DNA of 64,000 bases, from assembly GCF_001677475.2 (NCBI RefSeq), contig NZ_CP015229.1; one strand, given 5' to 3'. Origin of the DNA: Escherichia coli. GTDB lineage: Bacteria > Pseudomonadota > Gammaproteobacteria > Enterobacterales > Enterobacteriaceae. Below are positions 1 to 64,000 of the stretch, piece by piece; the stretch's first letter is position 1; each line of letters opens with the position of its first letter. Under the pieces are notes generated by a model, which was not told the DNA's origin, searched no databases, and saw only the letters and a list, made by a program, of their open reading frames with translations. The translations under genes were made by a program, and so were the position numbers.

Positions 1-1
1 A

Positions 2-2104
2 TTGAGCCGTCGGGAGAAAACTGTCGACTCGCTGGTTCAGCAAACCGCGGAAGGGATCGCCATCAAGCCGCTGTATACCGAAGCCGATCTCGATAATCTG
101 GAGGTGACAGGTACCCTTCCTGGTTTGCCCCCCTACGTTCGTGGCCCGCGTGCCACTATGTATACCGCCCAACCGTGGACCATCCGTCAGTATGCTGGTT
201 TTTCAACAGCAAAAGAGTCCAACGCTTTTTATCGCCGTAACCTGGCCGCCGGGCAAAAAGGTCTTTCCGTTGCGTTTGACCTTGCCACCCACCGAGGCTA
301 CGACTCCGATAACCCGCGCGTGGCGGGCGACGTCGGCAAAGCGGGCGTTGCTATCGACACCGTGGAAGATATGAAAGTCCTGTTCGACCAGATCCCGCTG
401 GATAAAATGTCGGTTTCGATGACCATGAATGGCGCAGTACTACCAGTACTGGCGTTTTATATTGTCGCCGCAGAAGAGCAAGGTGTTACACCCGATAAAC
501 TGACCGGCACCATTCAAAACGATATCCTCAAAGAGTATCTTTGCCGCAACACCTATATTTACCCGCCAAAACCGTCAATGCGTATTATCGCAGACATCAT
601 CGCCTGGTGTTCCGGCAACATGCCGCGATTTAATACCATCAGTATCAGCGGTTACCATATGGGTGAAGCGGGTGCCAACTGCGTGCAGCAGGTAGCATTT
701 ACGCTCGCTGATGGGATTGAGTACATCAAAGCAGCAATCTCCGCCGGGCTGAAAATTGATGACTTCGCTCCTCGCCTGTCGTTCTTCTTCGGCATTGGCA
801 TGGATCTGTTTATGAACGTCGCCATGTTGCGTGCGGCACGTTATTTATGGAGCGAAGCGGTCAGTGGATTTGGCGCACAGGATCCGAAATCACTGGCGCT
901 GCGTACCCACTGCCAGACCTCAGGCTGGAGCCTGACTGAACAGGATCCGTATAACAACGTTATCCGCACCACCATTGAAGCACTGGCTGCAACGCTGGGC
1001 GGTACTCAGTCACTGCATACCAACGCCTTTGATGAAGCGCTTGGTTTGCCTACCGATTTCTCAGCACGCATTGCCCGCAATACCCAGATCATCATTCAGG
1101 AAGAATCAGAACTCTGCCGCACCGTCGATCCACTGGCCGGATCCTATTACGTTGAGTCGCTGACCGATCAAATCGTCAAACAAGCCAGAGCTATTATCCA
1201 ACAGATCGACGAAGCCGGTGGCATGGCGAAAGCGATCGAAGCAGGTCTGCCAAAACGAATGATCGAAGAGGCCTCAGCGCGCGAACAGTCGCTGATCGAC
1301 CAGGGCAAGCGTGTCATCGTTGGTGTCAACAAGTACAAACTGGATCACGAAGACGAAACCGATGTACTTGAGATCGACAACGTGATGGTGCGTAACGAGC
1401 AAATTGCTTCGCTGGAACGCATTCGCGCCACCCGTGATGATGCCGCCGTAACCGCCGCGTTGAACGCCCTGACTCACGCCGCACAGCATAACGAAAACCT
1501 GCTGGCTGCCGCTGTTAATGCCGCTCGCGTTCGCGCCACCCTGGGTGAAATTTCCGATGCGCTGGAAGCCGCTTTCGACCGTTATCTGGTGCCAAGCCAG
1601 TGTGTTACCGGCGTGATTGCGCAAAGCTATCATCAGTCTGAGAAATCGGCCTCCGAGTTCGATGCCATTGTTGCGCAAACGGAGCTGTTCCTTGCCGACA
1701 ATGGTCGTCGCCCGCGCATTCTGATCGCTAAAATGGGCCAGGATGGGCACGATCGCGGCGCAAAAGTGATCGCCAGCGCCTATTCCGATCTCGGTTTCGA
1801 CGTAGATTTAAGCCCGATGTTCTCTACACCTGAAGAGATCGCCCGCCTGGCAGTAGAAAACGACGTTCACGTAGTGGGCGCATCCTCACTGGCTGCCGGT
1901 CATAAAACGCTGATCCCGGAACTGGTCGAAGCGCTGAAAAAATGGGGACGCGAAGATATCTGCGTAGTCGCCGGTGGCGTCATTCCGCCGCAGGATTACG
2001 CCTTCCTGCAAGAGCGCGGCGTGGCGGCGATTTATGGTCCAGGTACACCTATGCTCGACAGCGTGCGCGACGTACTGAATCTGATAAGCCAGCATCATGA
2101 TTAA
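2..2104 (+). CDS. scpA: Methylmalonyl-CoA mutase (5' partial; window starts inside the gene)
   Basis: 700-aa ORF open to the window edge; translation reads as the B12-dependent methylmalonyl-CoA mutase; followed in operon order by argK, scpB, scpC. Confidence 0.9.
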
Positions 2105-3092
2105 TGAAGCCACGCTGGCAGAAAGTATTCGCCGCTTACGTCAGGGTGAGCGTGCCACGCTCGCCCAGGCCATGACGTTGGTGGAAAGCCGTCACCCGCG
2201 TCATCAGGCGCTAAGTACGCAGCTGCTTGATGCCATTATGCCGTTCTGTGGTAACGCCCTGCGACTGGGCGTTACCGGCACACCCGGCGCGGGGAAAAGT
2301 ACCTTTCTTGAAGCCTTTGGCATGTTGTTGATTCGTGATGGATTAAAGGTTGCGGTTATTGCGGTCGATCCCAGCAGCCCGGTCACTGGCGGTAGCATCC
2401 TCGGGGATAAAACCCGCATGAATGACCTTGCGCGTGCCGAGGCGGCGTTTATTCGCCCGGTACCCTCCTCCGGCCATCTGGGCGGTGCCAGTCAGCGAGC
2501 GCGGGAATTAATGCTGTTATGCGAAGCGGCGGGTTATGACGTAGTGATTGTCGAAACGGTTGGCGTCGGGCAGTCAGAAACGGAAGTCGCCCGCATGGTG
2601 GACTGTTTTATCTCGTTGCAAATTGCCGGTGGCGGCGATGATCTGCAGGGCATTAAAAAGGGGCTGATGGAAGTGGCAGATCTGATCGTTATCAACAAAG
2701 ACGATGGCGATAACCATACCAATGTCGCCATTGCCCGGCATATGTACGAGAGTGCCCTGCATATTCTGCGACGTAAATACGACGAATGGCAGCCACGGGT
2801 TCTGACTTGTAGCGCACTGGAAAAACGTGGAATCGATGAGATCTGGCACGCCATCATCGACTTCAAAACCGCGCTAACTGCCAGTGGTCGATTACAACAA
2901 GTGCGGCAACAACAATCGGTGGAATGGCTGCGTAAGCAGACCGAAGAAGAAGTACTGAATCGCCTGTTCGCGAATGAAGATTTCGATCGCTATTACCGCC
3001 AGACGCTTTTAGCGGTCAAAAACAATACGCTCTCACCGCGCACCGGCCTGCGGCAGCTCAGTGAATTTATCCAGACGCAATATTTTGATTAA
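2097..3092 (+). CDS. argK: Methylmalonyl-CoA mutase-associated GTPase (ArgK/MeaB)
   Basis: 331-aa ORF with P-loop [11 protein letters not shown]; overlaps scpA stop by 8 bp (translational coupling). Confidence 0.9.
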
Positions 3093-3102
3093 AGGAATTT
3101 TT

Positions 3103-3888
3103 ATGTCTTATCAGTATGTGAACGTTGCCACTATCAACAAAGTGGCGGTCATTGAGTTTAACTATGGCCGAAAACTTAATGCCTTAAGTAAAGTCTTTAT
3201 TGATGATCTTATGCAGGCATTAAGCGATCTCAACCGGCCGGAAATTCGCTGTATCATTTTGCGCGCGCCGAGTGGATCCAAAGTCTTCTCCGCAGGTCAC
3301 GATATTCACGAACTGCCGTCTGGCGGTCGCGATCCGCTCTCCTATGATGATCCGTTGCGTCAAATCACCCGCATGATCCAAAAATTCCAGAAACCGATCA
3401 TTTCGATGGTGGAAGGTAGTGTTTGGGGTGGCGCATTTGAAATGATCATGAGTTCCGATCTGATCATCGCCGCCAGTACCTCAACCTTCTCAATGACGCC
3501 TGTAAACCTCGGCGTCCCGTATAACCTGGTCGGCATTCACAACCTGACCCGCGACGCGGGCTTCCACATTGTCAAAGAGCTGATTTTTACCGCTTCGCCA
3601 ATCACCGCCCAGCGCGCGCTGGCTGTCGGCATCCTCAACCATGTTGTGGAAGTGGAAGAACTGGAAGATTTCACCTTACAAATGGCGCACCACATCTCTG
3701 AGAAAGCGCCGTTAGCCATTGCCGTTATCAAAGAAGAGCTGCGTGTACTGGGCGAAGCGCACACCATGAACTCCGATGAATTTGAACGTATTCAGGGGAT
3801 GCGCCGCGCGGTTTATGACAGCGAAGACTACCAGGAAGGGATGAACGCTTTCCTCGAAAAACGTAAACCTAATTTCGTTGGTCATTAA
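3103..3888 (+). CDS. scpB: Methylmalonyl-CoA decarboxylase (crotonase fold)
   Basis: ATG at 3103 preceded by AAAGGA; protein starts MSYQYVNV; the GTG-initiated 14-codon extension in the ORF track was not used. Confidence 0.85.
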   Translation: MSYQYVNVATINKVAVIEFNYGRKLNALSKVFIDDLMQALSDLNRPEIRCIILRAPSGSKVFSAGHDIHELPSGGRDPLSYDDPLRQITRMIQKFQKPIISMVEGSVWGGAFEMIMSSDLIIAASTSTFSMTPVNLGVPYNLVGIHNLTRDAGFHIVKELIFTASPITAQRALAVGILNHVVEVEELEDFTLQMAHHISEKAPLAIAVIKEELRVLGEAHTMNSDEFERIQGMRRAVYDSEDYQEGMNAFLEKRKPNFVGH

Positions 3889-3911
3889 TCCCTGCGAACG
3901 AAGGAGTTAAA

Positions 3912-5390
3912 ATGGAAACTCAGTGGACAAGGATGACCGCCGATGAAGCGGCAGAAATTATCCAGCATAACGACATGGTGGCATTTAGCGGCTTTACCCC
4001 AGCGGGTTCGCCGAAAGCCTTACCCACCGCGATTGCCCGCAGAGCTAACGAACAGCATGAGGCCAAAAAGCCGTATCAAATTCGCCTGCTGACGGGGGCG
4101 TCAATCAGCGCCGCCGCTGACGATGTACTTTCTGACGCCGATGCTGTTTCCTGGCGTGCGCCATATCAAACATCGTCCGGTTTACGTAAAAAGATCAATC
4201 AGGGCGCGGTGAGTTTCGTTGACCTGCATTTGAGCGAAGTGGCGCAAATGGTCAATTACGGTTTCTTCGGCGACATTGATGTTGCCGTCATTGAAGCATC
4301 GGCACTGGCACCGGATGGTCGAGTCTGGTTAACCAGCGGGATCGGTAATGCGCCTACCTGGCTGCTGCGGGCGAAGAAAGTGATCATTGAACTCAATCAC
4401 TATCACGATCCGCGCGTTGCAGAACTGGCAGATATTGTGATTCCTGGCGCGCCACCGCGGCGCAATAGCGTGTCGATCTTCCATGCAATGGATCGCGTCG
4501 GTACCCGCTATGTGCAAATCGATCCGAAAAAGATTGTCGCCGTCGTGGAAACCAATTTGCCCGACGCCGGTAATATGCTGGATAAGCAAAATCCCATGTG
4601 CCAGCAGATTGCCGATAACGTGGTCACGTTCTTGTTGCAGGAAATGGCGCATGGGCGTATTCCGCCGGAATTTCTGCCGCTGCAAAGTGGCGTGGGCAAT
4701 ATAAATAATGCAGTCATGGCGCGACTAGGGGAAAACCCGGAAATTCCTCCGTTCATGATGTATTCGGAAGTGCTACAGGAATCAGTGGTGCATTTACTGG
4801 AAACGGGCAAAATCAGCGGGGCCAGCGCCTCCAGCCTGACTATCTCGGCCGATTCCCTGCGCAAGATTTACGACAATATGGATTACTTTGCCAGCCGCAT
4901 TGTGTTGCGTCCGCAGGAAATTTCCAATAACCCGGAAATCATCCGTCGTCTGGGCGTCATCGCTCTGAACGTCGGCCTGGAGTTTGATATTTACGGGCAT
5001 GCCAACTCAACACACGTAGCCGGGGTCGATCTGATGAACGGCATCGGCGGCAGCGGTGATTTTGAACGCAACGCGTATCTGTCGATCTTTATGGCCCCGT
5101 CGATTGCTAAAGAAGGCAAGATCTCAACCGTCGTGCCAATGTGCAGCCATGTTGATCACAGCGAACACAGCGTCAAAGTGATCATCACCGAACAAGGGAT
5201 CGCCGATCTGCGCGGTCTTTCCCCGCTTCAACGCGCCCGCACGATCATTGATAATTGTGCACATCCTATGTATCGGGATTATCTGCATCGCTATCTGGAA
5301 AATGCGCCTGGCGGACATATTCACCACGATCTTAGCCACGTCTTCGACTTACACCGTAATTTAATTGCAACCGGCTCGATGCTGGGTTAA
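3912..5390 (+). CDS. scpC: Propionyl-CoA:succinate CoA transferase
   Basis: 492-aa ORF, GGAG RBS upstream, last gene of the scpA operon. Confidence 0.9.
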   Translation: METQWTRMTADEAAEIIQHNDMVAFSGFTPAGSPKALPTAIARRANEQHEAKKPYQIRLLTGASISAAADDVLSDADAVSWRAPYQTSSGLRKKINQGAVSFVDLHLSEVAQMVNYGFFGDIDVAVIEASALAPDGRVWLTSGIGNAPTWLLRAKKVIIELNHYHDPRVAELADIVIPGAPPRRNSVSIFHAMDRVGTRYVQIDPKKIVAVVETNLPDAGNMLDKQNPMCQQIADNVVTFLLQEMAHGRIPPEFLPLQSGVGNINNAVMARLGENPEIPPFMMYSEVLQESVVHLLETGKISGASASSLTISADSLRKIYDNMDYFASRIVLRPQEISNNPEIIRRLGVIALNVGLEFDIYGHANSTHVAGVDLMNGIGGSGDFERNAYLSIFMAPSIAKEGKISTVVPMCSHVDHSEHSVKVIITEQGIADLRGLSPLQRARTIIDNCAHPMYRDYLHRYLENAPGGHIHHDLSHVFDLHRNLIATGSMLG

Positions 5391-6283
5391 TGACTCGTCC
5401 CGTCACGATCTTCAGCAATATGCTGAAGCATCGTGGCGGTATAACGATGATTTCTGATTGAATAAAGATATTCCTGCATATACATCGGCCTGTGCGGTGC
5501 ATCAAAATATTTCAGCGTTGCCGGATTCACCAGTCGCCAGGCAAAATGCGGGATCACCGTCAGAAAATGTCCGCGCTCCACGGCGCTGATTTTGGCCATA
5601 AAACTGTAGGGACGATAAATAATGGTTGGATTGATCCCACAAGGTCGCATATTCGCATCAATCATTGCTTCGAAGTTGGCCCGGTTCTGAAAGCGCATTT
5701 GCAGCCAGGGCAGCTCCTGAAGCAGCTCTTGCTCTTGACGCTCTTCATAACGGCGAGAAACGAGAAAGCCCAATCGCAGCGGCGGTAGTTCACTGATAGT
5801 CAGGTTTTCCAGTTCCTGAACTCGTGAAGATACATGCTGTGGGGAGATAATAAAATCTAACTGACGGTCAAAAAGATTATCGATAACGCCGTTTTCGCTG
5901 AACTCAACTGGCTGGGCGGTCACGCCTTCATACTTATCTCCGAGACTAATCAACTGATCGAAAATAATTGTCGGATAAGTATTATCTATGCCAATCACAA
6001 TTTCTCGTGAACGACGCCCTGAGTTATGGATTTCATTATCAATCGCAGAAAGTCGTTGATAAACCGGGAACAGTTTTTGATACAGTTCCTGTCCGGCTTT
6101 ATTGAGGCTGATATTATTATCTTTGCGGGTAAATAGCGTATAGCCAATTTGTTCTTCCAGCGCGGCAATGCTTTTACCAAATGGCGAAGCCGTCATATGG
6201 ATTTTTTCTGCCGCCCGGGCAATATTATTGGTTTGCGCTAATAAAATGAAATTGCGCATCTTTTTCGAAATAAAAATGTCCAT
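5387..6283 (-). CDS. ygfI: LysR-family transcriptional regulator
   Basis: 298-aa ORF convergent with scpC; N-terminal HTH and LysR-type layout. Confidence 0.8.
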   Translation of the reverse strand: MDIFISKKMRNFILLAQTNNIARAAEKIHMTASPFGKSIAALEEQIGYTLFTRKDNNISLNKAGQELYQKLFPVYQRLSAIDNEIHNSGRRSREIVIGIDNTYPTIIFDQLISLGDKYEGVTAQPVEFSENGVIDNLFDRQLDFIISPQHVSSRVQELENLTISELPPLRLGFLVSRRYEERQEQELLQELPWLQMRFQNRANFEAMIDANMRPCGINPTIIYRPYSFMAKISAVERGHFLTVIPHFAWRLVNPATLKYFDAPHRPMYMQEYLYSIRNHRYTATMLQHIAEDRDGTSH

Positions 6284-6450
6284 ACCCCCTCCCCCGCATC
6301 CTTGTCCGCTTAACCGTTTCAGTCAGCCTATCCTTGATGAAACCGCGAGCAAAGATAGGTGATTACGTCATGGTTTTACAGAAAATTACAGAAAAAGGAG
6401 GCAATATCGGGTAAAGGCATTAGCCCGACGAATACGTCGGGCTACAAATA

Positions 6451-7191
6451 TTATTGTGCTGCAGGTGTTTTAGCGGGTTGTTGATCCACAGGTTCTAACT
6501 GGAAGACCACATCGACCTGATCATCAAACTGAATAGCGGCCTGCTCGTAAGTTTCCTGGGCGGACACCGGCGCGGCATCGGCTTTCATCATCCGCACCAT
6601 TGGGCTGGGCTGATAGTTGGAAACATGGTAGCGCACGCTATATACCGGCCCCAGTTTACGATGAAAGCCGTTCGCCAGTTCCTGCGCCTGATGAATCGCG
6701 TTATCAATCGCTGCCTTACGCGCTTTGTCTTTATAGGCATCCGGCTGCGCCACGCCCAGCGACACAGAACGAATTTCGTTAAGACCCGCCTTCAGCGCGC
6801 CATCCAGCAAGGAATTCAGTTTGTCTAACTGACGGAGCGTGACTTCCACCGTTCTCACAGCACGGTAGCCTTTCAGGATACTTTTACCATCCTGATAATC
6901 ATAATCTGGCTGGGTGCGTAAGTTCGCTGAGCTGATATCTTTTTTCGCGATCTGATTGAGTTCAAGGAAGGAAATGTATTGTGCGACGCGCTCATCCGCC
7001 TGTTTCTTGGCAGTAGCGGCATCCTTCGCGGCCACGTTGACTTCAATCGCAAGAGTGGCAATGTCTGGCACCGCATCCACGCTTGCCGTACCGGAGGTGA
7101 CAATATGCGGTCCATCCGGCAATTCGTTAGCCTGCGCTGCCATCCCGCTAATACCCATTAATGCCGCCAGGGCGATAACTTTGAACTTCAC
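6451..7191 (-). CDS. yggE: Periplasmic DUF541-family protein YggE
   Basis: 246-aa ORF with N-terminal signal peptide (MKFKVIALAALMGISGMAAQA). Confidence 0.8.
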   Translation of the reverse strand: MKFKVIALAALMGISGMAAQANELPDGPHIVTSGTASVDAVPDIATLAIEVNVAAKDAATAKKQADERVAQYISFLELNQIAKKDISSANLRTQPDYDYQDGKSILKGYRAVRTVEVTLRQLDKLNSLLDGALKAGLNEIRSVSLGVAQPDAYKDKARKAAIDNAIHQAQELANGFHRKLGPVYSVRYHVSNYQPSPMVRMMKADAAPVSAQETYEQAAIQFDDQVDVVFQLEPVDQQPAKTPAAQ

Positions 7192-7283
7192 GTTAGTCTC
7201 TCCGTGTTAATTGACTTGCCTAAAATTCAGGACCTCTGGAGGCAAGCTTAGCGCCTCTGTTTTATTTTTCCATCAGATAGCGC

Positions 7284-7919
7284 CTAACTGAACAAGGCTT
7301 GTGCATGAGCAATACCGTCTCTCGCCAGCTGCAAAGCAATAAACCACATAACACATCCCACTACCAGATTGATAATGCGCTGTGATTTTGCCGTGCGCAG
7401 GCGCGGTGCCAGCCAGGCTGCGAGAATAGCCAGACCAAAGAACCACAGGAAAGAGGCGCTAATTGTCCCGAGCGCAAACCAACGTTTTGGTTCCACATCA
7501 AGTTGCCCGCCAAGGCTGCCCAGCACAACAAAAGTATCCAGGTAAACATGCGGGTTCAGCCAGGTCACTGCCAACATGGTGGCGATAATTTTCCATCTGC
7601 CTTGCTTCAGGACTTCGGCACTGGCTAACTCAATGTTACTGCTCATTGCTGTTTTAAAAGCGCCAAAACCATACCACAGCAAGAAGGCTACGCCGCCCCA
7701 GGTGACCAGCGCCAGCAACCACGGCGACTGCATCAATAACGCGCTGCCACCAAAAATCCCCGCGCAAATCAGGACCAAATCGCTGATAGCACAAAGTAAG
7801 GCAATCATAATGTGGTACTGACGACGAATGCCCTGATTCATCACAAAAGCATTTTGTGGACCGAGCGGTAGGATCATAGCTGCGCCAAGCACAAGACCTT
7901 GAAAGTAATAAGAAAACAC
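7284..7919 (-). CDS. argO: Arginine exporter, LysE family
   Basis: 211-aa polytopic membrane ORF at the conserved position between yggE and mscS. Confidence 0.85.
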
Positions 7920-8008
7920 GTTGTATATTCCGAATTAAGTATCTGATGCAGAGACTATATCGCGGGATTGTTATTAGCGGAAATTGATAATATTAATTGG
8001 CAATCAGA

Positions 8009-8049
8009 AAAACTAATAAGAGAGAGGCCAGAGAGTATTATCTGGCCTC
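8009..8049 (-). terminator. Putative rho-independent terminator downstream of mscS
   Basis: 9-bp perfect stem gaggccaga/tctggcctc (8024-8032 / 8041-8049) followed by a T-rich run on the minus strand. Confidence 0.45.
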
Positions 8050-8057
8050 AGCGTTGA

Positions 8058-8918
<861 letters not shown>

Positions 8919-9099
8919 TCAATATTCCTTTTCAACTGACTCAAAATGGAGAAATACACTCCGCCGCCTTATGACGGGCAGTCTGACAAGGGTAAACAAT
9001 AAAGCATAATTTTGCCAAATAGATCACAGATTTCTCATCTGTATCACCTTGCTTTTGGCGAAAAATCCCCGCAGAGCGGGGCTCAGACAGATATCAATG

Positions 9100-9215
9100 T
9101 GCGCTTTGTCATGCCGGATGCGGCGTGAACGCCTTATCCGGCCTACAAAAACCTGCAAATTCAATATATTGCAGGATACGTGTAGGCCTGATAAGCGTAG
9201 CGCATCAGGCAACTT
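9100..9215. repeat. REP/BIME-type palindromic units in the mscS-fbaA intergenic region
   Basis: gccggatgcggcgtgaacgccttatccggcctac and gtaggcctgataagcgtagcgcatcaggca, the typical enterobacterial REP motif in inverted orientation. Confidence 0.65.
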
Positions 9216-9224
9216 TTCTTTTGG

Positions 9225-9256
9225 CGAAAAAAAGACCCGCAGAGCGGGCCTTGAGA
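9225..9256 (-). terminator. Rho-independent terminator of fbaA
   Basis: Minus strand reads ggcccgctctgcgggtc hairpin followed by TTTTTTT immediately after the fbaA stop. Confidence 0.6.
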
Positions 9257-9274
9257 TAAGCAGAAAGGAATATC

Positions 9275-10354
9275 TTACAGAACGTCGATCGCGTTCAGTT
9301 CCTGGAATGCTTTTTCCAGACGAGCGATCATCGAAGTCTGACCGGCACGCAGCCATACACGCGGATCGTAGTATTTCTTGTTCGGCTGATCTTCGCCTTT
9401 CGGGTTACCCAGCTGACCCTGCAGATAAGCTTCGTTTGCTTTGTAGTAGTTCAGAACGCCTTCCCAGGTTGCCCATTGGGTATCGGTATCGATGTTCATT
9501 TTAACTACGCCGTAGCTTACGGAGTCTTTGATTTCCTGAGCAGTAGAACCGGAACCACCGTGGAATACGAAGTTCAGGCTGTTGTGCGGCAGGTTGTGTT
9601 TCTTAGAAACATATTCCTGAGAATCACGCAGGATGGTCGGAGTCAGAACCACGTTACCCGGCTTGTAAACACCGTGTACGTTACCGAAGGACGCTGCGAT
9701 GGTGAAACGCGGGCTGATTTTGCTCAGCTCGGTATACGCATAATCAACGTCTTCCGGCTGGGTGTACAGTGCAGAAGCGTCCATGTGGCTGTTGTCCACG
9801 CCGTCTTCTTCACCACCGGTGCAACCCAGTTCGATTTCCAGAGTCATGCCGATTTTGGACATGCGCTCCAGGTATTTAGAGCAGATTTCGATGTTCTCTT
9901 GCAGAGATTCTTCAGACAGGTCGATCATGTGAGAAGAGAACAGCGGCTTGCCGGTAGCTGCGAAGTGTTTTTCACCCGCGTCCAGCAGACCGTCGATCCA
10001 CGGCAGCAGTTTCTTCGCGCAGTGGTCGGTGTGCAGGATAACCGGAACACCATAATGTTCAGCCATCTGGTGAACGTGATGCGCACCAGAGATCGCGCCC
10101 AGGATAGCAGCACCCTGCGGAACATCAGATTTCACGCCTTTACCAGCGATAAAGGAAGCACCACCGTTGGAGAACTGAACGATAACCGGCGCTTTAACTT
10201 TAGCAGCGGTTTCCAGTACGGCGTTGATGGAGTCAGTACCGACGCAGTTTACTGCTGGCAGTGCGAAGTTGTTTTCTTTTGCTACCTGGAAAACTTTCTG
10301 TACGTCATCACCAGTGATTACGCCAGGTTTTACGAAATCAAAAATCTTAGACAT
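9275..10354 (-). CDS. fbaA: Fructose-bisphosphate aldolase class II
   Basis: Protein starts MSKIFDFVKPGVITGDD (359 aa); the 28-codon upstream extension in the ORF track was not used. Confidence 0.95.
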   Translation of the reverse strand: MSKIFDFVKPGVITGDDVQKVFQVAKENNFALPAVNCVGTDSINAVLETAAKVKAPVIVQFSNGGASFIAGKGVKSDVPQGAAILGAISGAHHVHQMAEHYGVPVILHTDHCAKKLLPWIDGLLDAGEKHFAATGKPLFSSHMIDLSEESLQENIEICSKYLERMSKIGMTLEIELGCTGGEEDGVDNSHMDASALYTQPEDVDYAYTELSKISPRFTIAASFGNVHGVYKPGNVVLTPTILRDSQEYVSKKHNLPHNSLNFVFHGGSGSTAQEIKDSVSYGVVKMNIDTDTQWATWEGVLNYYKANEAYLQGQLGNPKGEDQPNKKYYDPRVWLRAGQTSMIARLEKAFQELNAIDVL

Positions 10355-10568
10355 GTCTCTTGTCCTGTATCGTCGGGCCTTATACTCGTCATACTTCAAG
10401 TTGCATGTGATGCGTCTGCGTTCGCTCACCCCAGTCACTTACTTATGTAAGCTCCTGGGGATTCACTCTCTTGTCGCCTTCCTGCAACTCGAATTATTTA
10501 GAGTATGAAAAAGTGCGTGCTTTAAAAGCGCGCTGCAACAAGGGCAGGTTTCCCTGCCCTGTGATTTT

Positions 10569-11732
10569 TTACTTCTTAGCGCGCTCTTCGAGCATCGCTA
10601 CTGCAGGCAGTACTTTACCTTCCACGAATTCGAGGAATGCGCCGCCGCCAGTGGAGATGTAGGAGATTTTGTCAGCAATGCCGAACAGGTCGATTGCTGC
10701 CAGAGTGTCGCCGCCGCCAGCGATGGAGAACGCTTCGCTGTCTGCGATAGCGTTAGCCACGATTTCAGTACCTTTGCGGAAGTTCGGGAATTCGAACACG
10801 CCAACCGGACCGTTCCACAGAATGGTTTTCGCATTCTTCAGGATTTCAGCCAGTTCCTGAGCGGAAGCATCACCGATATCCAGGATCTGCTCGTCAGCTT
10901 TCACATCGTTAACAGATTTCAGGGTAGCCGGTGCAGTTTCAGAGAACTCGGTTGCTACGCGAACATCAGACGGAACCGGGATGTTGCAGGTGGTCAGCAG
11001 ACGTTTAGCTTCGTCAACCAGGTCAGCTTCGTAAAGGGATTTACCCACATCGTGGCCTTGTGCCGCGATAAAGGTGTTAGCGATACCACCACCAACAATC
11101 AGCTGGTCAGCGATTTTAGACAAGGAGTCCAGAACGGTCAGTTTGGTAGATACTTTAGAACCACCAACGATAGCCACCATCGGGCGAGCAGGTTCTTTCA
11201 GTGCTTTACCCAGCGCGTCCAGTTCAGCTGCCAGCAGCGGGCCTGCGCACGCAACGTCAGCGAATTTACCGATACCGTGAGTAGAAGCCTGCGCGCGGTG
11301 AGCAGTACCGAATGCGTCCATTACGAACACGTCACACAGTGCAGCGTATTTTTTGGACAGGGTTTCGTCGTCTTTCTTCTCGCCTTTGTTGAAGCGAACG
11401 TTTTCCAGAACAACCAGTTCACCTTCAGCAACGTCAACGCCGTCGAGGTAATCTTTAACCAGACGAACCGGGTTAGACAGTTTGTCTTTCAGGTAGTTAA
11501 CAACCGGCAGCAGAGAGAATTCTTCGTTGTACTCGCCTTCGGTAGGACGACCCAGGTGGGAAGTTACCATCACTTTTGCGCCTTGTTTCAGGGCCAGTTC
11601 GATGGTCGGCAGAGAAGCACGGATACGCGCATCGCTGGTTACTTTCCCGTCTTTTACTGGTACGTTCAGATCCGCACGGATAAATACACGTTTCCCAGCA
11701 AGATCCAGATCGGTCATCTTAATTACAGACAT
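10569..11732 (-). CDS. pgk: Phosphoglycerate kinase
   Basis: Protein starts [25 protein letters not shown] (387 aa); the upstream extension was not used. Confidence 0.95.
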
Positions 11733-11781
11733 GGTGAATCCTCTCGTTGATTCTAAAAGTTTTGCAGACGCTGCTTGCGTC

Positions 11782-12801
11782 TTACCTGAAAGCAACAGTA
11801 GCCATAGCTAACGTCGTGTCGAGCATTCGGTTAGCAAAGCCCCATTCGTTATCGCACCAGACCAACGTTTTGATCAGGTGTGCACCACTGACCCGGGTTT
11901 GGGTGCCATCGACAATGGCACTGTGCGGATCGTGGTTAAAATCTACAGAGACCAACGGCAATTCCGTATAGTCAACTATACCATGAAATGCACCTTGTGC
12001 TGCTTTTTGCAGCAACAGGTTGACTTCATTGGCTTTTACAGGTTTCTTCACCGTCACGCTTAAATCGATTGCCGTCACATTTATGGTTGGCACACGTACC
12101 GCAATCGCCTCAAAGCGATCGTTAAATTGCGGAAAAAATCGTGTGATACCGGCGGCCAGTTTAGTATCGACCGGAATGATCGACTGGCTGGCTGCCCGGG
12201 TGCGACGCAGGTCAGGATGGTATGCATCAATAACCTGTTGATCGTGCATGGCGGAGTGAATTGTGGTCACAGTGCCGGACTCAATACCGTACGCATCATC
12301 TAACAATTTGATGACGGGAATTATGCAATTCGTGGTACAGGAAGCGTTAGAAACGATGCGGTGTTCCGCACGAAGTTGATCCTGATTGACGCCGTAAACA
12401 ACGGTCGCGTCGAGATCGTTACTGCCAGGATGTGAAAAGAGCACTTTTTTAGCCCCGGCGGCAATGTGCGCTTCGCCATGCTCGCGGGAGCCATATACGC
12501 CGGTGCAGTCGAGGACTACATCAACGCCAAGTTCACGCCAGGGGAGCGATTGCAGTGAACGTTCATGCAATACGCGGATGGCGTCATCACCAACAAAAAG
12601 TTGATCGCGTTCCTGTCGTACTTCCCATGCAAAACGGCCATGGCTGGTGTCATATTTCAACAAATGCGCCATGCCCGCAGCATCCGCCAGTTCGTTGATT
12701 GCCACCACGGTAATTTCCGCCCGACGTCCGGATTCATACAAAGCACGAACCACATTACGCCCGATGCGACCGAAGCCATTTATCGCTACGCGTACGGTCA
12801 T
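11782..12801 (-). CDS. epd: Erythrose-4-phosphate dehydrogenase
   Basis: Protein starts [17 protein letters not shown] (339 aa), GAPDH fold; upstream extension not used. Confidence 0.9.
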
Positions 12802-13172
12802 AGATCTCCTGCAAGGTTTTCCCTGAGCAAATTTGCCAGACAGAGTAATCCAGCAAATCGTCCGGGGAAACCTTACCTGTCGCAAACTGCGACTGATTGG
12901 TTAATTGTCGAACATTTAATCGACTGAAACGCTTCAGCTAGGATAAGCGAAACGTGGAATAAAAGGAATGATTGTCCAGTCAAAGAAGACAATTATCTGA
13001 CTTACGTCACGTTTTCAGCCCCGCCCCTGTGGAATTTATTCCACTTTGCAGAATCACGAATAAGCGTAGCAAAATCTTTTCGTTGTGCCGTCACAAACCC
13101 TGACTTATATCAGAATATGACTGATGCAGCGTCGATATTATCCGCAATACGTCCGAGTTTCGGAGTACTCCA

Positions 13173-13604
13173 ATGATGACATTGCCCTACCCATATTCTT
13201 CCTCCGCACGCTTTTACTCGCTGCGCCTGCTCCCCGGGCAGGAAGTTCTCTCCCAATTGCGCGCCTTCACGCAGCAACAACAACTCCACGCCGCGTGGAT
13301 TGCAGGTTGTACCGGCAGTCTGACTGACGTCGCCTTACGCTATGCCGGACAAGAAAACACGGCCCTACTAAGCGGTAAGTTCGAAGTCATCGCATTGAAC
13401 GGCACGCTGGAACAGAGTGGTGAACATCTTCATCTCTGCGTTTCCGATCCACACGGCACGATGCTTGGCGGTCATATGATGCCCGGCTGTACCGTGCGGA
13501 CCACGCTTGAACTGGTGATCGGCTGCCTTGAGGAACTGGCGTTTAGCCGCCAGTCTTGCGCGCTTTCTGGTTACGACGAGTTGCATATTTCCCCCGTTAA
13601 ATAA
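13173..13604 (+). CDS. PCC/DUF296-like small protein (COG1661-like pattern)
   Basis: 143-aa ORF; sequence pattern ...LRLLPGQEV...GSLTDVALRYA...GKFEVIALNGT...HLHLCVSDPHG...GGHMMPGCTV.TTLELVI fits the PCC-domain family as recalled. Confidence 0.5.
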   Translation: MMTLPYPYSSSARFYSLRLLPGQEVLSQLRAFTQQQQLHAAWIAGCTGSLTDVALRYAGQENTALLSGKFEVIALNGTLEQSGEHLHLCVSDPHGTMLGGHMMPGCTVRTTLELVIGCLEELAFSRQSCALSGYDELHISPVK

Positions 13605-13626
13605 CTACTTTCAGAGAGGTTTTCTT

Positions 13627-14205
13627 ATGGCGCGTCGCCACTTTTCCAGTCAGGCGTTGGTGTTGATCGTTATATCTATCGCCATCAATATGATCGGCGG
13701 GCAACTGGCCAGCATGGTCAAATTACCTATATTTCTCGACTCCATCGGCACACTTATTAGCGCGGTACTGCTTGGTCCGGTGATCGGGATGCTGACCGGC
13801 TTACTGACCAATTTACTCTGGGGATTGCTAACCGACCCGATCGCCGCCGCATTTGCGCCCGTCGCGATGGTCATCGGCCTGGTCGCCGGTTGGCTGGCGC
13901 GAGCGGGTTGGTTCCGCACCCTGCCAAAAGTTGTTGTCAGCGGCGTGATTATTACGCTTGTGGTAACGGTCGTCGCTGTACCGCTGCGTACTGCGCTGTT
14001 CGGCGGTGTCACCGGTAGCGGAGCCGATTTGTTCGTTGCCTGGATGCACTCAATGGGGCAAAACCTGGTGGAGTCGGTGGCGATTACGGTGATAGGCGCG
14101 AACCTGGTCGATAAAGTTCTCACAGCGGTGATTGTCTGGCTTTTACTGCGTCAGCTGCCGATTCGCACCACGCGCCATTTTCCGGCAATGGCAGCCGTGC
14201 GCTAA
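13627..14205 (+). CDS. ECF-type transporter substrate-capture (S) component, substrate unknown
   Basis: ATG at 13627 with AGAGAGG RBS; ~192-aa small integral membrane protein with multiple hydrophobic helices, directly upstream of T and A components. Confidence 0.55.
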   Translation: MARRHFSSQALVLIVISIAINMIGGQLASMVKLPIFLDSIGTLISAVLLGPVIGMLTGLLTNLLWGLLTDPIAAAFAPVAMVIGLVAGWLARAGWFRTLPKVVVSGVIITLVVTVVAVPLRTALFGGVTGSGADLFVAWMHSMGQNLVESVAITVIGANLVDKVLTAVIVWLLLRQLPIRTTRHFPAMAAVR

Positions 14206-14913
14206 ATGCATCCGTTTACCTCATTAACGCTGTGGGCGCTGGCAGCCTGCACCACGCTAATCCTGCCCGCGCAGACCATTTTGCCGGTCTATAGCGCGGC
14301 GACCTTTCTCTGCCTTATTGCGTTAAAGTCCACGCGGCGGCGAGCAAAATATGTCGTCTGGCTGATGTTCTCGCTGGGGGCTGGACTGTGGCTGGTACAC
14401 GGTGGCTGGCTGACAGAATGGCTAAGCGGCACGCCACGCTCGCCAGAACGGTGGGCGCATGCTATTACGCTCTGGTTGCGGATTCTGGCGATTGTTTCAA
14501 CCTCGCAGTTGTGGATGCAATTCGTCCCCGTGCAACGTTTTATCCGCGCTTTGTTTGCTTCTCGCCTGCCGCCAGGCGTCGCTTATCTGTTTGCCGGGCC
14601 GTTATTGGTCGTTGAGCAGTTAAAACGGCAATTAGCGATTATTCATGAAGCGCAGCGTGCCCGCGGCGTGCCTCTGGATGAGGGCTGGTATCAACGTTTA
14701 CATGCGATGCCCGCGTTAATTATTCCGCTAACACACAATGCGCTAAACGATCTTGCTGTCCGTGGTGCGGCGCTGGATATGCGGGCATTTCGGATCCACA
14801 GCCGACGAACAACGTTGTGGGCACCAGCCGATAGCCCCCTACAACGCGTAGCGCGTTACACCATGATCTTGCTGATGCTGGCAGAATTCGGAGCGTGGAT
14901 ATGGTTACGTTAG
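14206..14913 (+). CDS. ECF transporter transmembrane (T) component, EcfT/CbiQ-like
   Basis: 235-aa polytopic membrane ORF; start codon abuts the S-component stop (TAAATG). Confidence 0.55.
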   Translation: MHPFTSLTLWALAACTTLILPAQTILPVYSAATFLCLIALKSTRRRAKYVVWLMFSLGAGLWLVHGGWLTEWLSGTPRSPERWAHAITLWLRILAIVSTSQLWMQFVPVQRFIRALFASRLPPGVAYLFAGPLLVVEQLKRQLAIIHEAQRARGVPLDEGWYQRLHAMPALIIPLTHNALNDLAVRGAALDMRAFRIHSRRTTLWAPADSPLQRVARYTMILLMLAEFGAWIWLR

Positions 14914-15578
14914 AACAGTTTCGCTATTGCCCGACAAACTCAACGCATCCTCCGTTCTGTTATGACTTTCACTATGTCAAACCGGGGATAGTCGCCATCT
15001 TTGGTGACAACGGCAGTGGCAAAAGTACGCTGGCGCAACTGATGGCGGGCTGGTATCCAGACTTTCTACCAGGAGAGATAACCGGCACGGGGACACTTCT
15101 CGGTACGCCCATTGGGCATCTCCCGCTTAATGAACAATCCGCCACCATCCAGCTCGTCCAGCAATCGCCCTATTTGCAGCTCTCCGGCTGTACCTTTAGC
15201 GTGGAAGAAGAAGTTGCCTTTGGGCCAGAAAATCTGTGTCTTGCTGAAAAAGAGATTATGGCGAGGATTGATGCCGCCCTGACTCTGAGCGAGTGCCAGC
15301 CGTTGCGCCATCGACACCCGGCAACACTCTCCGGTGGAGAGACACAGCGCGTGGTCATCGCCTGCGCTATCGCGATGCAGCCAAAACTATTAATTCTTGA
15401 TGAAGCCTTTAGCCGCCTGACGCCGCAGGCCAGCGAAATGCTGTTGCAGCGCTTACAACACTGGGCGTTTGAACGTGGTTCGCTGATTATTCTTTTTGAA
15501 CGTCATCGCACACCTTTCCTGAACTACTGCCAGCAAGCGTGGCAACTGCAAAACGGAGCGCTCCAGCCACTATGTTAA
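14895..15578 (+). CDS. ABC/ECF transporter ATPase (A component)
   Basis: Walker A GDNGSGKST, ABC signature LSGGETQR, Walker B LLILDEAF. Confidence 0.75.
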   Translation: MDMVTLEQFRYCPTNSTHPPFCYDFHYVKPGIVAIFGDNGSGKSTLAQLMAGWYPDFLPGEITGTGTLLGTPIGHLPLNEQSATIQLVQQSPYLQLSGCTFSVEEEVAFGPENLCLAEKEIMARIDAALTLSECQPLRHRHPATLSGGETQRVVIACAIAMQPKLLILDEAFSRLTPQASEMLLQRLQHWAFERGSLIILFERHRTPFLNYCQQAWQLQNGALQPLC

Positions 15579-16249
15579 CGTTAAATCAGGTAACTTATCG
15601 CTGGCCTGGCGCGGCAACGGATTGTCTTTGCGACATTTCTCTGCAACTCAAACAAGGCGAATGGCTGGCGCTGACCGGCGACAATGGCGCAGGGAAATCG
15701 ACGCTGTTACGAGTAATGGCAGGTCTTCTTACGCCCACAGCCGGTACAGTTATGCTGCAACAACAGACGATGAAAAACCTGAAAAACCGCCAGCGCGCGG
15801 CAAAGATTGGCGTACTGTTTCAGGAAGCGGAAAACCAGCTTTTTCACAGCACCGTCGCTGACGAGATCGCATTTGGTTTGAAACTGCAAAAATGCCCGGC
15901 GGATGAAATCACTCAACGTACCCATGCTGCCCTGCAATGCTGTCAGTTAGCAGACACTGCCAGCGCGCACCCGTTGGATCTGCATAGTGCGCAGCGACGG
16001 ATGGTCGCCGTCGCCTGCCTGGAAGCACTCTCTCCGCCACTATTGCTGCTGGACGAGCCGAGTCGGGATTTTGACGAAAATTGGTTGAGCGTGTTTGAAA
16101 GCTGGCTGGAGAAGTGCCGCCAGCGAGGCTCGAGCGTCGTAGCAATCAGTCATGACGCCGCATTTACCCGGCGTCATTTCTCTCGTGTGGTGCGACTGGA
16201 AGATGGTGTAATCAGGAACGTTAATCCACCAGACGATATTCACCCGTAG
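15572..16249 (+). CDS. ABC/ECF transporter ATPase (A' component)
   Basis: Walker A GDNGAGKST, Walker B LLLLDEP; ATG at 15572 overlaps the upstream stop (ATGTTAA). Confidence 0.75.
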   Translation: MLTLNQVTYRWPGAATDCLCDISLQLKQGEWLALTGDNGAGKSTLLRVMAGLLTPTAGTVMLQQQTMKNLKNRQRAAKIGVLFQEAENQLFHSTVADEIAFGLKLQKCPADEITQRTHAALQCCQLADTASAHPLDLHSAQRRMVAVACLEALSPPLLLLDEPSRDFDENWLSVFESWLEKCRQRGSSVVAISHDAAFTRRHFSRVVRLEDGVIRNVNPPDDIHP

Positions 16250-16934
16250 CGGTCATCATTAAAGTCAAATTTGCAGGCAGACTCTCTTCCAGCACCCGGC
16301 GAACATTCGGCCCGTCGGTACGGTCATAAAAAGCTTCTGCGTCTGCCAGTGATAACCCTCCCGCCAGCTTGCGCCCCACCAGTCGTTCCCGCAACGCAGT
16401 AGCTGGCGCATTGATAAAGATCGAGAAATCACAAAATTGCGCAAGCTGGCACCACTTCTCGTCGTCCAGCAACAACCAGTTTCCTTCGACGATGACGAGT
16501 GGTGCGGTAACGTGCAACGCATCTTCAACAGGATCATGCTTTTGTCGATCATACTGCGGCCACGCACAATCCCCTTCCACTACCTGGCGCAGGTTTTCCG
16601 CCAGTTTCGCTACATCGAATGTCTCTGGTGCGCCTTTGAAGGGGCGCAATTGATGCGCATCCAGCCAGCTATTGTAATGGTGAAAACCATCCATCGGGAG
16701 TGTCTGAATAGCGGGTAGTTCCGGGTCTTGTTGCGCGAGATATTCCCAGAAGGTGGTTAGGGTAGATTTACCCGTCCCCGGCGGAGCGCAAAGAAAAACC
16801 ACCGTACGCCGCTGCGGATTTACCGTCTGTAAGGCCGCCAGCATACGCAGTAGCGTTTTATGAACATTCTCAATTTCATCATCAGAGTACTGCGCCTGTA
16901 CCTTTAGTCCATTCACCGTCAGTTCGATTTTCAC
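16221..16934 (-). CDS. yggC: P-loop kinase-like protein YggC
   Basis: 237-aa ORF with P-loop FLCAPPGTGKSTL. Confidence 0.8.
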   Translation of the reverse strand: MKIELTVNGLKVQAQYSDDEIENVHKTLLRMLAALQTVNPQRRTVVFLCAPPGTGKSTLTTFWEYLAQQDPELPAIQTLPMDGFHHYNSWLDAHQLRPFKGAPETFDVAKLAENLRQVVEGDCAWPQYDRQKHDPVEDALHVTAPLVIVEGNWLLLDDEKWCQLAQFCDFSIFINAPATALRERLVGRKLAGGLSLADAEAFYDRTDGPNVRRVLEESLPANLTLMMTATGEYRLVD

Positions 16935-17440
16935 GGCGTTAATTCCTTTAAGGTTGTCGTTACTGCCAGCGTCAGCGCCGTTTTGACCATCCCGCTAAAA
17001 CGCGCCTCTGACCAGACGGCGAAATCGGCGAACTTCATCGCTTTCAACGCGTCATAGAGCGTCGCATTGCGGATTATGCTATTGACGTTGCTGATAAAAT
17101 CCCAGGTCATGTCATCGGCAAATCCGGGCATTTCATCCTGTTCGTTCAGGTAATGCCAGAACTGGGAAAAATGCGTGATATCGGCGTACAGCCATTTATC
17201 CATTTTCCCCAGCGCATAAATCAAACGCAGTGCAACATCAATATCGTCAAGCGGGCCGCTTTGGGCGAGTAACGGCTTCACTGCATATTCGACGATCTCT
17301 TCATCATTATCGACAAACAGCGACGGCAGAAACTGGCGTATCCCCTGGAGCAAAATAGAATGCGCAGTTTTCATAAATGAAAATAAATTGTCCTGTGCCT
17401 CCAGTTGCTCAAGCACATCATCTTCTGTCAGCGTCGCCAT
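16931..17440 (-). CDS. yggD: MtlR-like protein YggD
   Basis: 169-aa ORF, overlaps yggC start by 4 bp. Confidence 0.75.
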   Translation of the reverse strand: MATLTEDDVLEQLEAQDNLFSFMKTAHSILLQGIRQFLPSLFVDNDEEIVEYAVKPLLAQSGPLDDIDVALRLIYALGKMDKWLYADITHFSQFWHYLNEQDEMPGFADDMTWDFISNVNSIIRNATLYDALKAMKFADFAVWSEARFSGMVKTALTLAVTTTLKELTP

Positions 17441-17461
17441 TGGTCTTCCGATAGATCACCA

Positions 17462-18427
17462 TCAATGCAGGGAGTCTATTATATTACACGTTTGGTCCGC
17501 GCCGCCGATCAGTAATGTCTGCGTCCGCACCCCATTCGCCGTCTGTTGGATTCCGTTCACCAACTCGCCGCCCGTCACGCCCGTAGCGCTAAAGAGGATA
17601 TCGTTCCCCCTCACCAGTTCATCGAGCGAGTACACACGGTTAACGTCAACGCCCATTTCCTTGCAACGCTTGCGCTCCTGCTCTGCAATCTGCCGATTTT
17701 CCGTGTAATCCCCTTTAGCCTGACAAAAGTCAATCAGCTCGGCCTGCATATCCCCGCCTAATGCTTTAACGGCACAGGCAGAAATCACGCCTTCTGGCGC
17801 ACCGCCGATGGTGTACATCACATCGTAAGGATTATCCTGCCAGCAGGTCAGCACGCTGGCGGCGACATCGCCATCCGGCAGGGCAAAAACCTTCACGCCC
17901 AGCTGTGTTGCTTCCTCAATTGCGGCACTCAGGCGCGGTTTATCCAGCGTAACCATACGCAGCTTGTCCAGCGGTTTGCCTAACGCTTTCGCCACGTTGC
18001 GCAAGTTGTCCGCCAGAGGCATGGACAGATCAATCGCGCCCGCCGCCAGCCGATTAACAACCAGTTTTTTCATATACATATCGGGCGCGTGTAACAGGCT
18101 ATCTCGAGGGGCGAAAGCCATGACCGCCAGCGCATTGCTCTGCCCCATCGCCACCATCCGCGTGCCTTCAATGGGATCGACCGCGATATCGACTTCTGGC
18201 CCATCGCCTTTGCCCACCTCTTCGCCAATCCACAGCATCGGCGCATGGTCAATTTCTCCCTCGCCGATAACCACTCGCCCACGAAAAGCGACGTCGTTCA
18301 ACGCCTGGCGCATCGCGGTGACCGCCAGGCCGTCGATTTTGTTTTTATCGCCACATCCGGTTTGCGGCCAGGCAGCCAACGCTGCCTGTTCCGTAACGCG
18401 AAATAATGGCCACGCCAGGGACATCAT
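17462..18427 (-). CDS. yggF: Fructose-1,6-bisphosphatase class II (GlpX-like)
   Basis: 321-aa ORF with GlpX-type layout. Confidence 0.8.
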   Translation of the reverse strand: MMSLAWPLFRVTEQAALAAWPQTGCGDKNKIDGLAVTAMRQALNDVAFRGRVVIGEGEIDHAPMLWIGEEVGKGDGPEVDIAVDPIEGTRMVAMGQSNALAVMAFAPRDSLLHAPDMYMKKLVVNRLAAGAIDLSMPLADNLRNVAKALGKPLDKLRMVTLDKPRLSAAIEEATQLGVKVFALPDGDVAASVLTCWQDNPYDVMYTIGGAPEGVISACAVKALGGDMQAELIDFCQAKGDYTENRQIAEQERKRCKEMGVDVNRVYSLDELVRGNDILFSATGVTGGELVNGIQQTANGVRTQTLLIGGADQTCNIIDSLH

Positions 18428-19701
18428 TGCGTGGTCTCCCCAATATCAACGCCAAATTGTGCCAGCAGATATTTCTCGGCCTGTTCATTCCAGATGCCGT
18501 GCGTTTCCTCAACCAACCGCGCCAGCTCTTTAAACAGCGGATCGGTTTTGCCTTTTTCGGCAAAATCGGCAATGGCAGTGAGCGGCATGGTCACGCCGTT
18601 ATAAATGAGTTTTTTACCGCCAGGGATATCCGGCAGATTGAGCACGGTTTCTGGCACCGCATCCAGGCCACCAATATGGGTCACCATAAACGACGGCTGT
18701 AACTGTCCTGTGGCGCTAAGGGCAATCGCCTCTTTCATGTCGTCCGTTGAACCGCCAGATGTACCGACGACGTGCGTGCTGTTGTAATGGACGTTGTAGA
18801 AATTAAACGGCACTTTGAAGTTTTTATCCGTCGGACCGGCAAAGAAGTTCAGACAGCCATCTTCCGCCAGTAATTCGTCAGCCATCTCAACGACAGCAGG
18901 CACCGCCGCATAAACAAAAATGTCATCGAACCCGGCATCTCCTGTAAGCGCCCGCAGCATCTGGACTGGATCGCTCATCCCTTTGGTATTCACATACACC
19001 AGCTCAATGCCTTTACTAGCCGCCAGTTCCACCGGCAGCAGCTTCTGTACCTGCGCCAGGCGTTTGTCGTCGATATCGACCACCACCACCCGCGACGGTT
19101 GTATGCCACCGTTAATGGCGTAATCGATAGCGCCAATGCCCATTGGACCAGCACAGGCCAGCAGTGCAATATTGCCGCCAGGTTTGACGCCCATGCGATG
19201 CTCATAAACATATTGCGTGGTGTGATAATTGGCATGATAAGCGCCAATAATGCAGCACATAGGCTCTGCCAGCGACGCAGCAGCAAAATAAGAGCCGTGA
19301 TACGGTAATACGCAGCCCAAATTAATGGCTACCTCTGGAATAATCATATAGGTGGCGTTACCGCCAAAATATTCGTAGCTGTAGCCCGCTGAATATCCGC
19401 TTGGTAACCCCATTGCCGGTTGCAATACAAAACGCTGGCCTTTTTTATATTTGCCGGTGAGATTTTTACCCACTTCAACAATAACCCCGGCACATTCATG
19501 TCCGGTAATGACCGGATGATTTTCTAAATCGTCGGATACGCGTTTATGTTCACTACCGAGTAACGCCGCTTTCCAGGTGGATAAACAGACGCTGTCAGAA
19601 ATTACACTCACTAACAGTTCATTATCGGTAATTTCTGGCAGTTCAAATTCGCGCAGACGGACATCCCGCTTGCCATAAATAGCAGCAACTTTGGTTTTCA
19701 T
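18424..19701 (-). CDS. yggP: Zn-dependent polyol dehydrogenase-like protein
   Basis: 425-aa ORF, medium-chain dehydrogenase-like with GxGxxG region. Confidence 0.75.
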   Translation of the reverse strand: MKTKVAAIYGKRDVRLREFELPEITDNELLVSVISDSVCLSTWKAALLGSEHKRVSDDLENHPVITGHECAGVIVEVGKNLTGKYKKGQRFVLQPAMGLPSGYSAGYSYEYFGGNATYMIIPEVAINLGCVLPYHGSYFAAASLAEPMCCIIGAYHANYHTTQYVYEHRMGVKPGGNIALLACAGPMGIGAIDYAINGGIQPSRVVVVDIDDKRLAQVQKLLPVELAASKGIELVYVNTKGMSDPVQMLRALTGDAGFDDIFVYAAVPAVVEMADELLAEDGCLNFFAGPTDKNFKVPFNFYNVHYNSTHVVGTSGGSTDDMKEAIALSATGQLQPSFMVTHIGGLDAVPETVLNLPDIPGGKKLIYNGVTMPLTAIADFAEKGKTDPLFKELARLVEETHGIWNEQAEKYLLAQFGVDIGETTQ

Positions 19702-19715
19702 TTTTACCTCTGTAA

Positions 19716-21104
19716 TCAGTGTTTATGTTCGGCGGTTAATTGATTAAATAAAGTGTCGAGTTTTGGATCGCCAATATAGTTACTAATCAATATCAGTGGT
19801 TTATCCGTCACACGTTTCACGCGCCCTTCCAGACTGGCATGAGTAACGACGATATCCGCATCCGCAGGCACGTTTTCTATCGCGTAATGTTTTACTTCAA
19901 TTGCCAGCCCCGCTTTTTCCAGGCGTTTACGGAAGGTGGTCGCGCCCATCGCACTGGAGCCCATCCCCGCATCGCAAACAAAGGCGATACGCTTAACCTT
20001 GCTTAACGAGAATGCACCTTCTTGTTTCATCGCCTTAACCGCATTGGCTGACTGAGCAAACTCATATTCGCTCTCCGTTTCCACCGTTTTTTCCATCTTC
20101 AGTATCAGCGAAGTGATAGCAAAGGACACCAGGGTACCTACCGTAACACCGGCAATTGTCGCCAGGAATGAGCCTTTCGGCGTCAGCGCCAGGTAAGCAA
20201 AGATAGACCCCGGACTTGGGCCAGCCACCAGACCACCGTCCAGTAAGTTAAACATCCAGGTGCCAGACATACCGCCCGCAATCATGGCAATAATGGTCAG
20301 CGGCTTCATCAGCACATATGGGAAATACAGTTCGTGGATCCCACCGAGGAAGTGAATAATCATCGCCCCGGGCGCAGAACGTTTACTCATCCCTTTACCA
20401 AACAAGGTAAACGCCAGCAGCAGCCCCAGGCCCGGACCTGGGTTAGAGGCCACCATAAAGAAGATGGATTTACCGTTAACCGAAGCCTGTTGCATTCCCA
20501 GCGGATAATAGACGCCCTGATCGATCGCGTTATTGAGGAAAAGCACTTTCGCCGGTTCATTGATGACTGACAGCAGAGGCAGATAACCCGCATGTACCAG
20601 CGCCTCAATACACTCTTTGACGAAAGTATTGGCAATTAACACCGCCGGGCCGATCACTTCAAAACCCAGCAGACAAAGGAGCATCCCCGCGATACCTAAT
20701 GAGAAGTTATTGATAACCATCTCAAAACCGGCAGGTATGCGTTTTTCCAGTGCCTTATCGACATATTTTATGACCAGACCACCGAGCGGCCCCATAATCA
20801 TCGAACCAAGGAACATCGGGATCTCTGCGCCGACGATCACACCAATAGTACCTATTCCGCCCATGACCGCCCCGCGTTTACCGCCGACCAGATGACCACC
20901 GGTAGAACCAATCATCACGGGCAATAAATAGGTAATCATCGGGCCGACAATTTTGGCGAAATGTTCATTCGGCAGCCAACCGGTGGGAATAAATAACGCA
21001 GTTATAAAACCCCAGGCAATAAAAGCACCGATATTGGGAATGACCATTGCAGTCAAAAAGCCCCCAAAAGCCTGGACCCTTGCACGAGCAGACTTGTTTT
21101 CCAT
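19716..21104 (-). CDS. cmtA: PTS mannitol-family EIICB component (cryptic)
   Basis: 462-aa polytopic membrane protein with C-terminal IIB domain. Confidence 0.85.
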   Translation of the reverse strand: MENKSARARVQAFGGFLTAMVIPNIGAFIAWGFITALFIPTGWLPNEHFAKIVGPMITYLLPVMIGSTGGHLVGGKRGAVMGGIGTIGVIVGAEIPMFLGSMIMGPLGGLVIKYVDKALEKRIPAGFEMVINNFSLGIAGMLLCLLGFEVIGPAVLIANTFVKECIEALVHAGYLPLLSVINEPAKVLFLNNAIDQGVYYPLGMQQASVNGKSIFFMVASNPGPGLGLLLAFTLFGKGMSKRSAPGAMIIHFLGGIHELYFPYVLMKPLTIIAMIAGGMSGTWMFNLLDGGLVAGPSPGSIFAYLALTPKGSFLATIAGVTVGTLVSFAITSLILKMEKTVETESEYEFAQSANAVKAMKQEGAFSLSKVKRIAFVCDAGMGSSAMGATTFRKRLEKAGLAIEVKHYAIENVPADADIVVTHASLEGRVKRVTDKPLILISNYIGDPKLDTLFNQLTAEHKH

Positions 21105-21131
21105 AATATTATCCTGTAGAGGAGAGAGTCA

Positions 21132-21575
21132 TTATCCGCGGCTGATTATGTCCGCTAATTGTTTTTCTGATGATGCTGTTAAGAGTTGTTCGAGTATTTC
21201 TTCTTCGCTCAGTAATTCACTTAACGCCTGAATAGCGCCAATGTGCGAATCGGCATCGGCAGCAGAAAGCCCGATGAGTAATTTAATCGGTTCGTCATTC
21301 CCCGGGAAATAAACGCCTTGTTTAAGTAACGTTAAAGACATCCCGGTTTTAAGCGCCCCACATTCCGGTCGAGCATGAGGCATTGCCACGCCTGGTGCGA
21401 GAATATAATAAGGACCATTGCTGATGGTGGAGTCTTTAATAGACTGAATGTAATTCTCGCTGATATAGTTTTTATCCAGCAATGATGCCATCGAGAAATC
21501 GATAGCTTCCTGCCAATCTTTTGCTGAATGTATAACTGAGATTGATGATTCTGGAAAATAATCAATAAGCCGCAT
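21132..21575 (-). CDS. cmtB: PTS mannitol-family EIIA component (cryptic)
   Basis: 147-aa ORF with EIIA-Mtl-type His region (GVAMPHARPE). Confidence 0.85.
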   Translation of the reverse strand: MRLIDYFPESSISVIHSAKDWQEAIDFSMASLLDKNYISENYIQSIKDSTISNGPYYILAPGVAMPHARPECGALKTGMSLTLLKQGVYFPGNDEPIKLLIGLSAADADSHIGAIQALSELLSEEEILEQLLTASSEKQLADIISRG

Positions 21576-21951
21576 AAATTATCCTTATTTTATTTTTAGG
21601 GTACCGTCCGGCGGTAAAAATAAAATACTCGTGCGGTTTAATGAAAGCAATTGGGTACGCGAGAAGAAAAACCCCATGAACAAAAATAATAAAACTTTAA
21701 ATAACAACAACATGAAATTGATATTTTTAAAGTCAACTTTGTATTTGTTATGTTTATCACAAAATCAACATTTTGATTGTTGTTGTATTTGTGATGCATA
21801 TCGCCATTTATTTATTGAATGTCCGAAAACATACTTTTTTAATGCAATGTTTTTTCGCTATACCCCTTTATAGATTCTGAATTCTCACCTGTCGGCTATT
21901 TTCTCCTCACCTCATGTGACATATTCCCCACTTTACTCAAGGAAGATTCAT

Positions 21952-22860
21952 ATGAAAGCACCTGTTTCATTAACCTCATTTCGCCCACAAAAATCTATTG
22001 CTATCGCCATTGGCGTGCTTGCCGTGGTTGTGCTGCCATTTCTCTCGTATTACACCGTTAATGAAGGTGAACGCGGCATTTTGCTGCGCTACGGAAAAAT
22101 CGTAAAAGTTGCCGAGCCGGGTCTGGGTTTTAAGATCCCTTTTATGGAAAGCGTGGAGAAAATTTCCACGCGTAATCAGGCTGTGGTTTATCAGGGATTA
22201 CAGGCCTACAGCCGCGACCAGCAACCGGCACAAATGACAGTATCAGTCAGCTTCCACATTAAACCTTCAGAAGCTGGCGCAGTTTATACAACCTACAACA
22301 CCATTGAATCTTTAAAAGAGCGTCTGATCGTCCGCCAGCTGCCAACCCAACTGGAGAACGTTTTCGGGCAATATACAGCCATCAGCGCGGTACAGGATCG
22401 TACAAAACTGGTTCAGGATCTGCAAAATGCCATGCGTAAAGCCGTTGTTGGCCCGGTGGTGATTGATGGTGTTCAGATTGAAAATATTGATTTTTCTGAC
22501 GCTTATGAAAAATCGATTGAAGATCGAATGAAAGCAGAAGTCGCCATTGCCACACGTAAGCAAAATCTGGAAACAGAGAAAATCCAGGCGCAAATAGCGG
22601 TAACTCAGGCCCAGGCAGAGGCAGACAGTAAACTGGCGGCAGCCAAAGCAGAAGCGGAAACTATTCGCGTAAGAGGCGCGGCAGAGGCTTAAACTATTCG
22701 TTTAAAAAGTGCGGCTGAAGCAGAAGCGATCCGCCTGCGCGGTGAAGCTCTGCGGGATAATCCCGGACTTGTTGCCCTCACCACTGCTGAGCGTTGGGAC
22801 GGTAAGCTACCCGATACCATGATCCCCGGCAGTACAGTTCCGTTTATCTCTACTAAGTAA
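21952..22860 (+). pseudogene. SPFH/band-7 (HflC/prohibitin-like) gene interrupted by an in-frame TAA at 22690-22692
   Basis: ATG at 21952 after AAGGA; N-terminal TM anchor and SPFH-like core; reading frame continues unchanged for 55 more codons after the TAA; near-duplicate codon block on either side of the stop. Confidence 0.5.
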
Positions 22861-22888
22861 AAAAAGGGCCGATTTCGCGGCCCTTCTC
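22861..22888 (-). terminator. Rho-independent terminator of tktA
   Basis: Stem aagggccg/cggccctt with a T-run on the minus strand directly downstream of the tktA stop. Confidence 0.65.
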
Positions 22889-22905
22889 ACAAAGCATCTT
22901 ACCGA

Positions 22906-24897
22906 TTACAGCAGCGCTTTGGCTTTCGCAACAACGTTGTCAACGGTGAAGCCGAACTCTTCAAACAGCAGTTCTGCCGGAGCAGATTCACCGAAGGTGG
23001 TCATGCCGACGATAGCACCGTTCAGGCCAACATACTTGTACCAGTAGTCAGCAATGCCAGCTTCCACCGCAACGCGTGCAGTAACCGCTTTCGGCAGTAC
23101 GGATTCACGGTAAGCCGCATCCTGCTTGTCGAATGCGTCGGTAGACGGCATGGAAACCACGCGCGCTTTCACGCCTTCGGCAGTCAGTTTTTCGTAGGCA
23201 GCAACCGCCAGTTCAACTTCAGAACCGGTAGCGATGAAGATCAGTTCCGGCTGACCGGCACAGTCTTTCAGCACATAACCACCGCGCGCGATGTTTGCCA
23301 GCTGCTCTTCAGTACGTTCCTGCTGCGCCAGGTTCTGACGGGAGAGGATAAGCGCAGTCGGGCCGTCCTGACGCTCAACGCCGTATTTCCACGCGACCGC
23401 GGATTCAACCTGGTCACACGGACGCCATGTGGACATGTTCGGGGTCACGCGCAGAGAAGCGACCTGCTCTACCGGCTGGTGAGTCGGGCCATCTTCGCCC
23501 AGACCGATGGAGTCGTGGGTGTAAACCATCACCTGACGCTGTTTCATCAGCGCAGCCATACGTACGGCGTTACGTGCGTATTCCACGAACATCAGGAAGG
23601 TGGAGGTGTACGGCAGGAAGCCACCGTGCAGGGAGATACCGTTAGCAATCGCGGTCATACCGAACTCGCGAACACCGTAGTGGATGTAGTTACCCGCAGC
23701 ATCTTCGTTGATTGCTTTAGAACCAGACCACAGGGTCAGGTTAGACGGTGCCAGGTCAGCAGAGCCGCCGAGGAATTCCGGCAACAGCGGACCGAACGCT
23801 TCAATCGCATTCTGAGACGCTTTACGGCTGGCGATTTTCGCCGGATTAGCCTGCAGTTTAGCGATGAATTCTTTCGCTTTGGCGTCGAAGTCAGACGGCA
23901 TTTCGCCTTTCATACGGCGGGTAAATTCAGCGGCTTCCTGCGGATAAGCTTTCGCGTAAGCCGCGAATTTCTCGTTCCATGCGGATTCTTTCGCCTGGCC
24001 TGCTTCTTTCGCATCCCACTGAGCATAGATTTCAGACGGGATTTCGAACGGTGCATATTTCCAGCCCAGCTGTTCGCGGGTCAGGGCGATTTCAGCGTCG
24101 CCCAGCGGCGCACCGTGGGAGTCGTGCGTACCGGCTTTGTTCGGGGAACCGAAACCGATGATGGTTTTGCACATCAGCAGGGACGGTTTGTCAGTCACTG
24201 CGCGCGCTTCTTCTACTGCGCGTTTGATGGATGCCGCGTCATGACCGTCGATGCCGCGAATAACGTGCCAGCCGTAAGCTTCGAAACGCATTGCGGTGTC
24301 GTCGGTGAACCAGCCTTCAACGTGGCCATCGATAGAGATACCGTTGTCATCGTAGAACGCAATCAGTTTACCCAGCTTCAGCGTACCCGCCAGAGAGCAA
24401 ACTTCGTGGGAGATACCTTCCATCATGCAGCCGTCGCCCATGAAGGCGTAGGTGTAGTGGTCGACGATGTCGTGGCCCGGACGGTTAAACTGCGCCGCCA
24501 GCGTTTTTTCTGCAATCGCCATACCGACTGCGTTGGCAATACCCTGACCCAGCGGACCAGTAGTGGTTTCCACACCAGCGGTGTAACCCACTTCCGGGTG
24601 ACCCGGAGTTTTAGAGTGCAGCTGACGGAAGTTTTTCAGTTCTTCCATCGGCAGATCGTAACCGGTGAGGTGCAGCAGGCTGTAGATCAGCATGGAGCCG
24701 TGGCCGTTGGACAGCACGAAGCGGTCACGGTCAGCCCAGGACGGATTCTGCGGGTTGTGTTTCAGGAAATCACGCCACAGGACTTCGGCAATGTCAGCCA
24801 TACCCATAGGGGCACCCGGGTGACCGGATTTGGCTTTCTGTACTGCGTCCATGCTCAGCGCACGAATAGCATTGGCAAGCTCTTTACGTGAGGACAT
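22906..24897 (-). CDS. tktA: Transketolase 1
   Basis: Protein starts [22 protein letters not shown] (663 aa); 10-codon upstream extension not used. Confidence 0.95.
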
Positions 24898-25174
24898 TTT
24901 GACTCCAGATCGGATGATGAAGGGCACGCCCTTAACGACTTGACGACAGCGCGTTTTGGGCTACGCCAGAAAATTTGCCAACAATTTACCGCAAGCCGCG
25001 CGTCATGTACATGGAACATCCTTTTGCCGCTTCAGAAATCTCTGGATCATGCTCGCATGTTGCGCAATCTGCTCGCCCGTCCGCTGCGCTTTTCCTTATA
25101 CTGAGACTGAGCGTCGATTCACCTGCAAACGGCGCATTTTTAGAATAATCCTGACCTTGTGCGGAAGAGAAAAC

Positions 25175-25933
25175 ATGAAAATTCGCGCCTTATTGGTAGC
25201 AATGAGCGTGGCAACGGTACTGACCGGTTGCCAGAATATGGACTCCAACGGACTGCTCTCATCAGGAGCGGAAGCTTTTCAGGCTTACAGTTTGAGTGAT
25301 GCGCAGGTGAAAACCCTGAGCGATCAGGCATGTCAGGAGATGGACAGCAAGGCGACGATTGCGCCAGCCAATAGCGAATACGCTAAACGTCTGACAACTA
25401 TTGCCAATGCGCTAGGCAACAATATCAACGGTCAGCCGGTGAATTACAAAGTGTATATGGCGAAGGATGTGAACGCCTTTGCAATGGCTAACGGCTGTAT
25501 CCGCGTCTATAGCGGGCTGATGGATATGATGACGGATAACGAAGTCGAAGCGGTGATCGGTCACGAGATGGGGCACGTGGCGTTAGGCCATGTGAAAAAA
25601 GGGATGCAGGTGGCGCTTGGTACAAATGCCGTGCGAGTAGCTGCGGCCTCTGCGGGCGGGATTGTCGGCAGTTTATCGCAATCACAACTTGGTGATCTGG
25701 GCGAGAAATTAGTCAATTCGCAATTCTCCCAGCGCCAGGAAGCAGAAGCCGATGATTACTCTTATGATCTTCTGCGCCAACGCGGCATCAGCCCGGCAGG
25801 TCTTGCCACCAGCTTTGAAAAACTGGCGAAACTGGAAGAAGGCCGCCAAAGCTCAATGTTTGACGACCACCCAGCATCCGCCGAACGCGCCCAGCATATT
25901 CGCGATCGTATGAGCGCGGATGGGGTTAAGTGA
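25175..25933 (+). CDS. loiP: M48-family Zn-metalloprotease lipoprotein LoiP
   Basis: ATG at 25175; lipobox VLTGC; HEMGH zinc motif; the 73-codon upstream extension in the ORF track was not used. Confidence 0.85.
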   Translation: MKIRALLVAMSVATVLTGCQNMDSNGLLSSGAEAFQAYSLSDAQVKTLSDQACQEMDSKATIAPANSEYAKRLTTIANALGNNINGQPVNYKVYMAKDVNAFAMANGCIRVYSGLMDMMTDNEVEAVIGHEMGHVALGHVKKGMQVALGTNAVRVAAASAGGIVGSLSQSQLGDLGEKLVNSQFSQRQEAEADDYSYDLLRQRGISPAGLATSFEKLAKLEEGRQSSMFDDHPASAERAQHIRDRMSADGVK

Positions 25934-26018
25934 TTTCATATTTCTCCGACAGGAATGTCGGAGAAATTTTCATTCAGGATCGGTCACAGTCATTAAACAA
26001 GCTCAATCATTGGGGGCA

Positions 26019-27581
26019 TCAATTCGCTTCGTAGATTGCTTTATCCGGTGTATCCGATTGCACCTCTACTACATCGGCAGTGCTTACGCCACAAGCCCAG
26101 GCAAAAGCCGTCTCTGTTCCTTCAGGTAATGGAGTATCCCAGGGTAAAGTACGCCACGGACTCCCCTGCTCTTTTAATAAAGATGTAATGGCTTTCTTAA
26201 AAAGAATATGGGTAATCAGGTGCCGTTTATCCGTTGCTTTCCAGTACCAACGGGCCAGCAAAAAATGTCCGGCCAATTCGCGCCAGCTTCTGTAATGTTG
26301 CTGTACGCGTCTGGCTGCCAGCATCGAAAAATCGACCATTTCACGCTGGGTAATGTATCCCACTTGCGCCCCGCTATTACATAGCATGACAAAGCGCACC
26401 ATATCCCAGGCACAAAAATCTATGTCGCATATTTTACGTCGATTTTTTCTGACCATCTGTAGCTGCCACAAACGCTCTTTCGCTTCGCTACTTAATTTCG
26501 CGTTCTGAGCTAATTGCTGAGCGAACGCGCTATATTCAGCATCCGGCATTTCGCTATCGTTTTTGATCTGTTCTTCATAAACTGAACGATGCCCTGCTAC
26601 AAACAAAGCTAAGAGTTGCTCAAGTAACGAATCCCGATCAAAGACGCCCCACATGTCAGCAAGGGACTCAACTTCACTTTTGCAATCATTCTCTGCTTCC
26701 ACGGAATCATCATTAACGACTCGTCGCGCCCAGTGATTGTTACCCGCAATGGCATAAGGCGCGCCGACTGCCATTGCCCAACGTTCGGCAGCAGGAATTT
26801 TTTGAATTGAGGGATCTTTACAGGATGCTTTGAAAAGGCGATGTCCGGCGAACACCAGGCCATAACCAATCCACAAAACAGCCACCAAGGCGAGAATAAG
26901 TATTATCGCTACCAGATAAAGGGCATATTTGCCTATTGTCAGTAAGACATCCAGCCAGGAAGAGTCTGGCTCCGTAACTGTTTGCTCCACCGATGTCAAA
27001 GGGGACTTACTGACCCGCTCTGGCGCGGTCCTCGTCAACAGAGGGAAATCCCTATGTTGCTTGAATGAGCGTTTTTTAAGCAAATCTATTTTTTTCTGCA
27101 CCTCATCAGTAACCCGACCGTTTTTTTCAAACTCATGTAACGATGCAAAATCAATCGCCGCAATCTTCCATTTACCATCCCCTTCACGGATTAATTCCAT
27201 TGGAATATCAATATAAGATTGGTGACCAAAAAAAGCACCAATCTGCGCCTTGTCGCCTTCGACGAAGGTCGCTAAAGGATCGCTATAACTGGGGAAACGT
27301 CGTTTACACGTTTTGGGTGACTCTTGCCAGTATTTCAGTACAGGCTCCATTAAAGCAGGCGTAAATACTTGCTGCATTTCCACAAGGCGATCGTGCGAAT
27401 CTGTGCTGGTGACAAACTCAGGGCCACATAATGCGCGATAACTCTTTTTGACGACAGAGGAAATAGCTTCTTTGTCTTGTTGCAGCTGTGCGGCAATTTT
27501 CTGTTTTTCTGCTCTATCGCAGCCAGTTGATAAAAGAAATAACAAACAAAGAAGAGGCTTCCAGGGAAGAGTGCGTTCCAT
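26019..27581 (-). CDS. Hypothetical membrane-anchored lipoprotein (520 aa)
   Basis: Signal peptide with lipobox LLSTGC; internal hydrophobic segment LLTIGKYALYLVAIILILALVAVLWIGYGLVFAG; no recognisable catalytic motif. Confidence 0.5.
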   Translation of the reverse strand: MERTLPWKPLLCLLFLLSTGCDRAEKQKIAAQLQQDKEAISSVVKKSYRALCGPEFVTSTDSHDRLVEMQQVFTPALMEPVLKYWQESPKTCKRRFPSYSDPLATFVEGDKAQIGAFFGHQSYIDIPMELIREGDGKWKIAAIDFASLHEFEKNGRVTDEVQKKIDLLKKRSFKQHRDFPLLTRTAPERVSKSPLTSVEQTVTEPDSSWLDVLLTIGKYALYLVAIILILALVAVLWIGYGLVFAGHRLFKASCKDPSIQKIPAAERWAMAVGAPYAIAGNNHWARRVVNDDSVEAENDCKSEVESLADMWGVFDRDSLLEQLLALFVAGHRSVYEEQIKNDSEMPDAEYSAFAQQLAQNAKLSSEAKERLWQLQMVRKNRRKICDIDFCAWDMVRFVMLCNSGAQVGYITQREMVDFSMLAARRVQQHYRSWRELAGHFLLARWYWKATDKRHLITHILFKKAITSLLKEQGSPWRTLPWDTPLPEGTETAFAWACGVSTADVVEVQSDTPDKAIYEAN

Positions 27582-27730
27582 CTATTTATTCCATTAAAAA
27601 CACGGTAATAACAATCCATTAAAAAACAGCAGTCAGGGTAAAGATGACTTAATTAACAGGATAGGTTTTAAATGATAAGTCCCTTGTGCCAGACAAGGGA
27701 CTGTGCAAAAAATTCGACCAGGCAGGTTAC

Positions 27731-28651
27731 TTACTCGCCCTTTTTCGCCGCCTGAATATACAGCATCTCCAGCGCCAGCGTTGCCGCTGCCAGAGCAGTG
27801 ATTTCCGACTGATCGTATGCCGGAGCCACTTCCACTACGTCCATCCCAACGATGTTGAGATCTTTCAGGCCGCGTACCAGTTTAATGGCGCGATCGGAGG
27901 TCAGGCCGCCAATTACCGGCGTACCGGTGCCTGGTGCAAAAGCAGGATCCAGGCAGTCGATATCAAAGGTCAGGTAAACCGGCATATCACCCACAATCTG
28001 TTTCACCTGGGCGATAACATCATCCACGCTGCGATCGTTCACCTGGCAGGCGTCCAGCACGGTAAAGCCGTTGTCTTTATCAAACTCGGTACGAATACCA
28101 ATCTGCACGGAATGATTCGGGTCAATCAGACCTTCTTTTGGCGCGGTATAGAACATCGTGCCGTGGTCAAATTCACAACCGTTCGCATAGGTATCGGTGT
28201 GAGCGTCAAAGTGTACCAGCGCCATTTTGCCGAAATGTTTTGCATGGGCGCGCAGCAGCGGCAGCGTAACAAAGTGGTCACCACCGAAGGAGAGCATACG
28301 CTTACCGGCAGCCAGCAGTTTCTCTGCGTGCGCCTGCAATTTCTCGCTCATCTCACGGGCATCGCCGAAGGCATATACCAGATCGCCGCAGTCCACGACG
28401 TTCAGGCGCTCGCGCATGTCGAAATTCCACGGGAAACGGTTGTGTTCCCAGGCCAGGTTAGTTGATACCTGACGGATAGCCGCCGGACCGTGACGACCAC
28501 CCGCACGACCAGAAGTGGCCATATCGAACGGTACGCCGGTAATCACCCAGTCAGCATCGCTGTCATACGGCTGGAAGTTCATCGGCAGGCGTAAAAAACC
28601 AAAGGCGTTGGAAACCAGTGAGTTATCGTATTGATGCCCTAAGGTGCTCAT
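27731..28651 (-). CDS. speB: Agmatinase
   Basis: 306-aa ORF, arginase-fold Mn-binding motifs (GGDHF, DAHTD). Confidence 0.9.
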
Positions 28652-28680
28652 GGATGGACTCCTATTACAAAGTCGATATA

Positions 28681-28730
28681 AAAAAACCCTTCCGCGTCGT
28701 TAGGCCCGACGAGGAAGGGTTGGATTTGCG
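28681..28730 (-). terminator. Rho-independent terminator downstream of the 243-aa lipoprotein gene
   Basis: Stem aacccttcc/ggaagggtt followed on the minus strand by TTTTTT. Confidence 0.55.
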
Positions 28731-28786
28731 AAACACAAGTTTGTGCTAATTATCGCCTTAAATGGGCGAGGCATCAAGCGAGGTTG

Positions 28787-29518
28787 CTATTTCCGACACG
28801 GTGGCGGCGCATAGCCATTGTTATCTGCTGGAAAAGCTTGTCCAGAGCACGGTGGCAGCGCGTTTTGCGCCGGGCCTTGTAATTCAAAGGCGGCAAAGCC
28901 GATTACCCCGGTATTACGCACATCGCCTTGCGCCGAATTGGCGGCGTAGGAATCAGCAACGTTGGCGAACTGAAAAGCCGCTTCGGTATGTTTATCTTTG
29001 CGGAATCCTTTAATCGCTAACGAATCTCCGGCATTCACAATATAACCGTTGTTATTCAGCGAACCTTGCTTGCCGTTCAGCACATCCAGGCCATCAACCG
29101 TAGCAACGATCTCGTAATTGGTGTTCCGGCTGTAGTTACGGACATATAATTGATAATTCATCCCCACTCTGGCATGAACAATATATCGCGGTTCATTATT
29201 TGATGAATCATAAACTCGCGTAATAGGTAGAGAATTAAAATTCGCATCACGAATAGCATATTCCAGTTCGTTAATACGAATGCTATAAACACGGTCGTAG
29301 CCGGAAGGAATATTTGTCGAATAATTAATAACGATCATCTCTGCCGGATCGCGCCAGGCGCGTTCAGCAGATACGCCCTGAACCGTTGAGTGCACATCTC
29401 CACCCCAGGCAGTGCCGACATTGCCCGATGCACTGCTATTATACTGCGCATTACTTGAGCAACCAGCCAACAACACGACTAATGCCACCAACGCGCTACG
29501 TACTTTCCATTTTTTCAT
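28787..29518 (-). CDS. Hypothetical lipoprotein (243 aa)
   Basis: Signal peptide MKKWKVRSALVALVVLLAGCSS with lipobox; Asn/Ser/Tyr-rich mature part. Confidence 0.5.
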   Translation of the reverse strand: MKKWKVRSALVALVVLLAGCSSNAQYNSSASGNVGTAWGGDVHSTVQGVSAERAWRDPAEMIVINYSTNIPSGYDRVYSIRINELEYAIRDANFNSLPITRVYDSSNNEPRYIVHARVGMNYQLYVRNYSRNTNYEIVATVDGLDVLNGKQGSLNNNGYIVNAGDSLAIKGFRKDKHTEAAFQFANVADSYAANSAQGDVRNTGVIGFAAFELQGPAQNALPPCSGQAFPADNNGYAPPPCRK

Positions 29519-29595
29519 TACCGTTCCCTCTATTTAATTAATACAGCGATTGTAGGGGGGTTATTTAATAATAAAAGCAGCCAAATTATTTTTAA

Positions 29596-29643
29596 GAATA
29601 TATAAAAAGAAAGCGGGCCGATTTACGTAAATAAATCGACCCG
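29596..29643 (-). terminator. Putative terminator of speA
   Basis: Imperfect hairpin gcgggccgattta / taaatcgacccgc followed on the minus strand by a T-rich run. Confidence 0.45.
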
Positions 29644-29661
29644 CCAGCGGAATAATCTTAA

Positions 29662-31638
29662 TTATTCATCTTCAAGATAGGTATATCCGTACAACCCTGC
29701 CTCGAACTCTTCAAGGAACTGTTGTTGCAATTCAGCATCAAGATCGGTTTTCTTCACTTGATCACGGAACTGAGTTAACAGCGTTTTCGGATCGAGCTGT
29801 ACATATTGCAGCATGTCCGCCACGGTATCGCCTTCGTCAGACAGTTCTACTTCTACGCTACCGTCAGGGAAGACGAACACGTCAACCGCTTCGGTATCAC
29901 CGAACAGGTTGTGCATATTGCCGAGGATCTCCTGATATGCGCCGACCATAAAGAAACCGAGCATCGGCGGATTCTCCGGATCGTACTCCGGCATTGGCAT
30001 TGTCGTGGCAATACCGTCACCATCAATATAGTGGTCGATAGCACCGTCAGAGTCACAGGTAATATCCAGCAACACAGCGCGGCGTTCCGGCACTTGATCC
30101 AGCCCTTCCAGCGGCAGAACCGGGAACAACTGGTCGATCCCCCATGCGTCCGGCATCGACTGGAACAGCGAGAAGTTGACGTACATTTTGTCCGCCATAC
30201 GTTCCTGCAGCTCGTCGATAATCGGGCGATGCGCACGGTTTTGCGGATCCAGTTGCTTCTGCACTTCATGGCACATGCTCAGATAGAGTTGTTCTGCCCA
30301 TGCACGTTCTTGCAGATTGTAAGTGCCCGAAGAGTATCCGATATGAATATCGTGCAGATCCATCTGGCTGTCATGCAGCCACTCACGCAGAGAACGGCGA
30401 GTCCCCGGTTCGTGCATTTCCTGCCAGGTTTCCCACATGCTTTGCAGGGCGCGCGGTGCGTCTTCTGCAGGTGCGGTCGGCACCGTGTATTCGTTACGTT
30501 CCACGCCGATGATATTTGACACCAGCACGGTGTGATGCGCAGTCACCGCACGACCCGACTCGGTGATTACCGTCGGATGCGGCAGACCATTTTCTTCACA
30601 CGCATCACCAATCGCCCAGATGATGTTGTTAGCGTATTCATTGAGGCCGTAGTTCACCGAACAGTCGGACTGCGAACGGGTGCCTTCATAATCCACGCCC
30701 AGGCCGCCGCCGACGTCGAAGCACTGAATATTGACGCCCAGCTTGTGCAGTTCCACATAGAAACGCGCGGATTCACGAACGCCTGTCGCGATATCGCGAA
30801 TATTCGCCATCTGCGAACCGAGGTGGAAGTGCAGCAGTTGCAGACTGTCGAGACGCCCGGCTTCACGCAGCGTTTCAACCAGTTGCAGTACCTGAGTCGC
30901 AGCCAGGCCGAACTTCGATTTTTCCCCGCCGGAGGACTGCCATTTACCGGAGCCCTGCGAAGCCAGACGTGCACGCACGCCCAGACGAGGAACGACATTC
31001 AGACGTTCTGCTTCATCCAGCACAATGGCAATTTCTGACATCTTCTCAATGACCAGATAGACCTTGTGGCCCATCTTCTCGCCAATTAATGCCAGGCGGA
31101 TATATTCGCGGTCCTTATAACCGTTGCAAACGATGACGCTACGGGTCATGCCAGCATGTGCCAGCACCGCCATCAACTCCGCTTTGGAACCGGCTTCCAG
31201 GCCCAGCGGTTCGCCCGAATGAATCAGGGACTCAATCACGCGGCGGTGCTGGTTAACTTTGATCGGATAAACGAGGAAGTAATCGCCGTTATAGCCGTAG
31301 GATTCCCGCGCACGTTTGAACGCGGCGTTAATAGAACGCAAACGGTGCTGCAGGATCTGTGGGAAACAGAACAGTGCAGGCAGACGCTGGCCCTGTGCTT
31401 CACGAGTTTTCACTAACTGCGCGAGATCGACGCGAGCTTCCGGGACGTCCGGGTCCGGGCACACGCTAATGTGGCCCAGCTCGTTAACGTCATAGTAGTT
31501 ATTGCCCCACCAGGCAATATTGTAAGTACGCAGCATCTTGCTGGCTTCCTGGGAGCTCATTGCAACCTCCTGCATGGAGCGTAGTACACCGTGTTCGCCC
31601 GCTGACGAAGGCAAACCCATAGACATGTCGTCAGACAT
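29662..31638 (-). CDS. speA: Biosynthetic arginine decarboxylase
   Basis: Protein starts [21 protein letters not shown] (658 aa); 4-codon upstream extension not used. Confidence 0.9.
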
Positions 31639-31646
31639 AGCGAACC

Positions 31647-31778
31647 TCAAATTATTTTATTAAGTGTAAAACAGTTAACGACTATCGCAGCCTGGAACTG
31701 CGATAACAACCCATAAGCACATGGATTTTCCAGCAGTGAATGCTGACGCTCCAACTGCGCAACCGGTTTCTTTTTCAT
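31647..31778 (-). CDS. yqgB: Small protein YqgB (43 aa) immediately upstream of speA
   Basis: Minus-strand translation by eye gives [43 protein letters not shown]; its stop lies 8 bp before the speA start; too short for the ORF track. Confidence 0.7.
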
Positions 31779-31913
31779 AACATTATTAAGCACATAACCG
31801 AACGTAAGTGTGACAGTTCGGCGAAACCACGAGAAAACTCTTGTTTTTACAAGAGCGCCCTTGTTCAGTCCTCAGTAACTGTAACCAGCTCTTGAATCCT
31901 GAGAAGCGCCGAG

Positions 31914-32129
31914 ATGGGTATAACATCGGCAGGTATGCAAAGCAGAGATGCAGAGTGCGGGGAACGAATCTTCACCAGAACGGTGAGACAGGTTAAGCAG
32001 CAGACAACGGTTCATTATTTCGTATCACCTCCACGGCCGCCTGTTAAGACGAACCCACAAGCCAAAACTCTGATTTCAACCCGGCTGGAAGTGGCAACAC
32101 GAAAGAAACGTCGTGTGCTTTTTATTTAA
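31914..32129 (+). CDS. Small ORF at the position of yqgC (71 aa), doubtful
   Basis: 71-aa ORF in the speA-metK intergenic region; length matches the annotated K-12 yqgC as recalled, sequence not verified. Confidence 0.25.
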
Positions 32130-32432
32130 GCCGCGCGCCGCGTTTTATACCCCACAATGGCAGAAAATTGCAAAAGATAAATACGCAGAATGCCGGCATT
32201 GTCAGGAAAAATTTCCAGCCACGTTTTTAACAGAATGAGACACGATTCAAAAAAAAGTGGAAATAGGGTGAAGAATTGACCTAAAATAGCCGTCCAGATG
32301 TTAATCCATCCATACCGATTAACACTCAGACTGCCAGTGTTTTTAACCTGCAGAGTCGTGGTAGGATCCGCTACCACAGAAAATCCACACAACAGTTTGA
32401 GCTAACCAAATTCTCTTTAGGTGATATTAAAT

Positions 32433-33587
32433 ATGGCAAAACACCTTTTTACGTCCGAGTCCGTCTCTGAAGGGCATCCTGACAAAATTGCTGACCAAAT
32501 CTCTGATGCCGTTTTAGACGCGATCCTCGAACAGGACCCGAAAGCACGCGTTGCTTGCGAAACCTACGTAAAAACCGGCATGGTTTTAGTTGGCGGCGAA
32601 ATCACCACCAGCGCCTGGGTAGACATCGAAGAGATCACCCGTAACACCGTTCGCGAAATTGGCTATGTACATTCCGACATGGGCTTTGACGCTAACTCCT
32701 GTGCGGTTCTGAGCGCTATCGGCAAACAGTCTCCTGACATCAACCAGGGCGTTGACCGTGCCGATCCGCTGGAACAGGGCGCGGGTGACCAGGGTCTGAT
32801 GTTTGGCTACGCAACTAATGAAACCGACGTGCTGATGCCAGCACCTATCACCTATGCACACCGTCTGGTACAGCGTCAGGCTGAAGTGCGTAAAAACGGC
32901 ACTCTGCCGTGGCTGCGCCCGGACGCGAAAAGCCAGGTGACTTTCCAGTATGACGACGGCAAAATCGTTGGTATTGATGCTGTCGTGCTTTCCACTCAGC
33001 ACTCTGAAGAGATCGACCAGAAATCGCTGCAAGAAGCGGTAATGGAAGAGATCATCAAGCCGATTCTGCCGGCTGAATGGCTGACTTCTGCCACCAAATT
33101 CTTCATCAACCCGACCGGTCGTTTCGTTATCGGTGGCCCAATGGGTGACTGCGGTCTGACTGGTCGTAAAATCATCGTTGATACCTACGGCGGCATGGCG
33201 CGTCACGGTGGCGGTGCATTCTCTGGTAAAGATCCATCAAAAGTGGACCGCTCCGCAGCCTACGCGGCACGTTATGTAGCGAAAAACATCGTTGCTGCAG
33301 GTCTGGCCGACCGTTGTGAAATTCAGGTTTCCTACGCGATCGGCGTGGCAGAACCGACCTCCATCATGGTCGAAACTTTCGGTACTGAGAAAGTACCTTC
33401 TGAACAGCTGACCCTGCTGGTACGTGAGTTCTTCGACCTGCGCCCATACGGTCTGATTCAGATGCTGGATCTGCTGCACCCGATCTACAAAGAAACCGCA
33501 GCATACGGTCACTTTGGTCGTGAACATTTCCCGTGGGAAAAAACCGACAAAGCGCAGCTGCTGCGCGATGCTGCCGGTCTGAAGTAA
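32433..33587 (+). CDS. metK: S-adenosylmethionine synthetase
   Basis: Protein starts [32 protein letters not shown] (384 aa); 4-codon upstream extension not used. Confidence 0.95.
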
Positions 33588-33606
33588 TCTTTCTTCACCT
33601 GCTTTC

Positions 33607-33638
33607 AAAGGCCAGCCTCGCGCTGGCCTTTTTCTTTT
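33607..33638 (+). terminator. Rho-independent terminator of metK
   Basis: 10-bp stem aaaggccagc/gctggccttt, loop ctcgc, followed by TTCTTTT. Confidence 0.7.
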
Positions 33639-34022
33639 ACCTCACCGCGGTGGATAGGCGTTCACGCCGCATCCGGCAAAAAGCTGCCCGCACAATAATA
33701 TCATTCTTCCTGAACACGTTTTATCGCAAATTATCATCACTACTGAAACCGATTACACCAACAACACCAGCAAAATATTTGTAATATTTTCATATTATTA
33801 TTCAGTTTTCACAGTTGTTACATTTCTTTTCAGTAAAGTCTTAATTGCAGATAACAGCGTTTAATCTATGATGATATAACTCAATTATTTTCATGCACTT
33901 AAACCATAACTAAGATAAATGTTAGTGTAAGCGATTACACTGATGTGATTTGCTTCACATCTTTTTACGTCGTACTCACCTATCTTAATTCACAATAAAA
34001 AATAACCATATTGGAGGGCATC

Positions 34023-45921: not shown

Positions 45922-46511
45922 TGGATAGTTATATCGCGCTTACACTGTTTGGCTGTTTTTTTGTGCTGGTCTTTATTGGTGTGCCCATTTCGTTCTCAAT
46001 CGGTATTGCCACTGTAGCTTCAATGCTGTTGATGTTTCCCTGGGATATCGCGGCAATCACTGTTTCGCAGCGACTGGCTAATGGACTGGATAACTTTGCC
46101 CTATTGGCAATCCCCTTTTTCATCTTTGCCGGAACGCTGATGAACAGCGGCGGTATTGCGATACGTTTGATTAACCTCGCCCAGGTAATGGTTGGCCGCG
46201 TTCCTGGTTCGCTTGGTCATGTGAACGTCCTGGCGAATATGATGTTTGGTTCCATTTCTGGTTCAGCCGTTGCGGCAGCTGCTGCCGTTGGTGGCACACT
46301 GAATCCCATTCAGACCAAAGAAGGTTATGATCCGGCATTTTCTACCGCTGTAAACGTCTCATCCTGTATTACTGGATTACTGATACCGCCCTCAAACGTG
46401 TTAATTGTGTTTTCCCTGACAGCTGGCGGCGTTTCTGTAGCATCGCTATTTATGGCGGGATATTTGCCAGGGATCTTAATGGGTCTCGCGGTAATGGTTG
46501 TCTGCGCGTAA
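45921..46511 (+). pseudogene. TRAP transporter large permease (DctM family), N-terminal fragment cut by IS66 insertion
   Basis: Only ~196 codons of a normally ~430-aa permease; the frame runs into the IS66 left inverted repeat and stops at a TAA inside it (46509-46511). Confidence 0.7.
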
Positions 46512-46592
46512 GCGTAAACCGACCGCCGTATGTAGCCATTAGACAAGAATTGGTAACTTAGACGCCCATCTGACACAGACGGACATCTAAGT

Positions 46593-47012
46593 ATGGAATT
46601 ACAGGACTGGCGAAAAGAACCTCGTAAAAAGTATTCGAATGAATTCAAACTTCGTATGGTTGAACTGGCATCACAACCCGGTGCTTGTGTGGCTCAGATT
46701 GCACGAGAAAATGGCGTCAATGATAATGTTATTTTCAAATGGCTCAGACTCTGGCAAAACGAAGGGCGTATATCACGGCGTCTTCCGGTGACAACCACTT
46801 CTGATGCAGGCCTTGAATTATTACCTGTAGAGATAACCTCTGATGAGCCGAAAGAACCGATGGCTGCTCTTACTCCGCCCTTATCCACTCAGACTACTGT
46901 CAGTGCCAGCTCCTGCAAGGTGGAGTTCCGTCACGGTAACATGACGCTGGAAAATCCTTCACCAGAGCTGCTCACTGTATTGATTCGTGAACTGACCGGG
47001 AGGGGAAGATGA
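46593..47012 (+). CDS. IS66-family accessory protein (orf1, HTH)
   Basis: 139-aa first ORF of the IS66 triplet. Confidence 0.75.
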   Translation: MELQDWRKEPRKKYSNEFKLRMVELASQPGACVAQIARENGVNDNVIFKWLRLWQNEGRISRRLPVTTTSDAGLELLPVEITSDEPKEPMAALTPPLSTQTTVSASSCKVEFRHGNMTLENPSPELLTVLIRELTGRGR

Positions 47013-47359
47013 TCTCACTCCCATCCGGTACCCGTATCTGGCTCGTTGCCGGGATAACCGATATGCGTAAGTCTTTCAACGGGCTGGGTGAACAGGTACA
47101 GCATGTGTTAAATGTTAATCCCTTCTCCGGTCACCTGTTTATCTTCCGTGGCCGACGGGGTGACACCGTTAAAATTCTTTGGGCTGATGCTGATGGTCTG
47201 TGCCTGTTCACCAAACGCCTGGAGGAAGGCCAGTTTATCTGGCCTGCGGTGCGTGACGGTAAGGTATCCATTACCCGCTCGCAACTGGCAATGCTCCTCG
47301 ATAAGCTGGACTGGCGTCAGCCAAAAACATCCCGCCTTAACGCCCTGACAATGTTGTAA
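47009..47359 (+). CDS. IS66-family accessory protein (orf2)
   Basis: 116-aa ORF overlapping orf1 by 4 bp. Confidence 0.75.
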   Translation: MISLPSGTRIWLVAGITDMRKSFNGLGEQVQHVLNVNPFSGHLFIFRGRRGDTVKILWADADGLCLFTKRLEEGQFIWPAVRDGKVSITRSQLAMLLDKLDWRQPKTSRLNALTML

Positions 47360-47389
47360 AAAACGCCTGGCCGCATTATAAAAACGGCC

Positions 47390-48982
47390 ATGAGTCAGAA
47401 ATACCTCATTCGCATTGCAGAACTGGAAAGCCAGCTCCGTCAGAAAGACCAGCAACTGAGTCTGGTTGAAGAGACGGAGGCCTTCCTGCGCTCTGCACTG
47501 GCACGTGCCGAAGAAAAGATCGAAGAAGATGAACGGGAAATAGAACATCTGCGGGCTCAGATAGAAAAACTGCGCCGGATGCTGTTCGGTACCCGTTCTG
47601 AAAAACTGCGTCGTGAAGTTGAACAGGCTGAGGCCCTGCTGAAACAACGCGAACAGGACAGCGATCGTTACAGTGGGCGGGAAGACGATCCACAGGTTCC
47701 CCGCCAGTTGCGACAGTCGCGCCATCGTCGTCCGTTACCGGCACACCTTCCCCGTGAAATACACCGTCTGGAGTCTGAAGAAAGTTGTTGCCCGGAATGT
47801 GGCGGCGAGCTGGATTATCTGGGGGAAGTCAGTACTGAGCAGCTGGAACTGGTGAGCAGCGCCCTGAAAGTGATCCGCACAGAACGGGTAAAAAAAGCCT
47901 GTACAAAATGTGACTGCATCATTGAAGCACCGGCGCCGTCCCGCCCGATAGAGCGTGGTATCGCGGGCCCCGGATTACTTGCCCGCGTGTTAACGGGAAA
48001 ATACTGCGAACACCTGCCACTGTATCGTCAGAGTGAAATCTTTGCCCGACAGGGTGTCGAACTGAGCCGTGCATTACTCTCCAACTGGGTTGACGCGTGC
48101 TGCCAGTTAATGATGCCGCTGAATGATGCCCTGTACCGTTATGTGATGAATACCCGCAAGCTTCACACTGACGACACACCGGTAAAGGTACTGGCACCGG
48201 GCTTGAAAAAGACGAAAACAGGGCGCATCTGGACGTATGTCCGGGATGATCGCAATGCGGGTTCGTCATCTCCTCCGGCGGTCTGGTTCGCGTACTCACC
48301 GAACCGGCAGGGGAAACACCCGGAGCAACACCTCCGCCCCTTCCGGGGTATCCTGCAGGCGGATGCGTTCACAGGTTATGACAGGCTGTTCAGTGCAGAA
48401 CGTGAAGGTGGTGCGCTGACAGAAGTTGCGTGCTGGGCCCATGCCCGGAGAAAAATCCACGATGTATACATCAGCAGCAAAAGTGCGACGGCAGAAGAAG
48501 CCCTGAAGCGAATCAGTGAACTGTACGCCATCGAGGATGAAATACGGGGATTACCAGAGTCAGAGCGTCTTGCAGTCAGACAGCAGCGAAGCAAAGCGTT
48601 ACTGACGTCGCTGCATGAATGGATGGTGGAGAAGAATGGCACGCTGTCGAAAAAATCCAGACTGGGCGAAGCGTTCAGCTATGTACTGAATCAGTGGGAC
48701 GCCCTCTGTTATTACAGTGATGACGGACTGGCGGAGACGGACAATAACACAGCGGAAAGAGCGCTTCGTGCAGTCTGTCTTGGAAAGAAAAATTACGTGT
48801 TCTTCGGTAGCGATCACGGTGGCGAGCGTGGTGCACTGCTATACGGGCTGATCGGCACCTGCCGTCTGAACGGTATCGATCCGGAAGCGTATCTGCGCCA
48901 TATTCTGAGCGTACTGCCGGAATGGCCCTCCAACCGTGTTGACGAACTCCTGCCATGGAACGTGGTTCTCACCAATAAATAA
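47390..48982 (+). CDS. IS66-family transposase (orf3)
   Basis: 530-aa ORF with N-terminal coiled coil, CxxC zinc region and DDE-type core. Confidence 0.8.
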   Translation: MSQKYLIRIAELESQLRQKDQQLSLVEETEAFLRSALARAEEKIEEDEREIEHLRAQIEKLRRMLFGTRSEKLRREVEQAEALLKQREQDSDRYSGREDDPQVPRQLRQSRHRRPLPAHLPREIHRLESEESCCPECGGELDYLGEVSTEQLELVSSALKVIRTERVKKACTKCDCIIEAPAPSRPIERGIAGPGLLARVLTGKYCEHLPLYRQSEIFARQGVELSRALLSNWVDACCQLMMPLNDALYRYVMNTRKLHTDDTPVKVLAPGLKKTKTGRIWTYVRDDRNAGSSSPPAVWFAYSPNRQGKHPEQHLRPFRGILQADAFTGYDRLFSAEREGGALTEVACWAHARRKIHDVYISSKSATAEEALKRISELYAIEDEIRGLPESERLAVRQQRSKALLTSLHEWMVEKNGTLSKKSRLGEAFSYVLNQWDALCYYSDDGLAETDNNTAERALRAVCLGKKNYVFFGSDHGGERGALLYGLIGTCRLNGIDPEAYLRHILSVLPEWPSNRVDELLPWNVVLTNK

Positions 48983-49012
48983 GCGTCAATACGGTGCTCC
49001 GTTGACGCTTAC

Positions 49013-49624
49013 GGCCAGCGATACATACTGAGAACCTTTATCACTGTGATGGATTGTGCCGGACGGCCGACGGGCCCACAACGCCTGCTCCAGTGCATCC
49101 AGCACGAATGTTGTTTCCATGGATGATGAGACCTGCCATCCCACGATGTATCCGGCGAACACATCAATGATGAACGCCACATAAACGAAGCCCTGCCATG
49201 TGCTTACCCAGGTAAAATCAGCCACCCACAACTGGTCTGGACGTTCTGCCACGAACTGACGGTTTACGCGGTCGCATGCGGCAACGGCTTTCCGGCTGAC
49301 GGTAGTGCGGACCTTTTTACCCCGGAGAACACCGGCAAGTCCCATAACTGCCATGAGACGTGCCACAGTGCATCTGGCCACTCTGATACCTTCCCGTAAC
49401 AACTGACGCCAGACTTTACGCACACCGTATACCTGGTGATTTTCATCGTATACGCGCTGTATCTCTTTCTTCAGCCAGTCATCGTGCTGCGCACGGGCAC
49501 TGCGTTTATCCGGATGATGTCGCTGTTGCTGACAATGGTAATACGTTGACGGGGCAATATGCAGTTCGCTGCATACCGGTCCGACCCCGTACTGCTCACG
49601 CAGCTTATCCAGCAGTGGCATCAT
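49013..49624 (-). pseudogene. IS3-family transposase OrfB, 3'-truncated
   Basis: About 200 of ~296 expected codons; the frame terminates inside the abutting IS66 sequence. Confidence 0.7.
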
Positions 49625-49947
49625 TTTTTCCAGAGGCGGTCGAACTCCGCCTTCGCAAAATAAGCGGAAGCCTGGCGAAGGATATCGTTACTGCGGCGCA
49701 GTTCACGATTTTCACGTTCCAGCTCTTTCAGACGCTGACGTTCAGCGCTGGTGAGCCCACCATCACCGCCCCCGGTATCCCGCTCATGCTGGCGAACCCA
49801 GACACGCAGAGTCTCCGGCGTACAGCCAATCTTTGGGGCAATGGAACAAATTGCCGCCCACTGTGAGTCATATTCATCCTGACTTTCCAGAACCATACGA
49901 ATCGCCCGCTGACGGACTTCGGGGGAAAAACGAGTATTTTTAGTCAT
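49621..49947 (-). CDS. IS3-family transposase OrfA (IS629-like)
   Basis: 108-aa HTH/leucine-zipper OrfA starting [22 protein letters not shown]. Confidence 0.8.
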
Positions 49948-50040
49948 CCTGTTTACCTCTTTCTCAGGGAGTTTAGTCTCCAGGATTTCCGGGGCGGTTC
50001 AGAGCAGCAACTCAGGGCGCTGCTGACACCCTCACCGGAT

Positions 50041-50550
50041 GTGCTTTCAGCAGACCAGATGATGCAGCTCAGCAGAACACTGTTAAATCATGCGTCAGAG
50101 TGGATAACCCTTTCCGGTCAGCAGATAACGCGACTGACAGAATTCCCCCCGGCATACAACCTGCAACGCAGTGTGCAATTGCTGCAGCAACTGATGGTAC
50201 TTTTCCCCGACAATCCTCGTGTTCAGGAAATGGTGGATAACTGGCAGAAGAGTGCAAGGAGTCGTGCGCTCCCGGAAGAGGCGATGACTGGCTGGAACGA
50301 AGGCATGACCCGCTTACAGCTGTTGGCTGAGCGCCTGAACCGTCCAGATGAACAGCGGGGAAAATACATGACGGTCAGTGAGCTGAAAACGGAGGTGTCT
50401 GGCATCATGCAGGCTTTTAACCGGCATATCCTGGCAGAAGAACAGTTGTGTCACTATGGTGAAGTCCGCAACCAGAATGGAAGCGAGCAGCAGCAAAAAC
50501 AAATGAAAGATGCATTTGTTAAGCTGATTCATTTTTACTGTTTTATATAA
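50041..50550 (+). CDS. Hypothetical protein, possibly the 3' remnant of a gene disrupted by the IS3-family element
   Basis: 169-aa ORF from a GTG; the same frame stays open upstream across the IS boundary at 50001. Confidence 0.3.
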   Translation: MLSADQMMQLSRTLLNHASEWITLSGQQITRLTEFPPAYNLQRSVQLLQQLMVLFPDNPRVQEMVDNWQKSARSRALPEEAMTGWNEGMTRLQLLAERLNRPDEQRGKYMTVSELKTEVSGIMQAFNRHILAEEQLCHYGEVRNQNGSEQQQKQMKDAFVKLIHFYCFI

Positions 50551-50603
50551 AGCCTTTAGGATGTGGGGTAAGGGGAGTGTTGCAATTTATTCGGTGAGAT
50601 AGT

Positions 50604-51311
50604 TTGTTTGTGGAGTGTTTAAGCGCTTTTGGATGTTCGTCTGTTGTTTCGAATAGTATGGTGAATATGAATGGTAAATATAATGTCAGGAGTGAATTGT
50701 TAGCTCGTTGTATCGGAACTGGTAGATTGAAAGGAGATGTGAGAAGTGATTTTATTGGGTTTAATGGTAGTAAACAGGTAGGTTATGTTTTATTAACTTT
50801 ATTCTTAACGAAAGTAACAAATTCTGATTTGCTCTCTCATTATCGTATATTTAATCGTTTTTTGCATTATGAGAGAAAAGTTATGGACATATATAATTCT
50901 TTGAGTGATATAGAAGTTGATTGTATTTGCCAGGAAGTGATGGCTATATATGAACATACTCAGCGATGCTGCAACGAAAAGAAAATCACAACTATCCAGT
51001 TAGGCAGGAAACTTAATGGCAGGTATGCAGATACGATTGCTGAGTTAAAAGAAACAGCAGAGATAAGAGGGGAGGATGTGATTTCTTTTGAGATGGATAT
51101 ATTGAATTCTTTTAATGATGCGGATGAATATCACGGACGTGTTAAACTGGAGTTGGATATACCTGCTTCAGATATATTATATTGCCATGATTTTATTGAT
51201 TCAAAACATGTAAACTCCTGGTTGGTTGAACCACATGAGTGGGTGGTTATAAATCGTTCTCTCAATGGGATTGTTACAGTGCCAGTATCATCAATAAAGA
51301 TTCTTTATTGA
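50604..51311 (+). CDS. Hypothetical protein (AT-rich gene)
   Basis: 235-aa ORF in a markedly AT-rich stretch; no recognisable motif. Confidence 0.35.
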   Translation: MFVECLSAFGCSSVVSNSMVNMNGKYNVRSELLARCIGTGRLKGDVRSDFIGFNGSKQVGYVLLTLFLTKVTNSDLLSHYRIFNRFLHYERKVMDIYNSLSDIEVDCICQEVMAIYEHTQRCCNEKKITTIQLGRKLNGRYADTIAELKETAEIRGEDVISFEMDILNSFNDADEYHGRVKLELDIPASDILYCHDFIDSKHVNSWLVEPHEWVVINRSLNGIVTVPVSSIKILY

Positions 51312-51451
51312 TAAATATGTTTGTAATATGTTTTATATGTTCATCAGGATGAAAGTAAGCAATTTTAGTAGTGGCTAATTAAACGTCATTTAATGTTTGT
51401 TGCTATATGTTGAAAGCATAAACAGGTTTCTTTTGCATAAAGTAAAAATAA

Positions 51452-52684
51452 ATGAATGATAATTTTTTAACGGAGAAAGTCCTTACTGGAGAGAATGTTC
51501 TGCGTGCAGCAATTGCTCGTATTGAGTGGATTTTTGAAACATTTCCATCAGTTTGTCTCTCTTTTTCCGGTGGTAAAGATTCCACCGTGCTTTTCCATCT
51601 TGTGGCTGATGTGGCCCGCAGGAAAAGACGTCGTTTCTCTGTACTGTTCATTGACTGGGAGGCTCAGTACCAGTGCACCATTGAACATATTCAGAAGATG
51701 CGGGAAATGTACTATGATGTGACGGAAACCTTTTACTGGGTGGCGCTTCCCCTGACCACGGTAAACGGTGTCTCGCAGTTTCAACCGGAGTGGATATGCT
51801 GGGAGCCTCGTGTGACCTGGGTTCGCCAGCCACCGGAAGAGGCCATTACGGATATGGCGTATTTTCCCTTTTACCGGTATGCCATGGCGTTTGAAGAATT
51901 TGTTCCGGCATTTTCTTCCTGGTTTGCTGGCAACCGGTGTGGAGTGGCAGTGCTGACCGGTGTCCGGGCGGATGAATCCCTCAACCGCTTTATGGGACTG
52001 GTGTCCCAGCGCAAACTGAGATATGCCAATGATAAGCCTTGGACCACGGCATCGCCTGAAGGGTTTTACTACACTATGTATCCGCTGTATGACTGGAAAA
52101 CTCGTGATATCTGGATATATCACACCAGAACCCGTGCCATCTACAATCCCCTGTATGATCTGATGTACCGTGCCGGCGTACCGTTACGCAACATGCGTGT
52201 CTGTGAACCTTTTGGTCCTGAACAACGTAAGGGACTGTGGCTTTACCATGTTCTGGAACCGGAAACCTGGGCCAGGATGTGTGAGCGGGTGTCAGGGGCT
52301 GCCAGCGGGGCACTTTATGCCAATGAAAGCGGGGCTTATTTTGCCCTGCGTAAGCGCATATCAAAACCAGCCCATCATACCTGGCGCAGCTATGCGATGT
52401 TTCTGCTGGATGTGATGCCGGAAAGAACGGCAGAACATTACCGCAACAAGATAGCTGTCTATCTGCGCTGGTATCAGACGCGGGGCTTCCCGGATGACAT
52501 CCCGGATGAACAGGAGAATGACCTGGGGAGCCGGGATATTCCGTCCTGGCGACGTATCTGTAAGACTCTCATAAAGAATGATTTCTGGTGCCGTACCCTC
52601 TCCTTCAGTCCGAACAAACCCCGGCACTATGAACGTTATCTGCAGCGTATGAAAGAAAGGAGGAAGGAATGGGGGATTCTGTGA
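51452..52684 (+). CDS. PAPS-reductase-family PP-loop protein (IbrA-like)
   Basis: 410-aa ORF with PP-loop SFSGGKDS near the N-terminus; overlaps the following ParB-like gene. Confidence 0.7.
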   Translation: MNDNFLTEKVLTGENVLRAAIARIEWIFETFPSVCLSFSGGKDSTVLFHLVADVARRKRRRFSVLFIDWEAQYQCTIEHIQKMREMYYDVTETFYWVALPLTTVNGVSQFQPEWICWEPRVTWVRQPPEEAITDMAYFPFYRYAMAFEEFVPAFSSWFAGNRCGVAVLTGVRADESLNRFMGLVSQRKLRYANDKPWTTASPEGFYYTMYPLYDWKTRDIWIYHTRTRAIYNPLYDLMYRAGVPLRNMRVCEPFGPEQRKGLWLYHVLEPETWARMCERVSGAASGALYANESGAYFALRKRISKPAHHTWRSYAMFLLDVMPERTAEHYRNKIAVYLRWYQTRGFPDDIPDEQENDLGSRDIPSWRRICKTLIKNDFWCRTLSFSPNKPRHYERYLQRMKERRKEWGIL

Positions 52685-53307
52685 CACCGGAGATACTGAG
52701 CAACATGATTCGTCAGTACTTCAGCCAGGAACGACCAGAAGAAGAGGCCATACAGGCCCTGAATCATCTGCGCAGGGTGCTTCATGAGGTCAGTCCATTT
52801 GCACAGGAGCCTGTGGACTGTGTGCTGTGGGTGAAAGCAGATGAGGTGGTGGCCAACGATTATAACCCCAATGTCATGGCGCCGGGTGAGAAGAAACTGC
52901 TGAAACATTCACTGGAGCAGGATGGGTTCACGCAGCCTGTGGTTGTCTCGGAAGAGAAGGAGCATTATCTGGTCGTGGATGGTTTTCATCGTCAATTACT
53001 GGGCAGGGAAGCAGGTACGGGAAAACGCCTGAAGGGCTGGTTGCCAGTGACCTGTATTAATCCGGAAAGAAAGGGACAGGCCTCACGTATTGCTGCAACC
53101 ATTAGACATAACCGGGCCAGGGGGAAGCACCAGATAACTTCAATGTCTGATATTGTCAGGGACCTGTCGCGGCTGGGCTGGACGGATGAACGTATTGGTA
53201 CGGAGCTGGGTATGGACCAGGATGAAGTTCTCAGGTTGAAACAGATTAGCGGGCTGACGGAGCTGTTTCTGGAAGAGGATTTCAGTCCGGCATGGACGGT
53301 TCGCTGA
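52669..53307 (+). CDS. ParB/sulfiredoxin-domain protein (IbrB-like)
   Basis: 212-aa ORF containing VVVDGFHRQ (ParB N-terminal DGxHR-type motif); 16-bp overlap with the upstream gene. Confidence 0.65.
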   Translation: MGDSVTPEILSNMIRQYFSQERPEEEAIQALNHLRRVLHEVSPFAQEPVDCVLWVKADEVVANDYNPNVMAPGEKKLLKHSLEQDGFTQPVVVSEEKEHYLVVDGFHRQLLGREAGTGKRLKGWLPVTCINPERKGQASRIAATIRHNRARGKHQITSMSDIVRDLSRLGWTDERIGTELGMDQDEVLRLKQISGLTELFLEEDFSPAWTVR

Positions 53308-53385
53308 GACCGTCATATATGTATATTATTTCAGTGAGTTAATGTTTTGAGCAGGAAAAAGAGTACCCCGGAAGTCGTGGAAGAC

Positions 53386-53655
53386 ATGGTTGCACAGAAG
53401 CTGGAGGCTGCGGGTTGCTGGCGCAGAGCTTCCGCCCGCTGGCTTTTTGTTATGGGAAATGTTGAATGTACAGAAGCACAACGGGAGTGGTTGTTGTTGC
53501 GCAGGAATTATTGCCTGGCGCAGATATCGTCCCCGCCGCTACCTGAAAAGCTGGATATCAGCGAAGTGGCGAAAGCTGCAGATGCCACGCTGAGGCGAAT
53601 GGGGATTGCCAGTCCGTCCGGGGAGGTATTCAGAAAAGGTACACCGGTCTGTTGA
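53386..53655 (+). CDS. PerC-family-like small transcriptional activator (tentative)
   Basis: 89 aa from ATG at 53386; GCWRRASARW...REWLLLRRNYCLAQ resembles PerC/Pch-type regulators as recalled; the ORF track starts it at an upstream TTG (53347). Confidence 0.4.
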   Translation: MVAQKLEAAGCWRRASARWLFVMGNVECTEAQREWLLLRRNYCLAQISSPPLPEKLDISEVAKAADATLRRMGIASPSGEVFRKGTPVC

Positions 53656-53675
53656 TATTCAGGTAACAGGTATTA

Positions 53676-54320
53676 ATGATAAAGAAAGGAATGGCAAACA
53701 GTATATCAATGACATGGCAACTTTTATGCGATGATCATGGTTTTACCCGGGAGCACTACAATCAGCTGAAGAAATTCAGCCCGGAGGCATTACGTGAAAT
53801 TATTGCTGAAATAGCCTGCTGCCATCCGTCAACCAGTATATTGCTCAGGAATAAGTGGCTGACACCGCCGGAGGATATTCCGGAGCAGGTTACCCGTGAA
53901 TACGAACGAAGAATACAGAACTGTCCATCTTTCAGGAGCGAGAAAGAGGCGGAATCCTGGCTAAATGAACTGTTTTTTGCTGTGATTGCGCCGCTATACC
54001 GGGTTGTCCCCGGACAATCAGAACAGGTTGAATCCTTTGTTCTGCAGCTTATTGCCGAACAGGAGCGGGTTTGGGAGCTTATTCTAACCAATGATGGTTA
54101 TTCATGGCATTGCGCACTTTATGATATATTATTTCATCTGGTTTTACGAAATATGGAAGACCAGCCTGAACATCAGAGACAGCGAATAACAAAAATACTT
54201 AATGAGTCCGATACAAGGCGGGTTGCAGAAGAGATTAAATTCCGGATTCAATATCTTCAGGATGAAGAACAAAAGAGAGTTTTAAGTGAGTTGGTAAATG
54301 TCCTGATTTCAAAAAGATAA
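53676..54320 (+). CDS. Hypothetical protein
   Basis: 214-aa ORF, no recognisable motif. Confidence 0.4.
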   Translation: MIKKGMANSISMTWQLLCDDHGFTREHYNQLKKFSPEALREIIAEIACCHPSTSILLRNKWLTPPEDIPEQVTREYERRIQNCPSFRSEKEAESWLNELFFAVIAPLYRVVPGQSEQVESFVLQLIAEQERVWELILTNDGYSWHCALYDILFHLVLRNMEDQPEHQRQRITKILNESDTRRVAEEIKFRIQYLQDEEQKRVLSELVNVLISKR

Positions 54321-54384
54321 AACATGTCGGAGTAATTTTTCTATATATTAAAAAAACAGGTTCGTATTACCATAAAGGAGATCG

Positions 54385-54708
54385 GTGAGTAACCGTTATT
54401 GGATGATCTCCTTCCATAAAAATACGCGCAATCTAACGGTTTGCTCTGTGCCAAAAAAAGACATTGCTCACAATATCGAGTTAATCATTCGGCCGTTGAA
54501 CATTCCCATTGAAAAATTTCTCAGTATAGAATATACCAATGTTGAGGGCATTCCTCTTACATCTCGAAGGATAACTATCATGGGTCTAAAACCAGGTCCA
54601 AAACCAATTGCTAAGTCAACAGGAAAACCGGATCAACGCCGACGCGATAATAAAGATACTCCTGGCAATACTCCGGGATTAAAGCCAAGTAAGTCCACAG
54701 GTAAGTAA
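54385..54708 (+). CDS. Hypothetical small protein, doubtful
   Basis: 107-aa ORF with Pro/Lys/Gly-rich C-terminus; convergent with the helicase gene. Confidence 0.25.
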   Translation: MSNRYWMISFHKNTRNLTVCSVPKKDIAHNIELIIRPLNIPIEKFLSIEYTNVEGIPLTSRRITIMGLKPGPKPIAKSTGKPDQRRRDNKDTPGNTPGLKPSKSTGK

Positions 54709-54715
54709 AAAATAA

Positions 54716-54740
54716 GGGTATAAATACTTATTTATACCCT
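54716..54740. terminator. Hairpin between convergent genes
   Basis: 11-bp perfect stem gggtataaata/tatttataccc with loop ctt, placed between the 54385-54708 ORF and the helicase gene stop. Confidence 0.5.
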
Positions 54741-54755
54741 GACTACATATCCAGT

Positions 54756-56954
54756 CTACTGAAGGTGTTTCTGCAGCCAGATGCACGTTCCTTTTATATC
54801 ATACGCCTGTGCCCCATACCCTTTAGCAAGCAAAGTCTCTGGTAAATACTCGTCATATTTATCCAGATACTTGTCGGGAACAACTGCAGCAAGCTCAAAC
54901 TCTGAAGGTAGCCCCGACAATAGCATTTTCTTAAGTGCACGCTGGACAGAGGCAACGCCTGAGTCCTCTACCTCTATCACACCTGCAAATGAACTGGCTT
55001 TAAAGCCACAACGTATAATCAGGGACGTAATTGTATTGACAATTTTATCCCCCATCCACGGGATCACGTAGCAGTTCTGACCACTGGCAATAAAACAGTC
55101 ATTTTGTAGATTGTAGCGTTGGAAGTTGTCACTTCCTTCCGCGAAGAGGCTTCTGGCTGCGGCATCAGCATAATCGACTCTCTTGTTGCCTACCGCGATA
55201 CGGTAATCATTTTCCCTGTAGATAGTGAGCATTTCCTGGCGAACAACATCATGAACAGACATCCCGGTACCACTGAATAGTGGCGGCTGACCGCCTTTAG
55301 TCGTCTCAACATAGATAACCTTTTTTTCAACCTCGATCTCTGTCACTTTCCAGCGCCGTCCGCCGAAGATGATGTGCTGCTCCGGCAAAAGTGGGGAGTC
55401 TACAGGCACTGTGCCAAGAGTTCGGTTTCCCGTTACAATGCGAAACTCCTCAGGTGTATTGAATACGGCATAAAACGTGTAGTGATTAGTCAGCTTCTCC
55501 CCCTCAGCCCCGACAACTATTTCACCGCTGGTTAGTTGAGTGAGCAGGCCACATGTCCCCATATGTTTAAGCAGACTTTTGAAGTCATTTATATCCACAT
55601 TCCGGAACGGACCTGTCTGGCAAAGTTGTGACCAGAGCTGATCGGCACGAACACCTCCCCATTGCGCAGTAATAGCCAGGATCTGGTGTAGTAGTGTGGA
55701 GTAATGTTTCTGCCGGATATCTGCAGGCTCGAACCAGCGCTTAGAGATCATCAACCTGATCATTGCCATCGCCTGAACCAACTGCAGCCGTAAATGATCC
55801 ACAATGCTGCTGGTTGCGGTAAGTTCAGGTTCAGTAATTAACATTCTCAGCACCGATGGGGAATCGCGCCGCCCTGAACGTCCCATGCGTTGACGCAGAC
55901 TGGAAACAGAATGCGGAGGTGTCACTTGTATGACAGACTGCACCTTACCAATATCAATACCCAGCTCCAGCGTCATTGTACAAACAGCGGTTGTGGGCAA
56001 ATTCCCTTTCTGCAGTCGGGCTTCAAGCGCCTCACGCAACTCCCTTGCAAGGGAACCATGATGAGGAAAGAATTCATTAGGAACGACATTTGCTTCACAC
56101 ATGTCGCTCAGTGTTGCCGCTATGCTTTCAGTACGCTTTCGACTGTTAGCAAAGACCAGGTGGGAATCGCCACGGCAGAGCCTGAAAATATCCGCGCAGA
56201 CGAGCTGTTCAGCAGAGCTCTGGAGCTCTTCTCCTTTTTCGGGCACCCGCTCAAGATAACCTTTAACCTGAACCTGTAGTGTGGCTTTGCTATTACTGTC
56301 TGTTACCGTTTCACAAGGTAATCTCTTATCCGGGCGCAATAGTTCTGGTACTTTTTCCAGCTCTCCCAGCGTGGCACTCAACGCGACACGGGGAACTGGA
56401 TTCAACTGGCGTCCCAGCACATGGTCAATTCTGTTAAGCAGAGAAAGCAGCTGTATACCACGCTCTGAGCCAATAAAAGCATGGAACTCATCAATAACAA
56501 TGTATGCCACAGAAGAAAACGCCTGTTTGAGCCAACCCAATGAGTTTATGAGCAAAGACTCAAGTGATTCAGGTGTGATAAGTAAGATGCCAGAAGGGGT
56601 TGTCCGTGCTTTCTTCTTTTTGCTTTGTGGTACATCCCCGTGCCAGGGCGTCACTTGCATTTCCAGGGCTTCACCAAGACTCTCAAGACGACGGTGTTGA
56701 TCGTTAATTAATGCCTTCAATGGACTGATATAGATAATGCCAAATCCACCAGTGAGATCTGCAATCGCTGAACAGGCAGGAAGAAAGAAAGCCTCTGTTT
56801 TACCCGCAGCTGTACCTGCACTAATTAGTACATCACGATCACGGGCTAAAATTGCCGGAATAGAGCTTTCCTGCAAGGGCCTTAAGGATGACCAGCCCTG
56901 CTTATAAACCCACTTACGGACACGGGGATCAAGACTATTGTAGGCACTACTCAT
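54756..56954 (-). CDS. DEAD/DEAH-box (Lhr-like) helicase; third gene of the candidate defence operon (SngC-like)
   Basis: 732-aa ORF with helicase motifs: Q (LRPLQ), I (AGTAAGKTEAF), II (DEFHAF), III (SAT), VI (QRMGRSGRR); overlaps the upstream ATPase gene by 4 bp. Confidence 0.8.
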   Translation of the reverse strand: MSSAYNSLDPRVRKWVYKQGWSSLRPLQESSIPAILARDRDVLISAGTAAGKTEAFFLPACSAIADLTGGFGIIYISPLKALINDQHRRLESLGEALEMQVTPWHGDVPQSKKKKARTTPSGILLITPESLESLLINSLGWLKQAFSSVAYIVIDEFHAFIGSERGIQLLSLLNRIDHVLGRQLNPVPRVALSATLGELEKVPELLRPDKRLPCETVTDSNSKATLQVQVKGYLERVPEKGEELQSSAEQLVCADIFRLCRGDSHLVFANSRKRTESIAATLSDMCEANVVPNEFFPHHGSLARELREALEARLQKGNLPTTAVCTMTLELGIDIGKVQSVIQVTPPHSVSSLRQRMGRSGRRDSPSVLRMLITEPELTATSSIVDHLRLQLVQAMAMIRLMISKRWFEPADIRQKHYSTLLHQILAITAQWGGVRADQLWSQLCQTGPFRNVDINDFKSLLKHMGTCGLLTQLTSGEIVVGAEGEKLTNHYTFYAVFNTPEEFRIVTGNRTLGTVPVDSPLLPEQHIIFGGRRWKVTEIEVEKKVIYVETTKGGQPPLFSGTGMSVHDVVRQEMLTIYRENDYRIAVGNKRVDYADAAARSLFAEGSDNFQRYNLQNDCFIASGQNCYVIPWMGDKIVNTITSLIIRCGFKASSFAGVIEVEDSGVASVQRALKKMLLSGLPSEFELAAVVPDKYLDKYDEYLPETLLAKGYGAQAYDIKGTCIWLQKHLQ

Positions 56955-58267
56955 AATCTGAAATTCGCCAGGCCATCATCGTCATCACTTTCCTCCACAA
57001 TGGCATCATCCATATCGCTGAGCTTGTCTTCTTCAATCGCCACCCCCTCAATGAGGGTTTGCCAGTTCATCGTTCTGTTTTGTTCCAGCACAGCCAGCAT
57101 ATCCAGAAAACCTTTTATGGTATTGCGGGGAGTTCGAAAGTAAGCATCTCCGATGGTTTTGCTGCAGTGATGCAGAAACCCGGTCAGAGCATCATCTGGC
57201 ACCAGATAATTTGCGGGATCTCCACCAGCATAAACATGACGAAGGTTTTTCAGTAAAATATACAGTTCCTCAGGAGTGAGGCTGGCAAGATGCAGCGTGG
57301 GGGACGAGTAGTCAATCACGCCAGCTTTCTGTGCGAATCGGTTTTCTGCCAGACGCGACTGGAGCGCTTCATAGCTGTAGAGCCCCTTACGTGGATCGAA
57401 AAGAAATTCTGGCGTCCCCCCGAGGATAAAACCAATATTTTCGGCGGAGCCTTGCAGGCAGTCATTCAGGATCCGCAAAATTTGTTCGTAGTTGGCCGTT
57501 CTCGCTTGCGTATTATTCAACTTGAAGAGGTTCACCATCTCGTCGAGGCTAACTAAAAGTCCGGCATAGCCTGCCTGACGGACAAAAAGGCTCATCAACT
57601 TCAAAGAATCATAGAACGAGGCGTCTGAGATAATCGTTCGGACGTCAAGATCATTACGGGCATCAGTTTTTGTGGTGTACTCGCCCCGCAACCAGCGAAT
57701 AGCATTGGATTTTAAGGTTTCGTTATCCTGCTCATGCCCGCGCCAGAATGCGTCAATGACCTTCGCAAAGTCATATCCTCCCACCATATCTGACAAAGCA
57801 GCAAGGCGTTTATGAATAACGGATGAGACCAGGGAGCCGTTCGCATCAGCTTCCTTCCTTGCCTCAGTAACAAACCTTTCCACAACGCTAAGTAATGCAT
57901 TGCCATCTGGTTTGTTTCTGGTGGACATATTTTTCATAAGCTCTGAGTAGAGATTACGAGCCTGACCTCCCGATGAGTGGATACGTCTGTCGGGAGAAAG
58001 GTCTGCACTGACCGTGACCAGCTTCTTCTCTAACGCAATAGACCGTACAACACTTAAAAAGAATGTTTTCCCGGAACCGTACTCACCAATGATAAGTCTG
58101 AAGCTTGCCCCGCCATCAGCAATCCGTTCAATATCCTGATGGAGGGCGGTTATCTCATTCACGCGGCCAACCTGGATATGCTGAATACCTATTCTTGGCG
58201 TTACTCCCGACTTAAGTGACTGAATGATAGCGTCGCGCTCTTTCACTCTTATACGTGTTACAGACAT
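56951..58267 (-). CDS. P-loop ATPase; second gene of the candidate defence operon (SngB-like)
   Basis: 438-aa ORF with Walker A GEYGSGKT and Walker B-like LLVSLDE; 3 bp from the upstream gene stop. Confidence 0.75.
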   Translation of the reverse strand: MSVTRIRVKERDAIIQSLKSGVTPRIGIQHIQVGRVNEITALHQDIERIADGGASFRLIIGEYGSGKTFFLSVVRSIALEKKLVTVSADLSPDRRIHSSGGQARNLYSELMKNMSTRNKPDGNALLSVVERFVTEARKEADANGSLVSSVIHKRLAALSDMVGGYDFAKVIDAFWRGHEQDNETLKSNAIRWLRGEYTTKTDARNDLDVRTIISDASFYDSLKLMSLFVRQAGYAGLLVSLDEMVNLFKLNNTQARTANYEQILRILNDCLQGSAENIGFILGGTPEFLFDPRKGLYSYEALQSRLAENRFAQKAGVIDYSSPTLHLASLTPEELYILLKNLRHVYAGGDPANYLVPDDALTGFLHHCSKTIGDAYFRTPRNTIKGFLDMLAVLEQNRTMNWQTLIEGVAIEEDKLSDMDDAIVEESDDDDGLANFRL

Positions 58268-58270
58268 TCA

Positions 58271-60580
58271 CTAACCCTCTAATTCTTTGGCTATTTCCAG
58301 GTCAATCCAAATGTGATCATCAGCATCTTCCAGCACTGGTGCATCAACCACCGCATAGGACCAATCGTTAATCACCTCAAGCGCACCGCCGAGCATCAGG
58401 TTCCAGTTACTACACAACTCTGTCGCCTCTTTTCTGGACCATTGTTCTTTCTCCAGCAACCTGCGATAAAGTTGGCTATGAGCGGAGTCAAGTCCCCCTT
58501 CCCCGGTTAATGAGGCTGGAGCGCTTTCTGGTTGTTCTGGTTCTTCTTCAGTGAAAATTGAGTTCAGTAATTTACGAACATCATCAGTGGCAGATTCGTG
58601 GCGGGCAAGTACGTTGGCATCCAGCGTAAACCCTGCCGTCGACTGATTAGCTGGTACAGATGAAACGAGAGCAGTTTCAGTTGCGGAATGCTGATGGATA
58701 TTGCTTGATACGGATGAGGGATCCAGTCCCAGGCTTGTATAAATCTTCTCAAGCTGTTTGATTTCGGCAGGCGTAATTCTGCCGTCAGAGCAAGCGACAC
58801 TAACGATAACCTTACCCACAGCTGATTTTTCCGCTGCACCGAGTAATTCAATCCGGCTTTTCATTCCCGTCATATTCGCCGGAGTATGAAGCTGCCACGT
58901 TAAATATGCGTGCAGAGAGCGCTTTTCATCATCGCTGAAGCTGGCATTGTTGTTGATGGCATTCTCAAGCACTTTCTGTTCGGCTTGATCGAGAGAATTG
59001 TCAATCAAGGCGACTACCGAACCTAATCGGAGCGTCAATACAGCTGTGATAAATTCAGGAGAAGGTGAGAAACGTCCTCTTTCACCAGCAGGGAATAAAA
59101 CAAGTACACCATCGACATCTGCCTTTACGTGGTGGTGATAGGGGTCAGGAGCCAGACAGTATCCCATTTTCTGTGCAAAGGCTTGCATTAAGTCGGCCTC
59201 TTTTTTATTGATCTTCGCCGGACAGGTGGCATTCATATGTGACCAGTAGTCAGCAACTGAAACTATCCCACCCTTACTGCGGATTGCGTCATCAGCCCAG
59301 TGTTTGAATGTACTTAATATTTTTTCTGCGCTTTCGTTAACGATTTCTGAAGGCAGCAACAAAATTGCAGCGGTATCATTTGCTGAAGTACCTTTTCTAC
59401 CAAGGTAACGACTGTAAGCATCCAGTTCACCTGTGCATATATCGGCAATGGCCATAAGCTTCTGAACAGGGCCTTTCAATGCACCTGGATCAGGCAAGTC
59501 GGGAACAGGAAGCCGAATACCTCGCAAACTGGGACTTGCAGGCGTGTAATCTAAACGCAGACGCGCTTTATTCGGCTTCACTACCATCCCTTCACCGTAT
59601 TTAAGGGTGTAACGCCGTTTAAATAGTGCAGCAAATTCTTTCGCACAGCGGCGGGCGGGGGTTCGTAATGAGTATTCAGCATGGTTTGTCACCCACGTCA
59701 GAGCCAGATCCGCTGGAACCGGGGCTCCTGTATCAACAGTCTTTGCCAGGATTAACCTGAACTGCATGCTATTGCTGAACTCCGAATCATCGTTGAGAGC
59801 TGCTGCAAGATTTTCGTTCGGACGAAGAATGGACATCGCTTCAAGTAACTGGGATGAGTAATTCCGGAAAGATCGGTTTTCATTGAAAACCGATCTGAGA
59901 CGGCAGATCTCTTTGAAAAGAGAATAGAACTCATCGTCGGATATATTGTTGTCCCTGCTGTCAACAAGCGCCCTTCTTTCCAGACCATACAGATAAATGA
60001 AAACGTAACCAATTGGGCAGGAAGTGTCGCATCTGTCGCTGGCAAGCCAACTCAGGTACGCACCACGAGCTTCAGGTGAAAGTGAGGAAAAACTGGGCCA
60101 ATACCCTAATGAACTATCTTCGTAAATGTAAGGTGTGGGGGATATTTTAAGCGTGTCGTCAACTAGCGATGCCTCGTTATTGCCATCATAATAACCGCCT
60201 GAGTTATGCCCGGCAGGTTTCATACGCTGCCCAAGATAGAAGTGACCGCCGGTAACCTCTATCCCACTGACTGTGATCATCTCTCCCGGAAAAATCCAAC
60301 GAGCCAAAGCACCGGTAGTTTTTGAGAAATTCTGGCGTTGAGTGGCTGTTATGCTGTATTCGACATTCCGCCCGCCACTTAGTGTAAACGTAGCCAGATT
60401 GTCATCTTCGCTGTCCTCGTTTTGCATTACAGACTGATTTTTTTTGTTGTTAGCAAGCCATTCTTTAGGTGGTGCTTTCACAGGAGCGGAAGTATAAGAG
60501 CCCGCGGACTTAGTTTTCTTCTTTTTGAAAAAAAGAATATAAATCAAATAAATAGCTACTATAAATATCCATAACTCCAT
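58271..60580 (-). CDS. Membrane-anchored protein with TerB-like motif; first gene of the candidate defence operon (SngA-like)
   Basis: 769-aa ORF; N-terminal hydrophobic helix (ELWIFIVAIYLIYILFF) then KKKK; internal segment VIVSVACSDGRITPAEIKQLEKI resembles the TerB-type xxADGxxxxxExxxL helix. Confidence 0.6.
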   Translation of the reverse strand: MELWIFIVAIYLIYILFFKKKKTKSAGSYTSAPVKAPPKEWLANNKKNQSVMQNEDSEDDNLATFTLSGGRNVEYSITATQRQNFSKTTGALARWIFPGEMITVSGIEVTGGHFYLGQRMKPAGHNSGGYYDGNNEASLVDDTLKISPTPYIYEDSSLGYWPSFSSLSPEARGAYLSWLASDRCDTSCPIGYVFIYLYGLERRALVDSRDNNISDDEFYSLFKEICRLRSVFNENRSFRNYSSQLLEAMSILRPNENLAAALNDDSEFSNSMQFRLILAKTVDTGAPVPADLALTWVTNHAEYSLRTPARRCAKEFAALFKRRYTLKYGEGMVVKPNKARLRLDYTPASPSLRGIRLPVPDLPDPGALKGPVQKLMAIADICTGELDAYSRYLGRKGTSANDTAAILLLPSEIVNESAEKILSTFKHWADDAIRSKGGIVSVADYWSHMNATCPAKINKKEADLMQAFAQKMGYCLAPDPYHHHVKADVDGVLVLFPAGERGRFSPSPEFITAVLTLRLGSVVALIDNSLDQAEQKVLENAINNNASFSDDEKRSLHAYLTWQLHTPANMTGMKSRIELLGAAEKSAVGKVIVSVACSDGRITPAEIKQLEKIYTSLGLDPSSVSSNIHQHSATETALVSSVPANQSTAGFTLDANVLARHESATDDVRKLLNSIFTEEEPEQPESAPASLTGEGGLDSAHSQLYRRLLEKEQWSRKEATELCSNWNLMLGGALEVINDWSYAVVDAPVLEDADDHIWIDLEIAKELEG

Positions 60581-60780
60581 GAGGCAGTAACCTTAAAAAT
60601 AGCTTTTCACGCACACCAAAAAGGATGACGATGGGAAGTGGATTAATCTCAAAATAATACTTCTAAATTAAAAAGGTTAAAAGCAAATCACAACCTTCCT
60701 GAGCTTCCGCTTTTCTCTTTCAGAGGGCTGAAGTCGTTATCTGTAACCAGAGGAGATCAGTAGCCCGTTATGCCAGCTAA

Positions 60781-60881
60781 AGCACTCCGGGCAGATTGCC
60801 CGGAGTGCTTAATATTTTAATGGATTGTTAATCTTCGCATACTCAAAGGGGCTGGTATTTTCTTTCGAGTTTGTATCCAGA
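60781..60881 (-). repeat. Hairpin plus remnant of a gene 3' end, homologous to the sequence at 63904-64000
   Basis: 13-bp perfect stem agcactccgggca/tgcccggagtgct; the following 67 bp align at ~75-80% identity with 63934-64000; minus-strand translation ...SPFEYAKINNPLKY* versus ...SPFEYAKINNPLKQ*. Confidence 0.5.
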
Positions 60882-61100
60882 AAATCCCCCCACCACTGTA
60901 GCATCAACCGACGCTATTCCAGGTGTTCTGTTTTATGGATATAAGCCGCCCTTAATGAATTACGTTCCATGTGGCTCATCTGACGTTCAGCCGCTTTATC
61001 TCGTGCTGTTTTGGTCTTAATACTTCCATGCCGCTGCGATTACCTCTTAAACCCGCCCTTACCATTTTTATGGGTACGATAAGAAAACTTTATCGGGCAC

Positions 61101-61126
61101 GATCGATTTTATCGATCGATTCGATC
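61101..61126. promoter_or_regulatory. Cluster of three GATC (Dam) sites in a palindromic tract upstream of the outer-membrane protein gene
   Basis: cacGATCgattttatcGATCgattcGATCgaaaac; GATC at 61101, 61114, 61123; ~95-115 bp upstream of the ATG at 61218. Confidence 0.3.
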
Positions 61127-61217
61127 GAAAACATTCCTTTTACCCTATCTTTTGCATGGTTTTAGAATGAGCAACCCCATTTATCGTTCGGGGAAAGTGA
61201 TAGCGGAGATGATTGAA

Positions 61218-61958
61218 ATGAATAAGGTTATTGCGGTTTCAGCGCTTGCCATGGCAGGCATGTTTTCGACCCAGGCTCTGGCTGATGAGAGCAAAACAGG
61301 CTTTTATGTGACCGGTAAAGCAGGTGCTTCTGTTATGTCACTTGCAGACGAGCGTTTCCTGTCGGGTGATGGAGAGGAAACATCAAAATATAAAGGCGGT
61401 GATGGCCATGATACGGTATTCAGTGGCGGTATCGCGGCCGGTTATGATTTTTACCCGCAGTTCAGTATTCCGGTTCGTACGGAACTGGAGTTTTACGCTC
61501 GTGGAAAAGCTGATTCGAAGTATAACGTAGATAAAGACAGCTGGTCAGGCGGTTACTGGCGTGATGACCTGAAGAATGAGGTGTCAGTCAACACACTGAT
61601 GCTGAATGCGTACTATGACTTCCGGAATGACAGTGCATTCACACCATGGGTATCTGCAGGGATTGGCTACGCCAGAATTCACCAGAAAACAACCGGTATC
61701 AGTACCTGGGATTATGGGTACGGAAGCAGTGGTCGCGAATCGTTGTCACGTTCAGGCTCTGCTGACAACTTCGCATGGAGCCTTGGCGCGGGTGTCCGCT
61801 ATGACGTAACCCCGGATATCGCTCTGGACCTCAGCTATCGCTATCTTGATGCAGGTGACAGCAGTGTGAGTTACAAGGACGAGTGGGGCGATAAATATAA
61901 ATCAGAAGTTGATGTTAAAAGTCATGACATCATGCTTGGTGTGACTTATAACTTCTGA
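61218..61958 (+). CDS. Outer-membrane beta-barrel protein (family unassigned)
   Basis: ATG at 61218; signal peptide MNKVIAVSALAMAGMFSTQALA; alternating aromatic/hydrophobic strands; C-terminal ...VTYNF. Confidence 0.6.
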   Translation: MNKVIAVSALAMAGMFSTQALADESKTGFYVTGKAGASVMSLADERFLSGDGEETSKYKGGDGHDTVFSGGIAAGYDFYPQFSIPVRTELEFYARGKADSKYNVDKDSWSGGYWRDDLKNEVSVNTLMLNAYYDFRNDSAFTPWVSAGIGYARIHQKTTGISTWDYGYGSSGRESLSRSGSADNFAWSLGAGVRYDVTPDIALDLSYRYLDAGDSSVSYKDEWGDKYKSEVDVKSHDIMLGVTYNF

Positions 61959-62109
61959 CAAAACTGCTCCTGAAAGATAATAATTACCCATCTTCTGTAA
62001 TTAAACGAAGACTCCCTGCAGTAATTATACTGCAGGGTTGTTTGTTATCTGTTTCACAGGAGACTTCTGATTTTTATTCTCTTCACAATAATGTTGTCGA
62101 TATACTCCG

Positions 62110-63609
62110 ATGAATATCAGAAAGCTGTTTTATACGGACAATATATCCCGGATTTTATTGTTTTTATTCTTCCCGGGCATGTGTGTAATAACCACTGCCG
62201 CATGCGGATACACTGAGAAGAATGCCACCGGGAATGTGTTGCTGCTGTTTCTCCTTCTGATTCTTGCACACAGAAATACCCTTACATCCATTACAGCTCT
62301 GTTATTTCTGTTCTGTTGTGCACTGTATGCACCTGTCGGTATGACGTACGGAAAAATCAACAACAGTTTTATTGTCGCGTTGTTGCAGACCACGGCGGAT
62401 GAGGCTGCGGAGTTTACCGGGATGATTCCTGTTTATCATTTTCTGGTCAGTGCCGCGATTCTGGTGTTCATGGTTATTTTCTGGCGGACACACCACCGTG
62501 GTCAACGTAACGCGATGGCTCTGTTGTTATTCGTATTATGCTCTGTAAACAGCTGGCCGTTACGGATGGTTAAAGGAACAGTTGTGGGGACAACTGACAC
62601 ATTGCGTGAAATGCAGCGTTATGAACAACTGAGTCGGCACGGTGCTGACAGCTGGAAAATCCTGCCGGGAGCACCATTATATGACACGATTGTTATTGTT
62701 ACTGGTGAGAGTGTCCGCAGGGATTATATGTCGGTATATGGTTATCCCGAGCCAACCACACCATGGCTGAATACGGCTCCCGGTTTATTTATTGACGGTT
62801 ATACATCGGCAGCAGCCAGCACCGTGCCTTCCCTGAGCCGGACACTGATTTATGACTATGAGCAGAACCCTGATTCCGGCAACAACGTGGTGGCGCTGGC
62901 AGCAAAAGCAGGATACAGCACATGGTGGATATCCAATCAGGGAAAACTGGGAGAGCATGACACACGCATCTCTGTTATTGCTTCTGATGCGGACCATACT
63001 GTTTTCCTCAAGAAAGGCAGCTTTGCTTCCCGTAAAACGGATGACATGTTGTTGTTACAGGAAACAGAACGTGCGCTGGCAGATACATCCACTCCGAAGG
63101 TGATTTTCCTGCACATGATGGGGTCTCATCCGAACCCGTGTGATCGGCTTCACTCCTGGCAGAATAATTACCTGGAGCAGTATTCCCGAAAAATTGCCTG
63201 TTATCTTGCCAGCATCAGTAAACTGGATAACTTTCTTGGTCAGCTTGATGGTATCCTTCGCCGACACTCACGTCATTTCGCCATGCTTTACTTTTCTGAC
63301 CATGGGCTGTCGGTCAGCGACAGTGCTAATCCTGTTCATCATGATGGTCATGTGCAGGGAGGCTACAGCGTGCCCCTGATTATTACCGCCAGTGATATAA
63401 CCTCTCATCAGTCCCTCAGCAGAAAAATCAGTGCCCGTCATTTCACAGGTATTTTTCAGTGGCTGACCGGTATTCGTACCGAAAATATACCGCCATTCAA
63501 TCCACTGACAGACGAAGATAATGAACGCATTATGGTTTTTAACGGAGAGAGGTATGTACAGGAAGACAGTCTGAAACCGCAGCCGCTTATTCTTCCGGAC
63601 CACAGGTAA
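62110..63609 (+). CDS. Phosphoethanolamine-transferase-like membrane protein (sulfatase / alkaline-phosphatase superfamily)
   Basis: 499-aa ORF with N-terminal TM helices and the sulfatase-type segment IVIVTGESVRRDYMSVYGYP. Confidence 0.6.
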   Translation: MNIRKLFYTDNISRILLFLFFPGMCVITTAACGYTEKNATGNVLLLFLLLILAHRNTLTSITALLFLFCCALYAPVGMTYGKINNSFIVALLQTTADEAAEFTGMIPVYHFLVSAAILVFMVIFWRTHHRGQRNAMALLLFVLCSVNSWPLRMVKGTVVGTTDTLREMQRYEQLSRHGADSWKILPGAPLYDTIVIVTGESVRRDYMSVYGYPEPTTPWLNTAPGLFIDGYTSAAASTVPSLSRTLIYDYEQNPDSGNNVVALAAKAGYSTWWISNQGKLGEHDTRISVIASDADHTVFLKKGSFASRKTDDMLLLQETERALADTSTPKVIFLHMMGSHPNPCDRLHSWQNNYLEQYSRKIACYLASISKLDNFLGQLDGILRRHSRHFAMLYFSDHGLSVSDSANPVHHDGHVQGGYSVPLIITASDITSHQSLSRKISARHFTGIFQWLTGIRTENIPPFNPLTDEDNERIMVFNGERYVQEDSLKPQPLILPDHR

Positions 63610-63930
63610 TCATATATGGCAAACTGTAATACAGTTGCTTGTACTGAAAAGTATTCTGTATAAAACAGAATCCGTATTCATATCAGCACAAGGGACCACC
63701 AAATCCCGGCAGTATTCCTTACGTCAGTTATCCCGCATCACTCTGTGAGTGAGTTTTTTTATGAGGTTACTTTTTCATTGAATATAAATAATGAATAACC
63801 GCAGATTCTGATAATCCTCCTCCAGGGAACAATCAGGTAAACAGTAAATACATCAGTTAATACCATTTTGTCTTTTTAACAAAGAAAATATTCATGGAGT
63901 AAGTTCCCGGGCATTTGCCCGGGATGATTA

Positions 63931-64000: not shown

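Follow-up and report, generated by a model that had tools for sequence, protein, structure and literature searches.

Near the end of the window, by which we mean the whole 64,000-nucleotide stretch of Escherichia coli DNA analyzed here, a gene for an outer-membrane beta-barrel precedes one for a membrane enzyme of the phosphoethanolamine-transferase type, and the question that this locus raises is whether the two act together on the cell surface or are neighbors with separate roles. Both open reading frames are present as an earlier note on this DNA had described them, on the same strand with a 151-nt gap, and hundreds of complete, nearly identical E. coli genomes have them annotated as ‘outer membrane protein’ and ‘phosphoethanolamine transferase’, so that they are not chance ORFs. 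The features of the locus are:

60809..60994, minus strand: pseudogene that retains the 3′ part of a second integrase gene of the P4 type, just upstream of hra1
61101..61126, no strand assigned: three Dam (GATC) sites in 26 bp, GATCGATTTTATCGATCGATTCGATC, 95-117 nt upstream of the hra1 ATG
61218..61958, plus strand: hra1, 246 aa (247 codons with the stop), 8-stranded outer-membrane beta-barrel adhesin of the Hra/Hek/Hes/Tia family
62014..62047, plus strand: intergenic hairpin with a 10-bp stem (6 GC pairs) and a 4-nt loop, followed by TTGTTTGTTA; intrinsic-terminator-like (terminator scan)
62110..63609, plus strand: intact gene for a yjgX-type phosphoethanolamine transferase, 499 aa, with about 5 N-terminal TM helices and a periplasmic alkaline-phosphatase-fold domain
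63928..64000, minus strand: intact gene for a P4-type tyrosine integrase, of which the window includes only the 3′ end; it converges with the transferase gene

The barrel gene and its relatives

The first product had been described as a secreted beta-barrel with a C-terminal Phe, and this is what is found: the N-terminus (MNKVIAVSALAMAGMFSTQALA, followed by DESK) is signal-peptide-like, the C-terminus reads ...GVTYNF with Phe as the last residue, and the protein matches Pfam OMP_b-brl at 8e-24. The AF2 model (pLDDT 88) has 8 strands, and its fold matches are NspA, OmpA-TM, Ail, and OmpX. At 244 of 246 residues the product is identical to that of an E. coli 042 gene (record 3390633-3391373), from which it differs by the substitutions E45Q and L189F. 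The 042 coordinates FN554766.1:c3390633-3391424 are those of hra1 in the supplement to PMC5539235, and the hra1 cloning primer of that study matches window positions 61167-61188 exactly. By these matches the barrel gene is hra1 (heat-resistant agglutinin 1), and its product is the known adhesin and autoagglutinin Hra1 and no anonymous porin. The window allele agrees with Hra1 of enteroaggregative E. coli 042 in gene, locus, length, signal peptide, 8-stranded barrel, and C-terminal Phe, only the two substitutions setting it apart, and it also has the long surface loops that, with these features, mark a member of the Hra family. The older annotation places the start of hra1 at ATG 61167, giving a product of 263 aa, while a start at ATG 61218, which has a GGAG at a distance of 9 nt before it, yields a normal signal peptide.

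The product also shares 67% identity with a protein that bears the name ‘invasion outer membrane protein Tia’, and Tia, together with Hra1, Hek, Hes, and Hra2, makes up the Hra family. The long surface loops of this family have been published as mediating hemagglutination, autoaggregation, biofilm formation, and adherence. Hemagglutination, autoaggregation, and adherence are known for 042 Hra1, Hek, and Hes (PMC5539235, PMC8286834), and hes introduced into HB101 leads to agglutination and autoaggregation (PMC5539235).

The transferase and its assignment

The second product had been called a membrane enzyme of the sulfatase/alkaline-phosphatase superfamily and of the phosphoethanolamine-transferase type, and at this level the description is borne out. 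The protein matches Pfam Sulfatase at 2.2e-36, with TIVIVTGES at residues 193-201, and it has five hydrophobic segments between residues 15 and 154 that are helices in the AF2 model as well (pLDDT 90), although the match to Pfam EptA_B_N is weak (20.9 bits vs a cut-off of 22.3). The fold matches of the model are EcEptC, MCR-1, NmEptA, and CjEptC, the best being EptC, with a target-normalized Foldseek TM-score of 0.74 to the periplasmic domain of EcEptC, and E. coli EptC is also the best PDB sequence match (1.8e-18). The catalytic residues, whose loss the earlier note had named as telling against such an enzyme, are all in place: Glu200, Thr238, His340, Asp397, and His398 are invariant in an alignment with K-12 EptA, EptB, EptC, OpgE, and YhbX, and among 42 homologs the first three are invariant and Asp397 and His398 are at least 90% conserved. 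Sequence and model together provide the catalytic-domain fold, the Thr nucleophile with metal ligands and His, and the multi-helix N-terminal membrane domain of a phosphoethanolamine transferase.

The further claim, that the enzyme is typical of the lipid A and core transferases, finds no support at the subfamily level, where its scores lie far under the curated NCBIfam cut-offs. These are 111 vs 404 and 88.7 vs 900 bits for CptA, 61.6 vs 561 and 41.4 vs 660 bits for the EptA equivalogs, 49.3 vs 493 bits for EptB, and 19-32 bits vs at least 1075 for the MCR models. The HMM classification of both proteins that had been called for thus upholds the broad family calls and reaches no EptA, EptB, or EptC (CptA) cut-off. 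The fold and the set of Thr nucleophile and metal ligands are those of EptC/CptA, EptA/MCR, and EptB, but identity to these enzymes is 20-22% (22% to K-12 EptC), the NCBIfam scores are 4- to 16-fold under the cut-offs, and the window transferase is shorter by 40-80 residues. The closest K-12 paralog, and the nearest that is characterized, is OpgE, at 35% identity, which is similar in size (527 vs 499 aa), in its short N-terminal membrane domain, and in its catalytic residues. OpgE (YbiP) decorates osmoregulated periplasmic glucans rather than LPS, and some sources label relatives of the window transferase ‘glucan phosphoethanolaminetransferase’, but 35% identity is too low for acceptor specificity to be transferred. 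The gene for OpgE is, moreover, a core-genome gene convergent with ompX, whereas the window gene stands in tandem behind its OMP gene, and the strain's own opgE is presumably located elsewhere in the genome. An origin of the pair by paralogous duplication of the ompX-opgE neighborhood was considered and rejected, as the similarity of Hra1 to OmpX is confined to a motif of 25 residues (E = 3e-4) and the genes are oriented differently. A closest relative in the S. flexneri O-antigen transferase Lpt-O was likewise rejected, since relatives on small plasmids of the size of the Lpt-O plasmid are only 28-29% identical, less than OpgE.

The transferase aligns with the K-12 pseudogene yjgX (b4575) at 89% amino acid and 91% nucleotide identity over the part that K-12 retains, which identifies it as the intact, orthologous form of that gene. 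Like the window copy, K-12 yjgX lies beside a P4-type integrase gene at a tRNA gene (next to intB, in the cryptic element at leuX), but it lacks its first ~313 nt, is frameshifted, adjoins IS2, and has no hra gene by it. Matches of the yjgX type occur in 2728 of 5426 complete E. coli genomes, with up to five copies per genome. Our literature search found no paper that characterizes YjgX and no report of its acceptor substrate.

These assignments suggest how the two products would work. Hra1 would be exported by means of its signal peptide and form an 8-stranded barrel in the outer membrane, and YjgX would be an inner-membrane enzyme with ~5 TM helices whose periplasmic, metal-dependent domain carries a complete Thr-nucleophile and Zn-ligand site. 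From this site we infer, by analogy with its family, that YjgX may transfer phosphoethanolamine from phosphatidylethanolamine to some periplasmic or envelope acceptor.

The island cassette and its distribution

Positions 60600-64000 of the window are 99.8-99.9% identical to 042 and CEA224S, in both of which the gene order is int′ remnant, hra1, ept, int, tRNA-Phe, yqgA. The flanks of hra1 in 042 are thus like those in the window, with the integrase remnant, transferase gene, integrase gene, and pheV, and in near-identical genomes tRNA-Phe (pheV) and yqgA come after the intact integrase gene. RefSeq annotates the position equivalent to the remnant in 042 and CEA224S as ‘integrase, internal stop, missing N-terminus’. 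This remnant is part of a direct repeat of 199 nt (78% identical), whose other copy falls at the 3′ end of the intact integrase gene, and it is this repeat, made up of integrase 3′ ends, that flanks the pair. The pair is an integrase-proximal cargo cassette of a tRNA-Phe (pheV)-type E. coli island, and transferases of the YjgX/YhbX type have been found at every pheU, pheV, and selC insertion analyzed in PMC6174562. A similar arrangement is that of module I of the LAA pathogenicity island (pheV-int-sisA-‘sulfatase’-hes), in which a sulfatase-family gene of ~1.5 kb near the pheV integrase gene likewise directly follows an Hra-family gene, and the hes strain 94-3024 matches the two-gene unit of the window at 90.7%. 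LAA differs in having sisA between the integrase and transferase genes and hes in place of hra1, and the rest of the window island, with Shango, ibrAB, and IS elements, is also unlike LAA. A self-contained int-ept-hra1 mini-island with its own att was rejected, as the 23-nt direct repeat of LAA (the 3′ end of pheV) has no match in the window with up to 3 mismatches. In 60500-64000, a scan against Rfam gave no match at E ≤ 1.

The two-gene unit is present in 1302 of the 5426 complete genomes, in which hra alone was scored in 1329 and ept alone in 1448, where a match had to cover at least 80% of the query in one place and the counts are of genomes, not of independent events. About 98% of full-length hra genes lie beside a full-length yjgX, and the pair is kept with Hra1, Hes, and Tia-like alleles. 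A Salmonella island carries a co-diverged pair (53% identity for the OMP and 57% for the transferase) in the same order and with ~213-nt spacing. There is, however, no adjacent yjgX at the hra2-like, P0077, Providencia, and other alleles, more distant yjgX homologs have no OMP neighbor, and many genomes hold a yjgX remnant without hra. Both genes are ordinary, already-catalogued E. coli island cargo, and the result re-identifies a published colonization factor, hra1, and an annotated accessory enzyme, and adds nothing unexpected. Transferases of the yjgX type are very widespread, show purifying selection, and in nearly all cases accompany an Hra-family adhesin.

Transcription, function, and a possible switch

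The hairpin between the two genes bears on whether the cassette is an operon. The RNA fold of 61995-62060 has an energy of -24.3 kcal/mol (z = -5.7, and none of 200 shuffles reached this stability), and the hairpin recurs in the tia-like locus L004 with a single mismatch in the stem. That so strong and conserved a hairpin, with its T-run, stands between the genes makes co-transcription doubtful and, as read from the sequence, argues against a simple joint transcript, although it may be a leaky or regulatory element and not a complete terminator. Promoter-like sites between hra1 and the transferase gene are no commoner than in shuffles.

We infer that the two genes of the pheV-island cassette, hra1 and intact yjgX, which travel as a unit, are probably separate transcription units and functionally independent. 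Besides the hairpin and T-run, this reading draws on the hra alleles that lack yjgX, on the yjgX homologs that lack an OMP neighbor, and on the phenotypes that Hra-family genes confer in K-12-derived hosts, yjgX being present only as a truncated pseudogene in MG1655, the sole K-12-derived genome checked. Against independence stands the near one-to-one linkage in E. coli, which is stronger than simple hitch-hiking requires, and the co-diverged Salmonella pair, with its same order and spacing, leaves room for a functional tie. One such tie would be that YjgX is a dedicated partner of the Hra adhesin, decorating its loops or adjacent glycans with phosphoethanolamine to tune self-association, much as PptA acts on pilin and C. 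jejuni EptC on FlgG. The retention of the pair across alleles and in Salmonella, the purifying selection on the transferase, and the protein targets known for its family are all in keeping with this proposal, but the linkage may reflect one recently spread module, yjgX has been lost beside several hra alleles, and Hra-family genes expressed by themselves in K-12-derived hosts still bring about their phenotypes; we regard it as very unlikely.

The earlier note had proposed that the pair alters LPS, phage adsorption, or peptide resistance, which as an operon would mean adding phosphoethanolamine to lipid A or core along with a new barrel and so changing phage adsorption or resistance to cationic peptides, and for this we found no link. 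The genes are on the same strand and close together, the transferase site is intact, many members of the family act on lipid A or core (PMC10525099), and the Shango anti-phage system adjoins the cassette. We nevertheless consider the proposal unlikely, given the terminator-like hairpin, the scores far under the EptA, EptB, CptA, and MCR cut-offs, and a nearest characterized paralog, OpgE, that is no LPS enzyme. The barrel is a known adhesin, and a PADLOC scan gave no defense-model match for either protein. In a defensin screen, deletion of yjgX in K-12 proved to be a false positive, which is weak evidence as the K-12 gene is a pseudogene. That the transferase gene is instead a decaying passenger without function, as in K-12, would accord with its poor Shine-Dalgarno sequence and with the 5′-truncated copy (query positions ~314-1500) that is the only one in K-12 and more than a thousand other genomes. 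It is extremely unlikely for the window copy, which is full length with all catalytic residues present, and in 1448 genomes 80% or more of the gene is still there. The dN/dS of 0.18 at a dS of 0.21, from comparison with the diverged full-length copy beside a tia-like allele, indicates that the gene is under purifying selection.

Upstream of hra1, the triple-GATC block is a candidate site for a methylation-sensitive regulator, resembling the core of the OxyR/Dam switch of agn43. If it acted as such, the cassette could be one phase-variable surface-remodeling unit, in which a Dam/OxyR-type switch of hra1 and read-through of a leaky terminator into yjgX would place phosphoethanolamine on the adhesin or nearby envelope glycans and tune self-association or antigenicity, a scheme that we consider highly improbable as a whole. 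Our literature search turned up no relevant report on regulation of hra, hek, or tia by Dam or OxyR. The block itself, with its 13/9-bp spacing, precedes all the island-borne Hra-family alleles that were checked in E. coli and Salmonella and is missing from three homologs that are more distant, and it matches the K-12 agn43 regulatory region at 20-23 of 30 core positions. This shared cluster of agn43-like Dam sites would make epigenetic ON/OFF control of the Hra adhesin family directly testable. The window has a single occurrence of the pattern GATCGNTTNNNNCGATC, against 0.01 expected, and among the loci fetched this pattern is found only at agn43 and upstream of hra-family genes.

Identity of the adhesin and transferase genes

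The two genes of the pair lie in tandem on the plus strand:

61218-61958 (+): hra1, outer membrane protein ORF, 246 aa
62110-63609 (+): phosphoethanolamine transferase ORF, 499 aa

Both ORFs are present where the earlier note had placed them, and its family-level calls of an outer membrane barrel and a Sulfatase-family enzyme were right, as the first product matches Pfam OMP_b-brl (8e-24) and the second carries TIVIVTGES at residues 193-201 and matches Pfam Sulfatase (2.2e-36), with a sub-threshold match to EptA_B_N. The barrel protein is Hra1. It has a signal-peptide-like N-terminus (MNKVIAVSALAMAGMFSTQALA followed by DESK) and ends in TYNF, and it is identical at 244 of 246 residues to the protein encoded at this locus in E. 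coli 042 (record 3390633-3391373). A supplementary entry of Montero et al. (2017) reads 'hra1, FN554766.1:c3390633-3391424, E. coli 042' (PMC5539235), and these coordinates are those of the 042 homologue with an older upstream start; window positions 61167-61188 are, in addition, an exact match to the hra1 cloning primer of that study. Hra1 is 67% identical to a relative named 'invasion outer membrane protein Tia', and its AlphaFold model (pLDDT 88.3, from 38 homologues) shows eight long strands and has fold matches to NspA, the OmpA transmembrane domain, Ail and OmpX. In published work, members of the Hra family (Hra1, Hek, Hes, Hra2, Tia) mediate haemagglutination, autoaggregation, biofilm formation, adherence or invasion (PMC5539235, PMC8286834).

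The 499-aa protein is intact yjgX. The K-12 pseudogene is 91% identical to it in nucleotides and 89% in amino acids, but adjoins intB at leuX without a hra gene and is missing its first ~313 nt, whereas the window copy is intact. Identities to the five K-12 paralogues in our alignment are 35% (OpgE), 26% (YhbX), 22% (EptC), 21% (EptB) and 20% (EptA). Loss of the catalytic residues would have told against a transferase, and they are kept: Glu200, Thr238, His340, Asp397 and His398 are invariant among these paralogues and align with MCR-1 Glu246, Thr285, His395, Asp465 and His466 (HMMER alignment). Five hydrophobic segments fall within residues 15-154, and the model (pLDDT 90.1) has the EcEptC periplasmic domain as its best fold match (TM 0.74), with further matches to full-length MCR-1 and NmEptA. 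The NCBIfam scores fall far short of the curated cut-offs for CptA (111 vs 404), EptA (62 vs 561), EptB (49 vs 493) and the MCR models (19-32 vs at least 1075), and hence the protein does not classify with the LPS-type subfamilies. Taken together, the catalytic residues, fold and family scores make it a bona fide superfamily member that belongs to none of the subfamilies with a known acceptor. The dN/dS of 0.18 (dS 0.21) relative to the copy beside a tia-like allele indicates that the gene is functional. Our literature search found no paper characterizing the yjgX transferase; for K-12 yjgX it turned up no more than a false-positive call in a defensin screen and use as an engineering integration site.

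The proposal that the pair alters LPS, and thereby phage adsorption or antimicrobial-peptide resistance, thus finds no support, as the enzyme is not of LPS type, the barrel is a known adhesin, and neither protein matches a model in the defense-model scan. The locus is ordinary, already catalogued island cargo.

The closest K-12 core-genome paralogue of the transferase gene, opgE, likewise adjoins an 8-stranded-barrel gene, ompX (L020, K-12 850450-852597); those genes are in convergent and not tandem orientation, and the similarity between Hra1 and OmpX is confined to a short motif. Another paralogue (511 aa, 52% identity to the transferase) lies beside a DUF2569 gene on more than 100 plasmids (L021/L022; plasmid matches H43-H72), mostly from E. 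coli and mostly conjugative, and on the plasmid contig L021 its neighbors include DotM, exclusion-determinant and hok/gef genes.

A triple-GATC block upstream of hra1

61101-61126: triple Dam-site block GATCGATTTTATCGATCGATTCGATC, three GATC in 26 bp, 95-117 nt upstream of hra1

Each of the island-borne Hra-family alleles checked, from E. coli and Salmonella, has this block upstream with its 13/9-bp spacing unchanged, although the flanks diverge (L001/L003 20502; L004, the tia-like locus, 5884; L014 5875; L027 4890; L026, a Salmonella island, 3944; L009 5875); three more distant homologues lack it. A conserved ACGATAA motif lies ~22 nt farther upstream. The block resembles the core of the agn43 OxyR/Dam switch, with 20-23 of 30 positions matching the K-12 agn43 regulatory region around GATC-II/GATC-III. 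The 64-kb window contains a single copy of the pattern GATCGNTTNNNNCGATC (0.01 expected), and in a set of 33 loci this pattern was confined to agn43 and the upstream regions of hra-family genes; three GATC within 30 bp are otherwise present in the window only at 3444-3462, 5180-5205 and 37836-37862. No account of Dam/OxyR control was found for hra, hek or tia in the literature searched. The block may be an epigenetic phase-variation site, which we regard as a lead and not a demonstration.

Linkage, transcription and adhesin gene mosaicism

Matches to the pair among 5426 complete E. coli genomes (any match; at least 80% of the query covered in one place)
hra gene, 741 nt: 1669; 1329
Transferase gene, 1500 nt: 2728; 1448
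Two-gene unit, 2392 nt: 2879; 1302

A full-length copy of either gene almost always has the other next to it, although the counts are of genomes and not of independent events. In the Salmonella island L026 the pair has co-diverged (53% identity for the outer membrane protein, 57% for the transferase) with its order kept and a gap of ~213 nt. This gap (L026 4789-5000) has an A9 run and a C11 run immediately upstream of the transferase start codon, tracts that could allow slipped-strand ON/OFF switching. Linkage is not universal: a four-gene block that contains WYL separates the hra2-like allele from a downstream YhbX-type paralogue, there are YhbX-like fragments at best downstream of another Salmonella allele, and no transferase lies beside the P0077 allele, the Providencia homologue or the other homologues inspected. 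Conversely, transferase homologues of 52% identity or less, on an IncI-type plasmid and in Erwinia and Enterobacter lignolyticus, have no outer membrane protein neighbor.

The 151-nt gap between hra1 and the transferase gene reads CCCTGCAG-TAAT-TATACTGCAGGG, then TTGTTTGTTA, and forms as RNA a hairpin of -24.3 kcal/mol (z = -5.7) that the tia-like locus also preserves; the gap is no richer in promoter-like matches than shuffled sequence. A hairpin of this strength and conservation favors transcription that would be separate or only partly coupled. Since hes alone confers agglutination and autoaggregation on HB101 (PMC5539235), and MG1655, the only K-12 genome checked, has just the truncated yjgX pseudogene, the Hra-family adhesin appears to be independent of the transferase.

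Between the window (61218-62110) and the tia-like locus (L004 6001-6909) amino acid identity is 67% for the outer membrane protein and 93% for the transferase, with dS of 0.94 and 0.21 for the respective genes. The adhesin gene is mosaic: its first three quarters are deeply diverged, whereas the last ~60 codons and the intergenic region with its hairpin are nearly identical, a contrast that points to allele replacement within a conserved cassette and indicates a recombination breakpoint inside the adhesin gene.

Island context

54756-60580 (-): three genes divergent from hra1, matching PADLOC Shango anti-phage models
within it (-): SngA match, TerB_N/TerB/TerB_C protein, 769 aa, 2.5e-99
within it (-): SngB match, BrxC/D-type ATPase, 438 aa, 8.7e-187
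within it (-): SngC match, DEAD-box helicase, 732 aa, 4.6e-278

Over the 3.4 kb that hold the pair, identity to many complete E. coli chromosomes is 99.8-99.9%, and the two genes are annotated there as 'outer membrane protein' and 'phosphoethanolamine transferase'. In the E. coli genomes 042 and CEA224S the order is the Shango-like triad (-), an integrase 3' remnant, hra1, the transferase gene, an intact P4-type integrase gene (-), tRNA-Phe (pheV) and yqgA. A 199-nt direct repeat, 78% identical (60796-60994 and 63915-64000), brackets the pair and represents the 3' ends of the degraded and the intact integrase genes, respectively, and looks like the outcome of islands accreting in tandem and a later deletion; no internal pheV 3' end or att repeat was found in the window, including between the repeat copies. 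The STEC LAA island follows the same logic (pheV-int-sisA-yhbX fragment-'sulfatase' (1503 nt)-hes), and in a survey of insertions at pheU, pheV and selC no analyzed site lacked a transferase of the YjgX or YhbX type (PMC6174562).

The stretch at 60601-60780 (180 nt), upstream of the SngA gene, is ~88% identical to several hundred Klebsiella and Salmonella plasmids from which the rest of the region is absent, which suggests that Shango on plasmids shares this promoter or module boundary. Farther away, 42937-49624 holds, in order, hemW, a TRAP transporter (dctP, dctQ and a dctM truncated at 196 aa), IS66 and an IS3-type fragment, and pheV-island content. Identity to other E. coli is 97.9% over the hemW-TRAP part, and the junction is covered by 0 of 5426 complete genomes. 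The island is oriented relative to hemW opposite to 042 and CEA224S, suggesting an IS-mediated inversion or rearrangement in the window strain.
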